Below, in pieces: positions 1 to 64,000 of a stretch of 64,000 bases of DNA (positions are counted from its first letter, which is position 1; every line of letters starts with the position of its first letter). Location of the stretch: assembly GCF_018350175.1 (NCBI RefSeq), contig NC_058368.1, positions 11,284,001-11,348,000 of the forward strand. The letters are read 5' to 3'. Made by a program: the position numbers and the translations under genes. Source of the stretch: Felis catus (lineage: Eukaryota). The notes beneath the pieces are model-generated. The model was not told the DNA's origin. It searched no databases and worked only from the letters and a program-made list of their open reading frames with translations.

Positions 1-469
1 TTCGTGCTCTTTGCGGCTATGTTAGTGAAGAAATAGATTTTCACTGACCCTCATTAAAGTCTTCTGTCGGAAATCATGCCCATTGAAAGATCAATTAGTT
101 ACACTTTTATTTTGTTTTCAAGTGACTACATTTTCCTTCTCGGTCTCTTCACTGGTCTCAATCTGTTTTCTTTTGGAGGTGAAATGCCTAATGTTCACCA
201 ATATTGGCTTCTTCTTGGTCTTATAAATTAAGTTTTTAACAAGCTGATTTCAGCTGTGCTTTCAAATAATATGACTCTAGATTTAAACCCAATCACTTTT
301 CTTTACTAGTTGCATCAACAGATGTTCAGCGTTTCATTTTTCCTTAAGGGTGTATGGTTTCTCACTGACTCTTGGCTTCAAATAGGGATTCTCTGCTATT
401 GGTTTTGTCTGTAAGAATTTAAGCTGTTTAAAGCTGTTTGTACTTGTGGCCAAAAGCTCCTAGTTCCCA

Positions 470-989
470 AAGCAACGGTTTATCACCCACCCCGTGTTAT
501 CTTTGCTCTTACGTTTCTTCAGTCACAGGAACACAACAGCACCGGTGGGTTAGATCTGTGGGTAACGCATGTGTTCGGTAGGCATGGACTGTTTATGACG
601 AGCCATGTGGGTCGGGCTCATGTTCCTGGAGTGCCCTGAGCGGCTTTACTAATCTGTCAGCATAGTATGTTCTCGTGGATAAATATAGACATACGCGCAC
701 TCTGTGAGTTGTAGGTCACTGTCGTACTGTGCAGCTAAAAATTGTCCCATTGGTATGAAGAGTCTGCCCTGGACGGAAGGCCTGTTTTAGTTTGTCTTCT
801 ACTGTAGGTCTTTAGCACCTGACTAAAAATACACCTTGGGCCAAAAATAAGAGAGCCCTACCTTGCCGCTGAGACACTTATGGTGCCAGCGAACAACAGG
901 ACCATGGAGTCCGTCATTATGTTTTTTTGCTTTGGAACATAGTCTGTGTAGCAGTTCCAGACTGTTCGTTTGGGTTCCTTTTCAGGCTC
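470..989 (+). promoter_or_regulatory. Putative alternative FRY promoter / 5'UTR
   Basis: Repeat-free, visibly more CpGs than the flanking intron, reverse CCAAT (ATTGG 749-753), MEF2-like CTAAAAATTG (735) and CTAAAAATAC (823); directly upstream of the candidate exon. Confidence 0.35.
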
Positions 990-1050
990 ATGGAGATTAC
1001 AACAGCTTGTTGGAGACGATCCTGTGTGATCAGCTTCATAAAAGGGCTTG
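990..1050 (+). CDS. FRY: Candidate alternative first coding exon of FRY (MEITTACWRRSCVISFIKGL + 1 nt)
   Basis: ATG with +4 G, 20 codons plus 1 nt, then donor TTG|gtaggt. Phase 1 matches exon 2 (G+CT=Ala). Lies in about 2 kb without recognisable repeats. Confidence 0.65.
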
Positions 1051-2839
1051 GTAGGTATGAAAGGCTGTTAGCATGTATGGCGTGGATCGTTGTTCAGTTA
1101 AGTGCTGAATGTAGGGAAGATTCTCCTAAAGGTTTCAATGGATGGGGCGGAGTTGGGGGGGGGGGCAGTTGCATCTGCATGTGGAGATTTACTTATGATG
1201 TCACTGTTCTGAGGCAGGAATAATGCTTTTTAAGTTTCTGTTTGGGATTGCAGCATTTCAGAGGTGATTTTTTTGTATATAAGTCTATGGAACAACAAGC
1301 TGTGACGTAATGGAATTTTTCTGTGCACCGAAGTTTCACTAAAAGATTTGGTACGATTATCTGTGCTGCAAAATTGCAATCTGAAAAATAGCTTAGTATT
1401 TGGAAGATAGTTAATACCACTGCATTTCATATTACAACAGAGGTAGGATTTAGGCTTGATTTCTTCTAAATATTAATGTTGCAAATACTCAGTTATTTTG
1501 TTTAAAGCATTGAAATAAACCTGAAGCAGTTTTTCCTTTGTTTTTGGCTTAGCCTTCTCCAACAAGAAAACAAATAAAATGTTTTCTTTTATTGTGTATG
1601 AATTAAAAACAGGATAGGATGGGTAAACCAACATTAAATGGGTCCAAATTGCATACCTGTGCTTTTCCTTTATCAGAGTAATAGCCTGGTTATATTAGTT
1701 CTAGCATAACCTTGTAAGAAATATTGTACAAGAGTTCAGAAAAATTAATGAGAGGAAATTCCATGACACAGGGTTCATTACATGCATCTTAGATATCGAC
1801 CGTTTAACTTTCGATTTAATGAAGGTAGGAAAAGGAAATTTGTAGATAGTAAGGACACAACATATTGCTCTAATAAAGGAGAAACATTTTGTTTATTAAT
1901 GATTTGGGAGATTTAATTACTTGTTAATTATTCTTTTGCACTATCTTTAGTGAAACTGTTAGATATTTACATATGATACAATTCGGTTTGTAGGAATAAA
2001 GTCTCTAATAGTCATTAATTTACTCCTTACTTTGTAGTTTATAAAAGCTGACTGTGTATTAGGGAACGTTTTTTTTCCCCCTCTCAAGAGATTTTTTTTT
2101 TTTTGATGTATAACAAGCATACAAGTTAAATGATAAAACTTACAGTTTCATATATTTGGAAAAATGCTATATCACAATAGGACTCATGTGAACTACTCAG
2201 TATTGTTTTTGTTTGATGTCTCTTGTAAATGTAACTGACTCTCACTGTGTTTCCACTGAATGGACCACTCCCATGATCTGGCAGCCATCTTAAGTCCTTT
2301 TTCACTCACTGCCTTTCTTACTCCCAATAAATAATATAACTTAACTTACACGAGGGATCGTTACCAACAAATATTTCTGCGAATTCACAGATTTAAGACC
2401 ATCTTAGATTATGAACTTCTGGTGGGCACATATCAAGAGAATTTTACGTAGTCATTGTACATGTCCGTAGCTATTTAAGAATCTAATGAAACCTAGAATC
2501 TTTTTTTTTATTTAATGAGCCGGCATCTCAATAAATAAGTGCACATGAAGCAGGAATTTAATAAATGTTTTGCTGTTGACAAAATAAAAAACTAGACTAC
2601 AAAGAATTTCACCTATTCAGTTAATTTTTTAACAATTGCTGACTGAGCTTCTACTGTGTATCCCGCCCTGGGTGTTCTTCCTTCACTGTAGATGTCAGAA
2701 ATGTGTCTTGTGTTAATCATATGTATTATGTAATGCGTATACATGACCTCTATATCATACATATGTATATGCATATTATTGTATACCTATGCATATGTAT
2801 ATATTTTACAATAGATTGCATATTAAAACGTATATTGTA

Positions 2840-3125
2840 CCTAGTGCCTTTTTGACCAGGACCCACAGAAAAACAAACAAACAAACACATTTTCTATTAT
2901 GACTCAGAACACACACACACCATACATATCTGTAGACGCAGACAGAGACTGAAAACACAAGTTTTGTGAAATAGTGCTTACTTAACCTCACTCTGCAGGG
3001 TGCCATCACCCGCTGTTTTCTCTTGTAGAGTTTTCTATTCTATTTCATTGAAATCATCCTGGTTAGCACCCAGTAAATAGGTTTCATGATCGAGTAGTGG
3101 GTCACAACCTGTACTTTGATGACCC
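2840..3125. mobile_element. Ancient DNA-transposon MITE remnant (hAT-Charlie-like, family unresolved)
   Basis: gacccacag...aagttttgtgaaatagtgcttac...ttttctattctatttc...gtgggtcacaacc; a related copy lies in reverse orientation near 23270-23440. Confidence 0.5.
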
Positions 3126-3359
3126 TCTCTAAAGATTCCATAAGCCAGGCATTCTCAGTACACCAATAGTCAAGTTCTCTACGGAAATGACAGGCTGTCA
3201 TCCGTGATACTATATTCTACTCCTGGGCAGATTGGTGCTTTATTTGTCAGCATCTTGCTTGGTTGCAGAAATAGCTCTTTCAATAGACTTAATGTGAGTC
3301 TCGGGTTGAATGTTGGGTTTCTAAGCTGGGTATTCAGGACCTTGTATATCTTAATGCTT

Positions 3360-3620
3360 TCTTACTCCTTAATGCAACAAATATTTATTGAGTACTGGGT
3401 ATTGAGCTAGGAGGTGAGGTTACAAAAGGAATAGAACAAATACCTTGCCCTTGTTGCACTTAAGTGGAGTAGGGGAGACAGGTAGAAAACAAGTGTATAA
3501 TGTGTCATCATATATCATCAGGAGGTCAGTGCCCTGCAGGAGAGCAGAGCTGGGTAAAGGGCTAGAGGGAGGTACCATCAAGTGGCTGGCCAGAACAGTC
3601 TCTAATAAAACCAGAAGGAA
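3360..3620 (-). mobile_element. L2 3' end remnant
   Basis: caacaaatatttattgagtact...ccttgccctt...gtaggggagacag, typical of an antisense L2 tail. Confidence 0.6.
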
Positions 3621-4589
3621 GTGAGACACCATCAAGTGCCCTTTTCCCCCACCTACGTGAATTCCTACAATCCCATTGCCCCCATTCTCTTCAGCCTCGA
3701 TGCCTTCTTTGACTGTATCTATCATCAGTTATTTCTAGGCCTCATCTTTAAGGCCACCATCCCAGAGAGTCCCGCCCCGACCCCACAGTCAAGGATACGT
3801 CTCCCCTGCTCCTCTCTTACAACAACCTTCGCAGCACTTCCCATTTTTGTAATTATATTTCTGGACATAATACCTGTCTTCCCTGCATATTACCAGCTCC
3901 CCCCAGCAGCTGACCGAGTGCTCGGAGCCTCCAGTAAATACTTGATGACTGATTAAATGAACCAGTGAAATAAATAAGTTAACGAATGTTCTCCTACCTT
4001 TATGTGCTCATCGGTTGGCTTTTCAACCTGACACTGCCTCATGGCATTGTGCTGCATAGTTGAAAGCACTGCATTCTTCGAATCTCTCAGGTGGTCTTTT
4101 TAAATTTATCTTTGAATTCTGCACCACCCCACAGAATTTTGCAGTGTAACTTATGCATATCAAGGATCAGCAGAACTTTGTCATTTAGTGAATTGATTAA
4201 CTGATCTCACTCAGACACTTTTGAGACCCAAATATTTCTGAAAAGGCTCAAACTATATTATTGTAACATAGGTATGATAAAGGATGCCTGTGTAAATGGC
4301 ATCCTGCCTGCATTCGTCCTGGCCACGTATTGTAAGTGTAAACACCCATGAGACCCACACCACCCATCCCACACATTTAGTTAATGTGGAAGGATGTTGT
4401 TGGGCCTGAAATCTGAGTGAACATTAAAACCTATGTGATCGAACCTGGAATAAATGTGTTGTTTGATTTTTCAATGTATTTTTTAATTGAGTTTAGTTCA
4501 ATGAAATAATGAAGGAATGCTATTATCCCTTCATTATTGCCATTATAAGATATAGGGAACTTTTTACAAATGAGGCTTATCTTTTAAAA

Positions 4590-5120
4590 AAAAGTTTTAT
4601 TATGAAATTTTTCAAACAAACACAAAAGGGGAAAGAATAGTATGATGTATAACATATTGCCATCACATTCAATAGTTAACAAGGTTTTGTCAGATTTGCC
4701 TCAGTTATACCTCCTTTCTCTTTGTTAAAGCATTTCAAATCAAATATAGGTATCATTTCCATGAATGCCATACAGTCAATGTACATTCTAGAAAATATGG
4801 GTACGTTCTTACCTATCCACAGTGCTAACTTCATACGTACCCAAACTGACCGCCATTCTTTGATGTAACCTAATCTCTAGTCCACATTCAAGTTGCTTTG
4901 ATTGTCATTTTCAAAAATGTCTTTTAACAGTTGGTTTGCTTTCATCAAGATTCAGACAAGGTCCACACATTACATTTGGTTGTTCTGTCTCCTAAGTCTT
5001 TAATCATCCTACCCATTTTTATCTCCTCCATTGACTTGTAGAAATTAGTGCAGTTTTCTTGTAAAATGTACCTACCTTTGAATTATTGCTTTGCTTCCTT
5101 AGGGTGACATTTAACTCGTT
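4590..5120 (-). mobile_element. Old L1 (L1MC-like) 3' fragment
   Basis: ttttattatgaaatttttcaaac...caagattcagacaaggtccacacattacatttggttg motifs. Confidence 0.6.
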
Positions 5121-6539
5121 CCTATAGCCCCATGGTGTTTTGTTTTTTGTTTTGTTTTGTTTTGGTGGTTTTGTTTTGTTTTGTTTTTTTTTTGGTAAAT
5201 GGACATTAGCTACAATGTTTTGAAAACTTGATGAACATGGACATAGGGAAAGTTACAGCTCCCTGTCTGCCACACTGCCAAAATCATTTCTGTTGCAGTG
5301 GTAGGAGCCTGAGAGCCCCTCTGTCATTCAGGAGTACACAGCCAACACCATTTTCAGTGGTTGAGTGTCATAACTCTAGCCAATATCTTGCCACTGGTAG
5401 GGAATTTTGAAAAGGCTTCTAGAGTTGATACTCTAAAAATGCTTCTTAAACACTTTAATTATTGTAACGTCACATCAGGAAACCTACAGTGGGTGCATGT
5501 TTTCTTTACTGGGGAATAGTGATAGGACTGGATTTCAGGTTCACTTGTGTAAGATGCACTGTCTTCTATCCTGTTTCAGATTCCATCTTTGTTCTTTTTC
5601 CCATAGTAGCTGCAATGGTCTTTAATTTGTGTTGTCCCTCAAATGGCCCTTCTTGAGCCCACCCTACACAGTAACATCAGCTCAGCATTCTTCCCAGAAA
5701 TCTGCTAACTCCCAGTTGTCCTCCAAATATAGTCTAAACTCACATTGGCTTGCCCTTCAAAACCTTAATTCTAATAATAAGAACTAAACACCTCTATTTT
5801 TTTATAGGACTTGAGAGTTTAAGTTTTTCATATATATGTAGTTGCTCCATTATTTCATTCACACGAAGACTGTATTATGGAATCAGCTGGGTTCCATTCA
5901 ACAAAGATTAAGCAAGCACAGTTGTTTAATTAGGTATGCCAGATACTGTGCTAAATACGTGGAATAAAGACAAGATGTAGTCTTGTTCTTGAGGACTTTA
6001 CAGTCCCTTTGTGAAGAGAAAGTTTGAACATGTGTGCTAAGATAGGGATGTGTGGTAGGAGGGTGAGAGGAGGGAGGAACGAGGAGAGATTCTTAGCAGA
6101 CGCGTGCACCTGCCATGCTATTCCCTGTGCCTGGGTTGCCCCTTTCTCATCTCTACCTATCAGAGTCCTTCAAGACCTGAGTCGAGTGCCATCTATTCCA
6201 TAATGTCTGGCTAATTGATGGCCTGGAAAAGAGATAATGCCTAGTTAGTATAGAGTTTTGTGAAAGACTCTCAGTACATAATTCTTTTTTAATGTTAACA
6301 CAAGTCTTGGGTTTACAACTAGGAATAAAGACAGGCTTCCTTGTGTGTCCACCCATAATAGAGGAAGTTGCTAGTGGTCAGGACTAGTCTCACTTGCTAG
6401 TCTCAGGAAAGGGAGTGGAGCCAGAGAATAAGGGGAAAGGCTAGGATCATTCGTAAAGCTTTCCCACATAGAGAGGATAGATGATAGAATCTCACTAATT
6501 CATAGTAATTCAAGGGAAAGCAAATGTTAATCTTTAAAA

Positions 6540-7020
6540 AAAATTTTGAGTATAGCTGACATACAATGTTACATCAGTTGCAGGTGTACAAGAGTGATTC
6601 AACAAGCTTATATGTTATGCTCACCACAAATGTAGCTCCCATCTGTCACCATACAAGCGATTACAGTACCATTGACTATATTCCCTATACTGTGCCTTTC
6701 ATCTCTGTGATGTATTCACTCCATAACCAGAAGACTGTACCTCCTGCTCCCCTTTACCCATTCTGACCATCCCTGTACCCTTCTGTCAACCATCAGTTTG
6801 TTCTCTGTGTTAATAGGTTTGATTCTGCTTGTTTTTTTTAGATTCCACATGTGAGTGAAATCCTATGGTGTTTGTCTTTCTCAGTCTGACTTATTTCACT
6901 TAACATCATACCCTCCAGGTGCATCCATGTTGTCACAAATGCCACGAAACATGCACCGTAGGTATATGTAAACATACATCCATACCACATCTTCCTTATC
7001 CATTCATCTGTTGATGGGTA
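6540..7020 (-). mobile_element. L1 3'UTR fragment
   Basis: gagtatagctgacatacaatg...gattccacatgtgagtgaaatc...gacttatttcacttaacat...cattcatctgttgatgg. Confidence 0.8.
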
Positions 7021-7384
7021 AGTGTTAATTCTTTGAACTGTGCAAGTATTGAATAAGTGATGTTTTATTAATTTTGACTATATATTTTATATAGTCATAG
7101 AATGAATACTGGTGCTGGAAAGGACAACCTGGCCTGGATTCTTTAAAAATGACAGATAAGGAAACTGAAGCCCAGTTGGTACAAGTTCATCCCCCAAGTT
7201 CATATGGAGCCATACTAGGACCTTTGACTCCCCATTTGGTGTTCTTCCTATGTTTTGCCTCCAGAGCATTAACTTAGTTAAAGTTAATGAAGCATATCTA
7301 TAGGCAAATGGAATGAAAAACAATGTTATTAACTGGATTAATTGGTCCTCTTTGTTTTCCCATTTATTTATATCAGAGACATCA

Positions 7385-7560
7385 AACTATACTCCTGGGC
7401 CAACAGCATTGGCATAATCCGGTTATGCCTAGTTAGGATTAGTTAGAACTGGTTATCACTGGTTAGAAATGCAGCTTATTGAGCCCCATCCCAGACCTGC
7501 TGAATCAGGTGGGGTGCAGCCTTCCAGGCAAATCTGACATGCCGAGATTCTGATCACCAC
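7385..7560. mobile_element. MER5-like hAT MITE
   Basis: gttagaaatgcag...ccccatcccagacctgctgaatcag. Confidence 0.6.
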
Positions 7561-8747
7561 CGATTCACATTGTAAATCAGCATAGCCTTTTGAAAGTTGC
7601 CATTAAAAACAAAATACAAAGCCTTGTCCAGTTTATCCCAAAGTTTGACCTAATGCATGGCAAATTAATGAGATTTGTGCTGCACAAAATAAGCCAGAAG
7701 AGGAAGAAAATGGAGAAGAAAAGAAAAGGAGAGAAGGAAGAGAGGCTAGTCAGTGGAGGGCACATGAATGAGAGCAGTTTGTCTGTTTTGCTGAGAAGAA
7801 GGAAGTTGAAATTCAGGATTATCCTGCCTCTAGAAGGTTATTCGATCTCCTTTTGGTGAGAAAGGACCTTGAAATGTCAATGTAACCTCATCTTCCTTTG
7901 CTCACAGATCTTGGCAGACATTTGTTCAGGCTCTGATGACAGTACCTACTTTGAAAATTGGGGAAGGTCCATGTAATTGCATCTTAGCAGATGACAGACA
8001 TTTAGAAAGGCAATCATTGAAGTGTTACTGTCATTTCTGTAAGATAAAATACTGTAAGTCAAAGGAAGAGAGAAAAGAAAACAGGGCAGTGACTTGATGC
8101 CTACTTTCTCTTTATTGAACTCCTTCACTCTCTCCCGGGTATCCAGTCTCAAAGACAAAAATGGTGTGGAGAGGTTGCAGACTGAACAGAAGTTCCCTTG
8201 CTCCTTGTTAGAATAACAACCAGTTAAAGTTGATATCATCAGTATATCTAGGAAGGAATGGTCTCTAGATCTTTCTAATGTATGTCAGCAATCAGATTTC
8301 GTATATTTTATGGGTCTTCAATTCTTGGCTCTGTTTTATACTCTTAGCCTTCCCAAAGCCCTTATACTAGCTAAAAGATGCATTCGAGTTTAAGGGGACA
8401 GAGAACTTGGCAGGATGGACCTCTGTGGCTGGCACATTCTCCAAATCACAACATCTGTATTTTATTTCTTCATCCCCTGAAGTCCCCAAACTGGCTCATA
8501 CCAGGGCCAAACTGTGGGTAAGGGAACTTATTTTATTCAGTCTTCCTCATAAACAACTGGTTTGTTTTTAAATTCAGGATCATACAAGAAGCTCAGAAGA
8601 TATACATGGGATCGGATCCTGGGTCAACCACTCTGTGACCTTAGGCAAGACACTTAACCTCTCTTCACCTACATGGTCTTATCTGTAAAAGTGAGAGGGG
8701 TTGGCCTTCCAAGATTATTTTTGAGTATTAAAGACATTATTTATCAT

Positions 8748-8957
8748 GGGGCACCTGGGTGGCTCAGTCGGTTGAGCATCCGACTTCGTCTCGGGTCATG
8801 ATCTCACGGTTTGTGGGTTTGAGCCCCGTGTCAGGCTCTGTGCTGAACTCTTGCTCAGAGCCTGGAGTCTGCTTCGGATTCTGTGTCTCCTTCTCTCTCT
8901 GCCCCTCCCCCTGCTCACGCTCTGTCTCACTCTGTCTCTCAAAAATAAATAAATGTA
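8748..8957 (+). mobile_element. CAN-SINE (SINEC_Fc family), host of a nested SINE
   Basis: ggggcacctgggtggctcagtcgg head, (CT)-rich body, aaaaataaataaa tail. Confidence 0.95.
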
Positions 8958-9191
8958 GGGGCGCCTGGGTGGCTCGGTCGGTTAAGCATCCGACTTCAGC
9001 TCAGGTCATGATCTCACGGTCCGTGAGTTCGAGCCCCGCGTTGGGCTCTGTGCTGACGGCTCAGAGCCTGGAGCCTGTTTCCGATTCTGTGTCTCCTTCT
9101 CTCTCTGCCCCTCCCCTGTTCATGCTCTGTCTCTCTCTGTCTCAAAAATAAAAATAAAACGTTAAAAAAAATTTTTTTTAAATAAATAAAT
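8958..9191 (+). mobile_element. CAN-SINE inserted in the A-tail of the preceding SINE
   Basis: Full head to tail; TSD aaataaataaatgta at 8943-8957 and 9192-9206. Confidence 0.95.
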
Positions 9192-10719
9192 AAATAAATA
9201 AATGTAAAAACAAAATTTATATATATAAAAAAAAGAGACAGTAACTATCTTAGAGCCATCTTGTGGACCCTGAAACTCGAAGGCACACAATTTGAGGACT
9301 AGAGAATGGAGAGAGTGAAGTAGCCTGAGAAAGGAAGAATGCATTTCATCAATGAAAACACAAGGAACATTTCACATTACCAGAATTTTACAGAAATTAG
9401 TTAAGAGGGACTTACCATGCCATTGAATATATTTTTCTTCCAAGGCAAAAAGCATTTCTGAGTATTTTTGCCTTGTACTCTCTTCTTGACCAGTTTTGAA
9501 ACATATAAAATTAAGAGTTATCCATCTCTTTGTTAAGAAATGTTTTTCTGTTGCTCAAACTAATTGTTTCTTTAAATCTCAACATTTTCCGTTTCTTAAG
9601 AATACCCTTCAGAGGAAAATAATTCTTCCTATCACATTTGCAGGATTTTTTCTTCTTTTTATCCTAATGTATTTTGCATGACTTTTAAAGTTTCTGGTCA
9701 CTTTGAGTATTTGCAGTACCTTTTAAAATACCATTTCTTAAGCACCCTTATAAATGCATTAGTGGACAATTTATTATAGTTCTATACACAGTGTGACATG
9801 TTCTCACAGTAGCTGCGTCATTCTGGGTTTGTTATGTTTTATGAAATGTTCCTGTAATGCCAGTAAACAGAAAAAGTCTTACAGGAAAAGAGGGATTGGG
9901 GCGGGGGGGGGGGGGAACATCAAGTCTTCAAGAAGGATCCCAGCACTTGGGTACTGACAGGATTTGCCCTTAGAACCCACAAAACGAATGAGGTGCTGAG
10001 AACTGGCAGAAAGAATAACATATATCCAACTGTGAACAAAGAAATCTAATCAATCTACTCCTGTGTTAAAAGATAGGTTACAGTGATCTGTAGGAAATAG
10101 AGTTGTTTTAACAGACCTCCATTTCTAAGAGGAGTAGCGACTTTGAACAGTGACCGCCATATAATCTCAGGGGCACTTCAAAAGAAAAGGAAACCATTTC
10201 TTCTTTATTTCAAACGCTCAGAGTCTGATTCCCATTCTGGGAACATCAGAGCAAGCACTGAATATTGTCAACAACTAACTCTGCGCTTGTCTGTCTTTAT
10301 AAGTGGGGAAAAAAGCCGGCAAGGATGGGCCTCTTTCCTGAGTTATATACTTTGTGAGGGGAGGTGAAAAGGCTGCGTGTCCGATGGGCATTTTGATTCA
10401 TGCTCTTCACAGCCTGGTTAAAATTCTCATTCCCAACCAGAACAGATGCAAAAATGGGCAGGTCAAAGGGATGGGTCAGAGAAGCAGATCCTGCCCAACC
10501 CAAGTGTGTTTGGATTTCCTTAGACGCCAAGAATGCACATGGCTCTCGTTCTCCACGGCAGTTCCAAACCCAACATTTGAACATTCCTCTATTCCCTCAC
10601 TGTGCTTAATTTCCCTTCATTTTTGAACGTACTGCGATCTGACTTGCAGTTTGACTTGCGGTGTATATGTGCGTGTGTGTGTACAAAACATTGCGGATTG
10701 TATGGTCCTGCTTCAGCAA

Positions 10720-10850
10720 ACCGTAAACTCTGTGAGAGGGGGAACTATGTGTTGACTGCTACCTTCCCAGGGCCTAGAACAGTGCTGGAAACCCAGGTAC
10801 TCGTTAAAGAAATATTGGTCGAAATGAATGAGTGAACGAATGAATGACAG
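10720..10850 (+). mobile_element. L2 3' end
   Basis: cctagaacagtgctgg...caggtactc...aaatatt...gaatgagtgaacgaatgaatg. Confidence 0.7.
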
Positions 10851-12067
10851 CCTTAACAAGTGAGGGGATCAACTTCTCTGAAAATCTGACTGAGGAAACC
10901 AGTTGTTGTCCTGTAACCTGTGGGGCCACTTACAGCCTCTGGGACATTCATGTGAGGAAACTCATTATAACATTAACTTTCCTTTCAGTGACATAATAAA
11001 AACGTAGCCAAACTATGAGTTGTGGGGTATTTGTATTGGTGTCGCAGTTTGGAAGTTAATAATTCCTGGAAATGTTGGCAACTCAGGGAAAGTTTACTGA
11101 AGACCTTAGCCAGCTAAGAGCGGCCAGCCTAAAAATCATGTTATTAGTCAATGACACTGGGGAAAAAAATAGTCACGTTCAGGAGATCATCGTTTGCAGT
11201 TAGAAATAGATCTAATAAAGAGCTAATGAATGGGCCACAAAAGCCTCAAACAGATTTCTTCCAGACTAAGGAATGGGCCCTGCTTACTAGAAGAAATAGA
11301 GACTCAGGGAACAGGGGGAAGGAGCTCCTGAAGCCATCCTGCAAACCCAAATAGAAACCGAATTTGGGCTAAAATAATAGCATCGGCAAAACCCGTTTAA
11401 GATACAAGAAGGCAATGGAGAAAAATTAGAACGTGTCAAATCCAAGAGGAAAATGTCAATGAGAAAATCTAAACAGAAAGCAAATTCCCAAAAGTTTCAG
11501 TAAGGAAGGTCCTGGTTAATAACTGAACGTGATGCCCTTGTGGCCCGCGCCTCCGTTCCCCGCCCACGGGAACCCAGGTCGGAGTGACTTTCTAGGGACG
11601 TTGAGCTGATGTGTGCAAATAGGGAGAGGAGCTGAAGAAGAGAAGGAGAGATGGTTAAAGCAGATGGAGAGGAAGCTCAAAAAGTTATCACATGCAGGAA
11701 AATTTAAATGAGAGAAAGCGTTTAATCTAGCAAATTAAATCGTTCCTTCAACATGTCTTTTTAGGTGGGGAAGATAACAGTGACCTGTCAGGACCCTTTC
11801 ATCATCAGGGATCCCTATTTCCAGAGGCCCCACCATGGAGGCAGCTGGATGGCACGGTCTCCGCGAAGGTGGGAGGGAATCCTGACCTCCGGCGACTTGC
11901 TTGCCTGGCTGGACAGAAAGTAGTGGCAACACCGTGGTGGGAAGAGTCGATTCAGACAGTAATGCCTGCTTCGGCAGAGCCAGAAAGGGGCCAAAGTGTG
12001 ACTATTACTGCATTGGTGGTTTGTCTGTTGCAATAAAAAATAAGTTCCAGTTAAAAATTAGACTTAT

Positions 12068-12191
12068 GGGGGCACCTGGGTGGGTCAGTCAGTTGAGCGA
12101 CCTATTCTTGGTTTTGGCTCAGGTCCTGATCTCATGGTTATGAGATCAGGGCTCCGAGTAGGGCTTACTCTGGGCATGGATCCTGCTTAAG

Positions 12192-12243
<52 letters not shown>

Positions 12244-12305
12244 CCCCCCCTCTCCCTCTCTCTGTCTCTGTCTCTCTCTCTCTCTCTTTTTCTCAAAAAA
12301 AAAAA
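12068..12305 (+). mobile_element. CAN-SINE with expanded (CT)n
   Basis: SINE head, (CT)n about 12194-12240, degenerate TSD aaaaat(t/c)agac(t/c)tatg. Confidence 0.93.
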
Positions 12306-14454
12306 AAATCAGACCTATGAAGAAAGAGATTAATTCTTCAGAGTGAAATTCTTAAGGTTGTTATTTACCCTTTATACCCCAAACCTTTTTTTTAGGTTTA
12401 CCTTTTGGAAATTTACATCACTCTTCTTCCCACCTTCTCAAATACAGGACTACATATCAAACTTATTTTAGCTTTTCCATAGGACTTAAGGTCATCATCA
12501 TGAATGTTAGTTGTGACAACATGCTAGATGGATCTGTCACTGCCCCCACACTTGTCAGAGTGTCTGATTCTGTGGCCTTGTGCCAAATGGCTTCATACAA
12601 CTGCATTTTTAAGTTACAGAGTCTTTTTAGAGTAGTGCCTTCCCCCCCCCTTCTTTTGCTATTAGAGTTTCTACCCAAGATGTTGCATCTTTCCTTGTAA
12701 TTTTCTCTTTCCAGACTACTGTGAACTTCAAAACTGGACAGTGGATCTTAATTATGAGTAGATTAAAAGCAAGTACACAGGGAAAAATCTAATGATGTTT
12801 TCTAGTGGTAATGTTCTCATAGTTAGACTAGTAGAGACTTTGTGACTCAATTTTGACTACCAGGGAATATGTATTGTCACCAAATAACTGAGCTCCTGAA
12901 AGGTGCTACGTCATATGTTTACTTTTGAAAATTATTCCGACAAAAGGCTAGGATTTGTTATGAATCAATTATGGTAGGATACAGAGAGCTATTAAAACCG
13001 AGTGGATCTTGTTCAAGGACATTTACCCCATTAAATTTTACTGCATCTCTATATGCCCAGCTGATCTGTTTAAAACAGGAATGATGGGCGCCCTCCCCTT
13101 GAATCTCTTTCAGCTCTGACACAGGGCTCTGCTGGGCTAGGATAGTTCCTCTCCAAGGCTGTGTAGACTCTTGCACTCACAAGGATGTCTGGCTCTGAGG
13201 TACAGGTGACTAACTTTTTTTATGACAGCAGTGAATTGGTACCTTGGCCGTTTAAATGGAATATTCGTCAGAGACACATCCTGGTATCTGGAGTTCAGCT
13301 ATCTGGTTCAAGACGCAACATTTCAGAAGACTGCCAGAGGTCACTCTTGAAATTTCTCTCACTGGGGTCGGGACTTTTAGGCCCCAGAGTCTTTCAATTA
13401 TGGATCTGATCTTGCAATTACATCAAGCTGATTAGTGCTATCTTCTAGAAATGGATTAAATCCTGTGGAAAACTAAAGGTAATGAAAGATTGTCCTTCAC
13501 TTAGACTTTCTCAGTTTCTATTCCAATTTCCAGCCCTATGGCACAATGCCCTGGAAACATGAGGAAAATACCTCGTGGAGACCTTAGTCCCTTTATTAAG
13601 TTGGTCTTGGGATCCCAGGCTTCCCATTTCCAAAAGGCACCTGCACTGAGGAGAAGCAGGTAAAGGCAGAGGAGTGACCAGAACTTCATTTGCATCACCT
13701 GATTTTGAATATGTCCGATTAGAATCAATCATGCCTTTTAGGAAGCAGCTTCAAGTGCTATTTAATGACTCTTCCTTGCAAATACTGCACCCTCTCCCTT
13801 TAATGACTCTAACTACTGATTCGTCTCTGAGAGCTCCCTCCCTATGAGTCAAGATGTACAGAAATAAAGTAAGGTGTCATTTCAGGTAGTTACTTAAGGA
13901 GATCTACTGAGTATTATCTGTATAAAGAACTCTGTATTAGACTAGGAGGCTACAGTCTTATTCGGGAACTTTCAGAGGATAACACGGAGAAGAGTATATG
14001 GTTCAGTTATGGGGCCAAGCCTTGGCAAAACTGTGTGACCAACTGATAATTACTTCTCTTGTCAGCTATCTTCTGAGTCTTTCTTAGGTAATGTAGGATG
14101 TAAAAGGCCAAAGAACATGAGTTAAGTGTCTAAATCTGGTAATACAGACTTACCAGGGAAGAGTGGGCAGGTGGAGGTAGGTTTTGTGGAGATCGATCTA
14201 CACGTGGCTCTGAAAGGACAAGAGAGTTAGATGATCAGAGAAGAGTGGAAAGGAGCAGGAAGAGAGAAAGGAGGAAGGCATAGGGAAGAAGAGTGTGCTC
14301 CTGGGCCAGCCAGGGTATCAGCCTGGCTTGGGGACAGGGTGGAAGCAAACTGCTGAAGGCTATCAAAACCAGACCATGTGTGAAGGCTGGATGGTAATTA
14401 AGAGCCAGTGAAAATCTTGTGGGGGGGGGGAGTTATAATTAAAGCCATGGTGAA

Positions 14455-14676
14455 GGGGCACCTGGGTGACTCAGTTGGTTAAGCGTCTAACTCTTGGTTT
14501 CTGCTCAGGCCATGATCTCATGGTTTCGTGAGTTCAAGCCCCGTGTTGGGCTCTGCACTGATGGTGTGGAGCCTGCTTGGGACGCTCTCTCTCTCTCCCT
14601 CCCTCTCTCTCTAACCCTCCTCTGCTCACGTAGTCTCTGTCTTTCTCAAAATAAATAAATAAACTGAAAAAAAATG
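14455..14676 (+). mobile_element. CAN-SINE
   Basis: TSD taaagccatggt on both sides. Confidence 0.95.
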
Positions 14677-15273
14677 TAAAGCCATGGTAAAGAAAAATTT
14701 GGTATATGAAAGGAATGACATAAAGTCAGCACAGAGGCTGCTATAGTAATTGAGCCATAAGTTTCCAAAGGCCTGGACCAGGATGGGGCTCATAAGAATG
14801 GAGAAGAAATGGAATAATATACATAAAACATGTTTTAGTTTTATAACTTGAGAAGCCATAAAGTGGGGTGGTAGTTGAGATATGGGAAGATCCTCCAGAT
14901 GTAAGGGACCCCTCAACTGTGTGGCAGGTCGAATGGATTAGAGAGAAAGCATAGAGAAAGAGGAGATAGACCCTAACACAAGGACGTGTTTGTCATCCAA
15001 TAAAATAAATACAATTTTTCATTGGCTTCCTCAGAATTTTACTTGGGATAGAAAGAAGGGAAGAGAAGACTTGAGTTTATTTTCAGTTCTGAGAAAAGTA
15101 TTCAGCTTTCCTGGAGAACTTTTTCCCTCTTTCATTATCAGTGACAGGCCACCCTTCTCTTACTATCCAAACCAGCATCCAAATGAAGTCCCCTTTTTTC
15201 TTCACCTTTTCTTTAATCTCCGTATTCAGCCACCCTGAGCTGGAGAGCCTTCCTTTAAAAAGTCTACTTTATT

Positions 15274-15462
15274 GGGGCGCCTGGGTGGCTCAGTTGGTTA
15301 AGCGTCCAACTCTTGATTTTGGCTCAGGTCATGACCTCACAGTTCGTGAGATCGAGCCCCACGTTGGGCTCTATGCTGACGGTGTGGAGTCTGCTTGGGA
15401 TTTTCTCTCTCTCTCTCTCTGCTCCTCCCCTGTTCTCTCTTTCTCAAGATAAATAAACTTTC
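15274..15462 (+). mobile_element. CAN-SINE
   Basis: Head ggggcgcctgggtggctcag; degenerate TSD aaaagt(c)tactttat. Confidence 0.95.
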
Positions 15463-16168
15463 AAAAGTTACTTTATCATCATCCTGTCCTAAGCCACTTA
15501 ACTCAACATTTCTTTCATTGACTCTCATGACCAACCGTGTCACAAGTACTTAGGTGGAAGGAGATAGCGCATGTTAGAGTTTGACGTGCCAAAGTACAGT
15601 AAAAAGTAGAGAGACGTGAAATTTTCATTTACGAATAAAAATTGCTTTCTCTGTCAAATTAAAATACTTGTCTGACTCTGTTGCATTCTAAAAGGAGGCC
15701 ACTCACTAGGGACTCTCACAGCTGCCTCTGTTCAAGATCTAATCCAAGCAGGGAACCTGCACATTTTAGAAGAGGTGAGGAGAGGTAGCCCAACTTGAGC
15801 CAAATGGTGGCGTGAGTGAAAAGTCAAATGCACATCTCGGATGGCATAGATGGGGCACTGCCTGAGCCTTTTATCTTTCAAGAGGGGCATCTCTTTCAGG
15901 AGCAAGAGCCAAATGGGCTTCTGAAACTTCTGGGTCATGGAAACTTCTGGAAGTCACCACCCCAGAAGTCTTTTCCTTTTTTAGAATGAAGCACGGAGAG
16001 CTCCTGGCCATTAGGAAAACCAGGACAGGAAATCACTTTTTTTCCATATATATTTTCTTAGTCCATTTCCCTGAAACATAAAAAACAAGCAAAAAACATC
16101 TTAAATGTTGTAGGATTCATAATTCAACATCAACAATTATGTTGTATGCTTACAACATAATTCACCTA

Positions 16169-16393
16169 GGGGCATCTGGGTGGCTCAGTGGGTTGGGCAT
16201 CCAACTTCAGCTCAGGTCATGATCTCATGGTTCATGGGTTCGAGCCCCACATTGGGCTCTGTGTTGACAGCTCAGAGCCTGGAACCTGCTTTGGATTCTG
16301 TGTCTCCCTCTCTCTCTGCTCCCCCCACCCACCCCGCCACTTGCACTCTGTCTCTCTCTCTCAAAAGTAAACATTAAAAAAATTTTAAAAAGA
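16169..16393 (+). mobile_element. CAN-SINE
   Basis: Head, body and tail present; degenerate TSD aacata(a/g)tt(c/t)accta. Confidence 0.95.
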
Positions 16394-16502
16394 AACATAG
16401 TTTACCTAAAACAATGTAATAACCAGAAATACTTTGAGATTATCAAACATGGCATACTGCAAACTTAATGTAATCAAAATAGTTACATTCTGACACCATC
16501 CC

Positions 16503-16748
16503 TTTTTTTTTAATTAATTAATTTATTTTTGAGAGAGAGAGAGAGAGAGAGACAGAGAGAGAGGCAGAGAGAGAGAGCGCACACAAGTTGGGGAAGGGCA
16601 GAGAGAGAGGGAGACCCAGAATCTGAAGCAGGCTCCAGGCTCTGAGCTGTCCGCACAGAGCCAGATGCGGGGCTTGAACCCACCAACCGTGAGATCGTGA
16701 CCTGAGCTGAAATTAGACACTTAACCAACTGAGACACTCAAGTGCCCC
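16503..16748 (-). mobile_element. CAN-SINE, antisense, about 150 nt upstream of exon 2
   Basis: poly-T, (GA)n, ...tcaagtgcccc; TSD ctgacaccat(c/t)cc. Confidence 0.95.
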
Positions 16749-16878
16749 TGACACCATTCCTAAAGAACACGGCCAGGTTATGACATCAAATGCAGCATTC
16801 TTCATATGATTCATATCCGTACATTCATGGCTTAATACAGCCAATCTGGATATTTAGGATGTTATTTTCAGCCAGTAA

Positions 16879-17142
<264 letters not shown>

Positions 17143-17281
17143 TAAATATAGTAGACTTTAAAGCTCTGAGGAAAGATGGATTGTTTTCCCCCAGATTTCC
17201 AAAGGTGTTTTTGATTCCACAGGTGATTTTTTTTTAAAGATTATGATTAAGTTTCCCGATTTAGAGGGGAAAAAAATGAGA

Positions 17282-17462
17282 GGGGCGCCTCGGTGGCTTG
17301 GTCAGTTGAGACTCCAGCTCTTGATCGCGGCTCAGGTCATGATCCCACGGTTTGTAGGCTCTGCACTGACAGTGTGAAGCCTGATTGGGATTCTCTCTGT
17401 CTTTCCCTCTCTCTCCGTCCCTCCCCCACTCATGCTCTCTCTCGAAAAATAAATAAACTTAA
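17282..17462 (+). mobile_element. CAN-SINE, about 180 nt downstream of exon 2
   Basis: TSD aaaaaaatgagag. Confidence 0.93.
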
Positions 17463-18499
17463 AAAAAAATGAGAGTCAAGGACTTTAAAAGAATCCTTAG
17501 CAAATACATTTCCGTGGCATGTTTCATTACTGCATTAGAACAGTAATAAGCATAATTTAACAACAGGAAGTGTGAGTCCTAGAAAAACTGTGTTCAGAGT
17601 CCCTGCCATGCATTTATACTTGAGTCGGAATCTTTTGTCTGTTTTTAAAGTAAATGAGAAAAAAAAATCATTCTTCAAGTGGCTTCCTGGACTTCCAGTT
17701 TGAGAACGTAGGGTCTCAGCGATCTATTGTCTGAAGAAGTTATTTGGTGAGTCATTCAGAAACACCTCTTTGTTTTCTGAAAGTCGGAGGACAGGAGATC
17801 TCGGCTCACTTACCTTTAGGTCCCTTATTAGACAGATAATGTCCGTGGACGTCAGTATCTTTCTTTGCAGATGATTCTGCTACAAAATAAGGCATGTGTT
17901 TCAGCCTTATGTTAATTGGTCTAACAAGGGCTCTAAAGACAGAGTACTGAACCTCAAAAGGACAGTCAGGAAGGAAGAAAGGCCAATGGGCAGATTCAGA
18001 TTACTTGTTTTCTGACCTTGGCGGGAGAAACCCAGTAGGAGAAAAGGCAAGGAATCCAGAGTGACACAGCTTTTTCTATGAAGCTCGGCTTTGTACCTCC
18101 TGAGAGGATCCTGGGGCATAAGAAGACACTGAGAGGTTTGCTTTGCAGCACCAGAGCTTAAAATAATTAAGTATGATGGTGTTAAACCCACAACAAGTCT
18201 CTAAACAAATACATAGCAGATGATGTTCGACATCATCTGTTAAAAATGACCTTTGTAAGAATCACAATTGAAGAGTTGGGAAACAAAATTCAAGAATATT
18301 TGTTAAGTATATGGTTGCCTGACGGTTACAAATTTTGCATTTTAAAGTTTTTATTAGATCAGTGGAGGTTATCTTTATGAATTCTACCTTCCTATTATGG
18401 AATGTTTCTTGGTTTTATAGTTTTAATCATTTAAACCTCAGTATAGTACCTTTTCCACATTCACTTATTTTTGAAATTTATTTTTCTGCTACTCTTTCT

Positions 18500-18730
18500 G
18501 CTAATAATAGCTAATATTTCTAGAGTACTTACTATGTGCCTGGCACTGTGTTTCATTTAGTGTCTCCTTTAACCTTTACAATAACCTTAGGTAGGTAGTA
18601 TTTATATCCCCATTTACAGATGGAAACGTTGGCACAGAGAGGGCGAAGTAGTTGCCTAAGGCCACACAGTGTTGATATGAACTCAAGCCTAGTACCTTCA
18701 GAGCCCGCCTCTGAACCCTCTACACTCTGT
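18500..18730 (-). mobile_element. MIR
   Basis: atagctaatatt...acttactatgtgcctggcactgtg...ccccatttacagatggaaac...ggcacagagag core. Confidence 0.85.
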
Positions 18731-19725
18731 TGCGTCTTTACGTGGACGTCCACACGTGAAGATACCTTCTTTAATGTCTTACAACCAACCAACACAGGGC
18801 TCTCCTATAACTTAAACTGGCCAAAGATCAAGTACCCAAATTCTCATTGCCCCAAATTGTGCTGATCCCTGGAACCCTCTGAGCACCTGGGTAGATTCTG
18901 AGGCTGCCCGGACTCCCTCCCCTGGTGGAGGGTGGGAAGCCAGCTTGGGTCCAGAGGTCACGGGGGAGTTTAAGGAGGAGAGAGCAGTAAGGCACAAGGA
19001 GGAGTTATTCCTTCACCGTGGCAGATCAGGGTCTCTGAAGTTGTTTGTCATAGTGCATTTCCCTAAGGAGCTGGGAAGTTGTACCAAAGTTTAAAGAGAT
19101 GCTAAGACTAGGCCCTGACATCTTTTGAGCCATCCCTCTTTCCAAAATAATAGTTTAAATGCCATTATTTGAAACTTTATTAAGTGGGGTAGTTTGGGGT
19201 TAACTTTTTCTTCACTCAGCTTGGCATTTGTTTGGATGGCATTTTCTTTTTGGACTAAACGTCACGTCTGAAAATCTATGTGCCATAGCATTCTTTTAAT
19301 TAGAGGTAGACAATTTTGTTCCTTTCATTGAGACGCCTTAAACGTCCCTAAACAGGAAAAATGGGAAAGAAAAAGTGTAAGTCCTTTTCACCAGCAAATC
19401 TTTATTGTGGGCCTAGAGTGACAGGCCACTGGATGCTGAGTGCCAGGTAGAAGAACATTATGTTCAAGAAATGTATCAATCAAATTTCAGTATTGTTGCT
19501 TTTTATAAAAAGGGGCTATTTATTTCCCCCTGTACTTTTTGGCAGAGACGTAAGCTTCCGTGCCATATCCGTTTCTGGTCTGCTGAAACATGCTTAGTAA
19601 TTTTTGTCCTTGTACTTGTGCACTTACGGGGCAATACACGTGAGTCGATTTTGCGGCTCACTGCTGGATTCGAAAAATGTTACTGTGCATTTGTTAGTTC
19701 TGTAGCCATAGCAAGAGGTGTTATT

Positions 19726-19955
19726 TATTTATTTTTTTTTTTTGAGAGAGAGGAGCGTTATTTATTAGAGAGAGAGAGAGGGAGCGTGAGCATGGGAGGG
19801 GCAGAGAGAGAGAGAGAGAGAGACATAGTCCCAAGCAGACTCCACACTGCCCACACAGAGCCCAACACGGGGCTCGAATTCACAAACCAGGAGATCATGA
19901 CCTGAGCAGAGATCAAGAGTCGAACATTTAACTGACTGAGCCACCCAGGCACCCC
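19726..19955 (-). mobile_element. CAN-SINE, antisense, with duplicated 3' module
   Basis: TSD caagaggtgttattt; two ttatttatt-(ga)n modules. Confidence 0.93.
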
Positions 19956-20536
19956 AAGAGGTGTTATTTTTGATGTTTGTATAATACATTTAAAGTGAAT
20001 TCCAATAAAGGCTCACTACTATTTCTCTTGCTCAGATAGGTCTATTTGAAAGACATTGAATCCTTTAAAAGCCTGAGTTTATGTAGCTTTGTATCAAATC
20101 ACAAAGTTGTTTTCTTTTTCTTTAATGTAATTGGAACTAGTAGGGGAGTGGTAAGGGTAAATTTCAAAAAGTTGGAAGTAGAGATTTATTACTTATGGCA
20201 ATACTCAGGAATCTCTATTTTTCAGTTTACTTTCAAAAGACTAAGTTCTTCAACATTCCACATCAGCCTGCGTGGGATCAGTTATACACAACATCAAAAT
20301 TAAAGTTGTATCTATGAGTTTCCAATATCCAAATAGCTAACTTTAATGAAAATAAAAGACAGGAAGGAAAAATATTCTACCAAAATTACATTTTAGCTTG
20401 TTGTTCTTTGCAAACATTCTTCACTAGTTTAGCAGTATTGTTCCTTGTGCTCAAAAGATGCTCAGGTCATATCTATTAATATTGGTGGATCAGTCTGTAA
20501 TTGTCAGCAATAGTCAGTATTGCTTCATGGGGTTAG

Positions 20537-20739
20537 TTTTTTTTTTTAAGTTTATTTATTTATTTTTGAGAGACAAAAGAGAGGAGGGGCAGTGAGAGAG
20601 GGAGAGATGGAGTCCCAAACAGTCTCCAAGCTGTCAAGTGAGGAGCCCAACGTGAGGGCTCAACCTCGTGAACCGTGAGATCATGACCTGAGCTGAAATC
20701 AAGTTGGACATTTAACCGACTGAGCCGCCCAGGCGCCCC
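20537..20739 (-). mobile_element. CAN-SINE, antisense
   Basis: TSD cttcatggg(g/c)ttagtt. Confidence 0.95.
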
Positions 20740-20949
20740 ACTTCATGGGCTTAGTTGATAGCATTTGCTTTTGCCCAGTCCTACCACTATTTTACCTTTC
20801 CCATGCCAAGTGTCTTAAGCTAACTTGGATTATCTGTGGCTTTTTAAAATTTTTATTTCAAATTTTAAAAAGTATAGAAAAAAATAATAGGGATGTTCAT
20901 TCCTTTTGTCTCCTACTCTTTCCCTCTGTTTACATTTTCTTCTTCCCAA

Positions 20950-21182
20950 GGCCCCTGGGTGATTCAGTCGGTTACATCCAACTTTGGTTCAGGTCATGAT
21001 CTCACAGTTCAGCAGTTTGAGCCCCCCATCAGTCTCTGTGCTGACAGCTCAGAGCCTGGAGCCTGCTTCCAATTCTGTGTCTCCCTCTCTCTCTCTTCCA
21101 CTCCCCCACTTGCGCACACTTTATTTCTCTCGCAAAAAAATAAATAAACTTTAAAAAAATATTTTTTTAAATAAATACATAA
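20950..21182 (+). mobile_element. CAN-SINE
   Basis: TSD attttcttcttcccaa. Confidence 0.93.
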
Positions 21183-21199
21183 ATTTTCTTCTTCCCAAA

Positions 21200-21950
21200 G
21201 TATGTTTTCTGTAATTATTTAAGTAAGAGTCAGTGGGTGGTAAATCACTCGGTCTTATTTATCTAAGAGGTCTTTACTTATCCCTCAGCTATCAGTAATA
21301 GTTCAGCTGGGAATAGAATTCTACTTTGACATTTATTCTCCCTCTAGACTTTTGGTGGTATATTTCACTATGTTGCCACTATCACTGCTGGGGGAAAGTC
21401 TTTGGTTGACTTGTTATTTCTGGATTATTGACTTTTGTTCCATTGGCTTTTATGGTTTTTCTCTGCCTGTGGTGGTTTTCAGTTTCACTACACTGTGTTT
21501 AGCTGTGGCATTATTTTTATTTTCTTGTTGGAGACTCTCACGCTTCTTGAATTGATGGTTTATGTCTTTCATCAATTCTGGAAAACTCTTAGTTATTAAT
21601 TATTTGAATATTGCCATTCTTCCATTTTCCCTCTTCTCTTTTTCTGGCATCCCTATTAAATAGATATTAGACATCCTCATGCCGTATTTCATATCTTTTT
21701 ACCCTTCTTTTATTATTTTTATCTCTTGCTACTGCAGTCTGAGTAATTTTCTCGGGCCTATCTTCAATTCATTAATGCTTTCTTGAGCTATGTCTAATCT
21801 GTTGTTTAACTTGCCCATTAAGAATTATAATTTTGGTGACTGTATTTTTCATTTCTGGGAGTGCTGTTTGCTTGTCTTTTAAAATCTATTTAGGTGTATT
21901 TTGTTTCTTAAGTTTACAGTTTCTATTCTATGTCTTTGATCACCTTAAAC
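21200..21950 (-). mobile_element. Ancient L1M fragment (5'/ORF1 region)
   Basis: T-rich; cagctgggaatagaattcta, tctttcatcaattctggaaaa, tttgaatattgc motifs. Confidence 0.6.
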
Positions 21951-21969
21951 ATACATTTTTTGTGTGTCT

Positions 21970-22198
21970 TTTATTTTTTATTTTTTTAATGATTATTTAT
22001 TTTGAGAGAGAAGGAGAGAGAGAGAGAGAGAAGGTGAGTGGAGGAGGGACAGAGAGAAAGGGAGAGAAAGAATCCCAAGCAGGCTCCATGCTGCCAGCAC
22101 AGAGCCCAACTTGGGGCTTGATCCCATGAACTGTGAAATATGACCTGAGCCAAAATCAAGAGTAGGATACTTAACAGACTGAGCCACCTAGACACCTC
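21970..22198 (-). mobile_element. CAN-SINE, antisense
   Basis: poly-T, (GA)n, gaatcccaagcaggctcc, gactgagccacc. Confidence 0.93.
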
Positions 22199-23514
22199 TG
22201 TGTCCCCTTTAGATTAGTCCCAGAGTTATCATTATCTGGGGCCAAATATTATGTTGGCTTGGGAGTTTATGTATCTAGAAGGTGATAAAAGCAAACCCCA
22301 AACTCATGTAGTACTTGGGACTATGATTTCAAATTCTCAGGGAAGGCGTTGTTGTTGTTGTTGTTACCCAGAACCCAGGCGGGGACTGCCGGAACATCTT
22401 TTCATCTTCCTGTGCCAGTGGATAGATTTTCCCCTGCCTATTGTTTCATTGCTTAGAACTAGACTTAAGTGTCTTATTTCCAATGTCCCACCTCTCAAAG
22501 GCCCACAGCTTTGTTTCCTGTCCCCAAGTAGACAACAAAAAAGGCCTGTAGGCTAATGAGACCAGTAATCCTCTCCTAGGGCAGCTACCATGTCACCTCA
22601 TAACTTCTTGCTTTTAATTTCCCTTCTCATTTCTTGTGTACTTACTTCGGCATTTTGAAAGAATCATATATTTCACTCATCGTTTCCAAGTACTTATATA
22701 GCATGTGAGATTTTGAGTTTTCTTAGTCCACTTTCCTGCCAGTCTTCTGCTGGATTCTTGGTTTGCTTCTCATGCAGATGAGGGTGGGCCTTTGCACTGT
22801 GAGGTTCATGTGCAAGCAGAAGTTCCCATGGCAAGGTTGGTGGGGGCGGGGGGGGGGTTGCAAAAAGAGTAAAACAAAGAGTTGAAAGACTGTCGCCAAT
22901 TCTTTCTCTTCTGATCCTATCTGATGAATCTTCCCTAAGTACAACCCTGGGCCTTTAATTTTCTTGGTCGAAACCTTCATTTCACACCCTTTCGCTCTGT
23001 GAAAGACCACCTGTCTTTCTTCCCCCCTGCACCTCTATGAACCCATGTTTCACTTCTGTGCTTCTCTGCCTCCTTCCTAGATGGCCACTGATCTCTTCCT
23101 CCTGGCTGTCTTTCATCCTATCTTTCCAGGTCCCACCTGGGGTACTTCTCAGTACCTCATCATCAAAAAGGTTTACTTGGTTTCTTTCCTGCTGACTCCA
23201 TACAACTGTGCAAATGTGGATATACACACCTATAAATCTGTCTGAAGCACTGTATCATTCTCTCATGCAAACTGCACTGTCTTTATTGAAATAGAATACT
23301 AAAGTAGGCTAGAATAGAAAATATTAGAGTACAGTATAGGTATGAAGGGTAAATATTGCTTAACAAAAATTTGAGTCATGTGTATGTATACCAGCCCATA
23401 ATGTAAAATGTATATTTTTATGGCGGGTGGATGGGGGATACAGATTTTGTAAAGTTAAACATTATACTAGTCAGTAAGTTCCTTAGAGGCAATAATTGTG
23501 TCTGATTCATCTTT

Positions 23515-23517
<3 letters not shown>

Positions 23518-23561
<44 letters not shown>
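23518..23561. repeat. (CA)n microsatellite
   Basis: About 21 perfect units. Confidence 0.98.
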
Positions 23562-23562
<1 letters not shown>

Positions 23563-24461
23563 CAGGTCCCCATATCTAGGACTCTGCTTTATATACAGTA
23601 TACGGTAAATAGTTTTTGAATAAATGAATGAGTGTATGAATAAGTGAATGGATAGATGGGTGAATAGATATAAAGTTAATATAGTAGCTTACAAGGAATG
23701 TCTTTGTAAGAACCTGTGCTTCTCAGGGTCATTTTGCCAACCTCTAAACTGATAATAGTGGATTTTGTTTTGTCCTTTGTACTCCTTAGCAGGTGATACC
23801 CTCAAATCTGCTAAGTATAACTAACACTGATTCTCAGCCTTCTGCCTTGGAGCATCTAAGGATACCTCATTTTTCATTGATAGGGTCACCTGCTTCACCT
23901 TAGCAATATGTGAAGAGGAGAGGTGGGTTGACTCTTAGCAGTTGGACACAGTCTCAGAATATACATTCTCATTATCTAGGAGTCTCTCCATTTATATAGC
24001 ATCTGTCACTGTAGTCACAGGCAATTACCTTCTCAATAAACTCTTCCAAAAACAAGACTCTCCAGCTTTTCAAAAGCAAAAGCACCCATAATCTTGACTT
24101 TGTTTATTTAATGGACAAGAATGGATAAAGCCAAAGACAAAACAACTTTTCGTTCAGTCTGATCTGAATTTGAATCTTGATTCAACCTCTTTAGGTCATG
24201 TGGCCTGGAGGCAGCCAGTCAATCTCCCTTTTTTATCATTTGCAAAATTCGAGTAATGTGATGTACTCCTAGCACATAGAACAGTCGAGAGGGATAGAGG
24301 GAATGTGTGGAGCTCCTGGTGTAATCCTTAGCACCCACTAAGTGCTCAGTCATCACCATCATCATCATTGAAGAATTGGTATCAACCAACCAAATCTTCT
24401 GGTATATTTCTTTGGAGGCCACCCTGCTACTTCCTCCCTGTGTTCATTCCAAAGGAATAGA

Positions 24462-24674
24462 GGGGGCGCCTGGGTGGCTTAGTGGGTTGAGCATCCAACT
24501 CTTAATTTCAGCTCAGGTCATGATCTCATGGTTCATGAGATCAAGCCCCATGTTGGACTCTGTGCTGAGCCTGTTTGGGGGTCTCTTTATCCCTCTCTCT
24601 TCCCCTCCCCTGCTTATGTGCTCTCTCTCGCTCTCTCGCTCTCTTTCAAAATAAATAAATAAACATTTTTTTAA
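24462..24674 (+). mobile_element. CAN-SINE
   Basis: TSD aaaggaataga. Confidence 0.95.
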
Positions 24675-25269
24675 AAAGGAATAGATGCTTCAGCAGGGCA
24701 ATTCGATGCCTGCTGTTGGCCATTTACTGTTACTATCAGATGGTTGTCCTAAAATCTTGCATGGCTATGAGAGGACAACCAAAGCTGGTTTAAGCAGACC
24801 TGGTCTGGATCCTTTAGGGACTTGTACTCTGGGAGGCGACAGAAGCAAACAAAGAAAGTATACAAGAGAAGACAGCACCCCACTATCTCACTGTGTCTCT
24901 AGAAGAATACTGGAGGCTTACTTGGATATAAATTGTGAAAATCTAGAAAATGAAATCAGGGATTTGAGCTGAGCCTACACAGAATGGTTTTCAAAAGCTT
25001 TCCGAGAGGAAAACATACTGAGTTCTTGAGGGTCGGGGTCTCAGAAACAAGTAGGAACATTATCGTGCCAGGCCACACTGTGAAGCCAGTGGCCCAAATT
25101 GGGAAAGTCTGGATTATTCAACTAAGTAAAGCAAGTTCAGAAAATTTCAAGAACTTTCTTTTTCCCATTCATGTGCTTACATTTATTGCAAACCTCAGAG
25201 AGAGAACTATCTAATTTTCTTAAAGCTAGTCGTCAGTTCAAACTGATTTTCTTCCCCTCCTGCCCACCG

Positions 25270-25590
25270 CATTTTATTGAGATATCATTGACATATAAAT
25301 GATATAACATTATATTAGTTTTAGGTGAATTCATTTTAGGCAAATTGGTATTAGTTTTAGGTGTATAACATATGATTTGATATAGGTATATATTGCAAAA
25401 TGATCACCACGATAGGTGTAGTAACAACCATCACCACGCAGTTACAAAGATTTTTTTTCTAGCAATGAGAATGATTAAGATCTACCTTGGTAGCAACTTT
25501 TAAATCTACAATACTGTGTTGTTACTACAGTTTCCATGCTGTACATGACATCCCCAGGACTTAGTTACATTATAACCGGAAGTCTGTACC
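25270..25590 (-). mobile_element. L1 3'UTR fragment
   Basis: ttttattgagatat...tattgcaaaatgatcaccac...atgctgtacatgacatccccaggact. Confidence 0.8.
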
Positions 25591-28500
25591 TTCAAGAATT
25601 TTCAACCACACTTCTCAGGCTGCCTCTTTCGTCCGCTCTCCTCCCTCTAATTTGGCCAACAGACAAGAAACTTGATTTTTCATCGCAGCCCTGTTGCCAG
25701 CCTATGCCTCCAACAAAGCATTTAAATGCGATCCCTCATTGTTGTCTCCTCTATGAAATGTTAACAATCAGGTGCAGTTCTAGCTCTAATGTATATAATA
25801 AATGAAATACAAGCATCAATTATTCACATCTCTGGATGCATTAAGTGAATCCACTCTGGTTTAAGCTTCTGGTACCCTTGCAAGGAGCTACAGGGGAAAC
25901 TAAATTGGATATTGGGCTGGGGGTTTCATCTAGATCTGTGGTCTATCGGCATAAAATGTCAACAAAAAGAACAAGAAACTCTCATTTTCCCAAGACGTAC
26001 TCAGAGAGCAAGTAATTTATTCTCAACTTTGAAACCTGGAAAAGGGAAAAAACACACCTAACTTTCATCCTGTCCTCCAGCAGAGCCTGGGGCTGAGCAA
26101 GAGGGCAGTGCTCGCCTTCCCCCCATGTTCTGATATTTCAAAACATGTTTATGATAAACAGTGATGTGACAATGGGAGGGTTTATTATTGGGATTGCTTG
26201 AGAGCACCTGCTTGCAAAGTCGTTAATGGGCAAGATATAAGCCGGATCTTCCAGACATTATCCTTGAGTTAAGCTTGGAGCACAGGTGTGAGGTGAGAGA
26301 CACTTATTCATGATGATGCTAACTGTGCTGTTCTGGAATGGAGACTTCATAACATTACATGATCTAGCAGGCTTGCTAACATAAAACAAACAAGGCAATT
26401 TCTGTTTTAATGTAAGACCAAAAGTAAACTAAAGGTAGCACAACATATCTTCTTGTTGTGCAAGTCTTTGAAGAATCCAGGATGCCAGGATTGCACCACA
26501 CGTCATGAGTCTGTAATGAAATATGCCTGAAGACCAAGCCTGTGCGAATACCAGTCACGGCCAGCTGGCAGAAAGATGGAAAAGCCAAGCAATTAGTTAA
26601 CGACAGCATTACTGCACGTTGATGTTGTTTTAGGTTCAGGCAGTAACGTCTGTTGACAAACCTTTGTTCCTTGGCCCTGTGTCTCAGGCTTCCAGCTCCT
26701 CCTGAGTGCTGATGTCACAAGGCTGGCATCAAGACAAGTCTCCGGTTAACCCTGAAGTTGAGCGGGACCTTGTCCACTGGTAGCCCGCCAACAACAAACT
26801 ATATGTAATGAGTTGTTCTAGCAGTTTTAGTGAATTCAGTTGTGGCTCTAAGTAAGCAAGGCCTTTGGCAAGTGAAATACACATTCACCCTAGTCTCCTC
26901 TTTTGATTTTAGACCAGATACAATGAGCTAACAGACCCAGGTTAGGATATAGTCTATTTGTGGTTATAAAAGACCTTTTTTTTTCACCTCTGACACGTAC
27001 AGGGACTGAATTCAGCCATGGTCCTGTGTTTTGCCACTTTAGATACCTGAGTTATCATCAGACTTCTCGGTATCAGAAAATATCAGATCTTTTAATCAGC
27101 AACCTTTTTAATATTTAAGAAATTTGTGAATTAGGAAATGCTGCTATACTGATGGAAGGTTAGAATGACTGCCTCTAATTCAGTATGTATCTTTATGTGG
27201 TAGATCATCATGAAACCTATTATAATTAGTTATGTTTATAGCCTGATAGCTATTCACTAACCTTAACCGTGTGATATTTCATAATGATACTTCATCAAGC
27301 CGGTGATTTTTCGGCACTGTCTTCTATGCCTATCTTCCTATCCTAACCAAATATCTGTTGACTAAGGGTGTGTAAATAGCAGAATGCCAGCTTAATGCCT
27401 CTCTGCACTGTGGATGCCAGTCTGCTTCCCAGAAGGACAACCAGCTAGTGTTTTTAGCCAAGCTCCTCTTTAAATAGAGGCCTCTCTTGCTTCAACAAAT
27501 CTAATACGGGAAATATAAAGAGAATAAAAATAATTTCTAGATATAGTTCCCTATCGAGTAGAGTGATAGAATCAAATTAACGTTGTCCTGAAAGGAGACC
27601 AAGAAACCACTACTTGACAAAATACTGACTCATTTTCCAAATTATAAATAAATAACTTTAAAAATAGCTATTTCTTAGCAAATCACCTCAGCCTGGTACC
27701 CCTTCCTTAATATATCAAGGCATTCACCAGAAATCTGGAAAATCACCCTAACCAGAAACAAAATAGTATTGTAGTTAAAGCTAGAGATAATTGTTGAAAG
27801 GTTTCATTTAGCTGCTGAATGAAGTGATCTTTCAGATGAGCTCACAAACTCATTTTTTTTTGTATGCTGTTCAACTTAAAGTTTGTTTTCCTTGTTATGA
27901 ATATTCTCAGAATCATATAGACAAAGAGCATTTCTTTTGTGGTTGTTAAGCTGGACGCTTAGCAGTGAAATGAAATTTAATGCACCATGATAGTAAAAGT
28001 TCACTTGAACCTTAGAGCAAATAAACCATATGCAAAGGATAATGAAGTAATAATAATAATAAAAAAGGTTTTTTAGTTGAACTTCATAGTATCCAATTCT
28101 GTTCATCCATTCATAAGGCCATAATTTTTATATCCGGTGACTTTTTGAGAAGTTTATTAAAATTTCTTCTTGAGACCAGAAAACCAGGGGAAGGTTGTTC
28201 CTCAAGTTATTTTCGGTCTAGTTTTTTTTTGTTTGTTTTTTGGATTATATGCTTCTTTTGCTATTTATAGAGACTTCATTTTAATGCAAAAGATTATTTG
28301 AAAATATCCCATCATATTTTAAAGTGCCAATAATAATAAATTCAATAATATGACATAGTAATAAACATTGAAGGCCCATTTGTACATTCACTGTGATCTA
28401 TTTCTGTGTTTCCGTTTAGCATTTTGACATTCCTGAAACTGATTAGCACAAGTGTAGGCAGCAGCAGTCTTTATTGTAGCATTATAGTAATTTTAATCAG

Positions 28501-28916
28501 CCTATGTCTTGATTTCCACAGGTCATGCTGAGGTCATTTTATGAGGTATCTTTGATCGTCACTCTTTATATCTAGTACTCTTCAGCTTGAATGATTTCGT
28601 AGAATACAGTATTCTATTTAATGGTGTTCCATGATGCCTTTGAGGATTTCTACTCAATTCGTAAATTGTAATCACATAAGTGGGGGGGAGGGAAGTGGGG
28701 CTGGAATGTTCTAGTAGGTTTTTCCAAGATGATTCAACAGCCATGCCCAAGAATCAAAGACAACAAAAAGTCAGATTTTGATTGATCTAAAATGTATGTA
28801 TTGCTTTTGATTGAGATATATTCACAAACCATAAAATTCGCTTTTTCAAAGAGGGCAGTTCAGTGAGTATTCACAAGTTGTACAGCCTTCAAACTGTCTA
28901 GTTCCAGAATATTGTA

Positions 28917-29118
28917 TTTTTTTTTTGAATGTTTATTGTTTGAGAGACAGAGCATGAGCAGGGGAGGGGCAGAGAGTGAGGGAGACACAGAATCCGAAGC
29001 AGGCTCCAGGCTCTGAGCTGTCAGACAGAGCCCGACATGGGACTCAAACTCACAAACCGTGAGATCATGACCTGAGCCGAAGTCGGACGCTTAACCGACT
29101 GAGCCATCCAGGCACCCC
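28917..29118 (-). mobile_element. CAN-SINE, antisense, inserted in a short L1 3' fragment (about 28800-28915)
   Basis: TSD agaa(t/c)attgt. Confidence 0.95.
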
Positions 29119-30029
29119 TAGAACATTGTCTTTTAATAGCACTGTAAAAGATAGAGTAGGTAAGTAAGATTGGGATTTACTTATTTGTGTACTCTTCACC
29201 CCCTGGGTTTGTCTTTCATTGTACCAGAAAACCAAACCTTTTTTTTTTTTTCCTTAGCTAAAGTAATTGGATCATTTAAGTTCTGACTAAGAAGCTTTAT
29301 TTGGTTGTACGAAATGGGGTATGTTATGGATTTTACATAACCATAAACACGAAGAAGATGCTGCCGATGAAATTGCCTCTTTTAGCTTGTGTAGAAAACA
29401 AAAATTCAAGATACTTATACACTGCAGAACTTCAACAGAAATGAAAATGTTTCTCTCCTTGTGGCAAATTCTGGTTCTGAAATGACAGCATCCCTCTTCG
29501 CTCAGGGTTCGCTCTAGCTGCTGGTTCAGATGATGGCACTGGGTGACCAAGTTCCACCCGAGAGGAGACTTGTCTGCGGCGCTGAGTGAATGGGTCTCTA
29601 CTCAGCACTGTTAGCTTCTGACCTGTTGGTAACACCATGAGAAAGTGTGTGGCACTCATTCCTTCCCGTTGAAACAGTGCTGCACACATACCAGACTGGT
29701 CAGTCAAGGTGTCCTAAACCCACATTCCCCCAGTGACACTGGGATCGATGTCTCACCTCATGAATATCAGCCCTGTGGCTTGATCCATACCTACTTGCCC
29801 AAGGTTTCCTGGGATTCCCAGCCAACAGAATAACATTATGAGCTTGTCCAAGGCAAACAGTGCCATGTTCATGTTCAGGATAGACTTGCTATGGCAATAG
29901 AGAATGGGAACTAGGCAGTGGCTCCCATTCCTAAAGCTAAGTCTAACTGTCAGAGTTGCTTTGGTCTCCTGAAAATACAGTGCCATTCAGACAGTTCGGG
30001 GATGCTTCTCATTCGTTCAGTAAGAGTTT

Positions 30030-30480
30030 TATTTTACATCAGCGTTGTAGTACAGTTTGCATACAATAAACCGCAGGGATTTTAAGCTTACAGTCTGATG
30101 AATCTGGCAAACTTATACACGTGTCCGCAGCACACAACCCAGCTGCATCCCGGTGCAGTTCCCGATGAGTTCCCTTGTGTCCTTTTTGTCATCCCGATGA
30201 GTTCCCTTGTGCCTTGCGCAGATGGACTGTAACGCCGCCCCTTGCCTCAGCAACTACTGATCTGTGTGTAGATTCCCATTTTCTGGAATTTCATATAAAT
30301 GGAAGCCAAACAGTATGTACTCTTTTGGGTCTAGTTTGCTTCACTCAGCATAATGTATTTGAGACACATCCATCTTTTATTTTGTATCAGTAAGTCATTC
30401 ATCTTTATTAGTGAGTAGAATTCTATTCAACGTATAGACCACAGTGTGTTTAGTCACCGTTTGATGGGCACTTGGATCAA
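30030..30480 (-). mobile_element. Old L1 3' fragment
   Basis: gcaactactgatctg...ggaatttcatataaatggaa...ttcactcagcataatgt...gatgggcacttgg. Confidence 0.75.
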
Positions 30481-30954
30481 CAAATAGTTTCTGAGTACCA
30501 TTTTAACCAGCACAAGTCTTGATCTCCACAGATCACGCTAACAAGGTATACACATACATTGTTTGCCAAAATTTGCAAATTTCAGTGAAGCCTATTTCTT
30601 TGCCAAGTCCAATAGTCCCAAGTACAAATCCATTATTTGAACAGTGGAGAGGAAACTTGTATATATATACTTTATACAAAGTATATTATTTATCCTTTAT
30701 ATATACTTCTATAATATAAAGTATTTATGTAAAGTATATATATGCTTTATAACGATGTATAAAACATGTATGTTTTATAAGGCATTTTTGATAATAGCTT
30801 ACAGATAGATACATAGATAGTATTTTCCAACTTCCAAGAACAAATGATTGATGCTATGTATTGTACAAAGAGAAATAAGACAGACCATCATTTTTTGCTT
30901 ATCATGTTTCAGGCATATACTAATCTTCACATTAACCCTAGAAGGTGAGTAAAA

Positions 30955-31190
30955 AAATAATAAGTTTGTGTTTACATAGAGTCTATGTAAACAGTGCCAG
31001 ACACTGCTCTTAATACTTGAATAATATTAACCTTCATGTCAACATCAGGAGGTAGTTACCATTACTACCCTACTTCACATAGATACAGAGGTTAAACAAC
31101 TTGTCCAAAGTCAAACAGTTAGCAAGTGGTGGAACTGACATTCAACACAGACTGTCTATCCCTGGGATTCGTGTTCTTAACACCACACTC
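30955..31190 (-). mobile_element. MIR
   Basis: gtgccagacactg...cagaggttaaacaacttgtccaaagtca...tcttaaccac. Confidence 0.75.
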
Positions 31191-31499
31191 ATGGTCTCCT
31201 TCATTGTTCTTCAGCGAAGCTGAAACTCAAAGATTTAATAAAACTTACCAAAGGTGGTGTAGTCAGGGCTGATGCTCTGGTTCATATCCTGGTTTGATTG
31301 ACTCTAAAGTCCAAGGTCTGATCTACTTAGGAAATGATATACACTTATCCATGTACATTGGTTGCAAGGAAAGAACTAGAGAATGCCAGCAGAACTATTA
31401 AAGAGTGAAACTGTGCTGTCCCTTCTTATAGGAGTGAACAGGGAAAGAGTAGTGGGACAAATAAACTTTTGAAGGACAAACGGAATTTTTTGATGCGAG

Positions 31500-31920
31500 G
31501 TGATCTGATTGGGTCTGAGAAGGGTCTGAGATGTGAGTTTTATGTTAGTGGTGACAGAAGAAAATCAGAACGTGACTGATTTTAAGTCTCCAAGGACAGC
31601 CCTGGGGAATAGAAACATTTTAGGAGAAAGACTAGCCTATGAAGGACACACAGAAGGGGTGCCTAAAGAGTTGGGAGGAGAAAAGGCTGAAGAATGGGGT
31701 GGTTCAAGTGGAAAAAAGAGAAGCTCACTGCAGCTGAAAGATCTGAAAAGCACTGAAAACTGGTCACCAGGTTTGTCATTTGGAAAGTCACTGGGACCGC
31801 TAGAGAGAGTATTTTTAGTGTGACAGAAAAGTTAGATTGCAGGTGGTTGAAGAAAAAGAAGAGAGGCAGAAGGGAATACAGGATGTATAGACCACTCCTT
31901 AAAGAGCTAAAGATGAGAAG
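31500..31920 (-). mobile_element. L2 internal remnant
   Basis: Purine-rich; actgaaaactggtcacc...tggaaagtcactgg...agttagattgcag. Confidence 0.5.
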
Positions 31921-32458
31921 GGCATAGAAAGTAGACAGTGGATATGTGGTCAAGGCAGGCACTACCATGAAAAGATCTAAGCATGTTGATAACTGAGAGA
32001 GCCCACAGAGAGGGGGAGGGTGACGTTGGGGGATGGGGAGCTGTGTGATAGAGCAAGGTCCCAGAGGAGGTTAGGAAAGATCCATCCACATACACTGAAT
32101 GTCCACTTAATGGATGTAGCATGCACCATTAGTGAGTGTACTGGGACAAAAAAAGTCAAAAAGAGCAACAAAATAGAATGTAACCCAGAAACAGATGACA
32201 GAAGGTGGTATCTTATATTTCTTGCTCTCTGCCATAGTTTCACAAAGAAAAAAAATGCCTGTGGGAACTGCTCTTTTGTTCAATTAAAATGAAAATTAAC
32301 TCTGTAGCTAAGTTTAATTGAAGTTTCCTCTCTACTGTTCAAATAATGGATTTGTACTTGGGACTATTGGACTTGGCAAAGAAGTAGGCTTCACTGAAAT
32401 TTGCAAAGCCAGCTGCAAATAGGACAGATTCTCTTGAGAGTTTTTAGAGATTTAGGGG

Positions 32459-32556
32459 TTTTTTTTGGTTTTGGTTTTTTGTGGTTTTAATTTTTTTTAT
32501 TTTAGAGAGAGCATGCATGCACGTGAGTTGGTAAGAGGGGCATAGACAGAGAGAGA

Positions 32557-32588
<32 letters not shown>

Positions 32589-32701
32589 ATCCCAAGTAGA
32601 CTCCACACTTAGCACAGGGCTCAGTCCCACAACACTGGGATCATGACCTGAACCAAAATCAAGAGTCAGAAGCCCAACTGACTGAGCTACCCAGCTAACC
32701 C
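32459..32701 (-). mobile_element. CAN-SINE, antisense (older)
   Basis: poly-T, (GA)n, atcatgacctgaaccaaaatcaagagtc. Confidence 0.92.
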
Positions 32702-34435
32702 ACTTTTTTTTGAGTACTGAAATAGTCTTCCAGATTTGAATCTGTCTCCATATTTCATATTATGGGGTACTACACATCACATTACTCGCTAGTACCTTCA
32801 ACTGATTTGAGATACTCCCTATATCATTCACTTGATCTGGGAATTTTTCCCCATTATTTTGGGTGAACATCAGCATATATTGTTTCATTTAAGGAGATTT
32901 ATTTTAATAACTGAATAGAATAAAGGGAAACACAGTTGTGTCCGTTTCTATGAGCACCCTCCTTCTACAAATCTCCGATTGTCCCAAGTCCTGCTCGTCA
33001 GTCTTATCGGAATGTCATGCGGTGATGTCCCTTTTTACCTGTGGACAAACCGAGGCAGATCTCAAGAGGGCTCGGTTCAACGATCCCCACAGGAAGCCAA
33101 AATGACCAGCCAATATCTTCAGGGTGATTCAGACCCTGGGTCCCTGATTGCCCCTCGTGTAAGGGAGAGTCTTTTGAGGACAAACGGTCAGTACTCAGAA
33201 CTGTGAGTTCTCTGCCTCACCCCTTAGATCTGTTTCCAAAGTTGACTCAAACCTGGAACGAATAATATCTGAAGAGAAAAATGTGTGTCAAACATAAAGA
33301 TATTTTGGACCTCATTTTTCTGTAGTTCAGACTGCCTGTCGCTGTGAGCTGGAAGTTCTGGATGAAATGCTGTGGGTGGCATTTCACCAATGGAGCCCAG
33401 AGCTCCCTGCTCTGAGGGCCCGTCACCGCGTGATGGGGCAGCTCACTGCTCACCCTCCTTGTGTTCTGAAGACAGATCCAAAGTGCAGTGATTCAGTTCT
33501 GAAAATTTTTGACGACTCAGACCAGATGCGTGAATTGTAAAATTTCACTGCCGAGAGCCATCAAAACCCTGAGTCAATGATGCCAAAACACGTTCTTATA
33601 ATCAAAAACACTGTAGCATCAAGACTTGAGAAGTTTGGTAGTTGTTTTGTTTTGTTTTGTCTTTTTAAACATCTCACCATTAAATGGTTTCCTCTAAATT
33701 ATATATTAAGAATTTAAATCCCTGTAATAATGTTAGACTTTTATTTTTTAAGAGAGAAGAGCAATTACTCCTTATAATGTTTTTTTTTCCTACTTTCTGT
33801 AACACAGCTTTCTAGTTACACTTGGAAACTTCCAGGAAGCTAAAATTAAAGCTTAAATTGTGTTAGTGGGAGTGCCCAATGCCCTGGGAAAATGGGTGGA
33901 ACTTAGTTTCAGCTCCTAAACTTTATGCAAGGGGTTATGTATTTTAATCTTCTCTAATTTCAATAATAATGGTGTTAAAGGAATTTTAATACAGTAATGA
34001 TTATCAGTTCTCCAGTACTCTCTGCCATTCATCTTTCAGTTCTGTGTGGTTAGGTTGGTATAATTTATCTTTATTTTACCTAAAAGTTAACTGAAGTTTA
34101 CAGAGGTTAAGTAAAATTTGTATGTTTGTAAATAAAGGAGACCTAGGGTTCAAATTCGAGTCTCTGACTCCAAAGCCCATGCTCTGAACTATTACATCAA
34201 ACTACTATAATCACTAAAAGAGATTAAAAGAGCATCTTAAGCAAAGTTGGTGACGTATTTAACAAATTGAATAATCTCGTATTAACTCTGGAAACATTGC
34301 TGGTTTACACAGTTATCGAAATATCTCTGAGGGCAATAGTTTGTATCATTTTAGGTTAGTGAAATGCTACTGTATGGGACACATTTGGGACTTTTTTTAG
34401 GCCAGTAAACATTCAGATGTAGAAAATGATTTATT

Positions 34436-34669
34436 TTTTTTTTAAGTTTTTTTTTCAACTTTTTTTTTTTTTTAATTTATTTTTGGGACAGAGAGAGACA
34501 GAGCATGAACGGGGGAGGGGCAGAGAGAGAGGGAGACACAGAATCGGAAACAGGCTCCAGGCTCAGAGCCATCAGCCCAGAGCCTGATGCGGGGCTCGAA
34601 CTCACGGACCGCGAGATTGTGACCTGGCTGAAGTCGGACGCTTAACCGACTGCGCCACCCAGGCGCCCC
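34436..34669 (-). mobile_element. Young CAN-SINE (SINEC_Fc-type), antisense
   Basis: Perfect 16-bp TSD tagaaaatgatttatt (34420-34435, 34670-34685); CpGs intact. Confidence 0.97.
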
Positions 34670-35339
34670 TAGAAAATGATTTATTAAATAAGCCCCTTGT
34701 ATTCCACAAATAGATAACCTTTTGATACATGAGACTTTCCTAGACTTGCCCGTGTCCTGTCATGTATGGACCGTCTTTTCTCTTAGAGCGTGGCCTAGTG
34801 AGAAAAGACTAGAAAGTAAAAATGTAGCTAGCATACGCTGAAATTGTTTGGAAATTGAGGGAGAAGTCAATAGCCTTTCTCTGCCCTTTGCAGGTAGATA
34901 CACACACAAAGAGCTTTCAGAGTTTATATTTTCTTAAGGGAGGGGAGGTTGGAACTTCTCAAGATGTGAGAAACAAACAGGGACCTGTCTTTTTTTATAG
35001 AAATACTTAAAACTCTTACAGGATTCTTCATGACAGGAGAAACATCCCTCTGGGATGGGGCAGGACAGCAGTGTTCTTTGATTTCTGGGGGAGCACATTC
35101 AAAGAAAAGCCCACGGTGCAGACAGACCTGTGTCTGGCTTCTCACACGGTAGGCAAGACTATCTGTGAATGGAAAGAAATGGGGAGAGGGTCCCTTCTGC
35201 AACTCTGTCAGGAAAAGATAAAATGTTGGGTAAGTGCTACTAAAGTAAGTTTTAAGAAGTAGCTTATACTATCTTGAAAAAGTGAGATATTGTTAAAAAA
35301 ATTTTAAGCGATGACAGAAGTGATGCCTCAAGTTTCTCC

Positions 35340-36240
35340 TGGGTTTCTTTTCTTACGGAGAATTTCAACATCACTAAAGTAGAAAGACAGTAAAAGAAAC
35401 CAACTTCAATTATCAACTCGTAGCCAGTTTATTACACACTCCTTGCATCTCCCCCGAATAATATTTGAAGCAAATACCAGAAACCGTATTATATCATCTC
35501 TGAACATTTCAGCATGTACCTTTGAAAGACACTCTTTTAAACAAAACCGCAATATCATTACCACACCTAAAAACAGTAATCCCTTAACATCTTCAAAGAG
35601 CCAAAAAGTGTTAAAGTTGCCAATGGCCTCATGAATGTCATATTTTTTTAACGATTTTTTAAATCGGGATCCAGATAAGATCCACATATTGCAATCGTCT
35701 TGTTAAAAAATCAGTAGGAGGGGCGCCTGGGTGGCGCAGTCGGTTGAGCGTCCGACTTCAGCCAGGTCACGATCTTGCGGTCCGTGAGTTCGAGCCCCGC
35801 GTCAGGCTCTGGGCTGATGGCTCGGAGCCTGGAGCCTGTTTCCGATTCTGTGTCTCCCTCTCTCTCTGCCCCTCCCCCGTTCATGCTCTGTCTCTCTGTC
35901 CCAAAAAAAATAAAATAAAACGTTGAAAAAAAAAATTAAAAAAAAAAATCAGTAGGAACCTCCGCTCCCCCCACCTGGCACCCTTTCACTCCCCCCCCCC
36001 CTTGCAACTTATTTCCTGAAAAAACACTTTTCTCTCCTTCAGTCTGGATTCTGCTGCTTGTGTCCCTTTGGCATAGTGTAGCATATTCCTCTAACTGCTG
36101 TATTTCCTAAAACCTGGACATTGCCTCTGACTTGGTCAGACTCAGGTTTGGTGGGGTGGGGGTGGGGTTGTTTGTTTGTTTTGGTTAAGACTATTTCATA
36201 GTGTTTGCTCTCATCAGAAGAGACTTAATGTCTAGTTTGC
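35340..36240 (-). mobile_element. Old L1MC-like 3' fragment interrupted by a young SINE
   Basis: ggagaatttcaac...aaataccagaaaccgtatt...ggatccagataagatccacatattgca...agactcaggtttg. Confidence 0.6.
35720..35942 (+). mobile_element. Young CAN-SINE (SINEC_Fc-type)
   Basis: Perfect TSD aaaaaatcagtagga; CpG-rich. Confidence 0.97.
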
Positions 36241-37549
36241 TCTGTCCTGTGCTGCTCACAGGCCAAGGACTCCCAGCTTTGGACCACTAAGAATTTTCAG
36301 GGACCCATCACCCCAAAGTCAAGTTTTTTCACAATGATTTATTTTCAAAACAAATATACCATTCAATTCGACTAATGAGTTTTCAGTAAATAAGTAAAAT
36401 TGTTATTAAAATACAGAATGAAGATAAGTTTTTTAAAAATGTAAAAGCATACTGTTCTTCCTGGGTGAAGGAGACCATCGTTTTGAGACTCCTCTGTCAT
36501 AGCTGATTTCCGCTTGCTCTTTACCCATTGTTCATTCTGTGTTAATTTCACTTCACTGCTTATTTAATGCTCTTTGAGAACCAAGATGTCTTGGATATAC
36601 AAACCTTGGATTCTTAGACTTGGGATTCCATGCCGCTGGTTGGGATTTCATGCCGCCGGTCTCCTCCTGCAGGAGAACCTTAAACAGAAGTGTGCCTCTG
36701 CAGTTTTTCTTATGCACAAGAGCCTTCCTGGTGTTCGCTCTGTATTCCGATGACTCTCTTCTGAGCAAGTCTCCTCTCTTCTCTCCTCCCTCCCTCCCTT
36801 CTTTCCTAACTTTCTTTGCTCTTTTTCTCTCCACTTTTTATTTAGCCTGCATGATACTGTCTTCCCCAGGTCTACTTTTAAGCCTCCTGGCACTGATAAA
36901 ATCTATGTTGATGAAAAGAAATTCCTTGGGATTGGTGAAACGTGAACTTGATTTTCTGTGCCCAAAGCTGTCTTTCCAAGTGCCTAGACGTATCGTCAGA
37001 CATTGAACAAACCCTGTCAGTGCTTCCCAACTATGTCCTGGGTATGAAGGGAGAGGGGGAAATTGCAACAAGGTGGAACTGCTTACAAGAATAGATGCAA
37101 ACAAAGTCTCCTGTGACAACTAACAGGTGGCTCCGCGAAGGAGAACTGAGACCGGGCTTAATCTTGGAAGGAACATTTAAACTTAGTCTTCAAAGAATAT
37201 GACTTCCCCCACTGCAGCAGGATGCTGTCTTTCAGAGAAGGTTCCAAGATAGGGGCTCCTGAGTTATTGCAAAAGTCTACAGATCCACATGTATGCTAAG
37301 CATTATCTTTTAGTCTCCCGTATAGATGTATTCCTTTTTCTCTAATGTATGTAAAATAAATACTGTTGCTATTACAGTACAGAGCCATCTAAAAGTATCA
37401 TTGAAGTCACAGTATTAGAACTCTATCGTTATGTATTTAAACAGATACTAAAATAGAAGGACTATCTGGTGTGTTTGGAGGTGTGAGTGTGTGTTTTGCA
37501 GTTGGGAGTTCCTTGAAAAATTTTGACTTTAAAATAGGTCTTATAAAAT

Positions 37550-37670
37550 ACATAGTGGTAATGATTGAGCAACATTGTGAATGTGTTAATTAGCACTGAA
37601 TTGTACACTTTAAAAATAGTTACAGTGGCATAATTCATATCATGGATATTTTGCCACAATAAAAAAGTAT
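37550..37670 (+). mobile_element. L1 (L1MB-like) extreme 3' end
   Basis: caacattgtgaatgtgttaat...cactgaattgtacactttaaaa...ccacaataaaaaa. Confidence 0.8.
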
Positions 37671-37681
37671 ATTAAAAATTT

Positions 37682-37892
37682 GGGGGGGCCTGGGTGGTTC
37701 AGTTGGTTAAGTGACCAACTCTGATTTTTGATCAGGTTGTGATCTCAAGGTTCATGAGTTCAAGCCCCGTGTTGGGCTCTGTGCTGGGCGTGGGGTGGGG
37801 ATTTTCTCTCTCCTTCTCTCTCTGCTCCACCCCCACCCCTCTCTCTCTTTCTCTCTCAGAATAAATAAATGTAAAAAAAAAATTTTTTTTAA
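37682..37892 (+). mobile_element. CAN-SINE
   Basis: Head, body and A-rich tail present. Confidence 0.92.
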
Positions 37893-39142
37893 CTTACAAC
37901 AAAACACACATGCACATGCAAGTAAGGGGAATCTCATAGTTGTAGAAGCTGGACGTCATCGGCTTAGAGTCTTTATTTATTTGGCAGATGTTTAGCCATT
38001 ACCAAGGAAGGCTCTGCTCTGTAACTTGAAGTGCAGAGTGTCCTGCACTTCTGGAGCTTGTGGTCCAGAGGGGATGGCACTTAGCTCATCCCTCAGGCAC
38101 GTGTCGTTGTATAGCGTGATTCCACACTGTGATGTGACTTTACACTATGGTGAGTGCTATGAAGAAGTGTACAGAGTTCCGCAGGCATGTAAGGTGTGGG
38201 GAGGACAGACCTGGTGTTCAGACTCAGAGAAGACTTCACCATCTAAGTGACAGGTGCGCTGAGACTTGAATAATGGGCGAATATAGACAGCAGTCCTAAG
38301 AGGTCATTGGCTGCTCTCCCATTTCGGTCTTTTCTCCTTAATGGCAGAAACCACGTGTTCTTCCGCATTCCACCCACAAGTAGCATTTGGGACGCCGTGA
38401 GCCCTCGGTTTCTGTTGAGTGGTGAATAAATAAAACACTGACTAGAAATGCTTATCCTGGGTTTGTTCCAAGGGTGTGTGTGGGACCTGGCACCACCAGT
38501 TTCCATTTCTTGAATTTTCATAGTTTTAATTTAATTGGTTTTACAGAGAACTTCAGATGACGTTATCACCTTCACGTGTACAGGAAATGTCTCACGATTT
38601 TGTTGCGAGATTTGTCTTTTTGTACCATCAGCTGCATCTGTTGCTTCTCTCATGGTTCTTCTGTGTTCTCACCTACATTTTTGTATCCACTCTCCCACCA
38701 GTGTGTTCTAGATAGCATACTTTGAAGAGGAAAGGTCTGTTAGCCCGTAAGAACACAGTTTTCTCTTTACTTGAGATAAATACATATTTTGAAGCTGTGT
38801 ATTTTGCAAATGAGAACAATTGATTCATATGGCTCATGGTAAAGCATCAGATCTCCAGGCTGAGCCCATCACGTGCGTGCATTTCTTCAAGAACAAAGAT
38901 TCTGTGGTGTAGGGGTGCGGTTTGCCATCTGCCTTAGGTGCATATTATCTTTTCAGGTAGAGGAGAAGATTAGAGAAGTGAGGCAGGGAGATTATATAGA
39001 TGTGGTTGACAACATGTAAATTGAGTCTTTCTAGGACATCAACATTGGCTAAAGTGAAACTTACTATTTTTTTCATATATAACTTTTACATGGTTTCTCA
39101 TCCTAAACCAAATTTTGGATCAGTGTTAACTTCCACACCTAA

Positions 39143-39250
39143 AAAGAAAGAAAGAGAGAGAGAAAGAAAGAAAGGGGAGAGGGAGGGAGGGAGGGAGGGA
39201 AGGAAAGAAGGAAGGAAGGAAGGCAGGCAGGCAAAAGAAAAGAAAGAAAA
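39143..39250. repeat. Compound polypurine tract (GAAA/GA/GGAG/GGAA)n
   Basis: About 100 nt almost entirely purines. Confidence 0.95.
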
Positions 39251-39872
39251 AGGACAGGTAAGGATAAACAGTTATCCTTAAGATGCCCTGCTGGAAAGTC
39301 AGTTAAGGCTTCCTAATGTAAACAAAGGTGTAATGATTTTGAAAAATTATTTCTGTAGACCTTTGTCACTACCCAGATTATTTCTGCAGAGATTTGGGTG
39401 TGACATAAATCAAATAACATGCCCCAAATTCACCAATTACACACAGTAAATGTATTACTGGTAGGGTGTCCCTCAACACCAATCTAATGATTAGATTGTT
39501 TCTAAATCTTATTTTGTTTCTAAATCTAGGGACTTGGAATAGTGTATTACTTTCAAGTTTTTATTATATGCTAAGTCCCAGGATAGATAGTAAAATGTTT
39601 CATACAAATGCCATAGTGTTTTTTTTTCTTCAACTTGTATGTCAAGTCCAGGGTAGATAGTAAAATTTTTCACGTGGATTCCATAGTTTTTAATTATGCA
39701 GTTTCCATTGCGAACTCCAGGCCACTTAGAGCATCAGCTTTTTAATGTTTTCCTCAAAGAGGTATATGTTAAGATGAATAGCAAGAATTGTGGTGGTAAC
39801 AATCAAACACTGTATATTAAGGTGGGCAGAACTAAGGGAGAGCTTCTCACTCATTTGAAAACTGGCACCTCT

Positions 39873-40084
39873 CGTGGTGCCTGGGTGGCTCAGTCAGTGA
39901 AGCGTCCGACTTTGGCTCAGGTCATGATTTCATAGTTTGTGGGTTTGAGCCCCACGTAGGGCTCATGCTGACAGCTCAGAGCCTGGAGCCTGTTTTGGAT
40001 TCTGTCTCCCTCTCTCTCTCTCTGCCCCTGCCCCGCTCACACTCTGTCTTTCTCTGTCTCTCAAAAATAAATAAACATTAAAAA
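39873..40084 (+). mobile_element. CAN-SINE, about 115 nt upstream of exon 3
   Basis: Perfect 16-bp TSD gaaaactggcacctct (39857-39872, 40085-40100). Confidence 0.96.
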
Positions 40085-40199
40085 GAAAACTGGCACCTCT
40101 GTCCCATCATGGGAGAAACAAATGTTTAAAATTGTAACAATAATGGCACTTTTTGAATACTATTTAAGAGCATCTAATAATTACTCTTTTTCTTTCTAG

Positions 40200-40253
40200 G
40201 AAAAGCCATTGACAAAATCTCTACAACGTGGAGAAGATACCCAGTTTGACCAA
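40200..40253 (+). CDS. FRY: FRY coding exon (exon 3 equivalent), 54 nt, phase 0 to 0
   Basis: Acceptor ctttttctttctag|GAA, donor CAA|gtatgt. Encodes EKPLTKSLQRGEDTQFDQ, continuing in frame from exon 2. Confidence 0.96.
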
Positions 40254-40886
40254 GTATGTAATAAGTTACATGTATATATGTTGTATTCTGGCTTTTATTA
40301 ATTTCCAAATGCACAAAAGGCAAGGGCTGGATGCTCACTGTTGATGTATTGATTAATTCCCTCAAAGAGGATACAGGGATATGATCTTAGGAGCTGTGTC
40401 CTTCAGCTTTTACAAGTAGACATTCAATAGATGTCTATTGATTGGAATTGGAAAAAATGGGAATATGCTGGAATAATATGAATAGGCCCCCAACTGCCTA
40501 TGGTTTTCTAAAGCTTTATATACCAGAATTGAAGAAACTAAGAAAATATAAAAAAAACTTCTATTCCAAAACTTAGTTAGATGCCTCTGAATAAATGATC
40601 ATCACTCTGTAGGGATCAGATCTCCGCATTAGGGCTTATCATGTTTTCATCCAGCATTTTCCTTTGAATACCTACTATTTGCTTGATACAGCCCTGCAAA
40701 ATACAGAGTCTAGGACAAGTTTTAGCTCTTTTGGAATTCACAATGACGTGAAAGAGAAATCACCTTAACAATAATTATAAGACAAGTATAGTGACTTAGA
40801 TTCCAATGGAAAAGGTGATACAGGAACAAAAACAATTTAAGACAGAATAAATACAAAGAGAGTCTTTTGAAAATAGATTGGATAGA

Positions 40887-41020
40887 GATTAAGGAGGGTA
40901 CTTGTTGGGATGAGCACTGGGTGTGATATGTAAATGATGAATCACTAAATTCTACCCCTGAAACCAATAATACACTATATGTTAACTAACTGGAATTTAA
41001 ATAAAAACTTGAAAAAAAAC
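40887..41020 (+). mobile_element. Carnivore L1 extreme 3' end (5'-truncated)
   Basis: attaaggagggtacttgttgggatgagcactgggtg...tatgttaactaactggaatttaaataaaaa. Confidence 0.9.
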
Positions 41021-42119
41021 ATAGGAGTAGTAAAAGGGCGTCCAACTCTAAAGAGCAGGTAATAAACATAGGAAATCAGGATCTGATGATCCTGATTCAG
41101 TAACTTTAGGAAGGCTTCAGGTATGTTTAAGAATGATGGATAACTGGGCATCAGAGGAAGTGAGAGATGTGTCTGTGGCATTTCCTAAACTTGTGCAGTT
41201 GATGACAGAGAGGACAGCACATTCTCCTTCAGAAACCTCACTTGAAGCCAGTGGCGGAGACCAAATACTGCTGGATGCATCACAGCCTCATCTAATATGG
41301 TGGGGGTTTTATTGTCTTAAGGAGAACTCAGAGAGAGTGCCCTTCCGACAGAGCTTTGTAATTGCCTTTAATGTGGAATCAGGAGGAAAATTCTCTGGTT
41401 GTTAAAGTTCAGACTTGTTTGATCCAAACCTGTAAGGATGCATTATAAAGTTTGAATTCTGTATTTTCTATTGTATAAGGCATTTGCGAAGGGAGACTTG
41501 AAAACCTCGTGCTTATAGTCAGTGTCTGAGGGCTGGTGTGGTTCTGGGTTTGCACTCTGTTGCTGGTAGAGCTGGCCGTTTTCTGGAATGCTGGTGAAAT
41601 GGAATATGGGCTTCATCTCTCTGTGTCTCAGAACTGTCTTCTCTTGTCGTATTGTCTTTAGTCATCACCTGGCAGGTGACAGGCTGGTTAGAGACCCTGG
41701 ATGAGCATTTGGGTCATTATTTTGGAAATGGGATAAGTTGTAGCTCTTTGCTTTTCCTTAAGAATGTAAATATGTGTCATCTGTCTTCCATAACTTTCCA
41801 CTCTATTTTCTCTGTCTCTATTCTATCATATTCCCATCCTAGATATTCATATTCTAGAATATCACTGTCCTTTCCTAAAAAAAAAAATTTCTGCAACTTA
41901 ATGTATATTTTTCTTTATTCTCTGGGAAAATAGTGCTTCTAAATGTTAACACTGCAGATAATGCTTATCCGAAATGATTTGGCTTAAACACAATTTCCCA
42001 TTTATTATCCAGCCCTCTATTTCTGAATTTCAGCATTGTAGAAGAGATAGCCTTTGGAATTAGATAGACCTGGGTTTAAATCCTGACTTTGCCACTTAAT
42101 TAGCGATAATACTTTTAAC

Positions 42120-42245
42120 CTTGTTGCTCAGAATGTTGAAATGCACGATCTCTGCTCTGCCCCAGATCTTACTGAATCAGATTCTGCAGCTTAACAGGAT
42201 CCCCAGGTGACCCATGCACACGTTAAAGCTTGAGCAGTACTGCTC
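42120..42245. mobile_element. MER5A-like hAT MITE
   Basis: ccccagatcttactgaatcagattctgcagcttaacaggatccccaggtga...aaagcttgagcagtactg. Confidence 0.8.
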
Positions 42246-42418
42246 TGTATCACATCTCTATGCAGGAAAGACCCTTCACAAGTGAATCAATAGTGAGATG
42301 GCCACTGAGAATTTTCAAATAAGACACGTAAGATTATCCTCTCGTCATTAAATCATAAATTTACAAATGAACCAAGAAAGAAGACAACCTACAAAGTCTA
42401 TTTCACTTTGAAGAGATA

Positions 42419-42600
42419 GGGGCACCTGGGTGGCTCAGTTGGTTAAGCGTCTGAGTCTTGGTTTCGACTCAGGTCACGATCTTGCGGTTTCATGAGTTCG
42501 AGCCCCTTGTTGGGGTTGGGATTCTCTGTCTCCCTCTCTCTCTGCCCCTCCTCCACTCACGCTGTCTCTGTATCTCTCAAAATAAATAAACTTGAAAAAA
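42419..42600 (+). mobile_element. CAN-SINE with internal deletion
   Basis: Head and tail present; the ctctgtgctgacag segment is missing. Confidence 0.93.
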
Positions 42601-43420
42601 AAGATAGCAAGACCCCCCCAGGCCATAAGGAATCTTGGCTGAAATTGGTCCACCTGTGCCCATTTACTGTTTCGCTACCAGATTGTAAGAATTGAGGTTC
42701 CATTGGCAATGCCATTGATGTATCAGGCTCTCTTAGTCTTTTGATATTAAACATTCAAATTAGCAATCCCCTTGTTCTAATACCAAGTGGTTGGATTTTA
42801 CTCTGGATTCACACAGTATATGAAAAGAACATACTGGTGATACCACCTTGCATGCTATTGACTCCATTGCTGTGATGGTGGGAGCAATAGTAAGAGTGGA
42901 AGTGACGTTCGTGTAGTACTTGCCATAGGATGGGCACTATGCTAAGTATATCCATTGAACGGTATGCAGCTGGTCCCTGTTTAGAGAATACTCGATCAGT
43001 TTCTTCCTTTTGAACGTCACTGGCATGAATGACAGATTGCAGAGAGCTGGGCTTGTGCACGTTCAGTGCCTGATCCTGGACGGCCCTGTTTACTCCTCCA
43101 CTTAACAAGCCCATGATCCATTTTTCTCTTGCTAGAAAGAGAAGCAAAAAAATCACGTGATACCGTATAATTTATGAAGCCCCTTCTCTCTCATTATCTC
43201 CACCGACATCAATCACTGCTTCCAACAACTCCGAGAAGAAGCCATCATCATCACCATCTCTATGTTACATTTCATGGAAATGAGTGTCAGAGACCTTGCC
43301 CAACACTATATGACTGAAGCCTGAAGGAGCCAAGTCTGGCATCCACATGTTTGGACTCTCAAGCCTGTGCTTTTTACTCTGTAACATGTTTATATGTCTA
43401 ACAACTAAGTGTGTGTGGGG

Positions 43421-43611
43421 GGGGTGCCTGGGTGGCTCAGTCAGTTGAGCTTCCGACTTCGGCTCGAGCCCCATGTCAGGCTCTGTGCTGACAGCTCAGA
43501 GCCTGCAGCCTGCTTTGGATTCTGTGTCTCCCTCTCTCTCTGCCCCTCCCCCACTCACACTCTGTCTCTCTGTCCCTCTCTCAAAAATAAACAAACATTA
43601 AAATAAATTTT
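43421..43611 (+). mobile_element. CAN-SINE with internal deletion
   Basis: cggctc|gagcccc junction lacks the aggtcatgatctc segment. Confidence 0.93.
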
Positions 43612-43669
43612 TAACTAAATTGGCACGAATTCAGAGGGGAGTTTTCAACAGGTAAGGGCTCTCAGATCC

Positions 43670-44066
43670 TGTATCAGTTAAGATTAGGTTTTACTGCAAA
43701 TGACACATAAAATAACAGTGGCTTGAACAAGATAGTTTCTTTCTCTCTCATGTTCAAGAAGTACAAAGAAAATCAGTCTAGTATCTTTATATTATTTTTG
43801 TTTTCCGGTGCATGGCTTACATTCCCAAGGTCATCTCATGGTCTAGTTTGGCTTCTGGAGCTCAGCCATTACATCTGCATTCAGGCAGTAAGAAGGAGAA
43901 ATAGGAAAAGAATTATAGGAAAATAAACAAATAAACCCCAAAACGCCCCAACATTGCACACACCACTTCTGTTCATATGCAGTTGATAAGATCTTTTTTT
44001 TAATTTTTTTTAACATTTATTTATTTTTGAGAGACAGAGACAGTGCATGAGCAGAGGAGGGGGGGG

Positions 44067-44113
<47 letters not shown>

Positions 44114-44345
44114 CACAGAATCTGAAGCAGGCTCCAGGCTCTGAGCTGTTTATTAGCACAGAGCCTGGCACGGGGCTCGAACTCACGAACCACGAGACTA
44201 TGACCTGAGCTGAAGTCGGACGCTCAACCGACTGAACCACCCAGGTGCCCCTTCAGTTGATAAGATCTTAGTCACATAGCCACACGTAGCTGGAGGAGAG
44301 ATTGGGCAATTTTATTTTGGGCAATTATTCGTCCATCTAAAAATC
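43670..44345. mobile_element. MaLR solo LTR (MLT1-like) interrupted by a SINE
   Basis: tgtatcagttaagattagg...aacagtggcttgaacaaga...gccattacatctgcattc...cttagtcacatagccac. Confidence 0.65.
43996..44251 (-). mobile_element. CAN-SINE, antisense
   Basis: TSD cagttgataagatctt. Confidence 0.96.
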
Positions 44346-45207
44346 AGTTATTTTATAAAAGCCTATTTTTTCCAAAATGTCCAATAAAGAATACTATTTA
44401 CAGTTCTGTATACCTCTTTTTTTTTCCTACTGTGGAATATCCCTAGAATTTGTCAATTTTACCGTTTAAATTTTAAAATGTGTATATTTAGAGTTAAAGC
44501 TTTGTTTCCTTAAGTTTTCTTCTGTATCTTTTATATATAATTAACTCTTGGCTTCATATGTCTTAATCTAATCTAATGATAATCTAACCCTGTTTAGGAT
44601 ACACCTGGAAAGATGTCTAAACAGGATTTTTTAAAGCTCTGTAGGAGCGGGAGAAGACTCATACTAGTCACTGCTTTACACATTGAACAGCTTGGAATTT
44701 GTATTATTCCCAGAATTTGACTTTGGATCAAGTTCATATCCATGAAATTTGTACATTCTTACACAGCACCTAGCAGGCAGCAACCCTGCACCAAGCAGTA
44801 TGCCAGCTGGTGGAAATAAACATGAAATGAACATGAAGAAAGCAGGGTACTGCCCTGGAGAGGCCCCTAATCTAATGGGCAAGACAGAGAGATATGATCA
44901 AACGGATTATAACCTCAGGCTAGAAAGTAAGCTCACCGTGGAAGGACCACGCATGGTGCGCCCCAGGTAGCAAGCTTTGCCCTGCACTAGGGAGCCAGCC
45001 AGGGATGGCTTCAGTCCCTGCTAGTGAGAAAGTCATACCAATAGTGAGAATTAATAAAGGGGGAAGAGATTTCCAATAGCATTTTGAAAACATATGCTGC
45101 CAGTAATTTATTTTAAGTGCCTAAATTAATTGTCACAGATTAGAAAGTAAAATGAGTAAAATATTGTCCTGGTGGCAATGTTCTTTATTATAGTAGACAT
45201 TTATTAA

Positions 45208-45262
<55 letters not shown>

Positions 45263-45270
45263 TGTCTGTA

Positions 45271-45487
45271 GGGGCTCCTGGGTGGCTCAGTCGGTTAAGC
45301 GTCCGACTTCGGCTCAGGTCATGATCTCACGGTCTGTGAGTTCGAGCTCTGTCGAGCCCGCGTCGGGCTCTGTGCTGACAGCTTTGAGCCTGGAGCCTGC
45401 TTCAGATTCTGTGTCTCCCTCTCTCTCTGCCCCTCCCCTGTTCATGCTCTGTCTCTCTCTGTCTCAAAAATACATAAACGTTAAATA
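45271..45487 (+). mobile_element. CAN-SINE flanked by two (TG)n arrays
   Basis: aaaag(tg)n at about 45206-45260 and 45488-45533. Confidence 0.95.
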
Positions 45488-45489
45488 AA

Positions 45490-45535
<46 letters not shown>

Positions 45536-46239
45536 ATGCACACAAAGCTCTGTGTGGGACAAAGAGATGTAAGGATGTGGTCCCTACATTCCAGGAGCTT
45601 CAGATCCAGAAGAGGTTAAGGCAGTGCACAGACCACTCTGACAGGGGTCCATGTGAGTAAGAAGTACCACATGGATGTTACAGACAGTAAACATCGTGAG
45701 ATTTCAGTGAACAGAAGACATCACTTTAGGGCCGAGTGGCTGAAAAATCTTTCTAGAAGTGGATATAATTTGTCAGGTGCCTAAAACAATAGAAGCAACA
45801 GGATTTTGCCGGGTGTTGATGGTGAGGAGGATTGGAAATGTGCAAAGGTCCTGAACAGAAAAAGGACATTGAGTTATCTTTGAGGACTGATGAATGGCTC
45901 TATCAGTTGAGGCGGAAGATGTGTATTGTTAAAAGGTGATATTCAAAAAGAGACAACGTCATAACTCTCGTAGAAATATAAAAGGAACGTATGTGAAAGA
46001 TTTTACTTAACTCATTTTTAATGAGGAAGTTACAGCCAGTTTAAAAGAGAACCCCCAAATGGACACATTTATAAGTCAGGAACATTGAAATGAATGTGCA
46101 GTCAGAGGCAAAAGTGGCTTCTTTCACCGTGGGAGAGTGAAGTCAATTAACTGAACCGTCACTGGGCAGTGTTTTTTTTCTTTCTGTAGAAAAGAATCTC
46201 TGGCATTGCTATCAGTTGTCTATCATATGCACAATTTTA

Positions 46240-46453
46240 TTTTATTTTTTTTAATTTTTTTTAATGTTTTATTTATTTTTGAGACAGAGAGAGACAGAGC
46301 ATGAACGGGGGAGGGGCAGAGAGAGAGGGAGACACAGAATCTGAAGCAGGCTCCAGGCTCTGAGCCATCAGCCCAGAGCCCAACGCGGGGCTTGAACTCA
46401 CGGACCGCGAGATCATGACCTGAGCCGAAGTTGGACGCTTAACCGACTGAGCC
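46240..46453 (-). mobile_element. 5'-truncated CAN-SINE, antisense
   Basis: Perfect 17-bp TSD tcatatgcacaatttta; lacks the ggggcgcctgggt head. Confidence 0.96.
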
Positions 46454-46919
46454 TCATATGCACAATTTTAAAATAGCTCAAAGGCGTTAAAAGGTGCAGA
46501 GTGCCTGCAGACTTAAATTAGACAACCCCCAGAGAGGTGAGCTCTGAACAATGCATCGTTTTCTACTGAGACACAAAATTTTCCGGCTGGCCTCCAGTGT
46601 TAGGGATCAGACTGTGGAGGACTTTTAATGGCAGTGGGTGGGACTTTCTCTCATACATACTGGGTGTCAAATGGATCAAAGTGGCAACTTGATGTTAACC
46701 CCCAGGTAGCAGGTTCATGAATGGAGAGATCCTTGAAGTTGGGAGGCATTTGGGGAGTTTGAGTATTATGATAAAGATTTGACCCCACATAGGCCCAAAC
46801 TGAGATGGAGACAATGGAACTGGAAAGAATGTATGTAAAATTATATAAGAAGAATCAATATTGGTTGAGAGAAATAAAAAGTAACTGTAGTTTTCAACCA
46901 TGATTTGGAACCACTTCTG

Positions 46920-47110
46920 TTCAATTCAACAAATACTGAGTGCCCAAGCGTACTAGGATCTGTGCAAGGTTCTGGGGTTACAAAATCAGTAAGATAGGGT
47001 TCCTGCCCTCTAGGAATTCTCAATCCCAGGAAGAAGACCGATATCCAAACAAATGATAGTGCAAAGCGAATGCTATAGCAGAGGTATATTTCAAGTGCTA
47101 TGGGAACTCA
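46920..47110 (-). mobile_element. L2 3' remnant
   Basis: ttcaacaaatactgagtgcc...ggttcctgccctctagga...gtgctatgggaactca. Confidence 0.65.
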
Positions 47111-49064
47111 GGTTAGGGGGGCAGTTAACGATGCTTGGAAGGTGGACAGGTGTGTCACAGGAAGCCACCAAGGCACAGGGGCATTTTAAAGATCTCTGTC
47201 ATCCAGATGAAATGGGTTGCATCATGCCAGGCAGGAACTGCATGGACCAAGAAGTTGAGATTTGAAGAGTGGCCTGAGAGAAAAGGTGGCCGGGAAAGTG
47301 CAAAAGCCTCAGAAGATTCAGCTTTCTAAGGCAGAGCTGGCCCATGATGGCAGCAGAACAGAGACCCTCACGGAACGGTGAGACGTTAGCAGCCACGAGC
47401 CCCCTGGACACCAGCGATGAGAAAGCCTTTTGCTGCAGTGTTATTCGCTGACATACAGAACGCATTTTCATAGCTGGTAGATTAATATTCAATAGTTTGA
47501 AAAACTTACGTTTGAGCTAAGTCACGCTAGCTGATTATGACTGGCAACACTGAAATTAAAAGGCGGTGTACCAGGGCATCATCATGGCGCTGGTGATGAG
47601 TTCCCTGTCTGTGGTCTGTTGGAGAGGGTCCTCTGAATGAAAGGTGAGCTCCCTATTTGAACCTCAAGTGAAATCTTTCTTCTGCTATCCAAGTTTATAG
47701 ATATCCTTTTTAAATATAAAGTCCAAGGCATTTTATTTTGGGTTCTCAGATGACCCAGTAGCTTGCCTATGATGAGTGTGGACCTGGGTTAAAGGCCACC
47801 AGGTGCAGCGGAGATATCGAGTTAACCCATTTTAAAAAGTGAAAAACGGTACTCCAAAGTAACCCTCACCTGAAGAAGTATGGGACCCTCACCTGGTGGA
47901 GGATGTACCAATGACAGTCGGTAGCTACATGACACACAGAGATGAAAATTGTGGCTCTTGAAAAAAGTAATAACGGAATCTTCATCATCTCATATACCTT
48001 CCAGCTACATGTGCTTTCTTGTCAATTTTCTCTGCCCTTGGTTTTTAGACTTTTGCTTCTATCTCATTATGACCAAAACGTGCAGTAAGTTAAATGATAC
48101 AAGCAATTGTATACCGTATGATGTTTTCTATTTGAAGAATTACTCCGATTTTGTTTCTTAAAACAGTCATGATCAGTAAGTGAAAGTTATTTCCTCTCGA
48201 TGTGGTAAAGGACGATTACTCCCCAAAGGAGCTTGTGCCAGTACAACTAGAATTAGAATCCAAATCCTTATTTTCGCAGGTGAACGGTCTTAATGTGCTT
48301 CAGCACTGCATAAGTAATCATATGGGAGATAAGAGAGTATATAAGGTACATAAGACTGGCCGCATCACCGAATCCTGAGAAAGAAAGCGGTTCAAGGAGA
48401 ACCCGAGAAAGAGTGTCATTTGCTCACGAGACTTGGAGGGGGATGACTACAAAAGGCCATTGGTTGGCCAGTAGGCTTGCCCTTTCTGATCTTTTCTGTA
48501 AATTGTCGGGAGTGTGGCAAGCACAGAAACCAGATGTCTGAGATGAAGAAGTGAGGCAGGAAGAGGAAGCATCACCAATACTTGGCTGATTTGGAATTTG
48601 GCCAGAAGAACAGGTTATCTGGTGAGAGAGGGGAGAACAGAATCAAATGAGACCTGTGTGTGTTTTACAGAACCGTCTTGTGCTGAATGACCTACAAGAG
48701 CTTAACACCGTATCTTTTGCCAATGGTTGTGTCCATTTTTCATTCGCATTTGGGCTCAATGTTTTCTGATGATTGAGGTTCCTGAAAGTCTGATATGTAC
48801 ATCAACTGGGCTCCCAGTAATTGGTTTTATTCAACCTATTCATTCTGGTTCCATAATAGTTGCCGTGTCAGTGTCCTTTCCCAGAGTGAGCTGTTGCCTG
48901 CAGCAAACTCGGGGAGCCTGGTGTTACCTACCTTTCTTTTATGGGGCTAATGTAGGACCAGCATTGCTTGGAGACCTCTACAAGTGAACATTTGGAATGT
49001 ACCGCATTGGCAGCTCCTAGAGCCAGAAAAGTGTGAGAACACACACCAAGCTGCAAGTGTTCTT

Positions 49065-49307
49065 ATTTTTTTTTTAAGTTTTTTTTTTGTTTTTTGGTTT
49101 TTTTGGTTTGTTTTTTTTTTTTTTTTGAGAGAAACAGAGACAGGGGCAGTAGGGTAGAGATGGAGAGGGGGAGAAAGCGAGAATCCCAAGCAGGCTCCAC
49201 ACCGTCAGCACAGAGCCCAATGACGGGCTGGACACGAACCGTGAGATCATGACCTGAGCTGAGACCAAGAGTCAGACGTTTAACCAACTGAGCCACCCAG
49301 GTGTCCC
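49065..49307 (-). mobile_element. CAN-SINE, antisense, long T tract
   Basis: Degenerate TSD aagct(g/a)caag(t/g)gttct. Confidence 0.95.
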
Positions 49308-49372
49308 TAAAAGCTACAAGGGTTCTAAATGGAGGCCTTAGTAGTTTGTGCTTGGATCAGATACAGGTGGGT

Positions 49373-49406
<34 letters not shown>

Positions 49407-49559
49407 TATGCCTGAAAGCACCATTTATCAGCTGTCATAAATAAAATTTTGTCAATAATTTCTATCATTCATTCTGTTATTAACTTAGTCTAAGATCCTT
49501 TCAAAGTCAAAAATTTTTATGTCTGGGCTTCAGTTTCAATATTTAGAAATAGAAGAGGA

Positions 49560-49770
49560 AAATAGATGTTTTCGAAGGTCTATTATGTGCCCCACACTTT
49601 ATAGTATCTCATTTTTTACTCTTCCTAAAACCCCAGTGAGGTTAAGTATTCTTCAGTCCCATTTCACAGTGGGAAACATGGAGCCTCAGAGAAATGGACA
49701 CGTCCAAGCTCGTGCAGCCAATGAAGGGCAGAACTGTAACTTGAACTTAGGACCATCTGATCTTCTCAAT
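49560..49770 (-). mobile_element. MIR
   Basis: cccatttcacagtgggaaacatggagcctcagaga core. Confidence 0.7.
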
Positions 49771-51514
49771 ACACTGATGAGATTATGAAAATGTAGCTTG
49801 TGAAGGATCAGTCATCTGTGCTGAGAACATTATTTAATGCAGCTATTTGCAATTCAGTGTGACCAGTGCTGTCTCTATAAATTTCATATAATTTGCTCAG
49901 ACATTCCAAGTAACTTCTATGGGGTTTTCTTCTAGACATTATATGTTTACATACTTTTGTAGTGCCTTAGTTTCTTAATACATTAAAAATACCATCTACA
50001 AACAAGAAACATGGTAAAGCAAGCCCATACATCTATAATAGAGTGAAAATAGCTTTTTACTATCTTGGGCAGCAATAATTTTTCTGGAAAGGAAGCAGGT
50101 GAAAGTCTAGTGCTTCAACACTGATTCTAATGCTACAGTTCCACCAAAATCTATTTAAAACGTAGAAGTGAAAAACGTCAGCAATTGAGAGTAAAAACAA
50201 ATTAACTGACGTTGGATTCACATTAGTGTTTTTCAGTGGTTCTTAAATTATTCTCCCGTGGAACGTGGTGTTCCACAAAATAGACCAGGATATCAAAGTC
50301 ATATAATAAAGATCTTTTCCTAATTTGCATGAAAAATATAATACACAGATTTGTATAATTTTAAGTTTTTGTAATATTCTTAAGCCTCTGGTATATGTCA
50401 TCACTGATTGCTATAATCTAGCACTGGTACGATATATGATCCAGTAAAAAAATTGCATTTGGATTACTTCCACAGATCAACATTTTGTGGTAGTTCATAG
50501 ACAGTAACCTGACCCCCCGGGGCTTGGCCACCTGAACTAGTTTGAAAAATTAAACTATCAGTGAAGTTACTTTAAAATTATTCACTAAACACACCCCTTG
50601 GGGCAAGTCAACCTTGTTACTGGAAGATACGGAATGACTCCACCGAGTAATCATTCAAATATTTATGTAAAGTTTCCTTCTTTGCATTCAGCAACTATAA
50701 TAAAATGCTTATGAAAAATTAATGCCTTCCCTACAGCATAATGGACGTCTCTTTTAGCCTATTTATACATAAAATGCCAAAATAAACATTAAGAAAACAT
50801 TTGCAAAGTACATTTAGTATTCCCCTCTATCCCCTCCCCCCAAAGCAAAACACCAGTATGAAATAGTTCTGTGATTCTGTGCAATTCATCTCCTCAAGCT
50901 CCACAGTACCTAGCTCATCTATGATGGAAGAATATGATCATTTAAATGCAACAAGAACATCTTTGTAAATGGGCCTGCCCCCTTTCAACAGCAACACAGA
51001 GCTAGAATTCATCTCGCCATTGGCTCTGCTTCCCGTAAATGAAGGAGTTGAGTAACCAAGAAGCCAGCTAGACCTTCCTCCCTTCCTGAGCTTTGAGGGC
51101 CAGGTCTTTGCAAATTCCACCCTTCCTTCCTGACAAGCCTGGACTTTAACAGTAACAGGGCAGTAACAGAGAGATGGAAAAAACACATACATCCACCCAG
51201 TGCTGACCTTTCTTCTCTTCTACGATGGTCTCGATGTATTTGCCGTGGAAAGTATGTCCAGTAGATATAATACCAAGAATGGCTTCACGATGACTTTTTA
51301 ATGGGTAAAAAAAAAATTATGGCTGAGGTTTAAAGAATACTGTTGACATTCTCTATGGAGAATGTGGGTTACATCTAAGTGAGTGAAGCTGCTAAACATT
51401 GTGAGCTCTACCCAGAGACAATTAGGGGACAAATGTAGGTTTATATCTCCTTTCTGGGTCTGTAGTAAATGAGAGAAGCATGTAAATCTCCCACATAGGT
51501 GTTTTCTAAATAAA

Positions 51515-51790
51515 CTTTTTTTTATTTTTGAATAGTTTTTAATCTACAGAAAGCTTGCAAAGATAGTACAGACAGTTGTCCTGTTCCCACACCCAGTTTC
51601 TTTTATTAACATCTTACGTTACCATGTACATTTGTCACAATAAGAAACCAACATCAGTGCATCATTATTAACTAAATTCTGGATTTGTATTTTATTTGTT
51701 TTTCGTTATTGTTATTTGTTTTATCTCTTTTCTGTTCCAGGATACTGTCTAGGATACCACATCATATTTAGTCATCATGTCTCCTTAAGT
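51515..51790 (-). mobile_element. Old L1 (L1MC-like) 3' end
   Basis: acagaaagcttgcaaagatagtacaga...ctgttccaggat...catcatatttagtcatcatgtctcctta. Confidence 0.8.
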
Positions 51791-52605
51791 CCTGTCCAGA
51801 CTTACACAAGTATTTTTAAATTACTGAAATATGTTAGTAGATGGTTGGGGATTTTATTACACATGTGATAATTAAGGCAGAATTAACCTATGGTGAAGGA
51901 CTCCAAATTCTGGGTTTTTTCCCCTTCTGGGAGGAACCCCTTTCAGTTCCCAATTCAAAATATCTTAGATGGTAGTGATTGGAGAAGTATCCTTTTTTGT
52001 GCTTGGGTAGCTTAGAGAGAACTAGTAAATTAACCCCTTGACATGCCATAATTTGCTTTGTTCCCCAAATTTACCACTGTTACATCCATAGGAGCAACGG
52101 GAAGATACGTCGTGGCTGTGGATATTACAGTGTGGGGGGGAGCGAGGATAGGGTCTCTTTTTAAAAAAATAGTTCGATATTTTTCAATTAAAAACTGATG
52201 GTGACTCGGTTCACAGGGCGGGCAGAATGCAATAGCCTATTGATACTTAACTTCTATTAAACCATAGCTAGCGACAGTGTACAATTTTGTGTATGTACAT
52301 ATAACCATAATTACAAGACAGCAAGAAATAAGGCTCTCAAGAAACAGAATCTGAGGAAGGACACATAATTGTCCTGTTCAATCTTGGAGCTTCTTTTAAA
52401 GGTGACAGTGGAAAGTCCCATTGACAGGAAGCTCTTCAACTCCCATTGCTCTAGTTTCCTTTATAAAAAGAAGTTAAGCCTCGCCTGCTTAACTCAGAAA
52501 CATTTTAAGTTAACTAAGGTTTTCCATTTCTCCTGCCACTTCCCGGCTCAAGCTGTGATAACTGTGTGCCTGGAACTGTTGCAGTAACCTCATTCAATTC
52601 GAGAG

Positions 52606-52647
52606 TGCGTGTGTGCCTGCGTGTGTGTGTGTGTGCGTGTGTGTGTC
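52606..52647. repeat. Imperfect (GT)n microsatellite
   Basis: gtgcgtgtgtgcctgc(gt)n. Confidence 0.9.
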
Positions 52648-53652
52648 TGTTCTGACCACCTCTGTTGGCACTGACCACCTATTGGCAAACACCCTTGGTC
52701 TAACCTACACATCACTGCTGGATTAAACTTCCCCAGCGTTTCTATGGGCACATTTTCCTATTCAGAAATCTTTAGGGGCTTCCCATTTTTTAGAGAAGAA
52801 AACTGTAATTTTTCAGACTAGCATTAAGTAACTTCTCTGATTTAGTTCCAGCTTAAAATTTCCAACATTATTTTTCTTCTTTCTGATATACCCAAGTCCC
52901 TGCACCAGCCAAATATGCCTTCTTTCGGTTCACTCAAAACCTTCATTAAATTAATCACTGTAATTATTATGAACAAACAATTATTGTGTGCCTTCATTAC
53001 CATAGGCTTCCTGCCTTGAGTCTTTGCTTAGCTTTCTTCTTGACTCTTGTCTCAAATTTATCCCCTTTCTAAAAAAGGCCCAGGTAAAATCCTACCTTCA
53101 TTTCTCTTCAACTCTCACCTACCCCCTTCCTCTAGTGATCTCCGTCCTGACAACTTGCAGGGTCTACATGCACTCTCAGTATGTTGGTTTACCTACCCCT
53201 GGTTGTGTTTGCTATATGCATACTTACGTAGTGTCCGTGCCAAGTGCAAACCTCACCAATTAAACGTTTTTTTATTCTTCTTCCATGTAACATATGATGA
53301 ATATTTTCATGTCATTAGATATTTTTGAAGTGTGATTTTTAATGGTTTCATAGGTAGTCTGCCTCACATTCCACATTGTATTAAGATATGTAGTTGGACA
53401 TTTAGATGTCCCGTTTTTTTCTATAATATAATGCTGTCCTGAACATTCTTGCTCATCTCTAATTATGTATTTGAGATAAATTCCTAGGAATGGGCTTCTT
53501 GAGAAGCATTTATGAAGTTCTTGATCACATTTCCAAATTTCCTCCCGATATGTTGTACCAACATTTTCTTCTATCAGCAGTGTTGGAGATGCCTATGTTA
53601 TCATTGTCTCATTGGCACCGCAGGTCATAATTTGTCTGTAAGAAATCTTGTC

Positions 53653-53827
53653 GGGGGGCACATGGGGGGCTCAGTCGGCTAAGCGTCTGACTCTTGATTT
53701 TGGCTGAGGTCATGATCTTACAGTCATGAGACCAAGCCCCACGTCAGGCTCTATGCTAGTACGCTGGGTGTGGAATCTGCTGAAGATTCTCCCTCTCCCT
53801 CCCTCTGCCCCTCCTCCACTTGTGTGT

Positions 53828-53873
<46 letters not shown>
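53653..53873 (+). mobile_element. CAN-SINE lacking its poly-A tail, abutting an L1
   Basis: Head and (CT)n present, then a direct switch to antisense L1 sequence. Confidence 0.9.
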
Positions 53874-53877
<4 letters not shown>

Positions 53878-55700
53878 CTGTTTGCCATCTGTTTGTCTCC
53901 TTTGGAAAAAAAATGCCTGTTTAGGTCCTCTGCCCATTTTTAGTTGGATTGTTTGGTGGGTTTCTTGTGTTGAGTTGTAGAAGTGTTTAATATATTTTGT
54001 ATGTTGACTCCTTCTCAGATATGCAAGTATCTTCTCCCATTCAGTAGGTTGCCTTTTCATTTTGTTGATGGTTTAGTCCCACGAGTTTATTTTTGCTTTT
54101 GTTTCCCATGCCCAAAGAGACATATCTAGAAATACGTTGCTACAGCTGATGTCAGAGAAATTACTGTCTATGCTTTCTTCTAGAAGGTTTGTGGTTTTAT
54201 GTTTCCCATTTAAGTGTCTTTAATCCAATTTGAGTTTATTTTTGTGTAAGAAAGTGGTCCAGTTTCGTTCCTCTGCATGTAGCTGTCCAGTTTTCCCAGC
54301 ACCATTTATTGAAGAGACTCTTTTCCCCATTTTGTATTCATGCCTCCCTTGTCACTGATTAATTGGCCATATAGGCGTGGGTTTCTTTCTGTGCTCTCTA
54401 TTCTGTTCCATTGATTTATGTGTCTGTTTTTGTGCCGGTACCATACTGTTTTGATTACTACAGCTTTGTAGTGTATCTTCAAATCTGGAATTGTGATACC
54501 TCCAGCTTTGTTCTTCTTTTTCAAGATGGCTTTGGCCAATTAGTATCTTTTGAAGTTCCATAAAAATAGTATTATTTTCCTAGTATTATTATTCTAGTTC
54601 TGTGAAAAATGCTCTTGGTATTTTGATAAGAATTTCATTGAATCTGTAGATTGCTGTCAGTAGTATGGATGTTGCAACAATATTAATTCTTACAATCCAT
54701 GAAGATGAAATATCTTTCCTTTGTGTCTTCTTCAGTTTCTTTCATCAGTGTCCTAATAGTTCTTTCATATCCTTGATTAAGTTTATTCCTAGGTATTTTA
54801 TTCTGTTTCATGCAATTGTAAATGGAGTTGTTTTCTTAATTTTTCTTTCCCTACTTTGTTATTAGTGTGTAGAAATTCAGCTGATTTCTGTGTATTGATT
54901 TTGTTTTATTTTTTTTTTAATTTTTTTTTCAACGTTTATTTATTTTTGGGACAGAGAGAGACAGAGCATGAACAGGGGAGGGGCAGAGAGAGAGGGAGAC
55001 ACAGAATCGGAAACAGGCTCCAGGTTCTGAGCCATCAGCCCAGAGCCCGACGCGGGGCTCGAACTCACGGACCGCGAGATCGTGACCTGGCTGAAGTCTG
55101 ACGCTTAACCGACTGCGCCACCCAGGCGCCCCTCTGTGTATTGATTTTGTATGCTGTGACTTTTCTGAATTATTTTATTGCTTCGAATAGTTTTTCAGTG
55201 GAGTCTTTAGGGTTATATATATGTATGTATATAGCCATACCATGTAAATGGTATGTATATAGCCATACATATATGTATATGATATGTATATATCATATGT
55301 ATATGGTATCATGTCATCTGCAATTAGTGACAGCCTTACTTCTTTCTTACCAACATGGATGCCTTTTATTTTTCTCATCTGCTTGCTGTGGCTAGGCCTT
55401 CTAGAACTCTGTTGAATAATGGACATCCTTGTTTTATTCCTGATCTTAAAGGAAAGCTCCCAGTTTTCACCACAGAGTATGATGTTATCTGTGGGTTTTC
55501 CACGTATGGCCCTTATAATGTTGGGGTATGTTCCCTCTAAACCCACTTCATTAAGCGTTTTTATCATAAATGATGTCAAATTTTGTCAAATGTTTTTTCT
55601 GCATCTACTGAGATGATCATATGATTATTTATCCTTTATTTCGTTAATGTGGTGTATCATGTTTATTGCTTGGTGAATATTGAACCAACCTTTCATCCCC
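53874..55700 (-). mobile_element. Degenerate L1 ORF2 fragment (RT and C-terminal region)
   Basis: Minus-strand peptides IKGIHVGKKEVRLSLIADDMI (F/YADD-type RT motif), [18 protein letters not shown]...QWNRIES and MKRQPTEWEKI; frameshifted, interrupted by a SINE and a TA-rich repeat. Confidence 0.95.
54905..55132 (-). mobile_element. Young CAN-SINE nested in L1
   Basis: Perfect 18-bp TSD tctgtgtattgattttgt (54887-54904, 55133-55150). Confidence 0.97.
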
Positions 55701-56561
55701 AGAACAGAATATTTTAATTTTGATGACTTTCAGTTTCAAATTATCATGGACTTTGCTCTTGATGTGTTACTTAAGGAATCCTAGGCTGACCCAGAGTCAC
55801 AAAGATTTTTCTCCCACGTTTTCTTCAGAAGTTTTACAGTTTAGGTTTTTTATATTATGGTTTTTTTCAGTTAATCTTTGTACATGGTATGAGATGGCAA
55901 TTGAGGTTCATTTTTTCCATGATAAGTAGCAAAACATCATGAATCTTTCCAGAAAAGGAAATTGGAATAACTCGTCTCTCAAAGACATGTTTGTTGTTTA
56001 AAAAAGAGGGGAGTGGTTTGCCTTCAAGGTGATAGACAATAAATTATTGCTGCTGGTTCTTGAATCTAATTTGGAGCCTACCTCAGATGAGTGAATGAAT
56101 GATTATGGGCAGAAAACCATACATTATGTTACATTACCACTTGGGTTGTTTGGGAGCTAGGCTTGCTTATTTCCCCTAAACAATTAATGTGATTGTGTCA
56201 ATTAATGTTTTTATTTCTACAACAAGCATTTTTGAGACCTAAGGAGTACAAGGCACTGTACTTCTTGGACGGTGTGGGAAAATAATTTCTCTGCAGTCCA
56301 TGAATAACCTGTGTGCAATTAACATCTGACTTCTAGAATGAAAGGAAGTCAAAGTAATTAACTTTCTTGAACCACAAAATGATTATATAAGGAACATCTG
56401 TAAACATTAAGATTTGGCCTCTTGGGAATGTACTCATAAAGATTGTTAAGGGAAAGGTGCGATACATAAGAAATATAGCTTGGAGTTATTTGTGAAATGA
56501 AAAGTATTTCAGTAATTGCCAGAGCCACCAAAGCCTTTTTATCACCTCTTTTTCTCTGTAG

Positions 56562-56717
<156 letters not shown>

Positions 56718-56733
56718 TAGGAATTATGAGGAT

Positions 56734-56793
56734 CTTCCTTCCTTCCTTCCTTCCTTCCTTCCTTCCTTCCTTCCTTCCTTCCTTCCTTCCTTC
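56734..56793. repeat. (CTTC)n tetranucleotide repeat just 3' of exon 4
   Basis: About 14 perfect units. Confidence 0.97.
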
Positions 56794-57834
56794 TTTCTCT
56801 CTTTCAGAAACATAAATCAAAATGGGATTTATGCAGCATCTAAATCTTCCTGCCTATGCATGGATACCTAGCAGGTGCACATGGATACCTAGCAGGTGGC
56901 ACAGGTGGCCCCTTGTCTAGCAGTGGGAGTGCTAGTCACTGCCACTTGTCACAGATTGAAAAGACACACTCAGCCTTATTTTGACATTGGTGGGGCAGGT
57001 GTAAAGGGCCCTAGATTACCTTGCTACTTTCCTGAGCCCTTTCTCTTCCAGTCTGCACCTAAAAGCAGAAAGGCTGTAGCAGGCCCCACATGGTGCTGCC
57101 TAGTCCTTGTTAGGAACTTTGAGCGCCTGGTGTGCCGTCATGGGAAGGAGGCTGGACAGGACCTTAGCAGTAGGCCTGGAGGTGCCATCCATGAGCCCTG
57201 TGACTTTGGGCAGCTCACGACCTCTCTGTACTTTAGTCTCTTCACTAGCGAAACAGGGAAGTCAGATTACCTCATCACGAACTTCCCTTGCAGCCGACAT
57301 TTGTATTATTCTGTGCTCCCCCTTCTCTTATGGATTTGAAAAGTGGAACTTGCTGCTACATGAACCCTTTAGCAACCATAAAATTTAAGATTCTTTTACT
57401 GTCAAATGAAGGTGCCATCCCCCCAAAGTTTACATAAATCTATGGAATTCATATGTTTGAAATATAAGTAAATATAAGAAAGTTGACTATATTTACCTTT
57501 TCTTAAAAAAAAGATTATTTTAAAAACATCTCCATATGAATTGATGGTGCACTTTTTAAAACAGTAAAGACAGAAATGAATCATTCAGAAAATCAGATAT
57601 TAACTACTTCTTGTGAGTGATTTATGTCTCTCATTATTTCTTGACACTTCTAATGCTTTTTTAAAAATATCCACTTCTCAATGTCATGAAATGAATTACA
57701 TTTCATCCAAAGTTGTGATTTCATTTTATAACATGCTTGAGTTTATGCAAGATTCAATCATTTGTTAATCATTTTGTTTGGGAGAGAAATTAATAACTTT
57801 TTATATTGAATCTTTTTTTAGTTGAAGACGGGGA

Positions 57835-57995
57835 ATTTTTTATTAAGATATAACTTATACCTGGCAAAATTCATTCTTTTAAAGTGCGTAATTCTGTGTT
57901 TTTTAGTATATTCACAAGGTTGTACAGCCATCACCACTAATTCCAGAACATTTCATAACCCTGAAAAGAAATCTCATACTAATTAGCAGTCTCTT
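57835..57995 (-). mobile_element. Old L1 3' end
   Basis: aaaattcattcttttaaagtg...tttttagtatattcacaaggttgtacagccatcaccact. Confidence 0.8.
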
Positions 57996-58311
57996 CTCAC
58001 AAATATTTTTTTGATATATCAAATTTGAAAGGTAAAGTCTCAATTCTAAAATTGGTTCAGACTGTGAGATTAATAAATTAATGGTATCATTTTATTATTC
58101 TTCCCATATTACATGTTAGTTTATGAGTAGATATTAAACCTTTCCTTGGGGATGAAGAATGGGGCAGTTTTAATTGAATTAAGTGAGTTTTAGTTTTGTT
58201 TCTCTGTTTTGTCATAATTTAGTTACTAAACCTAGATTTTCCATGAATTTATTTCTTTTTGTATTGAAAATGTTGAAAATGATTATATATATAATGTATA
58301 TATTATTTTAC

Positions 58312-58313
<2 letters not shown>

Positions 58314-58385
<72 letters not shown>

Positions 58386-58472
58386 TAAGAGGCTCCATGC
58401 CCAACATGGGGCTTGAACTCACGACCCTGAGATCAAGAGTTGCATGTTACAGACTGAGCCAGCCAGGAACCC
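58314..58472 (-). mobile_element. (TG)n(TA)n(T)n compound repeat plus short old CAN-SINE, antisense
   Basis: ggcttgaactcacgaccctgagatcaagagt...gactgagccagccagg. Confidence 0.88.
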
Positions 58473-59510
58473 TTGAAAATAGTATTTTAAAACTCACGTT
58501 ACTAATTGTTTTCAGGAGATCAGAGTAATTGCCAATATCAAATATAGCATCAGGACAGTGAAATTTGACTCAGCAGCATTTAATTAGCATTTGGACGTCC
58601 AAAATAAGAATGTGTGTTTGGGCGAAAGCCAAAAGAATGAGGGTATCTAGAGCATGATGTAGGTAATAATGAGAGTTTCTGTTACTAGGGGGAAAAAAAA
58701 GAGGAACTTTAGACAAAAGCGCAAGCAACCGAAAACAGTTAAGTGTGACAGATGTGTACTAGGGTTACAATTTCTAAGATTAGTATAATATCAACATTTT
58801 GACTGCCAAATAAATTTGTCAGATGCTGCTGGCTCCTGGCAGTTAGACCTCAAACCAGCAATAAAGTTGAATTCATTATTGGAAAAGTATAGGTCTTACT
58901 TTTATTTGAAAGCATAAATTGGCTCATTAAATAAAATAGAATCCGGGGTTTAAAGTTTTTTTCCCTGCCAAGAACTGCTACTTTTTCAAGGTCCTCTGGC
59001 CCCTTTTAAAGACCCTTATTGGCCATCCAACACAACCATTTTCTCTCTATTGCTGCTGGCCATCTTTGAAAGTTCTCCTTCCTTTCGGTCTTCAAACATC
59101 TTGTTTACTTATTCCATGCTATAATCTCTAGGTCAGGCTTGATGAATGTTCTTTTTTAAGGCAGTTGGATGTGTTTTCCTCTCCTCCAGCTGGCAGGAGC
59201 TCTTCCAAGTTCTAGTGGGTCTTGAACGACTTCAGATAGATGGTTTGGCCCAGTGCTCTCCCTCCTGGCAAGACTATTTGCAATAATCGTGAATGAATGA
59301 GCTCCTACCCTGTCCATACATTTCTCCTTGAGAGTTAGAGCTGCAACTTCCCTTGCTAACCCATTCTGTCACTCGCCAGCCTTTACTTGACTTGTTTATG
59401 GTTATAGAGCTTCTCCAGAAATTCTTTTTTATATCTTACATATCACCTTCCGTTCTTCTCATTCCCGTTGACTGAAGCAAAAAAAAATACTCCATATTTA
59501 AAATATTCTT

Positions 59511-59810
59511 GGGGTGCCTGGGTGGCTCAGTTGGTCCAACTTCAGCTTAGGTCATGATCTCACGATTTGTGGGTTCGAGCCCCGCGGCAGACTCTGTGCT
59601 GACGGCTTAGGGCCTGGAGCCTGCTTGGATTCTGTGTCTCCCTCTCTGTCTGGCACTCCCCTACTCATACTCTGTCTCTCTGTCTCTCAAAAAGAGACAT
59701 ATTTTAAATTAAAAAAATTTAAATTTAAATAAAAAATTTTAAATAAAAATTTAATAAAATTTAATAAAAAAATTTTAAATAAAAAATTTAAATTAAAAAA
59801 ATATTTTTTT
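59511..59810 (+). mobile_element. CAN-SINE with an expanded AT-rich tail of about 110 nt
   Basis: TSD aatattcttg; tail of repeated aaataaaaattt-like units. Confidence 0.94.
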
Positions 59811-60842
59811 AATATTCTTGATTTATTTTGAAAATACCTGCCTGACAAGCCCAACTCTGGTCCTCCTTTCTCATTGCTTTTACTTAAAATTGCAAGGATG
59901 GAACATTTACATGTTTGAGAGACTATGCTAAACATATTACACGCTTTATCTTATTTAATACTCAAGCAAACCTTTCTGTAATTGCTATTATCATTCCCAT
60001 TGTGTAGATGGAACAGTTACTGGTAAATAGAAGAGGCATCATTTTAACCTACGACTGTTCCACACCAAAGCCAATGCTCGTAGCCACTATTCTATGCTAG
60101 AGTCTCAGCCATCGTTTAATTTGTCTTTCTTTGTTCCATTCCCAGTCAGCCTTCAGTTAGTATGCTAGATGAGCAGAACCCGGGGTGGGGGGGTGGGATG
60201 GAGGTAGACCGACATTTCTGTCCTTTGACAGTGTTTATTCAGCTCCCTGACTTTTGAGTGAGTTCAAATGACTCCACTTTGCTTCTTTCTACCTCTTCTT
60301 CCACCTGCTTTATAACCATTCTCTCTCCCACCACCCCATTCACTTTTTTCTTCTTTCACAAACTTCAAGTGGCAGAAGGTCACGAGGAAAGAGGCATGGA
60401 AACAAAAGAGAAAGAGAGGGAGAGAGAGAGAAATGACTCCTAACCTTTCTCCACCCTCCATAGTCCTGCTGTGGCTGATCATGGTACTACGTCCTTATTA
60501 TTCTCTACGTTGTGTAGCTTCTTTCATAGGTGCTTCTCAATATATACCTCCAATATGACAGCCCTGCCCTGCGTCTGTATCTGTTCTAGAGATGATAGGA
60601 TTCCAGAAAGTTACCTTGGAAGAGCCCACAGGATGAGCTTGTAGACTCACAGATAGCTAGCTACTCAAGTTGACATGGCTGAAAAGTTGAAATTTGAAGT
60701 CAAATATTCTGATCCTGTGTTAGTTCACTGCACCTCACTGGTAACAAAAAGCATTAGCATATATTTACCCCTGCAATCTTGAAATAGCAAATCTGGTTTG
60801 CAGTCCACTGGGAATGAGCCCTAGATGTCTGGCGAATTGTAG

Positions 60843-61049
<207 letters not shown>

Positions 61050-61168
61050 TAAGTTTTAAATTGTCCATGAATTTCAAATATTGGGTCATATGAATTGTGT
61101 TTATTGATTGCTAAGGATCACAGAAGTACTATTACTGATGTGATCTTTAATATTCTCTTCCAAGTTAA

Positions 61169-61276
<108 letters not shown>

Positions 61277-61347
61277 TAATTTGTCTCTTTAGAATTTTGA
61301 AGAAGTTGGGCACTTAAAACTAAAACAAGTTTGCTCTTTTTAGATGA

Positions 61348-61467
<120 letters not shown>

Positions 61468-64000
61468 TAAGTGAACGTCAGCCCTTTACCGTAAGATCTT
61501 GAGCCCCTCCCCTATCGCAGCCCAGTTCCATTCTCCGGAAGGGACTGTGTGTGAGCTTACTGAGAGCTAAGGTCTTTTTTTTGCTATGGGTTTCATGTCT
61601 CTGAAATTGACTAAAAGCGCCCCCGAGGCAAGTACCAAGTCTTTTTCAATTGTTTTCTCCCCTACCTTTTTTACCCCGCATTTGGGCCAGGGGCTACCAG
61701 GAGTCCATGAGTTTCAGACTACTGCATCAAAGAAAGAACCGGACGAACCAAATTGTTTTCCTCTCTGCCACAAATATTCCAAAGAAGTTTACCAGTTTGA
61801 GGAGTCTTGTTTTCTGTATTCTCTGAGCGTGTAGCTACGATATCTATCATCTGTGAATGGGAAAATTCCATTCTAGAATGTCCCTTTACTATAGAGCTTA
61901 CTTAACTCAGCTGAGCTAAAAATGTCCCAGACTCTGTCATGGAAACAAGTCGGGGGAAAATTCTCATTGCTAAATTTATCTGGCCCCATAACGCTACTTA
62001 GCAGGCTAGAACAAAGTGGTGTTAGACCATTACCAATAATATGCTTCTTCCAAAAGTGATGTCACATCTTATTCACCCGTCTTCATCTTACTCAACCCCG
62101 AGGCACATCAGGCAAGATCCCGAATGCCTAGGTGAGGCAAAATGAGCCAGAGACATAATGCGAATCCAGGCCAAGAGTTGAGCTTAAAGCAACAGTGATG
62201 CCCTGATGCTTATGAAATACAGTCTTCAGAAAGTGATTTTTATCTTCAAGAAGAGATGGTGTTTCCTAACTTAGTAGCATGGAAATACCCAGTTATCGAA
62301 AAACAAAAAGTTCTGAAAATGTGTACTCGGCAACCTTACCTAGCCAAACATAGACAAGAACTCAGGCAACAGACCCCCAAAACTCTTCAGTGTGACTTAC
62401 TTACTCTAACCCAGTTTATCCATCTCGGGTAGCTATTTTTTCGAACCCCTAAAACATCGCTGTTGGATGGAAGAGAGGTAGACACACTGATGCCGTGAGA
62501 AATATCAAGCTCAAAGACTGTCAACAACGGAGAGGAAAGAAAAAGTAACCAAAGCACACTGAAAAAACTACAGTGTTACCTGGGCCATTTTGCATGAGAT
62601 CATATCACGCTTTTATCGTAGCCCATTGTGATAATTGTGGTTCATGAGTCATCAAGAAAAAAAAAGCATAATATATTTTTTATTGCAACTAACAATAAAA
62701 GTATTGGCATTTTTAAGGGATAAGCTTCAATTGCCTGGCAGCTTGATTCATATGTATGTACCTCATTCCTATAAAAGATCAGAAAAATGAGTTATTGCTA
62801 TGTGTTCGGCTGATTTGTGTCAAACCCTGAAAATCTCAACATATTCCTGTGTGATTCCTCTTGGTGTTGTCTCAGCCCTATTCTCTTATACTATCGTTTG
62901 GAAAGTTTAATTTGCCAAAAAATGGCTTTTGTGTTTTTCTTAGTTTTTGTGGATTATGCAAACAATATTGGTTTCCTTAGAATGACCTTTCTTAGCCACA
63001 TCAGTTTTGAGTTAGTTATGAATGAATTGAAAAACAATGTCATAAGCAAGCAACACTCTAAGGCTATAGGAATTTCCATATTAGGTCAGATCTATGATCC
63101 ACCAGTCCAGTGTTTTCTTGCCAACCGTGGTTTTTTAAATTTCCGTGATGTCAGTATTTGTCCTAATTCTGCAATAGCCAAGTATGTGAAATGTCTCAAT
63201 TTGGACAATGTTCCAGTACTTTCCACTCATAAGAGAACCCTTTGGCCAGTGAGTTCTTACAGTACCTGCAGTAATGTATAGTAATCACAGTGCTGTATTC
63301 TCACCTAGTCAGTGTATAGGTAACCTTTATTGATAGATGATACAATCTTCAACTAGTGTCATAATCCAAATTATCACATTACTCTTTCTCATGAGTAGGC
63401 CAGAAGCATTACTTTGTCATTGCCTTAGGCAAGTACTGTTTCCTTTGTTCTCAGTGGGGGAAAAAAGGATGTATGCTTATCTACTACAGAGTGGTTATCT
63501 TTTTTTTGTTTCCCAAATAAGCGAGTAATGAAACAGTTCTAATTTTAGATTTTATATCTAGCCGGTAATGCATATGAAATATTGTCTTTATTCTGACTGT
63601 AGTTGTTAATACTTAGTTTTGGTCTTTAAGTTTTAGCAAAATCACTATTTGTAACCTTACTAGTGCTAATGCACTTAACTTCTACTGGTAAAGGGAAAAA
63701 ATTTTGCTGGTTTGTGATATTTGCCCAAAGTGTTGACTTCTTCAAAGTCAGTTTAGTTAAGATTAGATTTTTTTAGAGTAAGTTTTTTTGGTTAAAATCT
63801 GGTATATTTATTTAAATAGTCATAATGGCCTCTAAGATTCATAGATTTCAAAATTGCTTTCTCTTTATGTGATATAAACACGATGTACATATTCTTATAC
63901 TCTTTTATATGTACTAAACATTTTAAAGCAGTTTATTTTTATACTGCTGTTATAGTAATCCAAAGACTGAGTAACGATTTAATTACTGTATTTACTAAAG

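What the first reader, a model, noticed from the sequence alone, without database searches (positions are those of the whole stretch)
986..1056. Candidate alternative first coding exon giving FRY a Cys/basic N-terminus (MEITTACWRRSCVISFIKGL)
Seen: ATG at 990, 20 open codons plus one G, then a good donor G|gtaggt at 1051. This is exactly the phase (1) exon 2 requires, giving [28 protein letters not shown]. The first ~2 kb has no recognisable transposons, unlike the rest of the intron. An acceptor-like ttccttttcag ends at 985, so this could instead be a second exon behind a non-coding leader. Known from recall: the canonical FRY N-terminus is a different 23-aa peptide. Inference: promoter choice swaps the N-terminus, and the C-W-R-R-S-C motif with hydrophobic flanks resembles N-terminal S-palmitoylation signals, which could target this NDR-kinase/Hippo scaffold to membranes. 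The exon may already exist among predicted isoforms; I cannot check that.
Basis: partly seen in the sequence, partly recalled or inferred. Interest (0 to 1): 0.75.

Follow-up and report, generated by a model that had tools for sequence, protein, structure and literature searches.

The report
Known alternative first coding exon of FRY
This is a real, anciently conserved alternative 5' coding exon of the FRY scaffold gene that is already present in public gene annotations, while the idea that it is a fatty-acid membrane anchor remains untested and is weakened by a fish version that lacks both cysteines.

Summary
The sequence is as described: ATG at 990, 20 codons plus G (1050), donor GTAGGT at 1051, acceptor-like ttccttttcag ending at 985, and phase 1 as required by the shared exon at 16901. 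The pattern alone is not beyond chance (7 such configurations in this intron; shuffles 2.05 +/- 1.7).

Conservation and splicing make it real. The same 20-residue peptide opens annotated partial FRY isoforms of chimpanzee and orangutan (20/20). It occurs with one change in pangolin, woodchuck, a singing mouse and two unnamed records. A goby protein begins MEVPTKWSRASVISFIKGL joined to the same next exon. Two unnamed cDNA-like contigs join its last 8 codons to exon 2 and later exons.

In this genome it is the most proximal of three alternative phase-1 5' coding exons.

Both cysteines are kept in 8 of 8 mammalian sequences but are Lys and Ser in the goby. AlphaFold places both alternative tips in a low-confidence ~50-residue tail. 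No RNA from this species could be examined. Verdict: already annotated; the palmitoylation idea is unsupported.

The parts
975..985 (+). acceptor-like polypyrimidine tract plus AG (ttccttttcag)
   Evidence: It is the only site in 1-1000 with at least 14 of 18 pyrimidines before YAG|R. Use as an acceptor is inferred, not shown.
986..1050 (+). alternative 5' coding exon of FRY, 65 nt if the acceptor at 985 is used (5' end not determined)
   Evidence: Peptide conserved in chimpanzee, orangutan, pangolin, woodchuck, singing mouse, two unnamed records and a goby. Similarity to read-through ORFs drops from 19/20 inside the exon to 1-2/16 beyond the donor codons.
990..1050 (+). coding part: ATG, 20 codons (MEITTACWRRSCVISFIKGL) and first base (G) of the split Ala codon; phase 1
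   Evidence: tblastn of P0013 on the window: residues 1-21 at 990-1052.
1051..1056 (+). splice donor GTAGGT
   Evidence: The residues G-R-(Y/F)-E that the donor encodes when read through are kept in P0001 and P0026; similarity then ends.
1027..1029 (+). TGA reached if the exon is entered at 986 from the canonical exon (phase 1)
   Evidence: SWRLQQLVGDDPV*. The 65-nt length is not a multiple of 3.
16901..17100 (+). shared FRY exon 2 ((A/T)[66 protein letters not shown])
   Evidence: P0005 matches 100% over 67 residues at 16900-17100.

Best explanation
Window 986-1050 is the most proximal of three mutually exclusive 5' coding exons of FRY. Transcripts that carry it do not carry the canonical ATG exon. 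They start translation at ATG 990 and splice from 1050 to 16901. The resulting FRY protein begins MEITTACWRRSCVISFIKGL-A instead of the canonical 23 residues plus Thr. The exon is old: it is present in a teleost. Its conserved core is Met-Glu, Trp, Arg, Ser and above all VISFIKGL. The swapped segment is the tip of a roughly 50-residue N-terminal tail that precedes the folded helical Furry domain. The likely effect (inferred) is therefore a different short linear motif or N-terminal modification on an otherwise identical scaffold, coupled to a different transcription start. Shown: the sequence, frame and phase; the conservation; and the splice junction in other species' transcripts and annotations. 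Inferred: use in this species; whether it has its own promoter or an upstream leader exon; and any effect on localisation or partners.
For: Sequence, frame and phase. Database search with the 40-residue read-through query found 4 proteins among 5 candidates (71-2000 aa), and all 4 carry the peptide. The 22-70 aa search found 3 of 3 candidates. In P0005's cluster, 15 of 16 members were listed. Of these, 2 start with the full peptide 20/20 identical (PNI60442.1 Pan troglodytes 'FRY isoform 9, partial'; PNJ48560.1 Pongo abelii 'FRY isoform 5, partial'). Two unnamed JGI contigs start at [16 protein letters not shown]. Five are canonical, 5 carry the distal MAVDDS exon and 1 is other. P0005 (479 aa on a 4300-nt contig) and P0017 (224 aa on an 1878-nt contig) run through exons that lie up to 60 kb apart in this window, so they must come from spliced RNA. 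Goby protein UniRef100_A0AAV2JCU1 starts MEVPTKWSRASVISFIKGL|ASPV, and its alignment to P0013 begins at residue 1. Conservation is bounded by the exon: 19/20 inside, 3/4 over the donor codons, then 1/16 and 2/16; the upstream in-frame translation is unlike that of Scotinomys. Own-genome layout: distal exon at C1:11172541 (68 codons + G|GTAGGA), canonical exon at C1:11254519 (23 codons + A|GTGAGT), this exon at C1:11284990; all are phase 1. AlphaFold2: P0013 residues 1-50 and P0015 residues 1-53 have pLDDT below 50, while the rest of each model reaches mean pLDDT 82.7 and 84.4 overall.
Against: The ape entries probably derive from projection of the human annotation (my recollection; method in PMC6028123, passages read), so they are not independent of each other. 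The woodchuck, pangolin, singing-mouse and goby entries are gene models of unknown evidence. All cross-species evidence is at the protein level, so synonymous versus non-synonymous change could not be counted, and constraint on the DNA for a non-coding reason is not formally excluded. The bare pattern is expected by chance. Ten ATGs lie in 500-989, and the -3 position of ATG 990 is C, so the 5' end and translational efficiency are open. Full-length (~3000 aa) isoforms could not be searched: the tool stops at 2000 aa.
Confidence: 0.88

Rival explanations
1. One reading: in mammals the alternative tip is an N-terminal S-palmitoylation signal (Cys7, Cys12 flanked by Trp-Arg-Arg and a hydrophobic stretch) that tethers this FRY isoform, and with it NDR kinase activation, to membranes.
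For: Both Cys are present in 8 of 8 mammalian sequences seen: window, P0013, P0012, P0002, P0003, P0004, P0001, P0026. The peptide has net charge +2. It lies in a tail that AlphaFold does not pack against the domain. S-acylated cysteines of soluble proteins are often surrounded by basic or hydrophobic residues, as in the GAP-43 N-terminal motif (PMC5364179, passages).
Against: The goby orthologue has Lys and Ser at the two positions while keeping VISFIKGL, so the feature conserved between fish and mammals is not the cysteines. There is no Gly2, prenyl box or transmembrane segment to give first membrane contact (sequence). The helical hydrophobic moment is low (0.10-0.41 in 11-residue windows). 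No paper found links FRY and palmitoylation (listings only, apart from one paper's passages).
Confidence: 0.13
2. The 65-nt exon acts mainly as a frame-shifting 'poison' cassette. When spliced in between the canonical first exon and exon 2 it brings a stop codon, yielding a decay-prone or truncated product and so tuning FRY output. The ATG-990 reading frame would be secondary.
For: There is a strong acceptor 4 nt before the ATG, and it is the only one of that quality in 1-1000. 65 nt is not a multiple of 3. Entry in phase 1 gives SWRLQQLVGDDPV then stop at 1027-1029. One gene model (Scotinomys, P0004) does link the canonical exon to this region.
Against: The start Met-Glu and the ATG-990 frame are kept from goby to mammals, and annotated coding sequences start there. 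The two spliced contigs read in that frame into exon 2. P0004 reads through upstream sequence that is not conserved here and looks like an ab initio model. The two roles are not mutually exclusive.
Confidence: 0.12
3. Not an exon at all: a chance ORF with a chance donor inside a conserved non-coding element, picked up by gene predictors.
For: The pattern alone is expected by chance. Unspliced contigs colinear with the window exist (P0024, P0025).
Against: Spliced contigs P0005 and P0017 exist. The peptide occurs in models from four mammalian orders and a teleost. Conservation stops just past the donor.
Confidence: 0.03

Closest known systems
Annotated partial FRY isoforms PNI60442.1 (Pan troglodytes, 'FRY isoform 9, partial') and PNJ48560.1 (Pongo abelii, 'FRY isoform 5, partial')
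   Same: The first 20 residues are identical to the window's peptide and have the same junction to ASPVGNGY.
   Different: Other species. The entries are incomplete at the 3' end. They probably project a human transcript (recalled, not checked). No function is described.
Canonical FRY first coding exon ([23 protein letters not shown]), here at G000:C1:11254519
   Same: A short 5' coding exon, phase 1, spliced to the same exon 2. It also lies in the low-confidence N-terminal tail.
   Different: The sequence is unrelated apart from a weak EISIK / VISFIK likeness. It lies 30.5 kb upstream, has no cysteines, and its last base A gives Thr instead of Ala.
Distal FRY 5' coding exon (MAVDDSNLYS...RPSIFP), here at G000:C1:11172541
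   Same: The third alternative, also phase 1 with G|GTAGG. It is seen spliced to exon 2 in seven unnamed Logan and ENA records.
   Different: It is 68 codons long, lies 112 kb upstream, and has CpG-rich sequence in front of it (o/e 0.68-0.82, against 0.5-0.65 in front of this exon).
N-terminal S-acylation motifs of soluble proteins such as GAP-43 (as described in PMC5364179)
   Same: Cysteines near the N-terminus sit among basic and hydrophobic residues.
   Different: The cysteines are at positions 7 and 12 and are not conserved in fish. There is no experimental evidence and no consensus against which to test.
Frame-shifting regulatory ('poison') cassette exons (general knowledge, recalled)
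   Same: Its length is not a multiple of three, it gives an early stop if included after the canonical exon, and it is highly conserved.
   Different: It has its own conserved ATG and frame, and it is annotated as a coding start.

Membership tests
Alternative 5' coding exon of FRY | ATG, open frame and donor in the phase needed by the shared exon | tested here: met
   ATG 990, 20 codons + G, GT at 1051; exon 2 at 16901 needs phase 1.
Alternative 5' coding exon of FRY | Peptide, start codon and exon boundary conserved in orthologues | tested here: met
   Mammals 19-20/20. In the BLASTP alignment of P0013 with the goby P0062 I count 13 of the first 20 positions identical, with VISFIKGL invariant. 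Similarity ends after the donor codons.
Alternative 5' coding exon of FRY | Junction to exon 2 seen in RNA | tested here: inconclusive
   Seen in two unnamed cDNA-like contigs of another mammal (P0005, P0017).
Alternative 5' coding exon of FRY | Own transcription start (true first exon) rather than an internal exon behind a leader | not testable with these tools
   Acceptor at 985 and 10 upstream ATGs in 500-989. CpG o/e is only 0.5-0.65. No CAGE or read data.
N-terminal S-palmitoylation signal | Cysteine(s) near the N-terminus among basic or hydrophobic residues | tested here: met
   Cys7 and Cys12 flank W-R-R-S and are followed by VISFI. The feature is as described in PMC5364179. It is permissive, not diagnostic.
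N-terminal S-palmitoylation signal | Cysteines conserved wherever the exon is conserved | tested here: not met
   8 of 8 mammalian sequences keep both, but the goby has Lys and Ser.
N-terminal S-palmitoylation signal | Thioester-linked acyl group and Cys-dependent membrane binding shown | not testable with these tools
   Needs acyl-biotin exchange and localisation experiments.
Poison (frame-shifting) cassette exon | Inclusion between constitutive exons brings a premature stop | tested here: met
   65 nt; stop at 1027-1029 in the canonical phase.
Poison (frame-shifting) cassette exon | Inclusion after the canonical first exon observed in RNA | not tested
   No reads could be laid. Only one gene model (P0004) links the two, and it reads through unconserved sequence.

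The most novel reading that the evidence does not exclude
Mammals added two cysteines to an ancient alternative N-terminal tip of FRY. This would create an isoform that is reversibly S-acylated and membrane-tethered, so that the choice among three 5' exons decides where the FRY-NDR scaffold acts: membrane versus microtubule or cytosol.
Probability: 0.12. Interest if true: 0.55.

Novelty: already known. Interest (0 to 1): 0.25.

Why it matters
FRY is the scaffold that activates NDR1/2 kinases and restrains YAP (review PMC8699626, passages read). An isoform with a different N-terminal tip could be placed or regulated differently, and nothing on FRY's alternative 5' exons turned up in the searched literature. 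The exon itself, however, is already in public annotations, so the window adds no new gene feature. The exon goes back to bony fish. Its conserved core is VISFIKGL rather than the cysteines. It is one of three same-phase 5' exons on a probably flexible tail.

Tried and rejected
No junction, start or depth data exist for this species.

2. Sequencing-run search: 22 of 24 listed rows hold part of window:700-1200. Two of them are on record as RNA (share 0.89). One organism-B run has share 0.09. None was laid, and the shares include both flanks of the exon, so I draw no conclusion about expression.

3. Metagenome scan for P0005's own contig: 14 loci, none of them that contig and none with this exon.

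5. A 20-residue query was too short.

6. Rfam on 1-3000: 4 matches, all far below gathering scores.

7. Earlier findings of this scan: nothing for this genome or sequence, and the word search returned only unrelated cases.

8. Papers: the first eight residues of the peptide (MEITTACW), searched as a string, gave 0 papers. 'furry, FRY, alternative promoter' gave 1 unrelated paper. 'furry, FRY, palmitoyl' gave 9 papers, none about FRY acylation judging by title or abstract. 'furry, FRY, NDR1, isoform, N-terminal' gave 11, none on FRY 5' exons judging by title or abstract.

9. PDB: no relative of the FRY N-terminal region.

10. N-termini of the form ..[10 protein letters not shown] in P0008, P0009, P0112, P0131 and P0164 were rejected as further alternative exons. 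They are read-ins from the intron's polypyrimidine tract (compare).

11. A paralogous copy of the exon in FRYL: none was found at E <= 10.

Full report
**Observation.**
- ATG lies at 990-992, followed by 20 sense codons reading MEITTACWRRSCVISFIKGL and then a lone G at 1050.
- GTAGGT lies at 1051-1056, and a pyrimidine-rich acceptor-like ttccttttcag at 975-985.
- The next FRY exon starts at 16901 after tttttcag. It needs phase 1, so G+CT gives Ala and the frame continues SPVGNGY. The exon ends at 17100 before GTGAGT.
- The nearest in-frame upstream stop is TGA 870-872, with no in-frame ATG in between.
- Read through the donor, the ORF runs 77 codons.

As a bare pattern this is not remarkable. 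An ATG with at least 20 open codons and a phase-1 G|GTRNG donor occurs 7 times (from 4 start codons in 3 places) in 1-16900. Block-wise shuffles give 2.05 +/- 1.7, and 80% of them have at least one. Window 1-2400 has a single first-look candidate in its own genome, against 11,907 for 2401-9000. CpG o/e is only modestly raised (0.5-0.65 in 201-1000, against 0.31 for the window), so there is no CpG island.

**What it is.** A database search with the 40-residue read-through translation (71-2000 aa proteins) gave 4 hits among 5 candidates, and all 4 carry the peptide.
- Marmota monax: MEITTACWRRSCVISLIKGL joined to ASPVGNGY.
- Smutsia gigantea: MEITAACWRRSCVISFIKGL.
- Scotinomys teguina: the peptide at the end of a partial model.
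- One unnamed read-through ORF.

The 22-70 aa search gave 3 of 3 candidates. Two are unspliced ORFs matching the window's read-through translation, starting at its GTG codon, and differing at or after the poly-G run. The third is a further rodent-like read-through ORF.

A search with the woodchuck protein's first 40 residues found P0005. It is an unnamed 479-residue protein on a 4300-nt contig that begins [16 protein letters not shown]. Its 90% cluster has 16 members, of which 15 were listed.
- PNI60442.1 ('FRY isoform 9, partial', Pan troglodytes) and PNJ48560.1 ('FRY isoform 5, partial', Pongo abelii) both start with a peptide 20/20 identical to the window's.
- A second unnamed contig protein (P0017, 224 aa on 1878 nt) starts like P0005.
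- Five members are canonical, five carry a third N-terminus, and one (a bird model) is different.

P0005 maps to window exons at 16900-17100 (100%), 40200-40268, 56562-56699, 60885-60992, 61193-61276 and 61387-61467. A contig of a few kb that spans 60 kb of genome must derive from spliced RNA. P0005 and P0017 start at the GTG codon 1026-1028, which follows a GGAG at 1012-1015. I infer that a prokaryote-type gene caller chose that start, as it also did in P0024 and P0025, so the contigs probably extend further 5'.

Finally, an exhaustive profile-free search of 1.84 billion representatives with P0013 returned 1296 hits at E <= 0.001, of which 150 were listed. Only one of the listed hits aligns from the query's start: P0062. 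It is UniRef100_A0AAV2JCU1 of the goby Knipowitschia caucasica and begins MEVPTKWSRASVISFIKGL|ASPV. The exon therefore predates the split of ray-finned fishes and tetrapods.

Conservation is bounded by the exon. Against the two rodent-like read-through ORFs, identity is 19/20 inside the exon, 3/4 over the codons made by the donor, then 1/16 and 2/16. The in-frame translation upstream of the ATG is unlike that in the Scotinomys model.

**Gene layout in this genome.** The window is G000:C1:11284001-11348000.
- The canonical first coding exon ([23 protein letters not shown], then A|GTGAGT) starts at C1:11254519. That is 29.5 kb before the window and 30.5 kb before this exon.
- A third 5' coding exon (MAVDDSNLYS...RPSIFP, 68 codons, then G|GTAGGA) lies at C1:11172541. 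It has CpG-rich sequence in front of it, with o/e 0.68-0.82. It is seen spliced to exon 2 in seven unnamed Logan and ENA records.
- All three exons end in phase 1 and feed the same exon 2. This is the architecture expected for alternative promoters or first exons.

**First exon or second exon?** This stays open. For an internal 65-nt exon: the acceptor at 985 is the only strong one in 1-1000, and ten ATGs lie in 500-989, so a long unspliced leader would be burdened with upstream starts. Entry from the canonical exon would shift the frame to SWRLQQLVGDDPV-stop. The exon therefore cannot be a coding cassette. With the canonical exon it would act as a poison exon, which I keep as a rival that may coexist. 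Annotated coding sequences that start at this Met imply transcripts lacking the canonical ATG exon (inference).

**The peptide.** AlphaFold2 gave two models, each built with a ~46-sequence alignment.
- The chimpanzee isoform (P0013) has mean pLDDT 82.7, but residues 1-50 are below 50.
- The canonical form (Myotis, P0015) has mean pLDDT 84.4, with residues 1-53 below 50 and a low-confidence helix drawn at 9-21.

The confident helical-repeat fold begins near [10 protein letters not shown]. Both alternative exons therefore encode the tip of a probably flexible tail, not part of the fold, although low confidence is not proof of disorder. No solved structure covers this region. The peptide has net charge +2 and a low helical hydrophobic moment.

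**The palmitoylation idea.** S-acylation has no consensus. Acylated cysteines of soluble proteins are merely often flanked by basic or hydrophobic residues, as in GAP-43 (PMC5364179, passages read). The peptide fits that loose description, and both cysteines are kept in 8 of 8 mammalian sequences. In the goby, however, they are Lys and Ser while VISFIKGL, Met-Glu, Trp, Arg and Ser are kept. What selection has held since fish is therefore not the cysteine pair. A mammal-specific gain of acylation is not excluded; I put it at about 0.12.

**RNA in this species.** Twenty-two of 24 listed runs hold part of window:700-1200. Two of them are on record as RNA. They say nothing about splicing.

**Comparison and novelty.** The exon is already in public annotation of chimpanzee, orangutan, woodchuck, pangolin and a goby. 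The ape entries probably project a human transcript. That link is my recollection; the projection method is described in PMC6028123 (passages read). No paper in the searched library mentions the peptide's first eight residues, FRY alternative promoters or FRY palmitoylation (listings and abstracts only, plus passages of PMC8699626). As a gene feature it is already known. Its function is unstudied.

**Verdict.** This is a real, ancient, already annotated alternative 5' coding exon (confidence 0.88). The membrane-anchor reading is unsupported and is weakened by the fish orthologue. Interest is low to moderate.

Noticed in passing
G000:C1:11172541-11172745 (window coordinate about -111,459); locus L029: A third alternative 5' coding exon of FRY (MAVDDSNLYS...RPSIFP, 68 codons + G|GTAGGA, phase 1) with CpG-rich sequence upstream (o/e 0.68-0.82). 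Seven unnamed Logan and ENA records show it spliced to exon 2 (P0006, P0007, P0018-P0021, P0023).
   Followed up: partly
outside the window, near G000:C1:11376305-11376418 (locus L035/L036 area): Four database proteins with three different N-termini end ...SLNPEV: P0005, P0015 (Myotis myotis), P0019 and P0022. This suggests a conserved short FRY isoform of about 480-540 residues that ends by reading into an intron and comprises little more than the N-terminal Furry domain.
   Followed up: no
window 16880-16900 (intron end before exon 2): Several database 'N-termini' of the form ..[10 protein letters not shown] (P0008 Equus asinus, P0009 Balaenoptera physalus, P0112, P0131, P0164) are translations of the intron's pyrimidine tract, i.e. 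gene-model artefacts and not further alternative exons.
   Followed up: yes
window 1026-1038 versus locus L016 (canonical exon): A 13-base stretch matching at 11 of 13 positions is shared by the two exons (GTGATCAGCTTCA here, GAGATCAGTATCA in the canonical exon; VISF versus EISI). By my own rough post hoc estimate this has a chance of about 0.03. It may be coincidence or a trace of an old exon duplication.
   Followed up: no
window 700-1200 and 1153-1165: Unspliced contigs colinear with the window exist in ENA and Logan records (P0024, 1029 nt; P0025, 2150 nt). They differ from the window in the length of the poly-G run. Many small runs of 'organism A' hold 85-96% of the sampled words of 700-1200, including both exon flanks. 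Whether this reflects pre-mRNA, an unspliced transcript or DNA is unknown.
   Followed up: no
window 880-942: A short upstream ORF lies here (ATG 880; a second in-frame ATG at 904 in an ACCATGG context; stop at 940-942). It ends 48 nt before ATG 990 and would matter only if transcription starts upstream of it and the acceptor at 985 is not used.
   Followed up: no
G000:C11:164114896-164184383: The paralogue (FRYL-like) locus matches the FRY query exon by exon, but it shows no counterpart of the alternative exon at E <= 10.
   Followed up: partly
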